Of a stretch of 64,000 nt of DNA, positions 1-64,000 are shown piece after piece; position 1 is the first letter of the stretch; every line of letters begins with the position of its first letter. The DNA comes from Sedimentisphaerales bacterium (GTDB lineage: Bacteria > Planctomycetota > Phycisphaerae > Sedimentisphaerales > SM23-30): assembly GCA_963666285.1 (NCBI GenBank), contig OY762711.1. One strand, written 5' to 3'. The notes beneath the pieces are model-generated. The model searched no databases. It was given only the letters and a program-made list of their open reading frames with translations, and was not told the origin of the DNA. A program made the translations under genes and the position numbers.

Positions 1-843
1 ACCGGTAATACCGGAAAGATCCGTCGCAGAATCTGCAGGATCTTTTGGTGCGGCAAATTCAAACTGGGTAACTGTTGATGGATCTACATTTATTGCATTA
101 TCTGCAGGAGCTACTACGGTCGGCATCCAGACAGGTTCAATATCTAAAAAGAAAATCTGGCCCAGAACTGATGAACCTTCTGCCAATGTAGCATTTACAC
201 AAGTATCTTTAAAATATACACCGGCACTTGAATCATCTGTTAAACCGCCTAACCAGCCAGCAGAAGCCTGAGCGGCGATTGTTCCAGGTGTAGTTCCCAA
301 AAATCCAACTGAATGATTTCCATCAATATTTAATGTAGACGGATTCACAATATCAGTTATTTTACCAACACCATTTACATTTGAAATAACCCTGGCATTA
401 TCATAGCTAAAGCAGACATACATTTCTGTCTCAACACCCGCTTCTGCCGGAGCCAGTATAATTGCTGCTACTCCATCGCTAAAGTCTGTATCAAACTGCG
501 ATGCTGCACCACCGGCACTATTACTTTTGATCAGAAATTCAATTTGACCATCAATTATATAGATACCATTACCATTTGTTGTTCCGCCATTTTCCAGAAT
601 CATTACCGCTTGTGAAGCAGAATCTGTTATGCTCTGTGCATCCAGGGTAAATCTGGCGGCAAATGTAACATAACCGTTTCCATTATCAGCTATATCTGTT
701 GTCAGAGCATTGTCTTTTACTGCTGTCAGCTCAATCTTCGCATCAGCATCATCAAAAAACGGGACAATTTCCCCTGCTGCGGCAGATGCGGCAGAAACGC
801 CTAAAAACATAAGAAATAACCAATTTAAACAACTTGTTTTCAT
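1..843 (-). CDS. Secreted hypothetical protein, 5' part only (runs off the window start)
   Basis: Not in the ORF track. My translation from ATG 843 (RBS GGAGGA) reads MKTSCLNWLFLMFLGVSAASAAAGEIVPFFDD..., open to position 1, with a signal-peptide-like N-terminus. Confidence 0.8.
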   Translation of the reverse strand, partial: MKTSCLNWLFLMFLGVSAASAAAGEIVPFFDDADAKIELTAVKDNALTTDIADNGNGYVTFAARFTLDAQSITDSASQAVMILENGGTTNGNGIYIIDGQIEFLIKSNSAGGAASQFDTDFSDGVAAIILAPAEAGVETEMYVCFSYDNARVISNVNGVGKITDIVNPSTLNIDGNHSVGFLGTTPGTIAAQASAGWLGGLTDDSSAGVYFKDTCVNATLAEGSSVLGQIFFLDIEPVWMPTVVAPADNAINVDPSTVTQFEFAAPKDPADSATDLSGITG

Positions 844-938
844 GTTTTCCTCCAAATATAAAGGTGATTAATATAACTCAACTACTCCTAAATTTAGACA
901 CGAGCATACTCGTGACTGACTGCTGTTTTTACACTCAG

Positions 939-2636
939 TTAGTTATCTGATTCCAAGACCAGTGCCGGGCCTCCAAATAGACACCAGTCATTATAAGCGG
1001 GACGCCCTTCCAAGCTTTCTACCCCGCCATCTGTAGCCATCAACGTCAGGAATCTGTCGGTTGGTTTAATTGGAACATGCAGATAATCGCTTTCCCCTTC
1101 TTTGACACCTCTTTTTACAAAACGCTTCTCTCCATCTACTAATACCCAGAAATCTGCTAATGCCATTTCCGGTTGCGGGGATGCCTTATCGCATATCCCG
1201 TAATTAGCTGTAAACTCAATAATATTCGAAGATGAATACGCATGTCGAATCTTATCAAGATCAAAAGTAATACCGGCATTGGCATGCATAAACAAACATG
1301 TACTGCCTTTAAAGCCATATCGTTTGCCGCCTAGCGAAATATTAGTACCCATAACAACACCGGACACATTAATAATACCTCCCCAACCGGTGTCACAAAG
1401 AGCGTAATCCATATCAAATTGATTTTCATAAGAATCAACTACAAACGCTCCTTCAGCATTATATGGAATAAATACACCATCTATAAACTCATTTGAGACA
1501 TCTGTTATATATCCCTTGCTAAACATTTTTGTCTTTTTATCGTCGTAAAAACCATTAAGCGCCTTGGCCCATTTGCCTGTTGAAGTATCTATGCAGGCTC
1601 CAATAGTGCCATTGCCAAGCCCGTTTCCACCACCAACTATATCAGCCAGGTCAATTCGATTCTGCCCTTTCCACAAAACTCCTGATTCGGAATCAATGTC
1701 GCGGGTAAACAAGGCTGTATTACTTTTGGCATCTTCTACAGAACCGGTTATTCGGTCTATTTTCTTGGCATGCCCGGCAATTATGGTAGCATTAATCTTT
1801 GTATCATTATTTTTTGTTACTAAATTTGTACTTCCCTTGATCACATGAACTTCTGTCTGTCCGGTGGCACTTTCCTGAACACCAAATTCCGTACCAAGGT
1901 CAATTATTTTAGAATCTTCGGTACTGACAGTAAAACCGTATGCTTCTTCTGGAACACTGGCATATAACCGGCCATAATGTAGCTGAATCTGATTATTGGT
2001 TAAAATTTCAAATTCGGCAGGACCCTCAATAGTAACCCTGGTATTATTGTCAAAATGAAGCTCTGCATAACCAGCCCTTAAGCTTAATGCCGGGCTGGAG
2101 GTCTTCAATCTCATATCATTTTCTATTACTGTCGGATATTCACCCCACCTGGCTTCTATTGTATCTGCCAGAGTTGCAACTTCCTTGCCGCCCGTTTCCG
2201 GGGTAAAATGAATCGTTAGAAAGATCAAAAACATTGCTGCTAAAGAAGCAACCGCTGATATACTTATATATTTCAACCGGGCAATATTACGCCGTGATCT
2301 CTCCTGTGACTGCAGCCACCGCAGCATATCACCTTCAGGGTCTTCTTTGGGAGTGTTAATGGGAGGAGCAACTTTTTCCTCTCTGCCTAACTCAACCAGA
2401 ATATTAATAAAGTCTTTGACATTTATAAATTCTTTACCTGTTGTATCAGGCACCATTCCTTTTACTTCTTCAACACCGGCATAAGTCGCTAAAACATCGA
2501 AATAAGATTCCATCGCCTTCGGGCTTGTTTTCAAAAGATGCTGCAGGCGGTGAAAACCATCAGCATCAAGGGCATTATCCAAAGCCTTGATAACAAGTTC
2601 ACTTATTTCAAATAATATTATATCTTCTTTAGACAT
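939..2636 (-). CDS. FecR-family anti-sigma factor with C-terminal NPCBM/NEW2-like carbohydrate-binding domain
   Basis: Single TM helix. FecR motifs 'IEGPAEF', 'IIDLGTEFGV', 'TEVHVIKG'. C-terminus 'MHANAGITFDL...FWVLVDG...DRFLTL...DWCLFGGPAL'. Overlaps the sigma gene. Confidence 0.85.
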   Translation of the reverse strand: MSKEDIILFEISELVIKALDNALDADGFHRLQHLLKTSPKAMESYFDVLATYAGVEEVKGMVPDTTGKEFINVKDFINILVELGREEKVAPPINTPKEDPEGDMLRWLQSQERSRRNIARLKYISISAVASLAAMFLIFLTIHFTPETGGKEVATLADTIEARWGEYPTVIENDMRLKTSSPALSLRAGYAELHFDNNTRVTIEGPAEFEILTNNQIQLHYGRLYASVPEEAYGFTVSTEDSKIIDLGTEFGVQESATGQTEVHVIKGSTNLVTKNNDTKINATIIAGHAKKIDRITGSVEDAKSNTALFTRDIDSESGVLWKGQNRIDLADIVGGGNGLGNGTIGACIDTSTGKWAKALNGFYDDKKTKMFSKGYITDVSNEFIDGVFIPYNAEGAFVVDSYENQFDMDYALCDTGWGGIINVSGVVMGTNISLGGKRYGFKGSTCLFMHANAGITFDLDKIRHAYSSSNIIEFTANYGICDKASPQPEMALADFWVLVDGEKRFVKRGVKEGESDYLHVPIKPTDRFLTLMATDGGVESLEGRPAYNDWCLFGGPALVLESDN

Positions 2637-3165
2637 TAGATCCTCCGGTACTGAGCCTGTGCTTTACACACTTCACTAATGCTCCGTGTATGCGACTTAC
2701 AGTCCGGTAAACACTTTGTTTTGAAATTCCAAACTCAAGACCCATTTTTTTGAAAGTTAAATCCTGTTCGTAACGCATTTTCATGATCTTAAGGTCTTTG
2801 ACCGGCAATTTCTTCATACAAGCTTTCAATGCATCTATTCGATCTGACATATCTGCCAGCTGAGTTGACTCCGATTCAATTAAACTCAAAATATCTGAAT
2901 CAAATTGCAGCTTTGAGTTCTTATTCTTCCTGATATAATTCATTACTTTATAGCGGGCTATAGTTCTGCCCCAGCTTATAAAGTTTGTGCCAGGCTCAAA
3001 TTCATCAAATTTCTCCCACATCGTTGTCAATGTATCCTGCAGGATATCATCAGCATCTGAAGAAGAAAGAACCAGGCTCAGAATATAAACATATATATCT
3101 TTCTGACAGGATAAAACCAGACTTATGAATCTCCTGTTATCCTCGTGTCGCGAATAGTTATTCAT
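2629..3165 (-). CDS. ECF RNA polymerase sigma-70 factor (planctomycete/verrucomicrobial type)
   Basis: Region 2 'DADDILQDT...WEKFDEFEPGTNFISWGRTIARYKV' and region 4 HTH 'SVYRTVSRI'. Confidence 0.92.
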   Translation of the reverse strand: MNNYSRHEDNRRFISLVLSCQKDIYVYILSLVLSSSDADDILQDTLTTMWEKFDEFEPGTNFISWGRTIARYKVMNYIRKNKNSKLQFDSDILSLIESESTQLADMSDRIDALKACMKKLPVKDLKIMKMRYEQDLTFKKMGLEFGISKQSVYRTVSRIHGALVKCVKHRLSTGGSNV

Positions 3166-3632
3166 ATCTCACTTCATTCTATAATTGATCTTATACCCAT
3201 ATATTTCCCTAACAATAATATCGTCACCTATAAAAAATATATTTATTATTTAAAATTTGGGACAAAAAGTCATACACCCGCCATAACCCGCAAATTTATA
3301 ATTGCTTCACCGACAAAAATGAGTAGTTTCAATAATGAAATTAACTGCACTATAGTGCAATAATTTTCCACAACACTACCTAACAAGCTGACAACAAGTT
3401 TCTACATAAAACAAAAACCAAAACATAAGACTAATAATTTCAAGATGTTATAATTATTTAAAAATTCCGCCCGCACATTATCTTTAATAATATAATTACA
3501 GTTTTATTTACTTTGAGTCAAAAAACAGCTATTCTACAGATTTATTAGACTTGACATTTTAGGCTGATTTATGTACTTAAATAGAATACTGTTAAGTGTT
3601 AGTATTGTTACTTTTTATATGGAGAGTATTAT

Positions 3633-5018
3633 ATGAAATTCTATCAAAAATCTCTTTTGTCATTGTCGCTGGCATTGATCCTTTCAACTTCAGCTGTTGC
3701 AGCTGAACCATGGATGAGCATTTTCAATGGCAAAAACCTTGCCGGCTGGGAACAGAAAAACGGAAAAGCTAAATATGAAGTCAAAGATGGAGCTATTGTG
3801 GGAACTTCCACAAAAAACACCCCTAACAGCTTCCTTTGCAGCAACAGAATGTACGACGATTTTATCCTGGAGCTGGAATTCAAAGTTGATCCAAAACTGA
3901 ACTCAGGAGTCCAAATCAGAAGTAATAGTTTTCCGGAATATAACAATAACAGGGTTCATGGCTACCAGATTGAAATTGACCCTTCTCCAAGAGCTTATAC
4001 CGCAGGTATTTACGATGAAGCTAGAAGAGGTTGGCTATACAACCTTTCTGATAACGAAAAAGCACGCAAGGCTTTCAAACAAGGTGAATGGAACAAAATC
4101 AGAGTTGAAGCTATTGGCGATACTATAAAGACCTGGATTAACGATGTGCCTGCCGCTAATCTGGTTGATGACATGACATATAGCGGCTTTATCGCACTAC
4201 AGGTTCATGGCATTGGCAATGACTCTGCAAAAGATGGCACCCAGGTCTGCTGGAGAAACATACGTATTATCACCCAGGACCCTGCCAGATATGCCAGGGA
4301 AACTACTATACCGGCACAAAGCTGGTACAACAAACTCACTTCTGATGAGAAGAACCAGGGCTGGAAACTGCTTTTCGACGGCAAAACTACTAATGGCTGG
4401 AGAGGCGCGAGACTTGACAGCTTTCCTGACCACGGCTGGAAAGTTGATGACGGTCTGCTGGTTGTTATGGAATCAGGTGGTGGTGAATCTACTGCCGGAG
4501 GTGATATTGTCACAACTCAAAAATACGGTAACTTTGAGCTGAAAGTTGACTTCCTTATCACTCCTGGCGCCAACAGCGGAATTAAATACTATGTGGACAC
4601 TACCCTGAACAAAAGTACCGGCTCTTCTATTGGATTGGAATACCAGATACTGGATGACCTGCTGCACCCTGACGCCAAGCTTGGCAACCACGAAGGCAGC
4701 CGCAAAGTTGCATGCCTCTACGACCTTATCCAGGCAAAAGATAAATCACCAAGACAGATGGGACAATGGAACCATGCTCGAATTTTTTCAAAAAATGGGC
4801 ATGTCGAACATTGGCTAAATGGTCGTAAAGTCCTGGAATTTGAACGCGGAAGCAAGGAATTCAGAAAACTGGTTTCTGAAAGCAAATACAAACAGTGGTC
4901 GGAAGAGAGTATCAAAAGAAATCAGCCGCAATTTGGCGAATTACCTGAAGGCGAAATTCTTCTCCAGGACCATGGCAACACCGTTTCATTTAGAAATGTA
5001 AAGATTCGCGAGCTATAA
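3633..5018 (+). CDS. Secreted tandem DUF1080 (3-keto-disaccharide hydrolase-like) protein
   Basis: Signal peptide and two repeats of 'FNGK/FDGK..GW...NSG...GYQI/EYQI...LQxHG...FRN'. Confidence 0.9.
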   Translation: MKFYQKSLLSLSLALILSTSAVAAEPWMSIFNGKNLAGWEQKNGKAKYEVKDGAIVGTSTKNTPNSFLCSNRMYDDFILELEFKVDPKLNSGVQIRSNSFPEYNNNRVHGYQIEIDPSPRAYTAGIYDEARRGWLYNLSDNEKARKAFKQGEWNKIRVEAIGDTIKTWINDVPAANLVDDMTYSGFIALQVHGIGNDSAKDGTQVCWRNIRIITQDPARYARETTIPAQSWYNKLTSDEKNQGWKLLFDGKTTNGWRGARLDSFPDHGWKVDDGLLVVMESGGGESTAGGDIVTTQKYGNFELKVDFLITPGANSGIKYYVDTTLNKSTGSSIGLEYQILDDLLHPDAKLGNHEGSRKVACLYDLIQAKDKSPRQMGQWNHARIFSKNGHVEHWLNGRKVLEFERGSKEFRKLVSESKYKQWSEESIKRNQPQFGELPEGEILLQDHGNTVSFRNVKIREL

Positions 5019-5043
5019 ACATAATTCGCTTCGATTAACAAAT

Positions 5044-5079
5044 AAAAAAGGGTATCTCTTGACGAGATGCCCTTTTTTT
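5044..5079 (+). terminator. Intrinsic terminator, probably bidirectional
   Basis: AAAAAAGGGTATCTC-TTGAC-GAGATGCCCTTTTTTT between convergent genes. Confidence 0.85.
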
Positions 5080-5119
5080 ATTCATCTTATTATTATAGTG
5101 CTCAAGCTGTTATATTGAT

Positions 5120-5287
5120 TTAAGGTGACCTCTGGAAATTGCTTTTGATGCGATAGTTTAAGATTTTGGTTGCTGACAAGTAACATAAAATCGTGCATAT
5201 TGGCTATATTCACTGTTTTATGTGACGCATGTCAGCAAGTAAAAGAAAAACTTGTCGCTCAAAATGAATTTTCAGAAGTTGCCTTAA
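5120..5287. mobile_element. MITE-like palindromic element, family A copy 1
   Basis: TTAA|GGTGACCTCTGGAAATT...AATTTTCAGAAGTTGCC|TTAA. Near-identical to 12101-12268. Confidence 0.85.
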
Positions 5288-5818
5288 TTATGCTCCGCCC
5301 TGAGAAACAAAACCCTGGGCTTCACCACCGGTCTCTGCCGGGGTACCGGCAATTCTCGCCAGGTAAGCTGCACCTAGTTTTTCGATATGCCCGGAAACAT
5401 TATCAAAATAGTTAAAATGCTCCTGTTCTTCATCAATAATCTGATCAAATAACTTCACACTTAAGCTATCACCATTTTCACGGCAAACCTGCAGAAACTC
5501 GTTATAAGCCGCAACTGTCTCATCCTCTAGACCTGAGTCAAAAGGAAAAACTTCCTCAACCTCTTGTCCCTTGGTTACAGGATCTGACTTCTCGGTTGTC
5601 GGGTCGCCGCCCAGCTCTTTGATTCGTTCGGCAAACATCTCGGCATGTCTCATTTCATCAATCGCAATCAATTTAAGATTCGCCGCCAGCTCACCATAAT
5701 CCATATCATCCAGACTGTAATGCTGATTCATATACTGATGAATAGCGTGCAGCTCCATTGAACGTGCCTTGTCTAATACCTCGATAACATTCTTTTTAGC
5801 CTGTTCTCTTGATGCCAT
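5288..5818 (-). CDS. bfr: Bacterioferritin, Desulfovibrio type
   Basis: MASREQAKKNVIEVLDKARSMELHAIHQY...IDEMRHAE...EEQEH carries the ferroxidase E/H residues and the haem Met in DEMRH. RBS AGGAG precedes ATG 5818. Confidence 0.92.
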   Translation of the reverse strand: MASREQAKKNVIEVLDKARSMELHAIHQYMNQHYSLDDMDYGELAANLKLIAIDEMRHAEMFAERIKELGGDPTTEKSDPVTKGQEVEEVFPFDSGLEDETVAAYNEFLQVCRENGDSLSVKLFDQIIDEEQEHFNYFDNVSGHIEKLGAAYLARIAGTPAETGGEAQGFVSQGGA

Positions 5819-5896
5819 AATTTTATCTCCTATTAGCGTCAATATATATGTGTTGTAAGCATTCACAGGTGCGCTATTTACGTCAGATTCTGTGTT

Positions 5897-5965
5897 TGCG
5901 AAGCTTTTAAATAGTTCGCGATAGCGACACCTTAGCTTATTTCTTTTTACTTATATCTTATTACT
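5897..5965 (-). repeat. REP-like unit (heptamer run + AGGTGT hairpin), family D
   Basis: Minus strand: ...GAAATAAGCTAAGGTGTCGCTATCGCGAACTATTTAAAAGCTTCGC. Matches 12306-12376. Confidence 0.7.
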
Positions 5966-5992
5966 GTAACCGTGTGAACGGTTACAATGCGT

Positions 5993-7015
5993 TTAATGTG
6001 AATTGCATTTCGCAAATACCATTCTGCCCGCTGACGTCTGCAAGGCAGAAGTAACCATTACTCTTTGCTCTTTACCAATAAATTGTTTACCGTTTTCCAC
6101 TACTACCATGGTACCATCGTCGAGATAACCTACCGCTTGACCGGCCTGGTCTCCTGCTTTTACAAGGTGTACATCTAACTCTTCACCAGGTATAACTACT
6201 ATCTTTAGCGATTTTGCCAGCTCATTGATATTTATAACCTCAATACCTCGAACTGTCGCTACTTTATTCAGGTTATAATCGTTGGTCATCAGCTTACCTT
6301 CAAGCCTGCGGGCTGCGGTTACCAGCTGCAAATCTGTCGGCTCAGTTCTTTCTTTCGCAGTCATATCAACATCCAGAATCTCAACATCTATGTTCGGATT
6401 CTCCTGAAGCTTACTGACAATATCAAGACCTCGACGCCCCCTGTTTCTCTTTATCTTATCAGCCGAATCTGCTATCAGTTGCAGTTCGTTAATAATAAAT
6501 CTGGGGATAATGAACGGCGAGTTAAAAATCTTTGTCGATGCAATATCTGATATTCTTCCGTCTATAATAACAGATGAATCCATTATAAACGGTCTGATTC
6601 CCTTGGACTGCTTACTGAATTCAACATATGGGATAATAAACTTAAACGAATCCTTGGTCTTCATAACAAACGTTACCGACCAGTAACAGAAAAGCACCGT
6701 CATTACCCACACAATAGTCGGCTTTGCCAGTAAAATCGCACTTTCATTTGTAAGTTTATAGGTTTCCAGAATCATCTCAAGAAATAAACCAAAAGCCAGA
6801 CCGATAAATAAACCAATAACTACCCCAAGAATAATACCGGCAAAAGCCGCTATATTCTTCTGCGATACTACCAGGTCAACTCCCAAACCAAAAAGTAAAA
6901 ATAAAGATACAGACAAAACCATTCCACCTGGGCTTATAGAACCATTCTTAACGCCAATAAAAGAAACGGTTATGCCCAGCAGGATAAAAACAAGCCTAAC
7001 AAACCAAAATAGCAT
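5993..7015 (-). CDS. Membrane PIN/TRAM domain protein (YacL-like)
   Basis: N-terminal TM helices, PIN 'MDSSVIIDGRI...RGRRGLD...TNDYNL', TRAM 'GQAVGYLDDGTMVVVE...QTSAGRMVF'. Confidence 0.92.
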   Translation of the reverse strand: MLFWFVRLVFILLGITVSFIGVKNGSISPGGMVLSVSLFLLFGLGVDLVVSQKNIAAFAGIILGVVIGLFIGLAFGLFLEMILETYKLTNESAILLAKPTIVWVMTVLFCYWSVTFVMKTKDSFKFIIPYVEFSKQSKGIRPFIMDSSVIIDGRISDIASTKIFNSPFIIPRFIINELQLIADSADKIKRNRGRRGLDIVSKLQENPNIDVEILDVDMTAKERTEPTDLQLVTAARRLEGKLMTNDYNLNKVATVRGIEVININELAKSLKIVVIPGEELDVHLVKAGDQAGQAVGYLDDGTMVVVENGKQFIGKEQRVMVTSALQTSAGRMVFAKCNSH

Positions 7016-7154
7016 ACAATACTCCCACAAATAATAATATAAATAATGTTTTGGATCGACACATTCAATCCAAAGATATAATGAAATTCACAATACTGCA
7101 TTCACAACTTAAACTGGAATAATCGCCAAGAAGGCCATATACAATTTTAAATCG

Positions 7155-8336
7155 CTACTTTAAGAATAAATAATATAATCGTCCTTCTTCACAAGTATAA
7201 CCGGCTAACTTTCCGGCATGATCGCCTATACCCATATAAATATCACATCTGCCGGGCGCTCTTATCGCTCCGCCTGTGTCCTGGTCCAGCATAAAGCCGC
7301 TGAATGGCTGTTTTACTATATCATTACCCATCTGCTTGGGCAGCTTTGTATCAATAAAAGCCAGGCATCCTCTTGGATATACCGATTTATCTGTCGCTAT
7401 TGTTCGCATCTCAGTTACTTCGACATTCAAACTGCCGACCGGTTGGGTATCCTGTTCACGGAAAAATACAAAACGAGGATTCTTATTCACATAACTGTCA
7501 AGTAATGTTGGATGCAGCTTAAAAAATGATATCATCCGGGACAGATTGATCTGATCTGCTGAAATCTGGTTATCTTTTACCAGTTCTGCATTTATACTTC
7601 TATATTCATGACCGTTATTACCGGCATAGCCCAGAGTTATCAAACTGCCATCTTCGAGCCTTATCTTGGCAGATCCCTGAACATGGGCAACATACACATC
7701 AAACTTATCTTTCATCCAAATCAGTTCACGACCGGAAAGCATATTTGAGCTTTCTATCTCTGCACGAGATGGATACTTAACGACTGAACCATTTCCAAGC
7801 TTTCGGCCCAGGATATTACCCTCGCTGTCTTTCACCAGATCATCCGGCAAACCATACAGCGGATACTGGTAAACCCCGCTTCGTTCCCTGCTGCCGTCAA
7901 ATATCGGGGTATAATAACCGGTAAACAAAACTGTACCGGCATTATCACAGCCCACAGACTCATAAATATCAAATTTTGCCATTATCTGACGTTTTAATTC
8001 CTCGGCCCTCATTCCGGAATTTAGCATTTCTCTCATGGCTTTAAGAGAATCGACAGCCTTTCCATAGCTTATCTGGCCATATGGAAAATATTTTTCACTC
8101 GATGGCTTAGAAAAATATTCGAGAGAGTTATCAATCGTTGCCGCAAGATTGTGCAGATCGTAACATGCCCAGGTCAAGTCAGGCAACCGGGAAGGATCTG
8201 TGATTTTTCTCAATGCCAGTTCACCCGGCCCCAGCGGCTTATCATACTGTTTCTTTTCGGGTTTACTGCACCCGGTAAATACTATCAATGCTGTCAATAA
8301 TACCATCCATGGGATCTTCAACACTATTAACTCCAT
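7155..8336 (-). CDS. mltA: Membrane-bound lytic murein transglycosylase A (lipoprotein)
   Basis: 'FTGYYTP', 'VQGS', 'NPRFVFF', 3D domain 'DQDTGGAIRAPGRCDIYMG', lipobox VFTGC. Start uncertain; the track's TTG at 8390 lies inside a repeat. Confidence 0.88.
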   Translation of the reverse strand: MELIVLKIPWMVLLTALIVFTGCSKPEKKQYDKPLGPGELALRKITDPSRLPDLTWACYDLHNLAATIDNSLEYFSKPSSEKYFPYGQISYGKAVDSLKAMREMLNSGMRAEELKRQIMAKFDIYESVGCDNAGTVLFTGYYTPIFDGSRERSGVYQYPLYGLPDDLVKDSEGNILGRKLGNGSVVKYPSRAEIESSNMLSGRELIWMKDKFDVYVAHVQGSAKIRLEDGSLITLGYAGNNGHEYRSINAELVKDNQISADQINLSRMISFFKLHPTLLDSYVNKNPRFVFFREQDTQPVGSLNVEVTEMRTIATDKSVYPRGCLAFIDTKLPKQMGNDIVKQPFSGFMLDQDTGGAIRAPGRCDIYMGIGDHAGKLAGYTCEEGRLYYLFLK

Positions 8337-8373
8337 ACTATTTAATAATTTAAGCTTAATAATCCAATAGTCT

Positions 8374-8579
8374 GCTTTCGCACTTTTCAAGTTGCTGCAA
8401 ATGCCTGAAAGGAATTTCCTGCAACACTTATGTTTTAATCAAAGCGTCAGGCGACATGTCCTGAGCTGGTCTAAGGATAGTCAAACACCTTAATATTCTT
8501 CTTTTCACTGTTCGTTTTCCACTTAATTGGCCCGGTTCCAGACCTCGCAGATAAAATTAACAGTTTAAAGTACAAAAGC
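8374..8579 (-). mobile_element. TIR-bounded composite repeat, family B copy 1
   Basis: Ends GCTTTCGCACTTT / AAAGTACAAAAGC. Its reverse complement is collinear with 50126-50353. Confidence 0.75.
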
Positions 8580-8841
8580 ATACCAATACTATACTGTTAG
8601 CATATAATAAAGCCGTATTATACCTTGAAATAGTTGAATATGCAAACTCCAGATTACTATCAAATTGCCTATTTTCAGTTTTTCAAATATAAAAGGAAAA
8701 AGAACAACATTTTTCTGGAAATATAGCTATGTTTAGATATCATTAGCTTTTCATTACTGCATTGTTAGATATATTAACACCTTGTTAACATACAATTAAC
8801 CCCTCTCCTTCACACTAGCTTTATTTGACAAAGGTATTTTA

Positions 8842-10560
8842 ATGAACACAGCAGAGATAGTAGAAATTGTTTTTAAGGTAATTGGTGGTTTGGGTATTTT
8901 TCTCCTCGGCATGAAAAACATGTCTGAAGGAATGCAAACCATTGCAGGAAGCAGACTTAGAGCAATAATTAACGCTATTACCTATAACCGTTTTCTCGCT
9001 TGCGGCGTTGGTACGGCAACTACCATGATTATCCAGTCCAGCTCAGTTACCACTGTTATGGCCGTTGGTATGGTTAACGCAGGACTTATGACTCTGGTAC
9101 AGGCAATAGGTGTAGTTCTTGGGGCCAATATCGGTACAACTATCACTGCATGGATTTTTACCTTCAAAATTGGCGGTTACGGCTTACATATTGTAGGTAT
9201 TTCTGCTCTTTTCTATCTTTTCAGCAAAAAAGACAGACTTAAATTCTGGGCTACCTTCTTTCTCGGGCTTGGACTTGTGTTCTTTGGTCTGAAACTTATG
9301 GGCAGTGAACTCAAACCTTTATCCAAAAACCCGGACTTCCAGACATGGTTCGGTTCTTTTTCACCTATAACCGAGCACGGCATTAGCTACTTGAAAGTAT
9401 GGCAATGCTGCCTGGTAGGAGCCTGCGCCACTGCCATTATCCAATCATCATCTGCTATGATCGGTCTTACCGGCATACTGGCTGCCGCCGGTACTATTGA
9501 CTTCACAACCGCTGCCGCTCTGATACTGGGCGAAAATATTGGTACTACTGTTACCGCCGTTCTGGCCTCGATCGGAGCTTCTACAAATGCTAAAAGAGCG
9601 TCACTGGCACATGTAATGGTAAACATCTTCGGCGTTCTTTGGGTCACGGCTATTTTCAGCGTCTTTGTTGGCTTTGCGTCGGAAGTTGCTATCTGGTGGA
9701 CTCACTGCGAACCTTCACTGCTCGCCGAAAGAATACTCAATAAGACCACTGAACAGGAAAAAGATATCAAAATTGCCATCGCCATCGCTCATTCCAGTTT
9801 TAACGTAGTTAATGTCATTATTCTTCTACCTTTCGTTGGTATTCTTGCTAAGATGCTGACAAACATTATCCCCGATAAAGGAATCAAAGAAGTACATCAT
9901 CTTAAATATCTGGATGTCAGGATGCTGGAAACTCCGGCTATTGCCCTCGAACAAAGTCACAAGGAAATCGGGCACATGGCTGATACCACCGAAAGAATGC
10001 TTAACCTGCTGGAACCGCAGCTCTTTGACCTGAATGCTGACGAACATAATAACGAAAAAATATTTAATAAAGAAAATGTACTCGATAATATTCAAAAGGA
10101 AGTCACCGAATTCCTCAGCAAGACCTTAACCGGCCACACTTCATTAGAACAGGCTGAAATTGCCCGCTGCCACATCAGGCTGGCTGACGAATACGAATCA
10201 ATTAGCGATTATGTTACAGCTTTACTAAAGCTGCAATTAAAGCTGACCAAGAATGAAATGGTTCTTCATGAAGAAGGCAAAGCCGAGCTGAAAGAGCTTC
10301 ATAAAGATATCACTGAATACTTCAAGATGATAAATGATGCTATGAAAACCAATAATTCTGACATCCTCTCCAAGGCTCAGACTAAAGGAAGTGCGATTAC
10401 TTTCAAGATCAAGCAGTTCCGTACCCAGCACCTTGAAAGGGTAAGTGCCGGTAAGACAAGCCCGCTGCATAGCCTTATCTTTACCGACATGCTAAACTCA
10501 TATCGTAAGATTAAAGACCATGCTCTTAACGTTGCTGAAACAATTGCCGGAGCAAAATAA
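8842..10560 (+). CDS. Na+/Pi cotransporter family protein with PhoU-like C-terminal domains
   Basis: Two 'QSSS' repeats, 'GANIGTT'/'GENIGTT', and C-terminal 'EYESISDY' and 'KIKDHALNVAE'. Confidence 0.92.
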   Translation: MNTAEIVEIVFKVIGGLGIFLLGMKNMSEGMQTIAGSRLRAIINAITYNRFLACGVGTATTMIIQSSSVTTVMAVGMVNAGLMTLVQAIGVVLGANIGTTITAWIFTFKIGGYGLHIVGISALFYLFSKKDRLKFWATFFLGLGLVFFGLKLMGSELKPLSKNPDFQTWFGSFSPITEHGISYLKVWQCCLVGACATAIIQSSSAMIGLTGILAAAGTIDFTTAAALILGENIGTTVTAVLASIGASTNAKRASLAHVMVNIFGVLWVTAIFSVFVGFASEVAIWWTHCEPSLLAERILNKTTEQEKDIKIAIAIAHSSFNVVNVIILLPFVGILAKMLTNIIPDKGIKEVHHLKYLDVRMLETPAIALEQSHKEIGHMADTTERMLNLLEPQLFDLNADEHNNEKIFNKENVLDNIQKEVTEFLSKTLTGHTSLEQAEIARCHIRLADEYESISDYVTALLKLQLKLTKNEMVLHEEGKAELKELHKDITEYFKMINDAMKTNNSDILSKAQTKGSAITFKIKQFRTQHLERVSAGKTSPLHSLIFTDMLNSYRKIKDHALNVAETIAGAK

Positions 10561-10570
10561 GAAAGATAAC

Positions 10571-10607
10571 AAAAAAAAGACAGGGTATTTAATCCTGTCT
10601 TTTTTTT
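10571..10607. terminator. Bidirectional intrinsic terminator
   Basis: A8-GACAGG-loop-CCTGTC-T8 between convergent genes. Confidence 0.88.
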
Positions 10608-10666
10608 ATTGCCGGATAATATAAAAGCAAATAGTTTAGTTTTACATCGCTACCTGGCAGCATAGA

Positions 10667-12058
10667 TTAACAGTACACATCATGCTTGCCGCTGCGTACC
10701 TGGTCTACAAGTGCCTGGCTGCGATTCTTCTGTTCGGGAACCGTCATTTCAGCTATTGTACTATCGATCAGCTTCTCACCTATTGCTCTTGTTTCAGGCG
10801 ATGCATAATCCATCAGGTATTCCTGGAATGTTGACAATGCATTCGGCTGACAGTGGATCTTTATCTGACCCGGCTTAGCCATATCCATAAAGTCCTGACC
10901 GGTCCTGCCCAGCCTGTAGCAACCGGTACAGAATGATGGGATATAACCCATAGACGCAACATCTCGGACAACCTCATCCAGCTGCCTGTGATCGCCAAGT
11001 GAAAACTGTGAAGAATCCATCTTTTCATCCTCGGCATAGCCGCCCGGATTGGTCCTGCTGCCCGCGGATATCTGTGAAACGCCAAGAGCAAATGATTCAC
11101 GGCGAAGATTCGCTGTCTCGCGGGTACTCATTATTATACCGGTATAAGGCACCGCCAGTCTCAAGATTGCCACCAGTTTTCTAAAATCAAAATCATCGAT
11201 CGGTTTTGGCGGATGAGCCGCCATATCAGAGCCGGTTGCAGGCTCCAGCCTCGGAACACTTATGGTATGCGGACCTACCCCAAACTTCGCTTCCAGGTAA
11301 CGCACATGGGCCATCATGGCAAGCGTTTCAAAACGCCAGTCATACAGGCCATACAATACGCCTATGCCTACATCGTCAATCCCGGCTTCCATCGCCCTGT
11401 CCAGCGCACTTATTCGCCAGTCATAATCGGTCTTTTTACCCGATAAATGTACCTTGGAATATGTATCCCTGTGATATGTCTCCTGGAATATCTGGTATGT
11501 CCCTATTTCAGCCGCCTTCAGCTGCTTAAATTCTTCCAGTGACAGTGGTGCAACATTTACATTCACCCTGCGGATCTCTCCGTTACCGCTCTTGGTCTCG
11601 TATACTGTCTTGATCGAATCCAAAACATATGAGAATCCCTGTTTCGGATACGACTCTCCTGCCACCAGCAATACTCGTTTATGACCCTGCTCTATCAGGA
11701 TCTTTGTCTCCTGGGCTATCTCTTCCTGGGTCAGAGCCCTGCGCTTAACTTCCTTGTTCTTCGCACGAAACGCACAGTACAGGCACTCGTTAGCACAAAG
11801 ATTTGATATATACAGCGGGGCAAAAAATACCATTCTATTGCCGTATATTTCGTCCTTGGCACGCTTGGCAGATTCAAACAATTCATGTACCAGGTCCGGG
11901 TCGCTAATTCCCATCAGCACCGAGATATCATCATCATTAAGGCCCTTTAGCTCGTCAGCCTTACTTAATACCTCTTTTACCTGGGCGGTATCCGCCTTTC
12001 TGCCCTTTTCTATGGAATCAAAGATTGCCTCATCATTAATCTGTGGTATATCTGCCAT
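10667..12058 (-). CDS. hydG: [FeFe]-hydrogenase H-cluster maturase HydG (radical SAM)
   Basis: CxxxCxxC 'CANECLYC', 'YQIFQETYH', 'GPHTISVPR', and the C-terminal CxxC...C 'CTGCYR...HCQPNAL' that distinguishes it from ThiH. Confidence 0.9.
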   Translation of the reverse strand: MADIPQINDEAIFDSIEKGRKADTAQVKEVLSKADELKGLNDDDISVLMGISDPDLVHELFESAKRAKDEIYGNRMVFFAPLYISNLCANECLYCAFRAKNKEVKRRALTQEEIAQETKILIEQGHKRVLLVAGESYPKQGFSYVLDSIKTVYETKSGNGEIRRVNVNVAPLSLEEFKQLKAAEIGTYQIFQETYHRDTYSKVHLSGKKTDYDWRISALDRAMEAGIDDVGIGVLYGLYDWRFETLAMMAHVRYLEAKFGVGPHTISVPRLEPATGSDMAAHPPKPIDDFDFRKLVAILRLAVPYTGIIMSTRETANLRRESFALGVSQISAGSRTNPGGYAEDEKMDSSQFSLGDHRQLDEVVRDVASMGYIPSFCTGCYRLGRTGQDFMDMAKPGQIKIHCQPNALSTFQEYLMDYASPETRAIGEKLIDSTIAEMTVPEQKNRSQALVDQVRSGKHDVYC

Positions 12059-12100
12059 AATATTTCCTCTGACTATTTTACTTGTATTTGAAATCACAAC

Positions 12101-12268
12101 TTAAGGTGCCCTCTGGAAATTGCTTTTGATGCGATAATTTAAGATTCTGGTTGCTGGCAAGGAACATAAAATCGTCCATATTGGTCTACATTCACTGTTT
12201 TATGTGACGCATGTCAGCAGGCAAAAGATAAACTTGTCGCTCAAAATGAATTTTCAAAGTCGCCTTAA
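12101..12268. mobile_element. MITE-like palindromic element, family A copy 2
   Basis: TTAA|GGTGCCCTCTGGAAATT...AATTTTCAAAGTCGCC|TTAA, about 40 bp upstream of the hydG start. Confidence 0.85.
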
Positions 12269-12305
12269 CAAATAAAAAACACTACATCAAGCATAAGTTA
12301 CACCA

Positions 12306-12376
12306 TGCAAAGCTTTTAAACAAAAGTCGCTCCAGCGACACCTTAGCTTATTACTTTTCACGTGTTACTTATTACT
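12306..12376 (-). repeat. REP-like unit, family D
   Basis: Minus strand: GTAATAAGCTAAGGTGTCGCTGGAGCGACTTTTGTTTAAAAGCTTTGC. Confidence 0.7.
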
Positions 12377-12580
12377 TCTTTATACATAAGATGATAGCAC
12401 AATTCCCGCGTAAATGTAAAATAAGAAAATCAAAATTGATAATTAAATATCGGTTACAACTCCAGCTACATCCTTGGTAGGCCCAGCAAACATTCTCGAC
12501 CCTTGCTTTTTAACTGTTTTTCAGTAAGATAATTAGGTGAATTTTCAAATTATTAATCTGCTCAAAAGGATTTTGAAGGT

Positions 12581-13708
12581 ATGAAAAAAAATTTTCTATT
12601 ATTTCTTATACTGATCACATGTTCTTCTGTTCTTGCCGACGGCAAGATGTACTGGCAACTCGAAAAGGTCAACCCGGAGATACCCTATCAGCGAGCCCTG
12701 ATCCTCCATAAAGACAATACCGAAACCCTCTTCCTCCAGAGCAAATATTCCCTGCCGGAAACTGCTGATGAGGCCCCCAAACAGATCGGCTGGGTTGTAC
12801 CCCTGCCGGCTGTACCGGAACTCGCTACCATGGATGCTGACGATGCTCATAACATTTTTATCTTTTTAAGCTTAGGAACGCAACCTAATCTAACAAAAAT
12901 TCGTATATTTCTATGGCTTGGTTTTCTTATATTGTATCTAGTCATAACAATAACCATTATGTTCAAACAACAAAAGAAGCAAAAGAATACTAAACCTGCA
13001 ACACCCCCATCCATTGTACGCCTTATCTTTTATCTTTTGGTTATATTGTTTATAACATCATTGCTAATGCCGACTCTAGGTACCGCTGGCCATTCAGGTA
13101 TCGATATAATAAAAGCCGAAAGCTTAGGTATCTATGATGTGAAGGTTGTCAAATCAAACAATTCTGACAGTCTTATTAAATGGCTCAATGATAGCGATTT
13201 TCAATTTAGCCAGAAAGATAAATTAATATTCGACGACTATATCAATAAGGGCTGGTGCTTTGTTACTGCAACTATAAACCCAACCCATAAAGACAAAAAG
13301 GAACACCAAATAGTTTCTGAAGGTCTTGCTGCCCCGCTTATCCTTCGTTTTGAAAGTGAAAAGCCTATCTACCCCATGGCACTCACCGGTACTGGTGGAT
13401 TCGACACAGAAGTCCTGATATACCTCGCAACAGATCAGAAAATGACTTGTGGCTCACAAATCACTTTACGTCATGCCAGAGAATATAATTTAGCTAATGG
13501 ACAATTTAGATGGCTCTATACAGAACCAAATAATAAAAACATAAAAATGCCCGTCCAACCCAAGGATTTCTTTACAAAAGATGATTTCGACCTATCCTAC
13601 CTCTGCAAATTCAAGGCTACTCTAACCCCAGACCAGATGAAAGAAGACATCATCTTCACTCCCGCACCTGACAACGAACCATACCGTGAACACATCGTCG
13701 AATGGTAA
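12581..13708 (+). CDS. DUF2330-like protein with internal TM pair
   Basis: Signal peptide, 'QRALI', 'GWVVPLPAVP', 'GIYDV...LIKWL...DDYI..GWCF...PL.LRF..EKPIYPMALT'. Confidence 0.7.
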   Translation: MKKNFLLFLILITCSSVLADGKMYWQLEKVNPEIPYQRALILHKDNTETLFLQSKYSLPETADEAPKQIGWVVPLPAVPELATMDADDAHNIFIFLSLGTQPNLTKIRIFLWLGFLILYLVITITIMFKQQKKQKNTKPATPPSIVRLIFYLLVILFITSLLMPTLGTAGHSGIDIIKAESLGIYDVKVVKSNNSDSLIKWLNDSDFQFSQKDKLIFDDYINKGWCFVTATINPTHKDKKEHQIVSEGLAAPLILRFESEKPIYPMALTGTGGFDTEVLIYLATDQKMTCGSQITLRHAREYNLANGQFRWLYTEPNNKNIKMPVQPKDFFTKDDFDLSYLCKFKATLTPDQMKEDIIFTPAPDNEPYREHIVEW

Positions 13709-13772
13709 AGAGGGTAACGCAAACCAGAATGATTTACTCATTATGACAAACACGATATCAGAGCAGCACCCC

Positions 13773-13830
13773 GCGTCAGCTTTAAATTAGTCGTCCGCAA
13801 ATGCGGACACCTCAACTCTTAGTTCTTACT
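13773..13830 (-). repeat. REP-like unit, family D
   Basis: Minus strand: TAAGAAC TAAGAGT TGAGGTGTCCGCATTTGCGGACGACTAATTTAAAGCTGACGC. Confidence 0.65.
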
Positions 13831-14805
13831 TTATCTCTCGTATTTATCCGGCTCTTTGATACGGATAAACTCTATCCGCTGATATGGAATATTATCTGAT
13901 TCCCTGTCAACCTTACCAAGCCCCAGCGATTCACTGCCATTATCATTAAGCTCTATCAGCATAGACGCCCTGATCTGCAGGTCTGCCAGCTGCTTTTCCA
14001 TCCGGCTCAGCCACGCACGAGGGTAATCACCTACCAGCACCGACTCCAGTGTAACCCGACTGGTAAAATCAAAATTCTTATTAATCCTCGCTATCGTTCC
14101 CAACACCCGCTTAATCTGGACCGCAACCTCCGGTGCCGTTTTATACACGCCGCTTTCGGTTTTAGTCAATTCCACCGACCGCAAAACTTCCAGCATAAAA
14201 GTAGGCGATTCGTTCAATTTTCGCCATTTGAATATCAGGTCACTGCACTTCTCCAGGTAATTACGGCTTTCTAGAATATCTCCGATTTGTACATTCTTTA
14301 TACCATCAAAAGCCAGATCCTTACCTTCATTGAAACCGGCATTACTATCTGATTCAGCTTTCAACTGCGGCTGTTCCCCGAAATCAGACTCAGACTCCTC
14401 TTCAGAGTCAGACTTCTTCTCTTTCCGCAGCTCGGCATCTTCGGCACGTATTATCTTTTTAAGCTCGGAAATTTCAATCAGGATATCACTTTGAAACTCT
14501 ATCCTGTGAGTATCTACTGAATCTTCAGTATAAATCGCTCCATCAACTTTTACCGAACCTTTTCGCTCAAAGTTCTTTCCACCCGGAAAATAAGGATATT
14601 CTATCAGCTTAAACAGTTCAGCTTTTATCTGCGGATGATACGCCAGATTCCAATACTCATTTTTGTTTACTTCCAACTTCATAGCCGGTTCAGAGACAGT
14701 TCCCTGTTCCTCGTCGGCTGCTTCATTATCTTGTTGAGCATACACAGCCCCAAATGCAGTAAACGCAATTAGAACCAATATTACATACAATATTCTTCTT
14801 GTCAT
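13831..14805 (-). CDS. Hypothetical exported protein
   Basis: 324-aa ORF with a signal peptide and an acidic linker. No family recognised. Confidence 0.7.
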   Translation of the reverse strand: MTRRILYVILVLIAFTAFGAVYAQQDNEAADEEQGTVSEPAMKLEVNKNEYWNLAYHPQIKAELFKLIEYPYFPGGKNFERKGSVKVDGAIYTEDSVDTHRIEFQSDILIEISELKKIIRAEDAELRKEKKSDSEEESESDFGEQPQLKAESDSNAGFNEGKDLAFDGIKNVQIGDILESRNYLEKCSDLIFKWRKLNESPTFMLEVLRSVELTKTESGVYKTAPEVAVQIKRVLGTIARINKNFDFTSRVTLESVLVGDYPRAWLSRMEKQLADLQIRASMLIELNDNGSESLGLGKVDRESDNIPYQRIEFIRIKEPDKYER

Positions 14806-14826
14806 AACTCACCTGCAATTGAGAGT

Positions 14827-15351
14827 TTATTCCGATTTAACTTCGCCGGTTTTATCTTTTATCATTGTAAGAATACGATTCTCTCTACTCCTGTCACGCC
14901 CAAAATTCATCCAGATAACCTTACGTGATGCCGGCAGATTCTCTCCCGACTCCATTGGAGTTGCCAGGGAATGACTGTTACCTTTAAAATCTGAACTGTA
15001 ATAGCTTTCCCGGTAAGAGCCGGGCTGAACAACATGACGACTTACCTGGACAAACACTTCGCTATATGTGTCATAGGGTATAAACGTTAGATAACATACC
15101 GCCTTGCCGGTCCTGCCGGATCTGTCATCGACAAATTTCGCCGGGGTTGAAACATACGAATTTGGTATTTTACCTTCCCTTACCTGGCCAAACTCAACTT
15201 TTATTACCTGTTTACATACCTTGGCCAGCTGAGTTTCGTCTGTGGTGTTGACCACCAGTCTCTGGTAGTCATGAACCAGCTGCTCGCGATAAGTATCACC
15301 GCAGCCGGCAGCCAGGAAAACAAGCAGCAATATCAATATATGCCTTAGCAT
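14827..15351 (-). CDS. Hypothetical lipoprotein
   Basis: MLRHILILLLVFLAAGC lipobox. RBS AGGTGAGG. Confidence 0.7.
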   Translation of the reverse strand: MLRHILILLLVFLAAGCGDTYREQLVHDYQRLVVNTTDETQLAKVCKQVIKVEFGQVREGKIPNSYVSTPAKFVDDRSGRTGKAVCYLTFIPYDTYSEVFVQVSRHVVQPGSYRESYYSSDFKGNSHSLATPMESGENLPASRKVIWMNFGRDRSRENRILTMIKDKTGEVKSE

Positions 15352-15656
15352 AACCTCACCTTTCATAATCTTATCTTAATGAAAACGGTATGAAAGTTAG
15401 TCATAACCGCTGACAACTGAAACCTCAAACACAAAATTTAGTCTTCACATATCAGTAGCTTACCTATATTTACAATTCTATTATAGACTCTCACTGCAAA
15501 AGATACAATATCAATATCTTGCCGACCATATAATTGACGGTTGCCTGACTGACCCGGCTTTCAAACTTACCTCCCAACTTGAAACATCAATGCAATACCG
15601 GGATATCCTTATCATCCGCCCCGAACATGCCGGCAGTCGATTATAGTTTTTAAAAT

Positions 15657-15688
15657 AAAAAAACCCTGACGAATATTCGACAGGGTTT
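15657..15688 (-). terminator. Terminator of rplM-rpsI
   Basis: Minus strand: AAACCCTGTCGAATATTCGTCAGGGTTTTTTT. Confidence 0.85.
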
Positions 15689-15712
15689 GAATTTGTTCCA
15701 TACAATATACGA

Positions 15713-16249
15713 TTAACGTTTTGAGAACTGGAAGCTCTTTCTTGCTTTCTTGTAACCGTATTTTTTACGTTCAACTTCACGGCTGTCACGAGTCAGGTAT
15801 CCCTTTTCACGTAGCACTTCGAAAGTTGATGGATCGGCTGCTACCAATGCCCTGGCTACACCCAGCAGGCAAGCTCCGGCCTGACCGGTTGTTCCGCCGC
15901 CCTGTACATTGATAAAGATATCATATCTCTTTTCGTTGCCTGTCGCTGTCAGAGGTGCTAGTACATCTCTCTGATCACGAACATTGCAGAAAAATTCCTT
16001 TAGCTCTTTTTTCTTGTTAATCAATACTTTGCCTTCGCCAAGTTTGATTCTTACACGAGCAATTGAAGACTTACGACGGCCGGTGCCCCAATTGTGCTGG
16101 CTCGGCGATAAACGTTCTGCCGTTGGCTGACGCAATCTCCTGGGCACTACTCCACTGTCTAATGCTTTATCTCCAGCAATTACTGATGCGGCACTTGTTG
16201 GTGCTGCTTTTACTACTCCAGGATCAATCATTGGGGTTTCTTCCGACAC
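15713..16249 (-). CDS. rpsI: 30S ribosomal protein S9 with N-terminal extension
   Basis: 'GTGRRKSSIARV', 'GGGTTGQAGA', 'LTRDSREVERKKYG..KARKSFQFSKR'. Confidence 0.97.
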   Translation of the reverse strand: MSEETPMIDPGVVKAAPTSAASVIAGDKALDSGVVPRRLRQPTAERLSPSQHNWGTGRRKSSIARVRIKLGEGKVLINKKKELKEFFCNVRDQRDVLAPLTATGNEKRYDIFINVQGGGTTGQAGACLLGVARALVAADPSTFEVLREKGYLTRDSREVERKKYGYKKARKSFQFSKR

Positions 16250-16288
16250 GATTTTACCTCTTTATATTCTTTCGTTTATCGTTCTCTA

Positions 16289-16732
16289 TTATAGTTCTAG
16301 TTCGCGAGGAGTCTGAGCTGAATGAGGATGCTCAGAACCGCGATATACCTTTAATTTTGTCAACATCTTTACGCCTAGCTTATTCTTCGGCAGCATACGA
16401 CGTACCGCTTCTTTGATTACCCACTCTGGCTTCTTGTCCATCGCTTCTTCAAAAGAAACATATTTATGACCACCTGAATAATTTGTGTAGTAGTCATACA
16501 TCTTCGTTTCTGCCTTACGACCACTGGTAGATATCTTTTCAGCATTGGTAACTATTATAAAGTCACCTGTATCTACAAATGGGGTATAGATTGGTTTGTG
16601 CTTGCCCATTAGCATTGTTGCTACCGAGGCAGCCAAACGACCTAAAATCTTGTCGCTGGCATCTACTACAAACCAGTCTTGTTCTACTGTTTCATTTTTT
16701 GCCAGTGTTGTCTTTTGTAATCTAGCCTGCAT
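16289..16732 (-). CDS. rplM: 50S ribosomal protein L13
   Basis: 'WFVVDA...LGRLA...GKHKPIYTPFVDTGD...MLPKN...HPHSAQ'. Confidence 0.98.
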   Translation of the reverse strand: MQARLQKTTLAKNETVEQDWFVVDASDKILGRLAASVATMLMGKHKPIYTPFVDTGDFIIVTNAEKISTSGRKAETKMYDYYTNYSGGHKYVSFEEAMDKKPEWVIKEAVRRMLPKNKLGVKMLTKLKVYRGSEHPHSAQTPRELEL

Positions 16733-16830
16733 CTTTTACACTTTCTCTGCGTTATAACTTGATAACTATTAAACAATTATAACAATTTACACTTACTACT
16801 TGCTCTTTACAGGCAAGTAGAGAATAGAAC

Positions 16831-16858
16831 ATTATAGCCGCAACTGTATATATGTCAA
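16831..16858 (-). promoter_or_regulatory. Sigma-70 promoter of rplM-rpsI
   Basis: Minus strand TTGACA-N16-TATAAT. Confidence 0.7.
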
Positions 16859-16986
16859 GGGTTTTTGTGACACTTTTTCTCTTTTCATTACAAAATTTTA
16901 ATAGACAATAATCATCATATTACAATATAATGTTGCATTGTCCATAATTAATGAGACTAGCAGGTATTTATACAGGAGAACAAAAC

Positions 16987-18531
16987 TTGCGTGAAACCAT
17001 AGCTATTTTAGATTTCGGTAGTCAATACGTTCAGCTTATCGCCCGTAGAGTGCGTGAACATAACGTTTTTAGCAGAATTTTTAGACACGACATTGAAATT
17101 GAAAGACTTAAACAGGAAAACCTAAAAGGTATTATCCTAACTGGCGGACCTGCAAGTGTTTACGAAAAAGATTCGCCCAAATGCGACCCGCGAATTTTCG
17201 AACTGGGAGTGCCTGTTTTAGGCATATGTTACGGCATGCAGATCGGCTCCAGCATACTTGGAGCAAACATTTCCACCGCTGAAAGCAGGGAATACGGCTC
17301 TACCAAACTGCATATCAAATCTGACAGCTCCAGCAGGCTGCTGAAAGGACTCTCTGGCGAAAAAATCGTCTGGATGAGCCATGGCGACCAGGTTAACACT
17401 CTGCCGGAAGAATTTATCTCTCTGGCCAATACCGACACCTGCCCTTATGCTGCTGTCAGACATAAATCTGCCGACTTTTTCGGCGTCCAGTTCCACCCGG
17501 AAGTTACCCATACTCCATGCGGCGAACAGATTTTCGATAATTTCCTCTACGAAATCTGTAAATGCAGCGGCAGCTGGAAAATGGGCGATATTATTGACCA
17601 GAGTTGCGAAGCTGTTCGCAAACAGGTTGGAAACTCTACCGTCATCTGCGGATTAAGCGGCGGAGTGGATTCTTCTGTCGTTGCCGCACTGCTGCACAAA
17701 GCTATCGGTGACCAGTTAGTATGTATTTTTGTAGATAACGGCCTTCTTAGAAAGGGAGAGCGAGAATATGTCAAATCAACTTTTATCGATCACTTTCAGC
17801 TTGACTTGCGCGTGGTGGATTGGTCCGAACGCTTTCTCGGCAGGCTGGCCGGGGTTACTGATCCTCAACAGAAAAGAATTATCATCGGACATGAATTTAT
17901 CGAGGCTTTTGCCAATGAGGCTAATAGTATCACCGATGCCAGGTTCCTCGCACAAGGTACCCTATATCCCGACGTCATCGAAAGTGGAAGCAAAGACGGA
18001 AATCCGGCAGCCAATATTAAGCTCCACCACAATGTCGGCGGACTACCTGAAAAACTTGGCTTTGAACTAGTTGAACCTCTACGCGACCTGTTCAAAGATG
18101 AAGTCAGGCTCATGGGTGAAATGCTCGGACTGCCGGAAAAAATCGTATGGCGACATCCATTCCCCGGCCCCGGACTCGCTGTCAGAATTGTTGGTGAAAT
18201 CACCAAAGACAGACTCGACATCCTGCGTGAAGCCGACGAAATTTTTATCGAAGAGATTACCGCTGCCGGTCTATACCGCCAGATCAGCCAGGCGCTCGCC
18301 GTACTGCTGCCTATCAAATCTGTCGGCGTTATGGGTGACGGCAGAAGCTATGAAAACGTTTGTGCCATCCGTGCCGTTGAGACCAAGGACTTTATGACCG
18401 CTACCTGGTCGCATATTCCATACGATGTCCTTGAGCGGATTTCCAGCAGAGTCATCAACGAAGTTCGCGGCATTAACCGTGTGGTTTACGACATATCAAG
18501 TAAACCGCCGGCCACTATCGAATGGGAATAA
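16987..18531 (+). CDS. guaA: GMP synthase (glutamine-hydrolysing)
   Basis: 'LDFGSQY', 'GICYGMQ', 'QFHPEV', 'SGGVDS', 'RHPFPGPGL', 'KPPATIEWE'. Likely TTG start after AGGAGA. Confidence 0.97.
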
Positions 18532-18590
18532 ACCTTGATACGCTGAAAAAGATTTTAAATAATGGATAAGTTAAGAGAAAATAGGATAAT

Positions 18591-18680
18591 GCGTCAGCTC
18601 TAAAATAAGGTTGCGTTGCAACACCGCGACTCTTCACCCGCTTGCGACATGCGAAGCATACTTAGTTCCTCACTCTTCAC
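18591..18680 (-). repeat. REP-like unit, family D, with ATGCTTCGCAT hairpin
   Basis: Minus strand: GTGAAGA GTGAGGA ACTAAGT ATGCTTCGCAT...GCGGTGTTGCAACGCAACCTTATTTTAGAGCTGACGC. Confidence 0.55.
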
Positions 18681-18707
18681 TTTTTTAAGTTATTGGTTTT
18701 TCTTATA

Positions 18708-20591
18708 ATGAATAATAACATTGAAAAATCTAACCTTACCACTCAGCCAGGCGAAAGTGCCGACGGTTCATGGGATATAAACGCATCTGTCGGCATAGTC
18801 GAAACTAAAAATGTACAAATTTGCGACATAGACCACCCGCTCACCCTGGAATGTGGTAAAAAGCTGGCTCCTGTTAACGTCGCATACGAAACCTACGGCA
18901 CACTCAGCGATAAAAAAGACAACGCGATTCTTATTATCCACGCCCTTACCGGCGATGCTCACGTTGCCGGCAAACACAGCGAAGCCGACCGCAAACCCGG
19001 CTGGTGGGAATCGATGGTCGGCCCCGGCAAGGCATTTGATACCGATAAATATTACATAATATGCTCAAACTGTCTCGGCGGCTGCTCCGGCACCACCGGC
19101 CCCGGCAGTATCAACCCGGAAACCGGCAAACCTTACGGATTAGAATTCCCCATGATCACTATCAGTGACATGGTAGATGTCCAGCAGAAACTAGTCGAAT
19201 ATCTAGGCGTAGATAAGCTGCTTGCCGTTGCCGGAGGTAGTATGGGCGGCATGCAATGTCTCGATTGGGCCGTTCGCTACCCGGACAAAGTCGGCGGCAT
19301 GATCTTCATCGCATCTTCCGGACGACTTACCGCCCAGGGCATCGCTTTCAACGCCGTTGCCCGCAACGCGATTACCCAGGACAAAGACTTTCAGAACGGT
19401 CAATATTACGACAACGCCAACCCGTCCAACGGACTGGCTATCGCGCGGATGATCGCTCATATCACTTACCTTTCCGAAGAGGCTATGCACCTTAAATTCG
19501 GTCGCAGACTGCAAAATGCCGAAGACTATCAGTATATCTTCGAAAAGGAATTCCAGGTCGAAAGCTATCTCGACTACCAGGGCAACTCGTTCGTTGAACG
19601 TTTCGACGCCAACAGCTACCTGTACATCACCAAGGCCCTGGACTACTACGACCTCGTTCGCAGCTTCGACAGCGTTCAGGATTCTCTCGCCAGGACGGCC
19701 TGCCGTTCTCTGGTCGTCAGCTTCAGTTCAGACTGGCTCTTCCCGCCTGAACAAGGCAAACAGATTGTCGAAGGACTTATCAGCAGCGGCAAAGATGTCA
19801 GCTATGCCAATATCGAAAGTCCTTACGGACATGATTCGTTCCTGCTCGAAACCGAGATACAAACCAACCTTATCGGCGGATTCCTCAAGGAAACTTATTG
19901 CGAGCTTACCGATTGCCCCTGCTCACCTGAAGCCGAACATTGCGAAAAACGAAACTACGCTGCCAAACTGAATAAATCAAAAAGCATTTTCAACGGCAGA
20001 CGTGTCGACCACGCTCGGATCGCAACCCTTATCAAACCTGACTGTAAAGTACTGGACCTCGGCTGCGGTAACGGTGAACTGCTGAACATGCTCGAACACG
20101 ACAAAAACGCGTCCGGTTTCGGACTAACACTAAATATTGCCGACATCCAGCAGTGTGCCCTAAAGGGAATTTCCGTCATCCAGTATGACATACTCGACAG
20201 CCTCAGCCTGTTCGCCAACAAGAGCTTCGACTACGTCGTACTCAGCCAGGCACTCCAGGTTATCACAGACCCAGTTTTCGCTCTGCAGGAAATGCTGCGG
20301 ATCGGTAAAAAGATCATCGTCAGCTTCCCAAACTTCGCTTACTGGCGTAGTAGAGCACAGCTAATGTTCAAAGGTCGCGCACCGGTCTGCCGATCATTAC
20401 CCCGCCAGTGGTTCGAAAGCCCGGAAGACAGTATCACATACCTGTCTGTCAAAGACTTCGAAATCTTCGCACGCGATGTACTTCATGCTAAAATCGAAAT
20501 GGAGTTCCCAATTTCTTCCCGGTTCGGCAAGGTCATACCGTGGTTCAGCAACATCCTCGCCGACGAAGCAATCTTCGTTCTCAGCAAGTAA
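18708..20591 (+). CDS. metX: Homoserine O-acyltransferase MetX fused to MetW
   Basis: 'HALTGD', 'GGSMGGMQ', 'SSDWLFP', 'YGHDSFL', followed by MetW 'VLDLGCGNG...FDYVVLSQALQ...IVSFPNFAYWRSR'. Confidence 0.92.
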   Translation: MNNNIEKSNLTTQPGESADGSWDINASVGIVETKNVQICDIDHPLTLECGKKLAPVNVAYETYGTLSDKKDNAILIIHALTGDAHVAGKHSEADRKPGWWESMVGPGKAFDTDKYYIICSNCLGGCSGTTGPGSINPETGKPYGLEFPMITISDMVDVQQKLVEYLGVDKLLAVAGGSMGGMQCLDWAVRYPDKVGGMIFIASSGRLTAQGIAFNAVARNAITQDKDFQNGQYYDNANPSNGLAIARMIAHITYLSEEAMHLKFGRRLQNAEDYQYIFEKEFQVESYLDYQGNSFVERFDANSYLYITKALDYYDLVRSFDSVQDSLARTACRSLVVSFSSDWLFPPEQGKQIVEGLISSGKDVSYANIESPYGHDSFLLETEIQTNLIGGFLKETYCELTDCPCSPEAEHCEKRNYAAKLNKSKSIFNGRRVDHARIATLIKPDCKVLDLGCGNGELLNMLEHDKNASGFGLTLNIADIQQCALKGISVIQYDILDSLSLFANKSFDYVVLSQALQVITDPVFALQEMLRIGKKIIVSFPNFAYWRSRAQLMFKGRAPVCRSLPRQWFESPEDSITYLSVKDFEIFARDVLHAKIEMEFPISSRFGKVIPWFSNILADEAIFVLSK

Positions 20592-20737
20592 CCGACACTG
20601 ACCGTAATAATAAAATACAATCTCAGAATTCACATTCATTTCTAAAAATAGTAAGTCAGCCATCCTTAAACTAACAACTAAAATCCTGGCAAAATTAAAC
20701 TGATACTTCACCTAATATTCAATCTATGAGCAATAAA

Positions 20738-22762
20738 TCAATTTGCCGATATTTCTTTATATCGAATCTCTGAACCAATAGAATCTATTAACTGCTCACC
20801 TCCCCAGCTAACTATACTTCCATCCTCTCTTAATGCAAAACCCCACCTCGAACTCCCTGATATAGCAACAAAGTTTTTTTCAGTTGGAATTCCGTTATTT
20901 TGACTCTCATCATGCGGCCCCCAGGCTACAATACTTCCATCAGACCTTAACCCCATACTGCAATACCCCCCTGCTGATATAGCAATAAAATCATTTTCTG
21001 TAGGAAACCCTAAACTCTGCCCCATCCTATTGCTGCCCCACATTACAATTGAACCATCTTGTTTTAACCCAAGACAATGACAGAAACCTAGAGAAATAGA
21101 GATAAAATCATTACCTGCTGGAACGTCCATTTGACCATCAAAATTCCTTCCCCAACCGACAATACTGCCGTCTGCCCGTAACGCAAGACTATTATCTGAA
21201 CCAGCAGCAATCTTTACATAGTCATTGCCAACTGGTTGATTATTTAATTGCCCTGATCGATTGCTGCCCCAACAAACAATACTGCCATCTCCTTTCAATG
21301 CAAGATTATGGTATCTTCCGGCTGAAATAGCGGTATAGTTATTACCGGCAGGTACTTCAAGCTGGCCAAGACTATTGTCACCCCAGGCAGCTAAACTGCC
21401 ATTTGACCTAATCGCGAGAACGTGATTCTGCCCCGCAGATACAGCTATAATTTCACTTTCAATATAATCTTCTTCAAATTGACCATCTTTGGTTTCAACC
21501 AGGTTAACAATAACCCCATCATCCCTCAACGCAATTACGTTAATGCTATTTTTAAGATAAGTCTTTTTTCCTTTTGTCATATCACTATTATCGACAGTAA
21601 AGTCATAATATGAATCCCATGGCCCTCTAGCCCCCCACCCAATAATTCGCCCATCTTCAGTTATTGCTAAACTATACCCATAAAAGTTTGAACTGACCGC
21701 TTTATATCTTCCTCTTGGACTATATCCCTCACCCCACTCATTTTTACCCCAACTTGCGATTGTTCCATCCTTCTTTAAGCCTAAACAGTAAGAATCACAT
21801 GCGGCCAGAGAAATAAAATCTTTGCCAGAAGGGACACAATCGAGAGGACCATACAATTTGCCTCCCCAGGCTGCAATGCTGCCATCTGACCTAAGGGCCA
21901 GATTATAACTGTCACCTGCAAATAATGAAGCAAATCCATTTTCTTTTGGCATACCAATCAATGGGCCAGACCATTTTTTTCCTGACCAGTCATACCCCCA
22001 TGATTCAATACTGCCATCTGTCCTGAGAGCCAAACTGTGCAGCATGCCAGCTGAGACAGAAACAAATTCATCTCCTTTTGGCACATCATCCACATTTCCA
22101 TATTTATTACTTCCCCAGGCAGCAATACTTCCGTCAGCCCGCAAAGCAACGCAATGATAATAACCAGAGGATATTGCTACATAATCATTCCCTTCAGGCA
22201 CTTCCAGTAGTCCATATTGATTACTGCCCCAGGCTACTATACTACCATCATTTTTTAACGCTATACAATGGCCTGTACCTATAGAGATCGCAATAAAATC
22301 ATTACCAGCAGGTACTTCTAACTGACCATCATCGTGATTCCCCCACGCAATAAGACTGCCATCTCCTCTTAAAGCAAGCACATTATTCAACTCTCCACAT
22401 ACAGCGACATAATCATTCCCGGCAAATTCATATTTGTTCATAAGCGGCGGGTGTGGAGAACCGACCATTCCATAAATTGTAAGTATAACCCCAATAACAC
22501 AAAGCCCTATACTGTACTTTCCCTTTTTAAGAGGCTTATCATCTTGTGATAAGTTACTAAAGTAACCTACTCCACATACAAAGCTGATAACAAACGGAAT
22601 AATAATAGCAGGCAAAAAAATACTTGAAACAATAAAGTAGACAAATGACTGATGGCCTTTGCACAAAGCTATAATTAATGCATATAACAATGCAATAATA
22701 AGCTCTATAATAGAGAATGTTAAGCATACTCCGGCTAATTTATTCGCTTTTTTATCATCCAT
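20738..22762 (-). CDS. Membrane-anchored RCC1/BLIP-II-like repeat beta-propeller protein
   Basis: Three N-terminal hydrophobic segments, then many ~39-aa repeats 'AISAGxxHxLALRxDGSIVAWGxNxxGQLxVPxGND'. Confidence 0.85.
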   Translation of the reverse strand: MDDKKANKLAGVCLTFSIIELIIALLYALIIALCKGHQSFVYFIVSSIFLPAIIIPFVISFVCGVGYFSNLSQDDKPLKKGKYSIGLCVIGVILTIYGMVGSPHPPLMNKYEFAGNDYVAVCGELNNVLALRGDGSLIAWGNHDDGQLEVPAGNDFIAISIGTGHCIALKNDGSIVAWGSNQYGLLEVPEGNDYVAISSGYYHCVALRADGSIAAWGSNKYGNVDDVPKGDEFVSVSAGMLHSLALRTDGSIESWGYDWSGKKWSGPLIGMPKENGFASLFAGDSYNLALRSDGSIAAWGGKLYGPLDCVPSGKDFISLAACDSYCLGLKKDGTIASWGKNEWGEGYSPRGRYKAVSSNFYGYSLAITEDGRIIGWGARGPWDSYYDFTVDNSDMTKGKKTYLKNSINVIALRDDGVIVNLVETKDGQFEEDYIESEIIAVSAGQNHVLAIRSNGSLAAWGDNSLGQLEVPAGNNYTAISAGRYHNLALKGDGSIVCWGSNRSGQLNNQPVGNDYVKIAAGSDNSLALRADGSIVGWGRNFDGQMDVPAGNDFISISLGFCHCLGLKQDGSIVMWGSNRMGQSLGFPTENDFIAISAGGYCSMGLRSDGSIVAWGPHDESQNNGIPTEKNFVAISGSSRWGFALREDGSIVSWGGEQLIDSIGSEIRYKEISAN

Positions 22763-23059
22763 TTATACACCACTCTAAAAACATATTTTAAGGTCCAATT
22801 GATTAGTCGAACAACTCATCATATTATTTCACAACCTTCTATGGCAATAGTTTATCTACTAATATTAATGGGATAATGAAAGGCTTCAGACACTTTTCTT
22901 GATAACTAATTACATAACAACGACTTATGCCGAAGCTGATTAAAGACTTATGACCTTGATAATAAACATCTCAAACTAACCGATTAGTATATTTTTATTG
23001 TAGTAATATTTTATAAGACAATTTGTTATTTAAATTTTTTACAGCAAAAGAACCTATTT

Positions 23060-23210
23060 CCACCTCAGCTAGCAATAAATTAGCCTCGCCGAAGGGGACT
23101 CCATAATCCTGCCAGCGCTGAGCTCCAGCTCGGCACATTGATTAAAAACAAACGTGAGACGAAAGTCGAACACCTCCTTTACACTTTTTATTTTACACTT
23201 TACTCTTTTG
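23060..23210 (-). repeat. Composite repeat fragments (families B and D)
   Basis: Minus strand: heptamers, then GGAGGTGTTCGACTTTCGTCTCACGTTTG (core of family B), then CCTTCGGCGAGGCTAATTTATTGCTAGCTGA (matches 50039-50070). Confidence 0.65.
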
Positions 23211-23232
23211 ATCCGCTTCCCGGCATTACTTC

Positions 23233-24486
23233 TTACCTCTTAAATTCACCCTCGGTAAATTTAACATTATACAACTCCTCATCCTTATCAACACACCCAA
23301 CCGCCTGGATAACGGCAAGCTTATTTTGCACACTTATCGGCTTTTCGGCTTTATAATCTCTCATCCGGCATCCGGACAATGTTACCGTCAGCTTCTTATC
23401 GCCCTTCACCAGCATATAATCCCACGATTGCCCGCCGGGTACCGTTGTCAGGGCGTCATTACCACCACAAAAACATTCTACATTATTAAGAGCCGTATGA
23501 CCCTGCCCTTCGATAATAATCGGATGAAGCCCCTCAACCGGCTCGCCGCTATTTGCGATAATAGAACCCTGGGCTATCTGCCAGTTGCGATTCTTCGATT
23601 GACTGCCCTTCTTATAAATACCGACCGCCACACAATCGAAATTAAAATTCGTCAGCTGACCGTAAGTCTCATTGCCAAGTAGAATTCCACCGTAAGTACC
23701 AAAAGTAAACAGATCGATCAGCTGGGCGTTATCAGTATGATTAATGGTATAGGCAAAGGTCTTTTTAGCAATTACCGAATCGACCACCGCACGACTGTAC
23801 TGCCCCTTGACAAACCTCTGGATCGCAGGGTTCACATGACAATGCAGAATGCGAGGGATATCATAGCAGTAATCTATCCGGATAAACTCTCCGCTCAGCG
23901 GATACCCGTAACAATGCTCAAACACCATAAGCTCACAACACTTACCCCCGGACGCATTAAAATCCATCGCCAGGTACTCACCATAGAACGTCAGGCACGA
24001 CAGATATACGCCTTGTGCATTACTTGTCTGCGACACCTTTATCGTAGCTGGATAAGCAATAATTGCTTCCGGATCATCTACCGTCTGCTCCGGGTACCAA
24101 AACTGAATCCCCTTTATCTGGGTAGCCGCCTCAACCGTAATAAAAGGATGTTCCCGGTCGGTTATCGCAAATACACTGCCAACCGGCTGTACCTTTTTGG
24201 GATGTCGCGTACCACGCGGGGTCGGACCATGCACGCCCACCAGCGAAACATTCCTCTTGAGTATCAGCCCGCCGTCCACCCGGTACGGCTCATCAGACGC
24301 CGGCACAAACAAAGATTCACCACTGCCGGACGCCCAGTCAATAGCCTTTTGCATATTAACTTTATTCTCAGCGGCAGTATTAGCCGCACTCACTCCAAAA
24401 TCTGTTATACTTCTGCCGCAAACAAATGAGACCATCGCATTCAGACATAATAGAACCGCAACAACATATCCGTTATTTGAAAACAT
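23233..24486 (-). CDS. Secreted pectate-lyase-superfamily / right-handed beta-helix protein
   Basis: 'SITDFGV...MQKAID...LFVP....YRV...L.L..NVSLVG' N-terminal signature, signal peptide. RBS AAAGGA. Confidence 0.7.
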   Translation of the reverse strand: MFSNNGYVVAVLLCLNAMVSFVCGRSITDFGVSAANTAAENKVNMQKAIDWASGSGESLFVPASDEPYRVDGGLILKRNVSLVGVHGPTPRGTRHPKKVQPVGSVFAITDREHPFITVEAATQIKGIQFWYPEQTVDDPEAIIAYPATIKVSQTSNAQGVYLSCLTFYGEYLAMDFNASGGKCCELMVFEHCYGYPLSGEFIRIDYCYDIPRILHCHVNPAIQRFVKGQYSRAVVDSVIAKKTFAYTINHTDNAQLIDLFTFGTYGGILLGNETYGQLTNFNFDCVAVGIYKKGSQSKNRNWQIAQGSIIANSGEPVEGLHPIIIEGQGHTALNNVECFCGGNDALTTVPGGQSWDYMLVKGDKKLTVTLSGCRMRDYKAEKPISVQNKLAVIQAVGCVDKDEELYNVKFTEGEFKR

Positions 24487-24718
24487 AGCATAATTCCTTT
24501 TTGTTCGCAAAATTACTATAAGTGACCGACTGGACACTTATAATACTATAACAGATATTTATTCGATTTGTTATCTTAAAATTAATAAGCCCCCCGCCTG
24601 CCCGGAGCTAGTCGAAGGATAGTCGAACACCTTCCCTTTTACCTCTCCCTCCTCGCTTCTCTCTTCTAACTCTTTGCATCCTTCATTAACTTCACTTCCT
24701 TCATGGTCAAAAAAATAT

Positions 24719-24991
24719 TCTTTGCGATCTTTGCGGCCTTTGCGAGCAATAAATATATTGTCTTTATTTTGCCAGATATCTATCAGGTTTCCAATCGGCT
24801 CAACATCGCATCAGACAGGTAGCTTAGCTGTCCCCGTTGAAAATCCTGAGTATAAAAATAGTACGAGCGGTATCTTCGGCGTTAGCCGTTCAAAATAAGT
24901 TTGCGTAGGACCAGACAAATTTTACCTTTTACTCTTTTACTGTATTCGTAGCATCTTCCTAACTTTATATTTACACCTGACACTTTTTATC
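24719..24991 (+). repeat. Dispersed ~270-bp repeat, family C copy 1
   Basis: Reverse complement of 48562-48889, with long identical blocks such as AATAGTACGAGCGGTATCTTCGGCGTTAGCCGTT. Confidence 0.9.
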
Positions 24992-25026
24992 TCTCATCCG
25001 TTTGCCAACAATTATGTTGGCATCTG

Positions 25027-28000
25027 CTAGAATTGATAGTTTCCTCTCAACGAAAAATCGCCAGATGTCTGGGAAATACCAAAATCGGCATTAAAAGTAC
25101 TTTTAAATTGATATCCTTTTGCAGATATCTTAAAAGTACACTTATCCAAATCAATAGCTATTGATTGGATAACGCCGGCAGGATTAGTCTTTTTATCTAA
25201 TCTATAAGCAAATTGCCGCATAGTGCTATTTTTTCTAACTAGACTAACAGTTTCGGTAAAATCATCCCAACTAATTTCTATATCACCAGAAAGATCCAAA
25301 CTATTGTCAGCAGCTGTAATAGTGCCTTGCAAAGACATTACATCACTATTTTTCCCACCAATTTGCACCTTTGTCAAATCAATAGAATCGCACACTCCCG
25401 ATTGCAATAACACGGGCAAGTCTTTATTACCATTAATTATGCTCTCATCTGCCTGGCTGACAAATACCGAACCTCCAATATTCAACTCAACCTCAATCGG
25501 AGATGTTAATCCGCTCATCGTCTGCAGACTCTTCCCCTGGAACTGATAACTATATTTACTGGCATCAATAACAAGCTTGGAAATGGCTCCATCGCTGCCT
25601 ATGTAATTCAAAATATTTCGATTGAGATCAGCTGGATTAATGGCTATTGTTTCTGTATAGTACGTTTTATTTGTATCCCTGATGCTCACAATTATAGATT
25701 CGCTATGAGCCAGACTATTCTGTAAAGCATCTTTTCGCTCAAATACCCCTTTTACTGTTATCGTATCTTTCGGAACAAGCCGATCTTTGCCAACCTGTAT
25801 TTTCACATCCTGTACAAACATCAAAGGCTCAGTAACATCAACCGTAAGTGTGCCCTGGTAGCTAAGTGTGCCAGCATTGTTATCAACCGTGTATATTATG
25901 GCGTCCTCACCGCTGAATCCAGAATCCGATACGTAAACAATGAGACCTGTTTCAGAATCCACTTCCACACTGCCATGTTCAGGCCCACTTAAAATTACAA
26001 TAGTACTGCCAGAAACAATATCACTAATCGTTTCCCTGGCACCGCCTAATACATCGACTTTAATAGCTTGCCCAGTATACACATTAACCTCTGGAGCATT
26101 GTCGATGACGTAAATATCGCCATTACCTCTTTTGCCTGCTGACCTGGTATCAATATCAAAATAAGCGACAAGTTTACTTCGTCTATATGAATTAGTGTCA
26201 GGATTGGGAACCGAGATAGAACCTGACGAGGTATAATCACTAAGTTTGTCCCCTGAAGATGGGACGCCTAAACTTCGACTGAAATTTGTAAGTTCCATAT
26301 CGTGACCTATAACAACTATTCTACCATCATCTTCAACTCGTAAAGTAGGCAAATATGACAAATCGTCCATTGAAGGAGGATTAAAAATTATCGTACTATT
26401 GTTACATGCACTAAATAGATCGTCACTGGTTAGGCTATAGCTTGTATTTAAACTGCCCCCTGTAACAACACAGGTTGAATTGTCATACGTTGAAAACGGG
26501 GCTGAACCATCATAACCAACCCCACAGAATCCCCCGGAAAAATACATCTCAGAATTACCAAACAGGTTAACACGACCTATTGAACCATTTGCAACATTGA
26601 TAGTTACATTATCGAATGTATTCAAATAGCGTACAAATCCACCTGACATGTCCACGCTGGTATTATCGTATGCGTTTATCGATATTCTTGAACCTTCTGA
26701 CATATCGGCCGTTGCATTATTATATAGATAAAGCGACTGATTGCTACTGGCTCCAGACATAACAGTAACATGAGTACCGCTCGACGGAATATCAAATTTA
26801 TCAACATAGACGGTTCCGGTTACACCCTCATCAATAATATGATATTGACCATCCGACCAGAAAAAATCACCTGATTGAGAATAGTCCGGATATCCAATTA
26901 CATCTGGAGACCCTATATATATATTGGCCGGCCCTTCTTCTTCTGATGAAATTTTGAAATATTTCTCGAATAGCGAACCATCTGACAAATATCCTGTAAC
27001 TTCTCCAATATAATTGCTTGACGCTTCATCCCAAACAGCGTGAGAACGCAGGTCATCTCCATCAAATACTGGAACATCATTCACCATGAAATTACTGCCA
27101 ACTAGGTAGATCGAAGCATTTTCAGAAACTCTGAGATCATAATTGGCATCATGTTCTCCTCCTGAAATGATCAACATCCCATAATCACCAGGATAAAAAC
27201 CACATGCAACCTTACCTCCGGATATATTACATATAGCAAAGTCTGTTATATCAATACTTATGGTATTTGTGCCTGGTTTGTGAACTCCCAGTATCCCGCC
27301 ACTCATATTAAAATACTGGTTACCAAAAATTCTAGAGCAATACATAGTATTACTGGAATTCGTCGCCCGCTTGTTATATACCGCTCCATCAACCCAGTTA
27401 ATCATACAATAGTTATCATGAAAATGAGCATCAGGAACTTGAGGCCATGCATTCTTATAATCAAGGGTATAAACGTCGCCAACAATGACGGTTACGCTGC
27501 CAACGTAAATAGTACCATTATTATCTTTTACGGAATATTTGAAACTATCAGTTCCGGAAAATAACTCATTCGGTATGTATGATATTACCCCCGTTTCAAC
27601 ATCCGAAACTAATGTCGCATTTTCAGATCCGCTTGAAATTGAAAGTGTAGAAACCTGCAGAACATTTACTTTATCATTGGCTAATACATCAATATCAACT
27701 CGATATCCAGAAAAAGTCCTGGCGAGATCATCCACAACCTGAGAGCCGGCTTGATCAGATAAATTGTTATTCAGCAATACAGTCCTGATGTTGTCACGTT
27801 CATTTGATTCGGCAATTGTATCAGCAGAATCCAATACAACATCCAAAGCGAAATAGTCCGCGGGTATTAATGCATAAGGAACTTCAAACGTTAATATTCG
27901 GCTCTGTTCAACAGCAGGTAATTGAACAGCTTGGCTAAATAATATATTATCATAGTCATTACTATCAACAAGTCTGACTTCAAAACTTTCTGTTGTTGCT

Positions 28001-31000
28001 GCAAAACCTGTATTTACCAGTCCCACTTTAACTTCAAAAGTGTTACTTTCTGTCCTGCAAACCTCCACTTCATTAACCGTCAGATTTGACCTGTATAAAT
28101 CTATCGATGAACTGTTATTCAGATAATCTTTATCCAGAATCTGATTGTCAGGATCAGCAACCACCCATACTCTTATCGGCTGACCGTCTTGAGGTATTGT
28201 CCAATTGGTAGAAACAATAACACTCTCCCCGGCAGCTAAGTTATCATCAATTACAACTTGAGAATCTATAAGGGTATATGTATTTGGCGAATCACCTAGA
28301 TAAAATGCTACAGATATACTTCCTGCGGAAATATCGCCATTATTCTTAATTTCCGCCTGCAACATAACAGTATCTCCCGGTGCAACCTCATCTTCCACAA
28401 CGGAAAGACTATCTGCTGCTACGGCAATATCCGGCAAAATAGTATATTCATAAGTACATAGATCAACCCGGCCAAACGCATCCAGACCAGCCATATCATC
28501 TATTATTTCTCTTTTGTTGTAAGCCAAGGTGATTACATCTGACTCTGAATAAACCGCCGTAACGGATTGCTCCATATCTCTACTATGAGTTATCTGGTTC
28601 TCATTTGACCATGAATCAGATAACGGATCATACGTTGCGGCGTAAATATCAGAACCATCCAGTGAAGCATCATGCCAAATAACAGAGATATTACCGGATG
28701 AACTTACTACAGGGACAAAAGCTCGCTGCCCGGAAGAGCCTGCCTGGTCGACGACATACTGAATACCTGTCATATCCAATATGTTTGTCGTACTGGCAAT
28801 TTGACCGTTCCTTGACCACAGTAGCATCAAATCTGACGATTGCCAAATGAGATAAGGATTAACATTCGATATCTCTTGCTCGTCTGTTAAAAATATCGGC
28901 ACAGACCAAGTACCACTCGTATTATCCAGATATACCAGATCGTTATCTCCATCAGTTTGAATATCACCATCTCTATCAAGACTGTAAACTATATAATTTG
29001 AGTCCTTATCTGTCTGGACAGTAATACTATTGATCAAACCATTTCCACTTGAAAGTATTTCTGTATCAAGCCATCCGTTTGATGTCTTTGTCCGCCCCAT
29101 AAGGTAATTTGTAACTGGTAGTGTCTGGCCAACCATATCACTATTATCATCGTGCGCCCAAACTATCGTAATATTACCATCGCCTTCACACATGACTTTG
29201 GGCATATAATCCATCGCCGAACTATCACATACCGTTTCAACTCGCCAGATATCCAAAGTATTGTCATATACAGCCATCTTAATATCAAGAGTGGCTGACA
29301 ATCCAATTATATCAGTATCATCAGGTATCAGGTGCGATGCATTAGCCCATACGCAACGGAAATCCCCCTCATGATCGACAATTAGACAAGGTGTTGCATC
29401 TGCGGTACCATCATTGTCAATTGCTGCCGGTTCTGACCAGCCGCTGCCGTTATTGATACTATATACTAACATGGTCCTGTCAAGACTGTTACGATATGGG
29501 TCATCATATAGCCATACAAGACATTTTGTATTACCAGAAATGGCTAGTTTAGGATTTGACTGGCTAAAAATATTTGTCTGTAATGTAGTTTCCTCATTAA
29601 CCTGATTACTCTTTGTAAACTTTTTATTGATACTGCTATTCGATCCGTACCATTGGGCATAATCCTGCGTAATATATTTACGAGACATAGGCTCAAGCAT
29701 ATCAATTGAAATACTTTTTCTTGCAGTTTTTTTCGTATTCTCTTCTGGCAAACGGAAATGAAATCCTTGTTGTTCCCATTTGTATACGAAAAAATACGCT
29801 CGCAGCCCGCCATCTAAAGCTAAATAGTGGTCTCCAATTTCAGGATAGCCCATATTGCTGAAAGAAGCGATAAGCCCAGTACTGCCTTTTAAATAGCCTT
29901 CTCCTGAAATAACTTCAGAAATCCCTACTCCAAATATTAACTCTAACGCTGCACTTGGAGATAATTCTCCGGTATATAAAAATCCTTCATTACCACCAAA
30001 CCCGGTTAATGACAGGTTGCCGCTCACTGTTGCGTTAGCACTCCCGTTGATAAATATTGGTATTGGTGGTGTTGTAGGAACAACATAATACTTTGGTGTA
30101 AATTTCTTGCCGGCAGACACTTCACAACCTATTGCTCCGCCAGGAGTCCATGACCCTTCATAACGTAATACAATATCTGTCCAGACCAGAGCATCAAAAC
30201 TGATACCGGCAATCTTTAATGCATCATCTTTTTTCATGCCGAGTTTGTCTGATTTGATACTGATATTACATATACCATCACCTGAAATATCCGCTGAAAC
30301 TTCTACGATAGTGTCAAATGATGTTGATGCAATCTCCTCTATACCGCTTTGGTTAGGATTAAGTACATTACCTTCTCCTGTTAACACTGCATCATATCTG
30401 GGAAATTGAAGGCTAAATGTACTGGATGCATACTTTAAGCCAAGATTTGTTGGTTTAACGCTTAAATAATTTGCCGGAACAATAACTGGTGATTCTATAA
30501 CTTCAAAATTTGCTTCAACTCTTGCTGACTTCGATCCATCTTCACCGATTGCTTCAACCGAAAGTTTTTCACCTGAACCAAATTCACCAACATCAAATAC
30601 CCGGCTTAATGTATTACTGGAAACATCATCCATTGCTATGGCATTGTCACCCAAATACCAGATAAGTTCGCTGGCTTCGGGACCGTCAGCACTTATCATG
30701 ACAGTAAATTCCTGGCCAAGCGAAACATCTTTTATAAAATAAACGCTCTTGTTTTTATTGCAATATTCACTGGAAATACCTGTTATTACGGGACCGTCAG
30801 CATTTTTAATCTCAAATAAATCTGTTATGTCAGAATACGTTTCTCCGGCAATTTCAGCTGATACTTTTGCAATATACTCATTTCCATAAGCGTAAGGGAT
30901 ATCTGTTTTGCTATACCAGATTAAATGCCTGTCCCCTGACTGAATATTACTTCCGATATCACCGCTATATTTCGAACATTTTACATCCCAGGTTTTACCG

Positions 31001-31746
31001 CCATCATCACTAACTGACAATTCCACTTTAGATGCTTCTTGGATTAATGTATAAGATATGTCAACAATACCTGAATTATCATCTCGTTGCAAAGCTGAAA
31101 CATTTGAAACTGGTGAAGGAAGTATTACAATATCTGCTGATTTTGAACCATAAATCTTATATTTATTGTTCAACGAACTGCCATCAGCTAACGTACCGGT
31201 AATTGTTCCGGCTAATACACTTGAACCCAACGATCTTAAACTGGTATTGGGCGATAGTGATACTCCATTTACGGAAAAATTACTGCCATAAATATATATC
31301 TTGCCATAATCGCTAGTAGCAATTATATCTTGAATTTCACCACCTAATAAATATAACGTTCCTGAATTATTTACATTTATCTTTTCCCATATATATCCAC
31401 CTTTCATTATACAACTGCTGTTGCCCCAAACATAAAGATCTTTCAGTCTGCCGCTTTCTATTACACCCTGACAATTATCATTCAAAATAATATTTTGAAC
31501 AACATTTCCACCTTCAAGATATACATTTGACCAGTAATATGCATGAATATAACTTACTTTCCCTCCCTCGGAGACTGTTAAACTTGTACCTGGCTGGTTT
31601 ACACTGTATTGGTCTAAATTATATGGCACACGATTTTGATCATCATTAACCGTATGACTCAATCCATCAGACAAATCTAAAGCTACTAATGAACTCGCAT
31701 GAAATATGATGACAACCAAGGTAAAGAAAAACACTGTCCGCTTCAT
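25027..31746 (-). CDS. Giant (2239 aa) secreted modular protein: three GG-rich beta-repeat modules, CARDB-like and Big_9/Ig-like domains
   Basis: Signal peptide, CARDB 'VADPDNQI...NN' and 'LDSADTIAESNERDN', Big_9 'IDVLAND...YIPN..FSGTDSFKYSVKD', C-terminus 'GNYQF'. Confidence 0.85.
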   Translation of the reverse strand: MKRTVFFFTLVVIIFHASSLVALDLSDGLSHTVNDDQNRVPYNLDQYSVNQPGTSLTVSEGGKVSYIHAYYWSNVYLEGGNVVQNIILNDNCQGVIESGRLKDLYVWGNSSCIMKGGYIWEKINVNNSGTLYLLGGEIQDIIATSDYGKIYIYGSNFSVNGVSLSPNTSLRSLGSSVLAGTITGTLADGSSLNNKYKIYGSKSADIVILPSPVSNVSALQRDDNSGIVDISYTLIQEASKVELSVSDDGGKTWDVKCSKYSGDIGSNIQSGDRHLIWYSKTDIPYAYGNEYIAKVSAEIAGETYSDITDLFEIKNADGPVITGISSEYCNKNKSVYFIKDVSLGQEFTVMISADGPEASELIWYLGDNAIAMDDVSSNTLSRVFDVGEFGSGEKLSVEAIGEDGSKSARVEANFEVIESPVIVPANYLSVKPTNLGLKYASSTFSLQFPRYDAVLTGEGNVLNPNQSGIEEIASTSFDTIVEVSADISGDGICNISIKSDKLGMKKDDALKIAGISFDALVWTDIVLRYEGSWTPGGAIGCEVSAGKKFTPKYYVVPTTPPIPIFINGSANATVSGNLSLTGFGGNEGFLYTGELSPSAALELIFGVGISEVISGEGYLKGSTGLIASFSNMGYPEIGDHYLALDGGLRAYFFVYKWEQQGFHFRLPEENTKKTARKSISIDMLEPMSRKYITQDYAQWYGSNSSINKKFTKSNQVNEETTLQTNIFSQSNPKLAISGNTKCLVWLYDDPYRNSLDRTMLVYSINNGSGWSEPAAIDNDGTADATPCLIVDHEGDFRCVWANASHLIPDDTDIIGLSATLDIKMAVYDNTLDIWRVETVCDSSAMDYMPKVMCEGDGNITIVWAHDDNSDMVGQTLPVTNYLMGRTKTSNGWLDTEILSSGNGLINSITVQTDKDSNYIVYSLDRDGDIQTDGDNDLVYLDNTSGTWSVPIFLTDEQEISNVNPYLIWQSSDLMLLWSRNGQIASTTNILDMTGIQYVVDQAGSSGQRAFVPVVSSSGNISVIWHDASLDGSDIYAATYDPLSDSWSNENQITHSRDMEQSVTAVYSESDVITLAYNKREIIDDMAGLDAFGRVDLCTYEYTILPDIAVAADSLSVVEDEVAPGDTVMLQAEIKNNGDISAGSISVAFYLGDSPNTYTLIDSQVVIDDNLAAGESVIVSTNWTIPQDGQPIRVWVVADPDNQILDKDYLNNSSSIDLYRSNLTVNEVEVCRTESNTFEVKVGLVNTGFAATTESFEVRLVDSNDYDNILFSQAVQLPAVEQSRILTFEVPYALIPADYFALDVVLDSADTIAESNERDNIRTVLLNNNLSDQAGSQVVDDLARTFSGYRVDIDVLANDKVNVLQVSTLSISSGSENATLVSDVETGVISYIPNELFSGTDSFKYSVKDNNGTIYVGSVTVIVGDVYTLDYKNAWPQVPDAHFHDNYCMINWVDGAVYNKRATNSSNTMYCSRIFGNQYFNMSGGILGVHKPGTNTISIDITDFAICNISGGKVACGFYPGDYGMLIISGGEHDANYDLRVSENASIYLVGSNFMVNDVPVFDGDDLRSHAVWDEASSNYIGEVTGYLSDGSLFEKYFKISSEEEGPANIYIGSPDVIGYPDYSQSGDFFWSDGQYHIIDEGVTGTVYVDKFDIPSSGTHVTVMSGASSNQSLYLYNNATADMSEGSRISINAYDNTSVDMSGGFVRYLNTFDNVTINVANGSIGRVNLFGNSEMYFSGGFCGVGYDGSAPFSTYDNSTCVVTGGSLNTSYSLTSDDLFSACNNSTIIFNPPSMDDLSYLPTLRVEDDGRIVVIGHDMELTNFSRSLGVPSSGDKLSDYTSSGSISVPNPDTNSYRRSKLVAYFDIDTRSAGKRGNGDIYVIDNAPEVNVYTGQAIKVDVLGGARETISDIVSGSTIVILSGPEHGSVEVDSETGLIVYVSDSGFSGEDAIIYTVDNNAGTLSYQGTLTVDVTEPLMFVQDVKIQVGKDRLVPKDTITVKGVFERKDALQNSLAHSESIIVSIRDTNKTYYTETIAINPADLNRNILNYIGSDGAISKLVIDASKYSYQFQGKSLQTMSGLTSPIEVELNIGGSVFVSQADESIINGNKDLPVLLQSGVCDSIDLTKVQIGGKNSDVMSLQGTITAADNSLDLSGDIEISWDDFTETVSLVRKNSTMRQFAYRLDKKTNPAGVIQSIAIDLDKCTFKISAKGYQFKSTFNADFGISQTSGDFSLRGNYQF

Positions 31747-32145
31747 AAATAATATACTCCGAAAATAGTCTTAAAAGACAAATCACCGCGCCATACGTGC
31801 ATATTGACAACAATATGCAAAATTAAACGATACACTATATCATAATGGAACATGAAAAACAAATTAAATTAGAAAACGCTCACAGTGTGAGTGCTCCCCA
31901 AAAAACATGCGGTATGCCAGATACAAAACATCGTTTTACGCTCTTTCATGTGGTTTTATACACAATCATCTATTTTTAGAAATCTAGTTTTCAAACAAAC
32001 AACATTTATCATAAACATATAAATGCAAAGCAGTTAAAAAGTAAGGCATCTTGTTCAATATTTGAATTACAGAGTGCCGGAAAAAGAAAATGCGTCCATT
32101 GATTCCATTCCGCTCAAAATAATATAATTTTTTTACGAAAAATAT

Positions 32146-32174
32146 TTGACAACAACCAAAATAGGAGACATAGT
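32146..32174 (+). promoter_or_regulatory. Sigma-70-like promoter with no downstream gene
   Basis: TTGACA-N17-CATAGT. Confidence 0.5.
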
Positions 32175-32180
32175 TTGATA

Positions 32181-32325
32181 GTTGGTTAACAGATAACTGA
32201 TGAATGTTGCAATTGCAAATGACCGAAAACCTCAGAGTATCTACAACGAGGTAGGTCGGTGCGGTGGTTGATCGATTGTAGGATCGTCACGCTAAACATT
32301 TACCGCGTAATGCGGTTTTGTGTGT
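32181..32325 (+). ncRNA. Candidate structured small RNA
   Basis: Promoter upstream, bulged stem GACC-GAAA-ACCTC/GAGGT-A-GGTC, terminator-like ACCGC-GTAAT-GCGGT-TTTG. Confidence 0.4.
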
Positions 32326-33231
32326 TGAGAGTTTTGAGTGTTTGAGTGTAAGTTACGTATTTCTTTACACTTACCTCCTCAACATCTCCCACACCAAACT
32401 CCTGCGCGAATAGATGTTTATAAATAGATGATATAAGATACTGTATATCAAATATTTAGATGCTTTCCTGCACACCTGCAAACTACGATCTTGTGAGTAT
32501 AATGACAGAATATGTACGCCTGTTAAGCCGGCTTCTGATGGCAAAGCTGTCGGTAAGTAAATCGCCTGACAATGGCAATTTACGCAGGATTGCATATTGA
32601 GACGAAACCCGCCGTGAAAGAGACTCACCATCATGGCACGTGTCCCGGCAAAACACCAGGACATATATAACGGGGTTCGTAGGCTGCTGATTTTGTCGGC
32701 AATCTTTGTAAAATGCTTCTTCAGGCCGGCATTATCGACCATATCCGGAGCTTTCCGGGCATGAGAAAGCAGCAAACGCGGCACAAGGAACGCAACGGAA
32801 TAGGTTATTGTCATTATTCCGACTGCAAGAAATGCTTTGTACTGCCAAAATAGATTGAGGATTTGCCAGACGCAGTGTACTCTGCTTATGGCCGGTTGCC
32901 CACGGTTATTACCGGGGAACCGCACCGTATATCTTATTTCTGGCATAACAAAGCCCAATGCCCGGAGAAGCTCACGCTATTGCAGCATGATTCAGTTTTC
33001 TGAAACCAGCTAAAACTAAAAACTGAAAACAAAAACAAAACAAAGAAAGGAAACACTGCAAAACTCAGCTAAAAAATATTAAATACCATCTGACAAGATA
33101 ACAAACCGGTACTTTGCCACAATTTGGTAAAAATATATCGATTTAAACCGATTTAGCAGTATAATTATTAATGTATTCCATCATATGATGGTGTTTACAA
33201 TTAATTGTCTCTTTATGGAAGGAATAGGTAT

Positions 33232-34341
33232 ATGAAAGTACCGCTGCTTGATCTTAAACCTCAATATGAGCAAATTCGTGCCGAAGTCGAACCTGCTGTC
33301 CTGGAACTTATGGCCAACCAGACTTTTGTACTCGGCCCTACCGTCGAAAATTTCGAACGTAATATCGCCAAATATGGCCAGGTCGGTCATGCTGTTGGTA
33401 TGTCCAGCGGCACTGACGCTCTGCTATGTGCTCTTATGGCATACGATATCAAACCGGGCGATGAGGTCATCATACCAACCTTCACTTTCTTTGCTACCGC
33501 AGGTGTTGTATCCCGTACCGGTGCAACCCCGGTATTCGCAGATATCGATCCGGATACTTTCAATATCGATATCGATGCCATCGAAAAACTCATTTCCGAC
33601 AATACCAAAGCTATCATTCCCGTACACCTGTACGGCCAGATGGCTCCTATGGAAGAGCTGAAAGCTCTCGCTCAAAAATTCGAACTCAAAATCATCGAAG
33701 ATGCCTGCCAGAGTGTCGGTGCCAAACAGAACGGTCAATGCCCGGGTGAAATCGGTGACTGTGCCGCACTCAGCTTCTATCCCAGCAAAAACCTCGCCGG
33801 GTTCGGCGACGGTGGAATGCTGCTATGCCAGGACGACGAACTTGCCCAGAAGTTCAGGTACCTGAGAATGCACGGCGAAGACAAACGCTACTACCACAGC
33901 ATGGTAGGCGCAAACTTCAGACTTGACTCTCTACAGGCTCTTGTTCTCGATATCAAGCTCAAATACCTCGACCAATGGGCCCAAAAACGCCGCGATAATG
34001 CCGCGATATATAACGATCTAATGGCAGATATTTCAGAAATCAAACTGCCGGTTATCTTCGATGGCAACGAAAGCGTTTATAACCAGTATGTTATCCGTGC
34101 AGAAAAACGCGACCAACTCAAAGATTTCCTCACCCAAAAAGAGATCGGATCGAATATCTACTATCCGGTACCGCTGCACCTGCAGGAATGCTTCAAAGAC
34201 CTCGGCGGCAAAACCGGCGACTGCCCTGTCTCCGAACAGGCATGTAAGGAAGTGCTCGCCCTGCCGGTATTCCCGGAACTCACAGAAGAGCAGCTGAAAT
34301 TCGTAGCTGATACAATTAAGGAATTCTACGCTAAAAAATAA
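33232..34341 (+). CDS. DegT/DnrJ/EryC1/StrS PLP-dependent aminotransferase
   Basis: 'SSGTDAL', 'PVHLYGQ', 'IEDACQS', 'SFYPSKNL', 'GANFRLD'. Confidence 0.93.
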   Translation: MKVPLLDLKPQYEQIRAEVEPAVLELMANQTFVLGPTVENFERNIAKYGQVGHAVGMSSGTDALLCALMAYDIKPGDEVIIPTFTFFATAGVVSRTGATPVFADIDPDTFNIDIDAIEKLISDNTKAIIPVHLYGQMAPMEELKALAQKFELKIIEDACQSVGAKQNGQCPGEIGDCAALSFYPSKNLAGFGDGGMLLCQDDELAQKFRYLRMHGEDKRYYHSMVGANFRLDSLQALVLDIKLKYLDQWAQKRRDNAAIYNDLMADISEIKLPVIFDGNESVYNQYVIRAEKRDQLKDFLTQKEIGSNIYYPVPLHLQECFKDLGGKTGDCPVSEQACKEVLALPVFPELTEEQLKFVADTIKEFYAKK

Positions 34342-34386
34342 GGTTGCGATATCAGCACCTTAACTTTGTATTTAGAACTGATTTTT

Positions 34387-35778
34387 ATGACTGATACTAG
34401 AATTGAAAAAGATGCGTTAGGCGAAGTTATCGTTCCCGCCGATAAATACTTCGGTGCCCAGACCCAGCGTGCCGTCGAAAACTTTAAGGTCGGCTGCGAA
34501 TTCTTCCCTACCGAATTTATACAGGCACACGCTCTCGTTAAAAAAGCCGCGGCTATTACCAACTGCAAACTCGGACTGCTCGATGCAAATCTTACCGATG
34601 CAATCGTTCAGGCAGCCGACGAAGTTATCTCAGGCAATCTAGACGATAACTTCCCGCTCGTTATCTGGCAGTCCGGCAGCGGTACCCAGTTCAATATGAA
34701 CGTCAACGAAGTTATCGCCAACCGTGCCAGCGTTATTCTCGGCGGCCAACCCGGCAAAAAGCACCCTGTCCACCCGAACGACCATGTCAACATGGCCCAG
34801 TCAACCAACGACACGATTCCAACCAGTATGCACGTTACCGCTGCAGTTCTTACCTGCAACAAACTACTGCCCGAACTGGAAAAAATGAGAACCACACTCG
34901 GCAACCTCAGCGAAAAATTCGAGAATATCATCAAAACCGGAAGAACTCACCTGCAGGATGCCACCCCGCTCACTCTCGGTCAGGAATTCTCTGGTTACGA
35001 AGCTCAAATTGCTGCCGCAATCGAAACTATCGAACAGGCCATGGACCATATCTACGAACTTGCTATCGGAGGCACTGCTGTAGGCACCGGCATCAACAGC
35101 CACCCGGACTACGCCGTTAATGTCGTTGAACAAATTTGCGAACTTACCGACCTGCCGTTCGTTCCCGCCCGAAATAAATTCGCTGCGCTCGCCGCACACG
35201 ATGCTATTGTCGAACTTTCCGGTGCTCTAAAAACCCTGGCTACTGCCATGATGAAAATTGCTAACGATATCCGATGGATGGGCAGCGGACCGCGTTGCGG
35301 CATCGGAGAACTGGTACTACCACCAAACGAACCGGGCAGCAGCATCATGCCCGGCAAGATCAATCCGACCCAATGTGAGATGATCACACAGGTTGTTTGC
35401 CAGATTTTTGGCAATGATACTGCCATAACTATCGCAAACTCGCAGGGAAACTTCGAATTAAACGTATTTAAACCCATTTTAGCTTACAATATCATCCAAT
35501 CGATCAACATTTTGGCCGATTCTATCGCTTCTTTTAATATCAATTGCCTCGACGGAATCGATGCCGACCAGAATAAAATTTCCGAACATTTAAATAATTC
35601 TCTCATGCTCGTCACCGCACTAAATAAAAAAATTGGCTATGATAAAGCTGCAGAAATTGCACTCAAAGCCTGGCGTGAAGGAAAAACGCTTAAGCAGACC
35701 GCTATCGAACTTGAATATCTAACCGAACAGCAATATGATGAATGGGTCAAACCGGAAGATATGATTGGCCCCAAATAA
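34387..35778 (+). CDS. fumC: Fumarate hydratase class II
   Basis: 'GRTHLQDATP', signature 'GSSIMPGKINPTQCE', 'GNFELNVFKP'. Confidence 0.95.
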   Translation: MTDTRIEKDALGEVIVPADKYFGAQTQRAVENFKVGCEFFPTEFIQAHALVKKAAAITNCKLGLLDANLTDAIVQAADEVISGNLDDNFPLVIWQSGSGTQFNMNVNEVIANRASVILGGQPGKKHPVHPNDHVNMAQSTNDTIPTSMHVTAAVLTCNKLLPELEKMRTTLGNLSEKFENIIKTGRTHLQDATPLTLGQEFSGYEAQIAAAIETIEQAMDHIYELAIGGTAVGTGINSHPDYAVNVVEQICELTDLPFVPARNKFAALAAHDAIVELSGALKTLATAMMKIANDIRWMGSGPRCGIGELVLPPNEPGSSIMPGKINPTQCEMITQVVCQIFGNDTAITIANSQGNFELNVFKPILAYNIIQSINILADSIASFNINCLDGIDADQNKISEHLNNSLMLVTALNKKIGYDKAAEIALKAWREGKTLKQTAIELEYLTEQQYDEWVKPEDMIGPK

Positions 35779-35859
35779 AGGCAATCTCTAAAAAATCAAA
35801 TTTACCCTTGTTTTCACTATACAAAACAAGGTTTATTGGTTTTAGATACCTAAATTATT

Positions 35860-36612
35860 ATGATCGAAATACAAAATATCAGTAAGACATTCTATCACGC
35901 GAACGGTCGTGAGGTTCATGCCGTCCGTGATGTCAGCTTTAATGCCGGACCAAATGAAATTTTTGGTCTGCTCGGACCAAATGGTGCCGGTAAAACAACC
36001 CTGCTGCGTATGCTCGCCGCTATTATCAAACCAGATACCGGCATATGCAAAATCGCCGGGCTTGACAGTCAGAAACACCCGGAAGAAATCCGCTCTAAAA
36101 TTGGCTTTCTCTCAGGCAATACCAAGTTGTACAAGCGTATGACAGCTCGTGAAGTCCTGAAATATTTTGGCAAACTCAACAGCATGGCTGACAATGATAT
36201 CGACCAACGTATCGAAGAGGTAGTTGATATCCTCGATATGAGCGAATTCATAAACCGACGCTGCGAAACTTTTAGTACAGGTCAGATGCAGCGTACTTCC
36301 ATTGCCAGAGTTATCATCCATGACCCGGAAGTTCTTATCCTGGACGAACCGACACTCGGCCTGGATATTATGAGCAGCCAGGCGATTATCAACTTTATTC
36401 GTAACGCTCGCCAACAAGGACGTACGGTTATTTTCTCAACACATTATATGACCGAGGCCGAAGCGCTTTGCGATCGTATCGGACTAATTCACAGCGGGGA
36501 AATTATGACCATCGGCAGCCGCCAGGAATTATACACGCAAACCGGAACAGACAACCTGCAGGATGCTTTCCTGTCAATTGTAAACAGCCCCCAGACAAAT
36601 ACTATAGCATGA
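35860..36612 (+). CDS. ABC transporter ATP-binding protein (NatA-like)
   Basis: Walker A GPNGAGKT, signature FSTGQ, Walker B ILDEPT, H-loop STH. Confidence 0.9.
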   Translation: MIEIQNISKTFYHANGREVHAVRDVSFNAGPNEIFGLLGPNGAGKTTLLRMLAAIIKPDTGICKIAGLDSQKHPEEIRSKIGFLSGNTKLYKRMTAREVLKYFGKLNSMADNDIDQRIEEVVDILDMSEFINRRCETFSTGQMQRTSIARVIIHDPEVLILDEPTLGLDIMSSQAIINFIRNARQQGRTVIFSTHYMTEAEALCDRIGLIHSGEIMTIGSRQELYTQTGTDNLQDAFLSIVNSPQTNTIA

Positions 36613-37292
36613 AAAAAATCATTTACATATTACCCGGATTGATATTTGCTTCAAATCTTTACGCCCAGACTGCTTCACCCAGCAGCAACCTGGATAAATT
36701 CTTCTTTGCCGGCGGATGGCTGGCTTGGGTCCTGCTCGGCATGAGCATAATAACTATCCACCTAATAGTTCAATATGTCTTTGCAATCCTGAAAAAAAGA
36801 TTCTACACTCAGACCCTAATTAATGAAGTCAAAGAACATCTAAAACATAAAAATCATAAAAACTGCCTCGATTTCCTGGCTGGCAACAATACTATCCTTG
36901 CCCGTGTTCTACACGCCGGCCTGAGCGAGAAAAAACTAGGCCATGAAGCAATGGAAAATGCCATGGTTGAGATAATCGAAGATGAGCGAGGCGAGTTCTT
37001 CCGCAAACTCGAATGGCTTAATATTATTGGTAATATCTCACCTATGATCGGGCTTTTCGGCACAGTTTGGGGGATGATCGAAGCCTTTAGCGCCATCGTA
37101 GACACCGGCGGCAGACCACAGCCGCCAGATCTCGCAGGCGGCATATCCAGCGCCCTGGTAACAACCCTATGGGGCCTTGCCGTAGCTATTCCTGCACTAG
37201 CAGCATCAGGCTATTTCGGTAACAGATTTGATGCAATGACCGCTAAAATAGCCGTTATTGCCGAAGAACTTCTGTTGGACTCATCTGAATGA
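36609..37292 (+). CDS. MotA/TolQ/ExbB proton channel family protein
   Basis: 'IGNISPMIGLFGTVWGMIEAF...LAGGISSALVTTLWGLAVAIP'. ATGA overlap with the ATPase stop codon. Confidence 0.9.
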   Translation: MKKIIYILPGLIFASNLYAQTASPSSNLDKFFFAGGWLAWVLLGMSIITIHLIVQYVFAILKKRFYTQTLINEVKEHLKHKNHKNCLDFLAGNNTILARVLHAGLSEKKLGHEAMENAMVEIIEDERGEFFRKLEWLNIIGNISPMIGLFGTVWGMIEAFSAIVDTGGRPQPPDLAGGISSALVTTLWGLAVAIPALAASGYFGNRFDAMTAKIAVIAEELLLDSSE

Positions 37293-37323
37293 TCCCCAAA
37301 AGCTGTTCTTATAGCATCCAAAT

Positions 37324-37358
37324 AAAAAGCTCCGTGAATTTCTAATCCACGGAGCTTT
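37324..37358. terminator. Terminator between convergent genes
   Basis: AAAAAGCTCCGTG-loop-CACGGAGCTTT. Confidence 0.8.
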
Positions 37359-37369
37359 GAAAATCAGTA

Positions 37370-38698
37370 TTAGAAATTTTTATTATACTTTTCTCGATAT
37401 GTTCGTCCCAGCCATTCCGACTTGGCGTTACCACCTGTAAGTTTACAGTTAATCGGATCCCAGTTAATCACTTCGCCGTAACGATACGCTATATTAACCA
37501 AATGACAGCAAATAGCTGAACGAGAACCAACAATCTCATTTGTAATAGGTTTGGTACGAGATTTGATACACCTTAGAAAATCATCTATATGACTATCTGT
37601 AACTTTATACAGCTTCACCTTGGCATCTTTAAGATATCCAGTCTCAGCTTTTTTGAGTTCACGCCCAAGTGAACCATCCTCACGGTCAAAATACTTCGCT
37701 ATTACCTTATCACCCAATTGCAGCATAAACCTGCCGCGGTTGACCAGAATCTTTCCTTCACTTCCAAAAATTTCAACATTATTACCTGGTTTATGAATAA
37801 CTTTTACACCATTGGCATATTCCATAACTGCACCACTCTGTGCTTTTCTATCTTCAGGTGGTGTCACCTTAACCGGACCGCTATCATCCATCCCCAAAGC
37901 CCATTGAGCTATATCAAGATGGTGTGCTCCCCAGTCTGTAACCATTCCACCGCCATATTCCCAGTATTTACGCCAATCCGGATAGTGATTATGCACTCCG
38001 CGAGGACTCAAAACAGAACTGTATGCACGTTCTGGTGCCGGACCTAACCAACGGTCCCAGTCCAACCCTGGTTCCATATCTTCTTTGGGCAAATCACACG
38101 GCATGCCGGGTTCACCGAAACTGCACTCAATCCTGTCAATTTCACCAACAACACCGTTGCGTGCCAGTTCACAAGCTACTCTAAACTCTGACATTGATCG
38201 TTGCATTGAACCAGTCTGCAAAACTCTTCCCTGCTTATCAACTTCTTTCATAATCGCCAGCGATTCATTAACATTATGTGTCAATGGTTTCTCACAATAT
38301 ACATCCTTGCCGCTGCGAAGAGCTTCAATAGTGATAATAGTATGCCAATGGTCAGGAGTTGCAATACAAACAGCATCAATATCCTTACGCGCCAAAAGCT
38401 CTTTATAATCAACATAAGTTTTACAACCGGCTGAACCTTTATCCGGATAGCGGGTATAAAAATCATCTACTGTCTTACGAGCGTGTTCTCTGCGTGTAGT
38501 ATCAACATCACAAACAGCAACAACATTTGCCCGGTATAGAAAACTATTCATCAGTCCTCTGTTCTGTATACCCATACCAATCATTCCCACATTAAGACGC
38601 TCACTTGGTTTTGCATCAGCAGCCCAGACAGCAGAAGGAAGAATAGTTGGAGCAACAATACCGGCTTTAATAAAAGACCTACGTGTAATTTTCATCAT
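37370..38698 (-). CDS. Tat-exported Gfo/Idh/MocA oxidoreductase
   Basis: 'TRRSFIK' Tat motif, 'ATPDHWH', 'YCEKP', 'DWGAHHLD'. Confidence 0.92.
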   Translation of the reverse strand: MMKITRRSFIKAGIVAPTILPSAVWAADAKPSERLNVGMIGMGIQNRGLMNSFLYRANVVAVCDVDTTRREHARKTVDDFYTRYPDKGSAGCKTYVDYKELLARKDIDAVCIATPDHWHTIITIEALRSGKDVYCEKPLTHNVNESLAIMKEVDKQGRVLQTGSMQRSMSEFRVACELARNGVVGEIDRIECSFGEPGMPCDLPKEDMEPGLDWDRWLGPAPERAYSSVLSPRGVHNHYPDWRKYWEYGGGMVTDWGAHHLDIAQWALGMDDSGPVKVTPPEDRKAQSGAVMEYANGVKVIHKPGNNVEIFGSEGKILVNRGRFMLQLGDKVIAKYFDREDGSLGRELKKAETGYLKDAKVKLYKVTDSHIDDFLRCIKSRTKPITNEIVGSRSAICCHLVNIAYRYGEVINWDPINCKLTGGNAKSEWLGRTYREKYNKNF

Positions 38699-38744
38699 CA
38701 ATCCTCTCAACAAACAATACCAATATAAAGAAACACAAATAACA

Positions 38745-38797
38745 AAAAATAAAATGGTTCTCCTTTTATACCTGTTCAGGATATCCGGAGAACCATT
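38745..38797 (-). terminator. Probable terminator after pfk
   Basis: AATGGTTCTCC...GGAGAACCATT stem, followed by a T-rich tract on the minus strand. Confidence 0.6.
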
Positions 38798-38842
38798 AAA
38801 TTGACTATATACCTAATACTTCAAAACTATCCCAAGATAAAA

Positions 38843-40069
38843 TTAGAACAGGAAGCCCATCTGAGGCAGTTCACCAACCAATGGTTTAAGATATTCAATG
38901 TATGCGTCAGTAATATTGTTACCTTCAGCATTAATAAACTTATCTTCCAGGTGACGAGTCTTAGCTGCAACATTTTCCAGCTCATTACGATAATATTCCA
39001 GTTTATAAGGATTATCGCTAACACGCTTAAAGCTTACTGAACCACTCATATCATCTGTCGTACATGCATAACGAACAGCCAAACGACCGGCTTCGCGGGC
39101 TTCTGTAGCATCAGTTTCGGATACCATTCCTGCAAAACTACGCTGCAGGTAGCCAAACGTATCTGCTCTCAGACGTTCACCAGGCATAGCTTCTTTCAGC
39201 TTAGACACCAGGAAATCACCCAGAGCACCGGTACCGGAAAGCTGGATATTGCCATGAGCATCCTTTTCAACATCTTTAGCCATTACCTGCGCCCAAGGCA
39301 CACCGTTTTCATCATTGATACCTTCAGATACAGCAACCAGACAACGACCATATTTAGCCTTGGCAGCTTTGACATCATTGATAAACTGTTCCATGGAAAC
39401 ATTACGCTCAGGAACATATACCAGATGAGGTCCATCTGTTTCGTTCTGACGTGCCAGGGCTGATGCAGCAGTCAAAAAGCCGGCATGACGCCCCATTATA
39501 ACGTCTATCTTAATACCAGGCAGAGAACGGTTATCCTGGTTATCACCCATAAATGCCTGGGCTACAAACTTAGCAGCCGAACCAAAACCTGGACAATGAT
39601 CAATACCCTGCAGGTCATTATCAACTGTCTTAGGAATATGGAAAGTCTTTAGTTCATAACCACTCTTTACTCCCATATCACGAATGATACGAGCGGTATC
39701 TGAAGAGTCGTTGCCACCAGCATAGAAGAAGTAGCGAATATTGTGTTTCTGGAACACATCAAACACTTTTTTACAATATTCTTCATCCGGTTTATCACGA
39801 GTTGAACCTAACGCCGCAGATGGAGTATAAGCAACACGATTCAAAAACTCAGCATTGTACTTGCCGCCATTTGCACCTTCAGCAGCTTTTGCCTTCAGGT
39901 CGATAAAATCTTCATTCAGGATACCACGACTGCCATGACGCATACCATAAAGAGTTTCGATACAATCGTGTTCAAAAGCTTCTTCAATTACACCTACCAG
40001 CGACTGGTTAATAACCGCTGTCGGGCCGCCTGATTGACCTACAATAGCATTACCTTTTAGTTGAGCCAT
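38843..40069 (-). CDS. pfk: 6-phosphofructokinase, probably PPi-dependent type
   Basis: 'GQSGGPTAVIN', 'GGND', 'PKTVDND', 'MGRHAG'. Confidence 0.9.
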   Translation of the reverse strand: MAQLKGNAIVGQSGGPTAVINQSLVGVIEEAFEHDCIETLYGMRHGSRGILNEDFIDLKAKAAEGANGGKYNAEFLNRVAYTPSAALGSTRDKPDEEYCKKVFDVFQKHNIRYFFYAGGNDSSDTARIIRDMGVKSGYELKTFHIPKTVDNDLQGIDHCPGFGSAAKFVAQAFMGDNQDNRSLPGIKIDVIMGRHAGFLTAASALARQNETDGPHLVYVPERNVSMEQFINDVKAAKAKYGRCLVAVSEGINDENGVPWAQVMAKDVEKDAHGNIQLSGTGALGDFLVSKLKEAMPGERLRADTFGYLQRSFAGMVSETDATEAREAGRLAVRYACTTDDMSGSVSFKRVSDNPYKLEYYRNELENVAAKTRHLEDKFINAEGNNITDAYIEYLKPLVGELPQMGFLF

Positions 40070-40216
40070 TTCTAAATCTCTCCGTTAAATTTAGTAGTTC
40101 AAATTATTATATGTTAACCCGCAGAATAACAGCACCTATGCTCAGCCGCAGGAATTATACACTTTTACAACCGATCAAAGTACCATGATCGTAAAAATTA
40201 TATTACTATATGTTGT

Positions 40217-41563
40217 TTATTTTTTACCCCAGGTTCTTTCAATAAAACCTGTATCACACTTGCCGTCAGCAAAATCTGAATGAGATAAAATTTCATGACA
40301 GATATCAACAGTACTCTTGATAGGACCAATCTTATATTCTTCAAGGGCCCTTCTTGTACGTGCGATTGCATCGCTTCGATCATGACCCTTAACTATCAAT
40401 TTGGCAATCATTGAATCATAATACGGCGATATCTTATACCCGGCAAAACAATGAGAATCCACCCTGACACCAAAACCACCAGGAACAACATACTCGTTAA
40501 TCGGGCCGGGACTAGGTGTAAAGTTCTTGTATGCATCTTCTGCATTAATTCTGCACTCTATCGCATGGCCGGTCTGCTTGATATCTTTCTGTTTCAGGTC
40601 AAGTACCTCACCTGCAGCAATTCTCAACTGCCAGCGTACGAGGTCTATACCGGTCACCAATTCAGTTACCGGGTGTTCCACCTGGATACGGGTATTTACT
40701 TCACCAAAATAGAAGTGCCCTTTCTTATCCATCAGGAACTCAACTGTCCCGGCATTACAATATTTTGCAGCTTTTACCACTCGCAATGCAGCCTTGCACA
40801 GATCTTCCCGCTGCTGTTTATCGAGTGACGGACTAGGTGATTCTTCCAGCAGCTTCTGATGGCGTCGCTGCAGTGAACAGTCACGCTCCCAGAGATGAAC
40901 ATAATTACCATGCTCATCAGCAAGAACCTGAACCTCAACATGTCGTGGGTTCTCTATGAATTTTTCGATAAAGACTTCCGGATTATTAAAAGCCCCCTGC
41001 GCTTCGGTCCGGGCAGCATGAAAAGCTGTTCGCAGGTTAACTTCGTTATGACAAACTCTCATTCCGCGACCACCGCCGCCTGCTGAAGCTTTGATCATTA
41101 CCGGATAACCTATTTTATTACAAAGCTTGACCGCTTCTTCTTCGTTTTCTATCGCTCCTTCAGAACCAGGGACGACAGGAACCTTGGCACTCATTGCAAG
41201 CTGACGAGCTTCGACCTTATCACCCAGAAGCTTCATTGATTCCGGAGAAGGACCAATAAATTTAATTTTGCAATCCCTGCAGACCTCTGCAAAATGAGAA
41301 TTTTCTGCAAGAAAACCGTAACCTGGGTGAATCGCCTCAACATTAGCGACCTCTGCCGCAGAGATTATACTGGGAATATTGAGATAACTCTCACTTGGAG
41401 ATGCCCCGCCAATGCATATTGCCCTGTCTGCAAGTTTGAGATACCCGGCATCCTTATCAGCCTGAGAATATACCACTACAGACTCAATACCAAGCTCTTT
41501 ACATGCCCGTATTATCCTGAGAGCAATTTCACCTCTATTAGCAATTAATATTCTTGTAAACAT
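40217..41563 (-). CDS. accC: Biotin carboxylase
   Basis: '[10 protein letters not shown]', '[10 protein letters not shown]', 'GGGGRGM', '[12 protein letters not shown]', 'YDSMIAK'. Confidence 0.97.
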
Positions 41564-41699
41564 ATTTACCTTTTTATTAATAGTGGCCAGGCATTGAAAA
41601 TAGCATAACTGTTAATTTACATTTTGTTTGCCAAGAAGCTAAACTTAATGCAATTAACATTTTCCAGCCTGCTGCCATTGGAATATAATATCTCTATAT

Positions 41700-42155
41700 T
41701 TATTCAACCAGAAACATTGGCTGGCCAAATTCAACAGCCTGGGCATTTTCAACCAGGATCTTCTTGATTGTACCACTTACTTCAGCTTTAACTTCGTTCA
41801 TAACCTTCATTGCTTCTACAATACAGACAACTGTATCCGCAGTCACCTGGTCACCAATTTTGACAAATGGAGCTGCGTCAGGTGCCGGTGCGGCATAGAA
41901 TGTTCCAACGATAGGTGAAGTAATTTCCTGCAGACTTTCGTCAACTGTCTCTGTTGCCGGAGCAGACACACTTGCTGCCGGAGCAGGCGCAGCTGAAGCA
42001 ACGGGGGCAGGAGCAGTCATAACAGGTGCAACGGTAGACATAATAGTGCTGCCCCGTTTAAGTTCTATTTTTGTATCTCCATCAACAATCTTCATTTCTG
42101 TAAGATCATTGACTTCCATCATTTCAACCAGTTCTCTGATTTTTTCTATATCCAT
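41700..42155 (-). CDS. accB: Biotin carboxyl carrier protein
   Basis: Ala/Pro linker and 'EAMKVMNE'. Confidence 0.97.
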   Translation of the reverse strand: MDIEKIRELVEMMEVNDLTEMKIVDGDTKIELKRGSTIMSTVAPVMTAPAPVASAAPAPAASVSAPATETVDESLQEITSPIVGTFYAAPAPDAAPFVKIGDQVTADTVVCIVEAMKVMNEVKAEVSGTIKKILVENAQAVEFGQPMFLVE

Positions 42156-42233
42156 AGATAAACAATCCTTTGTCATACACATAGTGCAAGGTTACCTGGT
42201 ATGAACCTAAAAGTACCAGGAATATTATTCTAA

Positions 42234-43355
42234 TTATATTATTACTGCCTCAAGTGCCTTAGGCACGCATAAGCTTAAAACACTTCTTCCTTTTGACGTT
42301 ACCAACACGTCATCTTCTATTCTTAATCCATATTTATTGGCCGGGTAAATTCCAGGCTCAACAGTTACTACCATCCCCTCTTCAAATACCTCTTCGCTCT
42401 TTGAGCTTATAAACGGCTTTTCATGAACATCCAAACCTATACCATGTCCGGTACCATGCTTATAGCAATCTGAATGACTCTTTAGTATTTCACGTGCCAC
42501 TCTGTCAGGTTCCTTAAGCGAGACTCCCGGAGCAATTGATTCAATTGCCGCCTGCTGAGCTTCCAGCAGCAGTTTGTAATCATTAGCTACTTTTTCCGGA
42601 AGTTTGCCTATGCAAAAGCATCGGGTAAGATCGGAAGTATAACCATTAACATTCGCACCCCAGTCAACTAAAAACGGCTGACCTTTTTTCAACTTCAACA
42701 GACCTGGTTGAGCATGACACTCTGATGCATGTCCGCCAAAAGCTACTATAGTTGGGAATCCAGGCCCATCAGCTCCGTTAACCATCATCCTATATTCAAG
42801 ATAAGCACAAAGCTGCTTCTCTGTAATTCCGGGCGTTACCCAGTTCATTGTCTCAGCTATTGATTGACCGGCAATTTTAACTGCTTTCCTAATACTGGAT
42901 AATTCAATGGAATCTTTAAGAATTCTAAGTTTATCAACCATATGACCAACAGGTTTTATAGCACTGCCAAAATACTTTTTATAGGACTTAAGCAGGGAAA
43001 CAGACAGATATGGGGATTGGATACCAACCTTTAAGCCTTTCAGGTCTTTTTTAGAGCCGTTCTTACCATAAAATACTTTGGCAACGGCTTCCTCCATTGA
43101 AATACCGTCTCTTTCAAACATTTTGACACTCGGACACTGGCGTGCAACCTGAACAACAAACCTGCTGTCTGTTACCAGCACTACCTTTTTGCCATAAACT
43201 ACCAGAACGCTGTCGTCTCCGGTAAACCCTGTCAGATATGACACATCAGGAACATTGGTAACAATCAAAGCATCAAGACATTCGGTCTTAATTGCTTTAC
43301 GGATGCCGTTAACTCTGGCATCTATAATACTTTTCAATTTATTATATTTAGACAT
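42234..43355 (-). CDS. Xaa-Pro peptidase, M24 family
   Basis: 'YLTGFTG', 'DWGA..GYTSDLTR', 'HGTGHGIGLDVHE', 'TVEPGIY...RIEDD'. Confidence 0.93.
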   Translation of the reverse strand: MSKYNKLKSIIDARVNGIRKAIKTECLDALIVTNVPDVSYLTGFTGDDSVLVVYGKKVVLVTDSRFVVQVARQCPSVKMFERDGISMEEAVAKVFYGKNGSKKDLKGLKVGIQSPYLSVSLLKSYKKYFGSAIKPVGHMVDKLRILKDSIELSSIRKAVKIAGQSIAETMNWVTPGITEKQLCAYLEYRMMVNGADGPGFPTIVAFGGHASECHAQPGLLKLKKGQPFLVDWGANVNGYTSDLTRCFCIGKLPEKVANDYKLLLEAQQAAIESIAPGVSLKEPDRVAREILKSHSDCYKHGTGHGIGLDVHEKPFISSKSEEVFEEGMVVTVEPGIYPANKYGLRIEDDVLVTSKGRSVLSLCVPKALEAVII

Positions 43356-43895
43356 AACGCGATATTATAATGACAAAGTACCATACAGGCAAAAGAAAAC
43401 AGAAAATATGATATTACCAAAATTAAATTGCGAATTCTAAAAAAACAAATATTTACCCGTTTTCCATAGAAGTTGCCTCATATTTGAGTAAATTACGTTT
43501 TTTTGCCCTCCTATGATAATCCTCACATCTTAACATACTGTTTTAACAATCGATTAAATCATCAAAATTTGTATTTTCAGAGAAAAAAACCTTAGTTTCA
43601 CCTTGATTAAAACTTGCAGGAGAGACCTCCACAAAACCATATAAACCATTTATTAAAAGATACTTATATGCTCAAAAATTCAACTGGTCATTCATATTAA
43701 AAAAAATAATTCATAAACAATAACCCGGATATTCAAGTTGACAAAAAAGTATCCCGATAGTTAATATAGTTAAACTAGGTAATTTTTTACAGTACGCTAA
43801 AATAGGAAACTTATACTAAGCGATTATATAGGCACCTAAAAGGCAATGTAGCCTTAAATCACTCAACACAAGTTGTAAAAAGGAGCATTTATCTG

Positions 43896-44459
43896 ATGAA
43901 AAACGTTTACTCAACAGGTGAAGCAGCGGAAATTTGCAAAGTTAGTCAGCAAACTATTATTAGATGTTTCGATTCTGGAAGACTTCAAGGTTTCAGGGTT
44001 CCCGGATCTCGATTTAGAAGAATACCAAGAGAAAGTCTGATAAAGTTCATGAAGGACAATGACATTCCACTAGATAACCTGGATTCCGGTCGTCAGAAAA
44101 TTCTGGTCGTTGACGATGATCCTGAAATTGTAGAACTGATGGTAGATGTTTTTGAACGTGATGGGCGTTTCGAGGTTCGTACCGCTGGCAGCGGCTACGA
44201 CGCAGGCGTTATGACACAGGAATTTAGACCTGATTTGATTATACTGGATTACATGCTGCCGGATGTAAACGGCAACATTGTATGTAAAACAATTCGCCAG
44301 AATCCATTGTTCGAACATACTCATATTATTATTGTCAGCGGTGTAGTAAATCAGGATGAAATTGATGAAATGATCAATTTAGGCGCTGATGCATTTATGA
44401 AAAAACCTTTCAGTATTGATGAACTTGTAAATAAAATGGCTGAAATGTTAGGTTTATAG
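43896..44459 (+). CDS. Response regulator with N-terminal excisionase-like HTH
   Basis: 'STGEAAEICKVSQQTIIRCFDSGRLQGFRVPGSRFRRI' plus an intact REC domain (VDDD, LDYMLP, KPF). Confidence 0.92.
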   Translation: MKNVYSTGEAAEICKVSQQTIIRCFDSGRLQGFRVPGSRFRRIPRESLIKFMKDNDIPLDNLDSGRQKILVVDDDPEIVELMVDVFERDGRFEVRTAGSGYDAGVMTQEFRPDLIILDYMLPDVNGNIVCKTIRQNPLFEHTHIIIVSGVVNQDEIDEMINLGADAFMKKPFSIDELVNKMAEMLGL

Positions 44460-44615
44460 CTAAGGCAAAGAAAATGAACCTAATGTACTATATATAATTG
44501 TTATGCAGCTACAGGCATGTGCTATATGTAGCTGTTTCGCAGTTGCAAGTATGCTTATATTGTGTTGCTGTTCTGAAAGTTACTAAATTTTGAATAGAAA
44601 AAAGATGGAGCTACA

Positions 44616-46907
44616 ATGGGATTTCAGACTGAAGAACAATTAAGAAAATCCAAGAACAAAAAAATTGAGCTGGTATTGCACCAGCTGACAAGTCTGCCAA
44701 CGCTTCCTGCGATAGCTGTACGCCTGCTGGAGCTGACAATTCAGGATGACACCCAGGCAAAAGAGGTTGTCACACTGATAGAATCCGATCCATCGCTGGC
44801 ATCGAAGATAATCTCGCTGGCAACTAATGCCGCTACCGGTATAAGCCGTAATAACGCATCGTTGAGCAAGGCGGTGGTTCTGCTGGGATTTGATGCTGTT
44901 CGAAATGCCGTGTTGAGTATAAAGGTATTTGAGACTTTGCAGGAAGCCAGTCCGAATGACATGAGCGTAACCTTCGACTGGTCTGGCTTCTGGAAGCACA
45001 GCATGGCGGTAGCATGTGCGGCCAAACGCATTATCAAACTGCTGAACCCCAAAGTTGACCCTGAAGAAGCATTTATCTGCGGATTACTCCATGATATCGG
45101 TAAACTGGCACTGGTATCTTCTTTGCCAAAGAGCTATTCACGAGTTATCGAACTAACAGAAGCGTCACTGGCTAATATTGCCGATGTAGAAAACAAAATA
45201 CTCGGAGTTGACCATTCTATAGCGGGCAAACGACTGGGCCAGAAATGGAACCTCCCTGAAAGTGTAATCGAGACAATCTGGCTGCACCACAGCTGGATTA
45301 ATGCCCTGCCGGAAGTTTTAACGAACCCGGAAATCGTCCAGTCGGTTCACCTGGCGGATATTATAGCCCGCGAACAGCGAATCGGATATTCCGGCAACCA
45401 CCCTATCGTAGACAGTTCTATGGAAGTGGCAGTTCAGCTGGGCTGTAATCCTGCTGATATCGAAACAATTACCAAGCAGCTGCTGGAAGATATCGGCCAG
45501 AGAGCGGTTATGCTTGGCCTGGAAAATATCGAAACTGAAAACCTCTATCACGAAGCCCTGGCAAGCGCCAACAGCGAACTGGGTAAATTAAATACCAAGT
45601 TAAGCGAGCAAAACCAGAACCTTCGTATAAGAAGCGGCTATTTTGAACTGCTGGCAGATCTGAGCCTGGCATTAAAACCAACTCAAAGCGTGCTTGATGT
45701 ATGCGAGGCGGTGACCAGGCTTTGGGCACAACACCAGAAGCTAAAACGCACCGCAGTATTTCTGCATCATAAAGACTACGATATTATCGAAGGATTTGCG
45801 ATGCTGGAAAGCAGAGATGAAGGACCTACCGCCTTCATGCTTGACTCAAACGAGGTTCCGGAAGATATCATCCAGTTTGAACAGCTGCACCAGGCCGATC
45901 GCAGAAAATTCAGGATCCTTCCGGCAGGTACTACCATGCCATGGTTCTTTGAAAAGGTATGCCCGGTATATGATATGAGTCGGACAATAGCTATCCCATT
46001 GATTATTAATGACAAAGTAGTCGGCGGCATACTATGGGAATCCGATATGGGAACAGATGCATATGCCAACCAGCTGCGTGAGTTGTCGGCACTGGCCAGT
46101 ACAACTGCCCTGGCACTATTGCAGGCAGCATCTCAGAACAGACTGGTAATGATGTGCGAGCAACTGAACCACAGTAACAGACTGCTGCATGATACCCAAA
46201 AAGAGCTGCTCAGCAGCAAAAAACTGGCAGCTGTCGGAGAACTGGCGGCAGGAGCGGCTCATGAGATCAATAACCCGCTGTCTATTATAGTTGGCCGGTC
46301 TGAATGGCTGATGTCAACAGAGGAAGACCCGGAGAAAAAGGATACCCTGCAGAAGATATCTGAAAAAGGAAATATCATAACCGATATAATCACCGAACTA
46401 ATGGAATTTGCCAAACCGGCAACCGCAAACCAGGAAATTACCGAGGTTTCATTTATTATCGAGCAGGCGATAAATAAATACAAAGAAACCGCGGAAAACA
46501 AGAATATTGACATTCAAACAAAGTTTACTCCTAATCTACCCGATATATCAGCAGATAAATCGCAGATTATTTCAGCTTTAGTTGAACTGATTTCAAACGC
46601 AGCCCAATCCTATAACAACGAGGAAGGTACGATAACTGTAGCCACCAACTTTGACGAGCTCGAAGAAAAAGTCGTTATTAGTGTTATTGACCGCGGTTGC
46701 GGGATGGATTCAAAAACATTGGAGAAAGCAACCACCCCGTTCTTCTCAGCTAAAAAAGCCGGTAGAAGACGAGGGCTTGGATTAAGCAAAAGTATTAGAA
46801 ATATTGAGAATAACGGGGGAACGTTAAATCTGTCCAGTAAGCCCGATAACGGCACAATAGCGAAGATTTCTTTTCCACCGGATTATGAAACCGCTAGCTT
46901 AAACTAG
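44616..46907 (+). CDS. HDOD-(GAF-like)-histidine kinase
   Basis: HDOD 'LPTLP...DPSLA...FWKHS...GLLHDIGK', H-box 'AHEINNPL', N/G1/F/G2 boxes. No obvious TM helix. Confidence 0.9.
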   Translation: MGFQTEEQLRKSKNKKIELVLHQLTSLPTLPAIAVRLLELTIQDDTQAKEVVTLIESDPSLASKIISLATNAATGISRNNASLSKAVVLLGFDAVRNAVLSIKVFETLQEASPNDMSVTFDWSGFWKHSMAVACAAKRIIKLLNPKVDPEEAFICGLLHDIGKLALVSSLPKSYSRVIELTEASLANIADVENKILGVDHSIAGKRLGQKWNLPESVIETIWLHHSWINALPEVLTNPEIVQSVHLADIIAREQRIGYSGNHPIVDSSMEVAVQLGCNPADIETITKQLLEDIGQRAVMLGLENIETENLYHEALASANSELGKLNTKLSEQNQNLRIRSGYFELLADLSLALKPTQSVLDVCEAVTRLWAQHQKLKRTAVFLHHKDYDIIEGFAMLESRDEGPTAFMLDSNEVPEDIIQFEQLHQADRRKFRILPAGTTMPWFFEKVCPVYDMSRTIAIPLIINDKVVGGILWESDMGTDAYANQLRELSALASTTALALLQAASQNRLVMMCEQLNHSNRLLHDTQKELLSSKKLAAVGELAAGAAHEINNPLSIIVGRSEWLMSTEEDPEKKDTLQKISEKGNIITDIITELMEFAKPATANQEITEVSFIIEQAINKYKETAENKNIDIQTKFTPNLPDISADKSQIISALVELISNAAQSYNNEEGTITVATNFDELEEKVVISVIDRGCGMDSKTLEKATTPFFSAKKAGRRRGLGLSKSIRNIENNGGTLNLSSKPDNGTIAKISFPPDYETASLN

Positions 46908-46921
46908 CAAGGTATATCACA

Positions 46922-48004
46922 TTGACAACATCGATGAACAATACAATAAAAATATTGTCGCTGCTAGATAAAAATAATTTAGCCGACAGTTTTAGCTGTT
47001 TAATATCAGGGGATGCCAGTTTCACTCTGAGTACAGACGAAGCATTTTTGAATACCGAGGACATGATGTCGCCTTTATATTGGAGGCATATTGGTAATCG
47101 AGGGCAAAATGCTATAATACTGCCGCTATCGAGTGAAGAGCTGGAAGACCTGAAAGACAAGACAAATACAGAAGAGTCAAACATGTTTGACTCTAATCGC
47201 CCGTGGCAATATGTAAATGCCGCGGTGATAGTCGCCCTATCAGGTGATAATATTCATGATGCCGTATTTGCAGCCCAGATGGATTTTGACGGGATAATAG
47301 CGGAGCCGTTTGTTGATGGTCACTTACAAACCATAATCAGAGATGCGATTGACCGTAAGATCCAGAAAAACAAGCTAAATGCCAGGCACCAGAGACTTCA
47401 GCGAGTTATCAAGGTTCTGAATCAAAATCGTCATATTCTGCAGAGCAAGGTTGACCTGCTATGTAACGACCTGGTACAGAGCAACCGGGACATGGCCGGC
47501 CGTATGAAGGAGATGAGCAAGGCCTACGATTTCCAGAAGAACCTGACCGGCGAATTTGACCTTAAGTATATGCTGCAAAAGGCACTAATGCAGATAACCG
47601 GCGAGAAAAAGCATACAAATGCCGCGATCTATTTATGCGAAACTGACAAAATTGAAGTAATGCTGATGGATTCCTGGTTTGACGGCGAGCTTAAGCCGAG
47701 CCAGCTGGAATCATGTCTGCGAAACAGTATAATTCCGGTTACACTTAATGCCGGGGACTCACTTATCATAAACGATGCCGGTAAGTTCAAATGCTTCCCA
47801 GATGATTGCTGTCAGACGCTGAACGGTTTGAGCATGTGCAGTGTGCCTTTGAGCCATAACGGCCATATCGAGGGCATACTGATCCTGTACCGCAGTCAGA
47901 CGATACCATTTGAAAGCCAGATAATAGACGAGCTGGAGCCGATCGTTGCGCCGTTAAGCCGTTCTATAGAAGGACTTCTGAAGCTCCAGGAAATGTTAGC
48001 TTAG
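46922..48004 (+). CDS. Degenerate-receiver / coiled-coil / GAF-like protein
   Basis: REC-like remnant 'DGIIAEPF', coiled coil 'KVDLLCNDLV', GAF-like end 'SMCSVPL..NGHIEGILILYR....F'. Confidence 0.65.
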   Translation: MTTSMNNTIKILSLLDKNNLADSFSCLISGDASFTLSTDEAFLNTEDMMSPLYWRHIGNRGQNAIILPLSSEELEDLKDKTNTEESNMFDSNRPWQYVNAAVIVALSGDNIHDAVFAAQMDFDGIIAEPFVDGHLQTIIRDAIDRKIQKNKLNARHQRLQRVIKVLNQNRHILQSKVDLLCNDLVQSNRDMAGRMKEMSKAYDFQKNLTGEFDLKYMLQKALMQITGEKKHTNAAIYLCETDKIEVMLMDSWFDGELKPSQLESCLRNSIIPVTLNAGDSLIINDAGKFKCFPDDCCQTLNGLSMCSVPLSHNGHIEGILILYRSQTIPFESQIIDELEPIVAPLSRSIEGLLKLQEMLA

Positions 48005-48029
48005 GCAAAGGCAAACCAAGTAAAAAAAC

Positions 48030-48075
48030 TAAGGTGTTCGCATTCGAGGACCTTTTTATTTTACTGACGCAGAAG
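48030..48075 (+). repeat. REP-like unit, family D (may act as terminator)
   Basis: TAAGGTGTTCGCATTCGAGGACCTTTTTATTTTACTGACGCAGAAG. Confidence 0.55.
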
Positions 48076-48561
48076 GCGGCTCAGCTAGCATCGGTAAAAC
48101 CTACTGCCCCCCTATTTTTATTGGTCATACCAAATACAATTTATGGTATCTGCAATTCTATTTATTTTCTACTGTACTAATATTATTACATCTTTCATTT
48201 TCTAAAATTAATACTCTAGTTATGGGCAGTTGAATTGATTCTATATTGCATAAAAACAGATGATACCAATCCAACTTGCGGCGGGTTGAAAACGCAAACG
48301 GAAACCATGCAGCCAGGTAACGGCGAGGCCCGCGGAGCATGCCGGGACAATAAGCGGCATACCAACAAACGAGAACGGCGGCTATAGCAAAGTTAACCGG
48401 AGCAGCGAAGCGGCGTTCCGGGCAACGGAAGGCCACCAACGGCGACGGTACTAACACGGCCGGGCGGGGAAGGCAACGATGGGTAAGCGGAGACATCGCG
48501 GCCGGGCAACGATTTGCCGATAGTTTATGGTTTTATCGCTAAAATCAAAACTGGGCTCACC

Positions 48562-48889
48562 AGATAAATAAAGAGTAAAGTGTAAATTTAAAGGGTAAAA
48601 AAGATGCGAATACAGGTAAAGAGTAAAAGGTAAGAGGTGAGAGGTGAGAGGTAAGAGGTAAAAGGTAAAATTTACTGTTGCTACGCAAACTTATTTTAAA
48701 CGGCTAACGCCGAAGATACCGCTCGTACTATTTTCATTCTCAGTCCCTTCGACGAAGCTCAGGAGTTTCAACGGGGACGGCTAAGCTACCTGCCTGATGC
48801 GATGTTGAGCCAGTTGGAAACTAGATAGATATCCGGCAAAATAAAGACAATATATTTATTGCTCGCAAAGGCCGCAGGGATCGCAAAGA
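48562..48889 (-). repeat. Dispersed repeat family C copy 2 (inverted), with expanded heptamer run and a 19-bp insertion
   Basis: Reverse complement of 24719-24991. (TRARAGG)n run at about 48624-48666. Confidence 0.9.
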
Positions 48890-49142
48890 TTGTAATGAAA
48901 AACTCAAAAATTAATACACCAACCTCTAAAAATTACTGAAAGCACAAAAAACGCGAAAAGAAATACTTACCCGCAGAATCTCGCTGATATTCGCAGGATG
49001 ATCATGAGATAAAACGGCTGCAATAATTATATCTTGCATTTAAGTAGTATTTTTACTTATACTAAAAGTTGGATTTCGTATTATGTGAATGTTAAATTGG
49101 ATAAGGTGATACATGAATAAGTTTTTGTCTGGAGAAATCAAA

Positions 49143-49898
49143 ATGAATATTAATTATCGTTTAGTCTCAATACTTTTACTTGTTTTGTTTCAAAATATTA
49201 GTTTAGCTTCTATATGGTCAGACTATATATGGATAAACGATGATAAAACTATAATATCAGATACTTATGCAGATTATGATATTTATTTAGGGTATGTAAG
49301 CAATTACGATATAGACCGGCTTGTTATCCCCCTGGAAAATATTGGAGAAGATGCAACTATTAGTTCTATTGAATCTTCACAGTACTCATCTATGCTGCAT
49401 ATATATTCTGGCAGTATGCCAAAACGAGGTGAACATTTTCAATTGACTGCACCTTCAGCAGAACTATATGTGCTATATGATTCTGAATTTCAAATAATTG
49501 GAACATACTCAAGCATGTTAGATGCTAGTGTTATTGCATATGCTGGAGAAACATATGAAATAGGTCCGGGCCAGGAGGTTGAATTAATTGGGTACCAGTT
49601 TAATAATCCCGGCTATACACATTGGGTATCAGGAGCTGATTATTCCAGGAAATGCGATAGTGGTTGGAATATCAATGGAAAGCCTGTTCCGCAAAATGTG
49701 ACATATGAGTATTTAACTGATACTCTTGGTTTAACTAATGGAACATACGAATTAGAGCTATATGTAGAATGGTATTATGGAGGCGAAGATCAGCTTGTGT
49801 TTTGGGATACAGATACCACTACGATTACTATTGTACCTGAACCGGTATCGATTATTTCATTAGGTCTTGGGGGTGTTATTCTTATCAGAAAAAAATAG
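49143..49898 (+). CDS. PEP-CTERM sorting-domain protein
   Basis: Signal peptide and C-terminus 'IVPEPVSIISLGLGGVILIRKK'. Confidence 0.88.
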   Translation: MNINYRLVSILLLVLFQNISLASIWSDYIWINDDKTIISDTYADYDIYLGYVSNYDIDRLVIPLENIGEDATISSIESSQYSSMLHIYSGSMPKRGEHFQLTAPSAELYVLYDSEFQIIGTYSSMLDASVIAYAGETYEIGPGQEVELIGYQFNNPGYTHWVSGADYSRKCDSGWNINGKPVPQNVTYEYLTDTLGLTNGTYELELYVEWYYGGEDQLVFWDTDTTTITIVPEPVSIISLGLGGVILIRKK

Positions 49899-50125
49899 AA
49901 CAGCAAACAGCTGTCAGCTATCAGCAGCGAGCGACCTGCAGCCAGCAGGCAGAAAAACACTGATAAACTTAAGACGGACAAGTGAGCAACCTAAGTAAGG
50001 TATCAGGTAACAAGTATTTGGTATCAGGCAAGAAAACGCCTTCGGCGATACTAATTTATTGTTAGCTGACGCAGAAGTTGTATGCAATTACAATCAATGC
50101 AATTATATAATATTTCACAGAGTAC

Positions 50126-50353
50126 GCTTTCGTACTTTTGACTGTTCAACATTATACGCAAAGGCCGAAACAGGGCCAATTAAGTGAAAAATGAATAATG
50201 AAAAGTGAAAAATTCAGGTGTCCCGATGTACGTTGACATCAGGAATAATTCACTATCGTCTCACGCTTTGTTTAAAAATAAGCGTTGCAGGAAGGCCCTT
50301 GTTGGCAATTTACCAGAGGCACTTCGTTATTGCAACTTGAAAAGTGCGAAAGT
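50126..50353 (+). mobile_element. TIR-bounded composite repeat, family B copy 2
   Basis: Ends CTTTCGTACTTTT ... AAAAGTGCGAAAG. Confidence 0.75.
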
Positions 50354-50450
50354 AAACAACAGATAATATAAATGAAAATGCTACTTAAAAAATAAAGTGT
50401 CAAATGATAGTAGTACGAATGTACGCGGATTAAATTTTCCAGAGAAATCT

Positions 50451-50870
50451 TTAAAGTTTCATAACAAGTTCAGGATGTCCGGTATGATTATCTATTTGTT
50501 CCTTTTCAATTTGAAACCCGCATTTTTTATAGAACTCGATACTGTTTATATTTTGCTTATAGACAGTCAGAGATATCTCTTTTCGAAGCTCTTTAACTTT
50601 TCTGATAAGCTGTTTTCCAATACCATTTCCCTGGAATTCAGGCGAAACAAAAAGTGCCGCTAGAATATCATTGTTAAGAGAAAAGAACCCTTTTACGACT
50701 TCACCTTCTTCGAAAATATAAGTTTCACCCGAAGGAATATATACGTTTCTCATATCCTCAATCTTTGACTCCCAAAAGGCGGCAGAAATGAAAACATGAG
50801 CTTTAATGGAAGCTTTTAGCCAAATATCAAGAACCTGGCCCATATCATTTTTCGAAAATTTTCTAATCAT
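50451..50870 (-). CDS. GNAT N-acetyltransferase (YiaC/YjaB-like)
   Basis: 'IWLKASIKAHVFI...ALFVSPEFQGNGIGKQL...VYKQN..SIEFYKKCGF'. Confidence 0.9.
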   Translation of the reverse strand: MIRKFSKNDMGQVLDIWLKASIKAHVFISAAFWESKIEDMRNVYIPSGETYIFEEGEVVKGFFSLNNDILAALFVSPEFQGNGIGKQLIRKVKELRKEISLTVYKQNINSIEFYKKCGFQIEKEQIDNHTGHPELVMKL

Positions 50871-50987
50871 GAAATACCTTATCTTTCTTGAAAAGGAATT
50901 GTACCGCAATTCTTCACATCAATCAACAGAACAAACTCACAGTTAGAATAATTCAAGATACCAGAGTTAGAAAATTGAAGCTCTTAA

Positions 50988-51166
50988 GAGTGCGGTTTAT
51001 GCTTCGCATCATATGCATGACGCACTTTTGACTGTTCAACATTATACGCAAAGAAAGGTATTCGACTATTGTCTCATGCTTAGTTTAAAAAAAAGTGTTT
51101 CAGGAAGGCCCTTTTAGACGATTTACCAAAGGCACTTCGTTATTGCAACTCAAAAATTGCGAAAGT
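50988..51166 (+). mobile_element. Family B copy 3 (internally shortened)
   Basis: Shares ACTTTTGACTGTTCAACATTATACGCAAAG and GGCACTTCGTTATTGCAACT with copy 2. Confidence 0.75.
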
Positions 51167-51608
51167 AAATTTAGATATACTGACAACTATTATATACGTC
51201 TTGGCGAATGTTTCATTTTTTGTGCTTGATTTTGAAATGGCATATCGGGACGGGAGATAAGCGAGCAGCGGCGAGCAGACAGGAAATAGAGGATAAAGGG
51301 AAAGGGAAATCCGGATAATAAAGAAGGCTGATATGCCAATGAAAATCTCCCAGATTAACATTTCAATTACCTAGGTTTCATATGCGAAACTGGCGGCTTC
51401 GATTTGTTATGAAAAACAGGAAATAGTTGAATTTTCTTGACCTGCCAGATTCGAATTTGATAAAATGCGGCATTAAAGCATAGTGAGGAGAAAACGTTGA
51501 GAGAATGTCAAATCAGAACTCATTTCAACTTCTCAATGAATTATTTATGTTGTGAAATAATAAGTGACAGGTTTTGTGTATATTAATTTATTTTGGAGGT
51601 ACGAATAG

Positions 51609-52298
51609 ATGAAACGATTAATTTTATTACTTATGCTGGCAGGATTGTTTTCTGCGGCGAATGCCGGGATGATCGAAGATTTTGAAAGTTATGACGTTGG
51701 TACAGATCCCGGTACGATGGGTAACGGCGTAACGGTTGTGGCCGACACAGGTACAAACGGAACCCAGGTTCTGAAACAGGAAATCCTGTCAGGCGGCGCC
51801 TGGACGGGGGCAGGTATCGACATTGATCCTGATATAACAGCCGACGGTACTATAGTCCAGTTTGATGCTTATTTCGGTGCCAGTTATAATGGAGTTGTCG
51901 GTGTTTCTCAATGGAGCGGTATCACCTATACTGACTTTAACGACTTCCAGGCAATGGTCAGACATGATGGCGGCGACGGTACCGGGCTCAATTACCGTAA
52001 CGGCAGTTCTTATATCAATATAGATACGGCAATAGCCGATGTCGAAGAATGGCATACCTATACATTTGTATTGGACTATACCAATCAGAATTATGATATT
52101 TATATTGACGGTAGTCTTCTTGTGGCTGATGCCGGTTTCCGTGCGACAGGCCATACGAAATCCGGTAGTTTCCGCATACTGGGCGGCTATCCAAGCTCAG
52201 ACAGCAGTGTACTGGTTGATAACGTAAGTATTGTACCAGAACCAGCTACCTTTGCCCTGCTGGGTATAGGCGGACTGCTATTGAAACGCAGGAAGTAA
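51609..52298 (+). CDS. PEP-CTERM protein with a LamG/ConA-like passenger
   Basis: Signal peptide, 'WHTYTFVLD....YDIYIDG', C-terminus 'VPEPATFALLGIGGLLLKRRK'. Confidence 0.9.
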   Translation: MKRLILLLMLAGLFSAANAGMIEDFESYDVGTDPGTMGNGVTVVADTGTNGTQVLKQEILSGGAWTGAGIDIDPDITADGTIVQFDAYFGASYNGVVGVSQWSGITYTDFNDFQAMVRHDGGDGTGLNYRNGSSYINIDTAIADVEEWHTYTFVLDYTNQNYDIYIDGSLLVADAGFRATGHTKSGSFRILGGYPSSDSSVLVDNVSIVPEPATFALLGIGGLLLKRRK

Positions 52299-52334
52299 TT
52301 ATTAAGGCAAGCTCTGAAACTTCCGAACAGATAG

Positions 52335-52379
52335 AAAAAACAAAACCCCGTTTAAAATTTAAGCGGGGTTTATTTTTTT
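52335..52379. terminator. Bidirectional terminator
   Basis: AAACCCCGTTTAAA-TTTAAGCGGGGTTT-type stem with A and T flanks. Confidence 0.8.
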
Positions 52380-52395
52380 ACATGAGATCCGGCTA

Positions 52396-55020
52396 TCAGC
52401 TGCCTTCGGGTTTGATCTCGGAGGTGGCAAGACTGGCGGGCATAAAGAAATCATCGACCGGGTCGGGGTTGGCCGGGTCGAAATCGGTCAGATCGTCAAC
52501 CAGGAAGATTGCCAGCTGGGGCACTTCGTTTTTTATACCTTCTACGATGCATCTGGCGAGCTCGTAGGCACCGTATGCGTTGTGATGGGTGCCGTCTACA
52601 AACGCCCTGGCAGAGGGTTCAGGGCCCATAGCCTCATAGAATTTTCGGCTCATGGCATGCAGGTCGATAAGAGGTACACCCTGATCTTTAGCCAGCTGTT
52701 TCATAGCTTCGGGGAAGCCGCTCATAGTATCGATAACTTTGCCGCTATCGTCGAAGCGTCGGCGATGCATAGATGTTACCAAAACCGGGTTGGCCTTATG
52801 TTTGCGGGCAACATCCATAAATTCGGTTAGTGATTTCTGGTAGCCGATCTCTTCGGGGGTGCCGCGTTTCATGTCGTTATGGGCAAACTGGATGAACATG
52901 TAGTCACCAGGCTTGATCTGGGTTTCGATTTTTTCCAGACGGCGTTCACCCTTGAAAGCTCGCAGAGTTTCGCCGGATTCGGCATAATTGGCAATAGCAA
53001 CCTCCGGCTTGAAGAACCTGGTGAGCATCTGTCCCCAAGAGGTCCATGGTTCGAGCGTCTGGTCGTTTACAGTTGAATCGCCGCAAAGAAAAACAGTTGG
53101 CAGATTGTCAGCTTTTTCGATCTCGACGGCAGAAACAGACGGGTTTTCTCCGTTGAATTCGAGGGTGAGACTATTGTCCCAATGATAACAGGTCGGTTCT
53201 TTTTCGCGAGGCTTTAGCTTGACAGAGCGGCCTTCTGATATCCGGCTGCTGCGGATATTGACAATGAAAGTAAGTTTTTTAGATTCATTAGCGGCAATTT
53301 TGACATTTTCGAGCATAAGGCGGCGAGACTCAGCTTTGACATACATATTTGCAGGTTTATTGCCGCCCAGAGTAACGGTAACACGATAGTTACCCTCTTC
53401 GGGAACATCAGTAGAAAACATAATGGGTTTGTCGCTGGTGCAGAAATCGATAAGCGGCGAATTATTATTTTTAAATGCATCTGAAGAAATATTGGTACCC
53501 GGCAGGAAACCAAAACCGGTTTCAGCTGAATAGATATCTTTGGGTGTAACCGGAGTGTAGCCCTCGTCAGCATCATTTGAGCCAAAATCGAACTTTAAGG
53601 TTACAGCACTCGCGGGATTGGTGTCGCCGAACCGGACATTGGTTTCAGTGATATTTTCGGCGTTTTTGACCTCTTTAATCTTTTTGGTAACCTTGCTGAC
53701 TTTGACATTTTTGAGTGCGATATCACGGACGGGCCGGTCTTTTTCGCCGCGTATCCACAGGCCGTATTCCATTTCTCCTGCGGTCACATTTTCTATCCGG
53801 ATGTTACCGATCTTTGTAAGCCTGGTTTCGTATGTCGGGACAAGGTCACGCCATTGGTAGAGAACATCGGTGTCGATCTCGAGCAGAGCCTTGGCCGGTT
53901 TGGATCCGTGAAACCTGATATTATCAACATAGATATTTTCGACGAACCCGCCGCGGCGATGGTTGGTTTTGATAAGCACACAACTGCGAACGAACCCCTC
54001 GTAAGGAGTATAGTTACAATCGTGCATATATACATTTCTAACGCCGCCGGACATCTCGCTGCCGATGGCGAGCAGGTTATGGCCCAGAATCACATTACAA
54101 TAGCGAATAACGATATTTTCGCTGCATTTACCGGTGCGCCAGGCATCCTGGTTGCGACCGGCTTTGATAACGATAGGGTCGTCGCCCTGATCGAACTGAC
54201 AATATTCGATAAGGACATTTTTGCAGAATTCCGGATCAACACCGTCGGTATTACGGCCGCGGCATTTGACATCTATGCCGCGAATAATAACATTTTCACA
54301 GAGTACCGGATGAACTGTCCAGAAGGGACTGTTGCGAATGGTAACATCTTCGATCAGTACATTTTTACAACGATTGGGCTGGATGAATTGCGGACGAAGA
54401 TGTATATCGTCTCTGACCATATTCCGCTCTTTGACCGGCACGTTCTTTGCGGCCATTTCGTATAGTTCCTTCAGGCCCTGCATATGGGCCGGCGGGCGGT
54501 TCATCCATCGACGCCATTTATACTGGTTGCAGGTGAGTTTGCCCTTGCCGGTAATAGCGATATTCTCACATTCAAAGGCGTAGATAAGCGGTGAATAGTT
54601 CATACACTCCATACCTTCCCAGGTAGTATGTACGACAGGAAGATAATCAGCCGGGTCGTCGGAGAATACCAGCTCGCCGCCCTCCAGAATATGCAGATTG
54701 ACATTGCTCTTTAGATGGACGGAACCGGTAAGCCATTGACCGGCGGGTACAACAACACTGCCGCCGCCGGCTTTGCTACAGGCATTGATAGCCTTTGCGA
54801 TTGCGTCAGTATTTTTGATCTCACCGCCCGGCTGAGCGTCATAATCAAGAATATTGAACTGTTTATCCTGGAAAACCGGGCGATGCATCTCCGGCATGGG
54901 GAAAGGTGCATTTATCGGCTGAATTTCAGCAGGAGCCTTCAGGGCGGCTCTGCATTGAAAACTCATAGCCGACAATAACATATAAACAAGCAACATAGAA
55001 AATAATTTAGCGAATTTCAT
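52396..55020 (-). CDS. GH28 polygalacturonase-like domain fused to a rhamnogalacturonan acetylesterase (CE12/SGNH)
   Basis: GH28 'NTDGVD', 'GDD', 'GH...IGSEMSGG'. SGNH 'GDSTV', 'QFAHND', 'DGTH'. Confidence 0.9.
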   Translation of the reverse strand: MKFAKLFSMLLVYMLLSAMSFQCRAALKAPAEIQPINAPFPMPEMHRPVFQDKQFNILDYDAQPGGEIKNTDAIAKAINACSKAGGGSVVVPAGQWLTGSVHLKSNVNLHILEGGELVFSDDPADYLPVVHTTWEGMECMNYSPLIYAFECENIAITGKGKLTCNQYKWRRWMNRPPAHMQGLKELYEMAAKNVPVKERNMVRDDIHLRPQFIQPNRCKNVLIEDVTIRNSPFWTVHPVLCENVIIRGIDVKCRGRNTDGVDPEFCKNVLIEYCQFDQGDDPIVIKAGRNQDAWRTGKCSENIVIRYCNVILGHNLLAIGSEMSGGVRNVYMHDCNYTPYEGFVRSCVLIKTNHRRGGFVENIYVDNIRFHGSKPAKALLEIDTDVLYQWRDLVPTYETRLTKIGNIRIENVTAGEMEYGLWIRGEKDRPVRDIALKNVKVSKVTKKIKEVKNAENITETNVRFGDTNPASAVTLKFDFGSNDADEGYTPVTPKDIYSAETGFGFLPGTNISSDAFKNNNSPLIDFCTSDKPIMFSTDVPEEGNYRVTVTLGGNKPANMYVKAESRRLMLENVKIAANESKKLTFIVNIRSSRISEGRSVKLKPREKEPTCYHWDNSLTLEFNGENPSVSAVEIEKADNLPTVFLCGDSTVNDQTLEPWTSWGQMLTRFFKPEVAIANYAESGETLRAFKGERRLEKIETQIKPGDYMFIQFAHNDMKRGTPEEIGYQKSLTEFMDVARKHKANPVLVTSMHRRRFDDSGKVIDTMSGFPEAMKQLAKDQGVPLIDLHAMSRKFYEAMGPEPSARAFVDGTHHNAYGAYELARCIVEGIKNEVPQLAIFLVDDLTDFDPANPDPVDDFFMPASLATSEIKPEGS

Positions 55021-55211
55021 CCTATTCCTTTCTCAAACATTAAACACATATCAGAAAACATATTATAACTTTAATAAAATCAAGTTCCAGTGTTTTTTCG
55101 TAGTCAAGCAAATGAGGATGGCAGACAAATTTTTGCTTCTCATCACAACATGACGAAAGTATAATACTATTTTCAAAATGATATCTGTAAATTTATCCGG
55201 AGAGTATTGAC

Positions 55212-56876
55212 ATGAAAAAAATATTGTTATATTTAATCACTGTATTATTTCTCATTCCATTCTGCCAACATGCAAACGGCGAAAAGAATCTGCCCAAGCT
55301 GCCGATTGGCATGAATCTGCCGTCGAATAACTATTATACGACCGGGATAATTTTTAAGGATGTAATGAAAACTGCCAGCGAAATGATAACATTCAACAAC
55401 GAAGGTGAGTCGCCATGGAATACCGAGCTGCTGGGTAAGATTGTTAGAGATGAGAACGGCTACCCGCTGGAAATACCGGCGAAGATACCGGGTAATAAGC
55501 CGCAATGCGTAAGATTTCTTTTTAACAATAACTACCCTGCCGGGAAATATTTATTGAGCTATGATGGCGAAGGCGAGCTGGAGGTAAAGTCAGCGGCTAC
55601 CGAAAAAAAAGACGGCAAGACATATATTATTATCGATGGTACCGGCGGCCACAGATGGATAGACATTAAACGGTCAGTTAAAGAAAACCATATTCGTAAT
55701 ATTAAAATTATTGGTGAAGATTATGTTAATACGGATATTGATAAACAGCCGTTTCATCCGCTGTTTCTGAAAGGACTGGAACCGTTTCATGCATTGCGGT
55801 TTATGGACTGGATAAATACTAATGGTTCTCATCAGCAGTCATGGAAAGACCGGAGTTCTAAAACATATTACAGCCAGGGACTGGGAAACGGGATAGCAAT
55901 TGAATATGCGATAGAACTATGCAATGTACTAAATGAGGATGCCTGGTTCTGTGTGCCGCATATGGCGAACGATGATTACATACGCAGATTTGCAAAGCTT
56001 GCTGCCGGTAAGCTGAAGCCGGGCCTGCAGGTATATATCGAATATTCAAATGAGATATGGAACTGGGGATTTCCGCAGAGCCAGTGGGTATTGAAAAATG
56101 CACCGGGTGCTGCCGACCAATATGTAATTGACGGGCTAAAGGGAATCAACCCGGAGCCACAGGATCACCCGGAAAAAGATGCGTACATGATGCAGCGGGT
56201 ATTCCGAATCTGGCAGGAAGAGTTTCAGGCATCAAATCGAGACGGACTTGTACGTGTCGCAGCAGTTCAGCATGCGTGGCATGATAACACCCGTAGAATA
56301 TTGTGTTATCTATTTAAGAAAGATGGCCAGGGCAGACCACTGAACGGGCCAAAATATGCCGACAGCACCGGATCGGGTTGTGATGCGGTATCACCGGCAG
56401 GGTATTTCAGTTTTGGCGAAGATGATCATAAAAGATGGAATACAATGAAACCTGAAGAAGTAACCGCCGAGATGGTAATCGATGCTATGGCGCAGCTATA
56501 CGAGCAGAATTCCGGTCTCTGGACAGAAAAGACGGCAGAATATGCCCGGCAGTGGAAAGTTGATTATATTGTGTATGAAGGCGGCCAGCATGCCCAGCCA
56601 TGGAGGCAGCAGGACTGGGGCTATAACCAGGCAGTGTGGGATGCCCAGGTTGATCCCGGCATGTATGACATGTATATGACATTATTCCGCAAGCATACCG
56701 AACCACAGGTAAACTGCAAACTGTTTTGTGCCTTTTCATTTCTAAGCAAGCGAGAATCGAAATACGGATCATGGGGACACCTGGAAAACCTGGATCAGAT
56801 AAATGATATGGATAACATTATGATTACAGCACCCAAATACTCGGCTTTACTGGATGTGAATACTAAGAAAGAATAG
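55212..56876 (+). CDS. Secreted putative glycoside hydrolase (uncharacterised TIM-barrel type)
   Basis: 'LRFMDW..TN', 'WFCVPH', 'YIEYSNEIWN', 'YEGGQH', 'KYGSWG'. Confidence 0.7.
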   Translation: MKKILLYLITVLFLIPFCQHANGEKNLPKLPIGMNLPSNNYYTTGIIFKDVMKTASEMITFNNEGESPWNTELLGKIVRDENGYPLEIPAKIPGNKPQCVRFLFNNNYPAGKYLLSYDGEGELEVKSAATEKKDGKTYIIIDGTGGHRWIDIKRSVKENHIRNIKIIGEDYVNTDIDKQPFHPLFLKGLEPFHALRFMDWINTNGSHQQSWKDRSSKTYYSQGLGNGIAIEYAIELCNVLNEDAWFCVPHMANDDYIRRFAKLAAGKLKPGLQVYIEYSNEIWNWGFPQSQWVLKNAPGAADQYVIDGLKGINPEPQDHPEKDAYMMQRVFRIWQEEFQASNRDGLVRVAAVQHAWHDNTRRILCYLFKKDGQGRPLNGPKYADSTGSGCDAVSPAGYFSFGEDDHKRWNTMKPEEVTAEMVIDAMAQLYEQNSGLWTEKTAEYARQWKVDYIVYEGGQHAQPWRQQDWGYNQAVWDAQVDPGMYDMYMTLFRKHTEPQVNCKLFCAFSFLSKRESKYGSWGHLENLDQINDMDNIMITAPKYSALLDVNTKKE

Positions 56877-56907
56877 TATTTTTATTAGCCGAAAAAAACA
56901 TGCGCAT

Positions 56908-56942
56908 AAAAAAGGCCGGCAAGGCACTCAAACCTTGCCGGC
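56908..56942 (-). terminator. Terminator downstream of hcp
   Basis: Minus strand: GCCGGCAAGG-TTTGAGTG-CCTTGCCGGC-CTTTTTT. Confidence 0.85.
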
Positions 56943-57064
56943 AATTAGGAGTGGCGATATTACTGGGAGATAATATCGCCAAAAAATCTGGGAGCAAAAT
57001 TAAAAAATTTATTTTCTTTGCCTGTGTCCAAAAGTCGAACTCAGGCTCTTATTCTATTATATAA

Positions 57065-58717
57065 CTAACCCAACATATCTTTCAAGTCTTCTTTAGCATC
57101 ACCAACAGGTTTTATACCAAAATTTTGTACCAGCACATCCAGAACCGCAGGTGTTACAAAGGCCGGCAACGTAGGTCCAAGCCTCATATTTTTTATACCT
57201 AAATGCAGCAAAGTCAACAAGATACACACAGCTTTCTGCTCGTACCAGCTTAAGACAAGCGACAAAGGCAGGTCATTGACATCACATTCAAAGGCATTTG
57301 CCAAAGCAACAGCAATCTGAATTGCCGAATAAGCATCATTACACTGACCAACGTCTAAAAGTCTTGGAATTCCGCCAATATCACCAAATTCCAGCTTGTT
57401 AAAGCGATATTTTCCGCATGCCAGAGTAAGGATAACACAATCATCCGGTACAGCCTGTGCCAGCTCGGTGTAGTAATTTCTGCCGGGTTTGGCACCATCA
57501 CAACCACCAATAAGGAAGAAGTGTTTGACAGCACCAGCTTTTACTGCATCAATCACGGCACCTGCAACGCTCATAACAGCATTACGGGCAAAACCAATAG
57601 TAATCTTTTTCTCTTCGACATCTTCGATAAAGCCATCGGCAGCCAGGGCAGCATCAATAACAGGGCCAAAATCTTTATCTGCATCAATATGCTTAACTCC
57701 GGGCCATGCGACCAGACCAGTTGTAAATATTCGGTCGATATAACTATCAGCCGGTTTCTGGATACAATTGGTAGTCATAAGTATAGCACCGGGAAACTCA
57801 GCAAATTCTTTATGCTGATCCTGCCAGGCACCGCCATAATTACCAACAAGGTGGCTATACTTCTTGAGCTCAGGATAAGCCAGACACGGCAGCATTTCAC
57901 CGTGAGTGTAAATATTTACACCTTTGCCCTCGGTCTGCTTGAGCAGTAATTCCAGATCTTTAAGATCATGACCGGAAACCAGGATAGCTTTGCCTTTAAT
58001 CGGTGTAACCCTGACTTCAGTTGGTTCAGGATGACCATAAGTGTCTGTATTTCCTTTATCAAGCATTTCCATAACCTTTAGGTTAACTTCACCAACCTTA
58101 AGGGCCATGGCAACAAGCTTATCTACTTCTTTTGCTTCAGGAGTAGTCAGGAAATTAAGCGATTCATGGAAGAACCCCTGCACATCGGTATCATCTTCGA
58201 CACCCAGCACCAGGGCATGGTCCGCGTAAGCAGCTGTACCCTTGAGGCCGTAAACGATTAATTCCTGTAAGCCGTTAACATCTTCGCCCAAATCTTCGAG
58301 CTTCTTGGCGATACCTACCGCGGCAGAGTTTGCCAGCATAAGTTCGCGAGTTTCGGGGAATTGCCAGTTTTCCAGCTCTGCAATAACTTCCGGAGTCTGC
58401 CCGTCATTCTTTGCGGCTTCAACATACAAAGCTTTAGCCTGCTGAATTACTTCTTTGCCTTTCACTATTAACTTTTCAACACGCTGAGGATCAAAGTTTA
58501 CATTTGTAACAGTTGTAAACAATGCCTCAACCACAAAACAGTCAATCGAAGGGTCTTTTGCACCAAGCAATCTAGCCCGGTGAGCGTACATAGCAACGGC
58601 CTTTGCGATATATACAAGTAAATCCTGTAAATCAGAAACTTCAGGTTCTTTACCACAAACACCCTTTACGGTACAAGCCTGGCCCTTAGCCGTCTGTTCA
58701 CACTGATAACAAAACAT
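57065..58717 (-). CDS. hcp: Hybrid cluster protein (hydroxylamine/NO reductase)
   Basis: 'MFCYQCEQT...C...GVCGK', 'SGHDL', 'YTHGEMLP', 'GGCDG', 'GQCNDAYS', 'SWYEQKA'. Confidence 0.97.
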   Translation of the reverse strand: MFCYQCEQTAKGQACTVKGVCGKEPEVSDLQDLLVYIAKAVAMYAHRARLLGAKDPSIDCFVVEALFTTVTNVNFDPQRVEKLIVKGKEVIQQAKALYVEAAKNDGQTPEVIAELENWQFPETRELMLANSAAVGIAKKLEDLGEDVNGLQELIVYGLKGTAAYADHALVLGVEDDTDVQGFFHESLNFLTTPEAKEVDKLVAMALKVGEVNLKVMEMLDKGNTDTYGHPEPTEVRVTPIKGKAILVSGHDLKDLELLLKQTEGKGVNIYTHGEMLPCLAYPELKKYSHLVGNYGGAWQDQHKEFAEFPGAILMTTNCIQKPADSYIDRIFTTGLVAWPGVKHIDADKDFGPVIDAALAADGFIEDVEEKKITIGFARNAVMSVAGAVIDAVKAGAVKHFFLIGGCDGAKPGRNYYTELAQAVPDDCVILTLACGKYRFNKLEFGDIGGIPRLLDVGQCNDAYSAIQIAVALANAFECDVNDLPLSLVLSWYEQKAVCILLTLLHLGIKNMRLGPTLPAFVTPAVLDVLVQNFGIKPVGDAKEDLKDMLG

Positions 58718-58742
58718 AATATTATGCCCTTTCTTAGTTATC

Positions 58743-58777
58743 GCAATGTATTGTAACAACACATTGCTATTAGTCAA
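58743..58777 (-). promoter_or_regulatory. hcp promoter overlapped by a 25-bp palindromic operator
   Basis: TTGACT-N16-TACAAT with extended -10 TG. Palindrome GCAATGTaTTGT-A-ACAAcACATTGC. Confidence 0.75.
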
Positions 58778-58852
58778 GTACAAGAAACCACTTTAACTTA
58801 AAAAACATCAAATTACATTTTCGAAAAAAACACCACTATAAAAACCAATTTA

Positions 58853-59248
58853 TTATAACAAATCGCTAATTTTTTTATCATTCAGATGAAAATCTATCAC
58901 CTTTTGCAATTCTGATAAATGACTGGTAATAGGACATTTACCTTTCATAGGACAAACAAAGCTGCTTAACAGACACTGATTTAACCTTACGCGTCCCTGC
59001 ATAGCTTCAATTACCTGCGCAAAACTGATATCACCAGCATCCTTTTTAAGTTCATAACCACCCTTGGGCCCTTTTACGCTGCAAACAATGCCGGCCCTGC
59101 CAAGGGTCTGGAGAAGCTTGCGAGCCAGCTCATAAGGAACAAGGTTATCTTCGGCAAGCTTCCTTACCGATACCGGTTGGCCCTGATTTTTGGCAAGTTC
59201 AGCAACGAGCCTGAATGCGTAATCTGTATTCCGTCTAATAATGTCCAT
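58853..59248 (-). CDS. Rrf2-family transcriptional regulator with three C-terminal Cys
   Basis: 'TDYAFR', 'SVKGPKGGYEL', 'QCLLSSFVCPMKGKC'. Confidence 0.93.
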   Translation of the reverse strand: MDIIRRNTDYAFRLVAELAKNQGQPVSVRKLAEDNLVPYELARKLLQTLGRAGIVCSVKGPKGGYELKKDAGDISFAQVIEAMQGRVRLNQCLLSSFVCPMKGKCPITSHLSELQKVIDFHLNDKKISDLL

Positions 59249-59260
59249 CAAAAACCTCTT

Positions 59261-59345
59261 TATGGGACAATATAAGTCTCATATATCTCAAAAAAAATAT
59301 AAGAAGCTTATATGGGACTATATCCTTCCCATTTAAATATGTCAA
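59261..59345 (-). promoter_or_regulatory. rrf2 promoter with two TATGGGAC-type palindromic boxes
   Basis: TTGACA-N17-TATAGT on the minus strand. Boxes at 59261-59283 and 59311-59333. Confidence 0.75.
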
Positions 59346-59447
59346 ATAAAGTTGAAAAAAACAAAAAAATAATATTAATTAACAACATAAAGACTTGTAC
59401 GGTACAAGTTTATATAAAATAATAAAAACAGATTTTCTCTTATCGGC

Positions 59448-60281
59448 CTAAGCAAATAAATTGAAATATACCAGTGAAACCACAGATGCTATCACAAGAT
59501 ATATAGCAAAAATCTTTAACTTTGCCTTACGAACAGCCCAGATAAGCAGGCTAAGAGCCATGAAACCGGTAATTGCACTTACTATAGCCCCGGCAACAAC
59601 AGGCCCCCAAGGCATAGAAGTGTTTTCCAGAGCCATGAATTCCATGCCCTTTATGAGAGCGGCACCAAGAATAGCTATAACGCCAATCAGGAAACTGAAC
59701 TCCCCTGCCCAGCGACGATGCAGACCTAGCAGCAGACAAACACAAATAGTAGAACCGCTGCGTGATATACCAGGGAGAATGGCAAAGCCCTGGGCTACAC
59801 CAACAATCAAGGCGCAACCAATTGTAAATTGCCGAACACGTCTGGTAGTTTTATATTTGCGGTCAGTTAGTAAAAGCAGCCCGGCAGTAACAAGCCATAA
59901 AATCGAAACGAAATTATGATTCTCAAAGGCATCTTCAATAGTCTTCTTTGAGATAACGTATATAACACCGGTAGAAAAAGTTGCAGCGAGGGCAAGAATA
60001 GCAAAACGCCAGGGAATACCAATTTGCAGCCGATTAAAATCGCCAACATCTCTAATCAAACCACCGGTAAACCTGGCAAAACTTCGTCGGTAATAGAACA
60101 ATATAGAAGCAACAGTGCCAACATGGACAGCCAGATCGAAAAGGATCAGCTCAGGAGATTCCGGGTTAAACTTCCAGAAATGCTGAATCATTACCAGGTG
60201 GCCGCTAGAGGATACCGGCAGGAACTCGGTGAGTCCCTGCAGTATGCCCATAATTATCGCTTTTATATATGTTAAATCCAA
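59448..60281 (-). CDS. uppP: Undecaprenyl-diphosphate phosphatase
   Basis: 'QGLTEFLPVSSSGH', 'PGISRSGST'. Confidence 0.95.
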   Translation of the reverse strand: MDLTYIKAIIMGILQGLTEFLPVSSSGHLVMIQHFWKFNPESPELILFDLAVHVGTVASILFYYRRSFARFTGGLIRDVGDFNRLQIGIPWRFAILALAATFSTGVIYVISKKTIEDAFENHNFVSILWLVTAGLLLLTDRKYKTTRRVRQFTIGCALIVGVAQGFAILPGISRSGSTICVCLLLGLHRRWAGEFSFLIGVIAILGAALIKGMEFMALENTSMPWGPVVAGAIVSAITGFMALSLLIWAVRKAKLKIFAIYLVIASVVSLVYFNLFA

Positions 60282-60300
60282 AATATGTTCTCACTAATGT

Positions 60301-62961
60301 TTAGCCGACGACGATATTTATCAACTTTTTCTTGATAACGATTATCTTGCGGATAGTCTTGCCTTCAAGATGCTTTTGCACTTTATCGCTATTATTAGCA
60401 ATTTCCTTAATGGTATCTTCGTCAGAATCGGCCGGCACCATTAGCTTATCACGAACTTTTCCGTTAATCTGAATAACTAGCTGAATTTCCGGATCCTGCA
60501 GTTTTGATTCATCGTATTTCGGCCATGATTCGTAAGCAAGAGTGGTCGCATGACCAAGTTTCGCCCAAAGCTCTTCTGCCATATGAGGAGCAAACGGAGC
60601 AAGGAGCAGAATAAACTGCTCAACAGCAGCTTTATTACGCTTGTCAAGCTTAGTGAAAGCATTGACAAACTCCATCATAGCCGCAATAGCAGTATTGAAA
60701 GAGAAACCGTCAATATCGTCACCAACTTTTTTAACGGTCTTATTGAGCAGCCGCTCATCGACATCGGCCAGCGGCTCATCGCAGACAGCAGCGTTCAAAT
60801 TGCCGCTCTCTTCATCAACAATCATACGCCATGCTTTCATAAGAAACCTGTGCACACCCTCGACGCCCTGCATATTCCATGGCTTATTGGCACTGAGCGG
60901 CCCCATAAACATCTCGTAAAGACGCATTGAGTCTGCTCCATAATCGCGGATAACATCATCCGGATTGACAACGTTTTTCAGTGACTTACTCATCTTGGCA
61001 GTAAACTCGACAAGCTTTTCGCCGGTTTCCTTATGGAAAAACTCACCACTCTTGTTTTCTACCAGGTCGTTTTCGATTAAACGCCCTGCTTCGGTCTTGT
61101 AGCTTAGACCAAGGATCATCCCCTGGTTGACCAGCTTCTGGAACGGCTCTTTAGTAGAAACAATGCCCAGATCAAATAGTACTTTATGCCAGAACCGTGA
61201 ATATAGCAGGTGCAGTACCGCATGTTCGGCACCACCGATATACAGATCAACCGGCATCCAGTAGTTCTCTTTTTCCTTTGCAAATGGAGCACTATCATTT
61301 AAGGCGTCAATATACCTCAGGTAATACCAGCAGCTGCCGGCCCATTGAGGCATAGTATTGGTTTCACGGCGGTATTTTTTGCCGTCTTTTTCAAAATAGA
61401 GCCAGTCTGTACAATTGGCCAGCGGCGATTCACCTTCGCTGGAAGGTTTGAAATTATCAGATTCCGGCAGTTCGACCGGCAGATCAGCTTCATCAATCGC
61501 GACAACCTCACCATCTTCGGCATGAGCTATCGGGAACGGCTCGCCCCAATATCGCTGACGACTAAACAGCCAGTCACGCAGTTTGTAGTTAATTGCCTTG
61601 CAGCCAAGCCCCTGCTCTTCCAGCCAGGCAGTAATCTTTTCCTTGAATTCAGCGGTTTTCATACCGTCATATTCGCCGGAATTTATTGCAACGCCGGGAT
61701 CGGTAAAACAACCGTCGATATCAGAACCATCTTCGGGGGCAACAACCTGAACAACAGGCAGTTCAAATTTGGTTGCAAATTCGTGGTCACGATCATCATG
61801 GCCGGGTACACACATAATTGCGCCGGTTCCATAACTGGCCAGTACATAGTCACTAATCCAGACCGGGATTTTATTGCCATTTACCGGGTTAACGGCATAA
61901 GCACCGATGAAGACGCCGGTCTTTTCCTTGGCCAGGTCCATGCGGTCCAAATCGCTTTTCATAGCAGCCTGTGCCTGATACTCGGTAACGGCAAAACGTT
62001 CCTGGTCACCGCAGATTTTATCTACCAACGGATGTTCTGGAGCAAGTACCATATAGGTAGCACCAAACAGAGTGTCTGGACGGGTAGTAAATACACGTAT
62101 TTTGCGATGTTCCGGTTCAACAATAGCGTCAGGTACTTCCCATACCTTAAAATCAACTTCGGCACCAATACTTTTACCGATCCAGTCGGCCTGTAGTTTC
62201 TTGATACCATAGGCCCAGTCAAGACCTTCAAGATCGTTCAGCAGTCTCTCGGCATAAGCGGTAATACGCAGCATCCACTGACGCATCGGTTTACGAATAA
62301 CCGGATGACCTCCGCGTTCACTAACACCGCCAATTACTTCTTCATTTGCCAGAACAGTACCAAGTTCAGGACACCAGTTAACCGGGGCATATTCTTCATA
62401 CGCCAAACGTTTACTATCAACGTAAGCAGCTTTCTCTTTTTTACTCAGCCCTTCCGGAACCGGCAGTTCTTCTATAGGACGAGCTTTGCCGGCTGATTCA
62501 TCGTACCAGCTATTGTAAAGCTTCAGGAATATCCACTGGGTCCATTTATAATAGCCAACATCGGTAGTATTGACTTCGCGGTCCCAGTCGTAGCTGAAGC
62601 CAAGTGCCTTGATCTGACTGCGGATATTACTAACATTTTTCTCAGTCGTAATAGCAGGATGGGTGCCGGTCTTTACGGCGAATTGCTCAGCAGGAAGGCC
62701 AAACGCATCATAACCCATCGGATGAAGAACGTTAAAACCATTCATTCTTTTGAAGCGAGCTACGATATCACTAGCGGTATAACCTTCGGGATGACCGACA
62801 TGGAGCCCGCTGCCGGATGGGTATGGAAACATATCCAGTACATAGTATTTGGGCTTACTGAAGTCATCTTCTGTCTTGAAAGTCTTGTTATTTTCCCAGT
62901 ATTTTTGCCATTTCGGCTCAACCGATAAGTGATCGTATAAACCTAACCTGTTATCTGTCAT
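60301..62961 (-). CDS. leuS: Leucine--tRNA ligase
   Basis: '[14 protein letters not shown]', 'FTTRPDT', 'SRQRYWG', 'KMSKS'. Confidence 0.98.
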
Positions 62962-63168
62962 AATCTTATGCTTTCTCTATACAACGTGCATCTTAATTAA
63001 CTTAAATCAAAATAGACCTGTAATTTTATATATAAAATCGTCATAAATCAAGGAATTCATTAGAATTAACATGCAAAGGATAACAGCTTTTATAACATTG
63101 CATAAAAACAGCTAATAACCTAAAATATGCTGTTTTCTGATTAAATGAAATATTAAACGGAGTAAAAA

Positions 63169-64000
63169 TTGCTTCCTTATATACTAAATATAGTTTATGC
63201 CCTGCTGCTGATCCTCTATTTACCCCTGATAATTTACAAGATGGTAAGCCAGGGACGATATCGCGAAGGCTGGGGGCAGAAGTTCGGTCTTGTCCCTAAA
63301 CGCGAGTCAAATAATAAGTGTATCTGGATACACGCAGTGAGTATGGGCGAGGTAAATGCCGCCAAAACGCTGGTGGACCAGATACGAGAAGATATGCCGG
63401 ATTGCGATATTGTAGTCAGCTCGACTACCGATACAGGGATCAATCGTGCCAGGAAGATATACGGTGAAACAGCACAAGTAATTTTCTATCCATTTGACTT
63501 TACCTTTGCGGTCAAGCGGTCACTGTCAAGTATTAGGCCTGATATTTGTATCCTGATGGAGTTGGAAGCGTGGCCGAATTTTACCAAGATATGCTATAAG
63601 CGAAATATCCCGGTTGTAGTTGCCAATGGACGGATAAGTTCGGGCAAAGGGTTCCCGCGATATAAAAAAATCGCCCCGCTTATAAGACCGATGTTCGGCA
63701 GGCTGGCAGCGGTAATGGTACAGGACGCCGAATATGCCGAGCGTTTTGAATACCTGGGCGTAAACAAGGGGAAAATCACAGTAGCCGGTTCGCTAAAATA
63801 TGACACAGCAGAAATTACCGACAAAGTAGCCGGAGCCGACGAGCTGGCAAAGCAGTTGAATTTATCGAGTGAGGCAAAACTCATCGTCGGCGGCAGTACC
63901 GGCACAGATGAAGAAAAGATCATTATAGATGCATTCAAAAGCGTTCATGCCAAATATGCTGATACACGGCTGGCACTTATCCCGCGTAAACCCGAACGGT
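63169..64000 (+). CDS. waaA: Kdo transferase (partial, runs off the window end)
   Basis: Not in the ORF track. My translation from TTG 63169 (RBS GGAG) contains 'IWIHAVSMGEV', 'SSTTDTG', 'YPFD', 'ELEAWPN', 'NGRIS', 'GSLKYD', 'GST', 'PRKPER'. Confidence 0.93.
   Translation, partial: MLPYILNIVYALLLILYLPLIIYKMVSQGRYREGWGQKFGLVPKRESNNKCIWIHAVSMGEVNAAKTLVDQIREDMPDCDIVVSSTTDTGINRARKIYGETAQVIFYPFDFTFAVKRSLSSIRPDICILMELEAWPNFTKICYKRNIPVVVANGRISSGKGFPRYKKIAPLIRPMFGRLAAVMVQDAEYAERFEYLGVNKGKITVAGSLKYDTAEITDKVAGADELAKQLNLSSEAKLIVGGSTGTDEEKIIIDAFKSVHAKYADTRLALIPRKPER

Follow-up and report, generated by a model that had tools for sequence, protein, structure and literature searches.

Sequence comparisons give good support to the conclusion that M1, a hairpin element with a core of 21 nt and a consensus of 23-24 nt, is independently mobile, and suggest that 2 other modules, M2 (29 nt) and L-long (22 nt), mostly hitch-hike in the repeats that host them. 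The window that we analyzed is the whole 64,000-nt stretch of DNA introduced above, G000:C1:3712001-3776000, from a genome of 6.35 Mb that has 41% G+C and is 97% complete. The initial annotation had cited 4 tiny hairpin inserts within larger repeats, and had proposed a hierarchy of micro-elements that target such repeats. All 4 inserts were read in the window sequence at their coordinates, and are named here M1 (8454-8477, 24597-24619 and 48745-48771), M2 (50221-50249) and L-long (50999-51020); the name M4 is used for a short, perfect hairpin that occurs at other places in the genome. Nesting of micro-elements in other repeats is borne out by our analysis, and independent mobility is upheld for M1, with its 5 unrelated hosts in this genome and its orthologous empty sites, and not for M2 or L-long.

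Host types were counted by eye, and module structures were read from the sequence. Pattern searches of the genome matched M2 79 times and M1 17 times, as compared with no match to the reversed pattern in either case; both motifs are far above chance expectation. No part of the window matched an Rfam family at its gathering score, and 8 loci outside the window gave 2 weak Rfam matches, both far under the cut-off.

The insert at 48745..48771 (plus strand; coordinates read by hand) consists of an M1-type micro-element with an AT-rich tail, which interrupts a host hairpin in its 5' arm. The host is family C copy 2 (48598..48889, plus strand), a segment of a mosaic intergenic repeat family that we call family D; the insert measures 27 nt here and 26 nt in most family C copies. 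Contigs from 2 runs of one sample covered positions 48705-48864 with zero differences, so the insert is not an assembly error. Polymorphism was not seen in this interval in the sequencing runs, as judged from contigs, which drop rare variants. An anchor search for family C returned 15 rows, and omission of 2 as unrelated left 13 copies, of which 8 are filled, 4 are truly empty (lacking the 26 nt, and folding into an intact hairpin) and 1 is partial. The partial copy, at about window position 24850, is family C copy 1 (24719..24957, minus strand). It is without the first part of the insert and still has the last 9 nt (24837-24845), and no other copy is as near to that at 48745, with an alignment score of 92 as against 32 or less for all the rest.

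These comparisons bear on the initial annotation's reading of the 2 window copies as a filled and empty pair with the 5-bp CTCAG repeat arising as a duplication. The 19-bp difference between them is real (48744-48762, relative to the minus-strand copy at about 24850). The filled-versus-empty reading falls, since the 24850 copy retains the tail of the insert; and because that copy keeps the tail and is most likely a deletion derivative, sister to the 48745 copy, the repeated 5 bp do not represent a duplicated target site. A 5-bp target duplication at the 48739 insert is thus ruled out by comparison of the family C copies, and for this pair the short form is most likely a deletion, the outcome that the annotation had itself named as fatal to its proposal. 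The simplest history, which we consider quite probable, would be an old 26-nt insertion into the hairpin arm, followed in the 24850 copy by deletion between a host 5-nt word and its chance match within the inserted sequence; the alternative would be conversion between copies.

M1 recurs in unrelated contexts. Within the window, one further copy (24597..24619, minus strand) lies in a cassette of heptamer runs and hairpins, and another, with 2 substitutions, occupies the middle-hairpin loop of a family B repeat (8454..8477, minus strand). Of 151 genomes of the class, 26 have M1; the control gave one match. The exact 23-mer gave at least 123 matches in at least 120 loci with at least 116 distinct junctions, as compared with a chance expectation of about 0.07 matches (22 fixed bases, 596 Gb, two strands); among the matches listed these come, by record titles, from more than a dozen phyla, mostly from metagenome-assembled genomes and also from isolates. 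The core was matched 73 times in viral contigs, with the M1 tail in 12 of 65 distinct cases, and it occurs on 2 cyanobacterial plasmids, once within a hairpin of its own type. The hairpin core is also found with other tails, in a REP-like form.

In genes, M1 was read by eye as an in-frame insertion at 6 loci, giving the peptide PSTSSGQ, and so accounts for 7 inserted residues that recur in proteins unrelated to one another; in the one case tested by alignment, a cysteinyl-tRNA synthetase, 8 residues of the query lie opposite gaps at the insertion. One orthologous gene compared among 3 congeners has M1 in one and lacks it in the other 2, with a net gain of 12 nt, and the target bases replaced there resemble the 3' half of M1. 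In this one trio, the net size could equal an insertion followed by a deletion. At an orthologous intergenic site in 5 congeners, we observed a host REP with M1, a host REP without M1, or no REP; an orthologue search for genome G048 found no congener. Copy number is a poorer guide. In genome G135, 23 of the 24 M1 sites read (of 51) lie inside one host REP, and therefore high M1 copy number is no proof of activity; genome-specific "bursts" were rejected as such proof, being hitch-hiking in the host REP. It should be noted, as a general caution, that high copy numbers and apparent duplications inside repeats mostly reflect hitch-hiking and deletion and not fresh insertion. Separately, tandem and self-nested M1 arrays, whose period is 23-24 nt and whose left halves are repeated, were observed around the match at loci L096, L055, L090 and L158.

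The junctions give no sign of a fixed target duplication. Among the matches listed, 110 of 116 junctions of the 21-nt core had no duplication, and no choice of boundary gave a consistent one over at least 116 junctions. The base after the 23-mer was C in 84 of 116 of the matches listed, and was followed by T in 52 of those 84. When empty sites were rebuilt, a hairpin spanning the junction was predicted in 45% of 112, as compared with 32% and 24% in 2 controls, although the energy difference between rebuilt sites and native flanks was not significant (p=0.12), so that any preference for hairpin targets across phyla is modest; 9 of the 112 sites lie inside a hairpin of M1's own type.

Intergenic hairpins of this genome were also surveyed for loop type. 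Loops closed by G..A made up 40% of 3-nt loops (19% after shuffling) and 33% of 4-nt loops (21% after shuffling), and 5-nt loops had no such enrichment. Unlike GNRA loops of RNA, these loops had no purine bias at the third base. Among distinct sequences the G..A type accounted for 50 of 202 3-nt loops and 59 of 222 4-nt loops, so that the enrichment, weak at this level, was driven by multi-copy families. According to the available text of PMC13037366, DNA mini-hairpins are resistant to nucleases, and their RNA counterparts are much less stable; the G..A-closed host loops match the loops of such DNA mini-hairpins.

Family B, the host of M2 and L-long, is a MITE. It has terminal inverted repeats, a target duplication, many copies and no ORF; 89 full-length copies are present in the genome, with a 5-bp flanking duplication that is exact in 41 of 89 and has at most 1 mismatch in 63 of 89, as compared with 1 and 9 for control lengths of 4 bp and 6 bp. 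The window holds 3 copies: copy 1 (8370..8583, minus strand), with an exact 5-bp flanking duplication as judged by eye, copy 2 (50122..50357, plus strand) and copy 3 (50990..51170, plus strand), which has an internal deletion. Like bacterial MITEs, the family is about 180-250 bp long, non-coding and bounded by imperfect terminal inverted repeats and a 5-bp duplication. It differs from them in that its internal modules are freely shuffled and in that an autonomous partner was not found: no insertion sequence with family B ends was seen among 11 long left-end/right-end spans listed in this genome, 4 of them examined. One span, G000:C1:5982307-5987460, holds 5154 bp of ordinary genes; its left boundary resembles the left end of family B, its right boundary is a family B right end, and identical 5-bp sequences lie just outside the two. 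It is possibly a MITE-bounded composite, a rearrangement or chance.

The shuffling can be seen in 88 family B copies (one double copy was left out), in which the left, middle and right modules are found in 17 of 20 combinations, those on the left being independent of those on the right (p=1.0). The 27 common SNPs of the scaffold are unlinked past 15 nt (mean r2 about 0.02), with all 4 gametes present in 79-85% of SNP pairs, and L-long has an r2 of at most 0.04 with every scaffold SNP. Module independence together with unlinked SNPs points to short-tract exchange among family B copies. Decay of linkage with distance was non-significant (p=0.20), and recurrent mutation would give a similar pattern. 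A tree of family B was discarded because module columns had been left in its alignment, and the linkage test was used instead.

L-long is a 22-nt insert in the loop of the left terminal hairpin of the MITE (50999..51020, plus strand). The 4 copies read in 2 congeners lack it; these have a short left end, a different middle and a short right end, from which we infer that L-long and the hairpin cassette were gained in this lineage. The initial annotation had reported its motif also at 18650-18660. The match there, at 18649..18659 (minus strand) in a heptamer-run context, shares with L-long only an 11-nt mini-hairpin core: the 11-mer and its variants occur 73 times, spread over family B, heptamer contexts (14) and a third repeat (11 copies), whereas the whole 22-nt insert was seen in family B only.

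M2 (50221..50249, plus strand), a hairpin (50221-50244) with a 5-nt tail, is lineage-specific. As a family it was not found in 40 relatives, which gave 6 single matches with one mismatch each, and a metagenome scan gave no match. The genome has 80 copies, 14 in full-length family B and the remainder in fragments of B and in family D, a non-coding mosaic of heptamer runs and small hairpins. All 80 have one left and one right junction type, with at least 5 different hairpins following them as counted by eye, and modules keep a single orientation relative to the heptamer runs. In the family B copies, M2 is followed by the left arm of the donor hairpin, a sign that the module may have been brought in by recombination. 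Neither M2 nor L-long was seen outside its single junction type, and the claim that these too insert independently is not upheld; both appear mostly to hitch-hike in host repeats. M4 behaves in this genome as M1 does. No conserved ORF was found inside family D, in that clusters of 227 nearby ORFs were derived from the repeats and no plausible protein was recognized by eye. Two side observations concern these cassettes. By hand count, 52 of 79 M2 copies are co-oriented with the replication fork (p about 0.007 if independent), a skew for which the clustering of copies and gene orientation are confounders; and a heptamer/hairpin cassette with an M4-type hairpin, at G000:C1:6079754, lies in frame in a 1262-aa ORF (6078597-6082385).

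The initial annotation had suggested that a REP-associated tyrosine (HUH) transposase, or a nuclease, encoded elsewhere spreads the modules in trans, and that RAYT/Y1_Tnp or GIY-YIG genes flanked by the motifs should be sought. None of the RAYT or GIY-YIG genes examined was flanked by M1. In 5 M1-rich genomes, all of which have Y1 genes, no M1 core was present within about 1.5 kb of any of the 30 Y1 or 12 GIY-YIG loci. The Y1 genes of the present genome are 3 identical intact genes of the IS200 type, one broken copy and one RAYT-like gene for a 233-aa protein; the last scores 62.7 against a family cut-off of 80 and lies 5.9 kb from the nearest module, and every Y1 gene is at least 3.4 kb from any module. 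Among 104 scanned ORFs neighboring M1 elsewhere (of 173 listed), 1 was GIY-YIG and none was Y1. No GxxExxY/PDDEXK_3 gene was found in the genome. Its sole small GIY-YIG gene, at G000:C1:2936019-2936294, stands alone and encodes 91 aa; hairpins flank it on either side, one of them of M4 type at a distance of 82 bp, and an IS fragment adjoins it. The four-helix-bundle family PF05635 has 10 matches in the genome, 4 of them no more than 800 bp away from a family D module or a related repeat. These genes were rejected as a candidate mover, there being association only and no mechanism; PF05635 genes near repeats are at G000:C1:8296, 5096210, 5233274 and 5863748. Thus no mover for M1 was found among the Y1, GIY-YIG and neighbor-ORF candidates examined.

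In considering how M1 spreads, we take as established its presence, the variety of its hosts, the orthologous empty sites, the lack of a consistent duplication, the variable net size, hitch-hiking and the shuffling of modules among MITE copies. The mechanism that we favor, with about even belief, is that M1 travels as short, nuclease-resistant, single-stranded hairpin DNA, which would be freed from REP-type hairpins by a nicking nuclease acting in trans. Its capture at nicks, helped by microhomology, would be imprecise, and the element would then be amplified by riding inside MITEs and REPs. M2 and L-long would on the same scheme be single old insertions of a like kind, spread by transposition of the MITE and by exchange between its copies, the shuffling of which would be short-tract recombination. 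Precise peel-and-paste in trans by a HUH transposase of the REP-associated type could also explain why M1 junctions have no target duplication. The consensus begins with T, ends with C and is mostly followed by T, which resembles the cut between C and T described for TnpA-REP in the available text of PMC8266576; on the structured strand, M1 has a 4-nt tail at the 5' side of its hairpin, in the position of REP guide tetranucleotides; and Y1 genes are at hand both here and in the M1-rich genomes. We nevertheless regard this route as unlikely, given that the M1 core is absent from the surroundings of the 30 Y1 loci examined, that the RAYT-like gene is both under its family cut-off and remote from modules, that the 3 intact genes are copies of an IS200-type element, and that net sizes vary, with target bases replaced in one orthologous case.

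Passage through RNA, in which a module is transcribed, reverse-transcribed and inserted, has reportedly been suggested for small dispersed repeats (SDRs) of Nostoc, and it would fit the exact copies with ragged ends, the tandem and self-nested arrays and the single orientation of modules relative to heptamer runs. We find it quite improbable for M1, on the indirect grounds that the 4-nt loops do not have the purine preference of GNRA loops and that the paired form of M1, as read from the sequence, calls for tandem G-A pairs, and this on one strand only. The converse proposition, that no module is mobile by itself and all are fixed parts of repeats, multiplied by MITE and REP amplification and gene conversion and shortened by deletion, holds for the 48739/24850 pair and probably for M2 and L-long. 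As an account of M1 we judge it very improbable, since it fails for copies in unique coding sequence with empty orthologues and for the at least 116 distinct junctions in many phyla. Capture of hairpin DNA at nicks can be extended to a broader proposal, which we put forward tentatively and with more doubt than confidence: M1 may be a gene-less element of 21-24 bases, unchanged across more than a dozen bacterial phyla and their viruses, that travels as a free, exonuclease-resistant DNA mini-hairpin. With no transposase of its own it would be patched into genes and into hairpins that have been nicked, writing one 7-residue peptide into conserved proteins; the same patching by oligonucleotides might explain the shuffling of MITE modules.

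By analogy, M1 works like the Nostoc SDRs in its mode. The latter are reportedly dispersed hairpins of about 21-27 nt, found inside heptamer runs, mini-transposons and their own copies, and we know of no mover for them. Compared by description only, M1 is like them in size (21-27 nt), in its unrelated contexts with filled and empty sites, and in being nested in the same 3 kinds of host; M2 and L-long, in contrast, are not dispersed over unrelated contexts. The Nostoc SDRs are said to be confined to one cyanobacterial group, whereas M1 ranges over more than a dozen phyla, and it had no match on one N. punctiforme plasmid (pNPUN01). The SDRs in question are SDR1-8, the small dispersed repeats of N. 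punctiforme reportedly described by Elhai et al. (2008, Genome Res 18:1484). Nostoc SDRs are cited in the available text of PMC3116915, PMC4390886 and PMC2884548.

REPs tagged with GTAG or CGTC offer a second comparison. As described in the available text of Di Nocera et al. (2013, PMC3733652), they are short hairpins with an unpaired tag and with intragenic copies, the CGTC type is without a dedicated transposase, and the definition of that type is a CGTC/TGTC/CCTC tag and an 8-9-bp stem that opens with A-T pairs. M1 likewise is a short hairpin with an unpaired tail, has intragenic copies and has no dedicated transposase that we could find. It differs from the GTAG type in that a GTAG tetranucleotide at the foot of the hairpin is absent (as it is in M2), and from the CGTC type, as defined in that text, in having a short interrupted stem; M1 inserts into REPs of these types as a passenger. 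Mosaic intergenic hairpin arrays, lack of target duplication and possible ends at a cut between C and T are reminiscent of the REP/BIME mosaics and TnpA-REP in the available text of PMC8266576 and PMC6006769, except that no REPtron (a Y1 gene flanked by the repeat) was found here or in the 5 M1-rich genomes. The family D cassettes, with heptamer runs beside small hairpins, resemble the intergenic heptamer direct repeats of MacGregor (2015, PMC4679880) as presented in available passages of that paper; family D also has nested hairpin inserts, which those passages do not mention. No paper with M1 strings, the PSTSSGQ peptide or such a cross-phylum element was found in the literature within reach, most subscription papers, figures and supplements being beyond it.

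Ever since the SDRs were described, the means by which elements of about 20 bases move have been in question. M1 offers a substrate that is defined, exact and shared across phyla, and for which orthologous sites with and without the element exist, which makes the question testable with oligonucleotides and strain pairs.

Three other repeats were seen in the course of this work. Family A, a further dispersed repeat with a length of about 160 bp, is present at window positions 5120-5274 and 12101-12256 and gave 55-78 BLAST matches in the genome along its length. A 1.43-kb element at G000:C1:2578614-2580045 and 6 more places, probably an active insertion sequence, has 7 near-identical copies and one at 89%. 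Finally, a 674-aa ORF at window positions 20738-22762 (minus strand) contains 11 or more internal repeats, each about 117 bp long.
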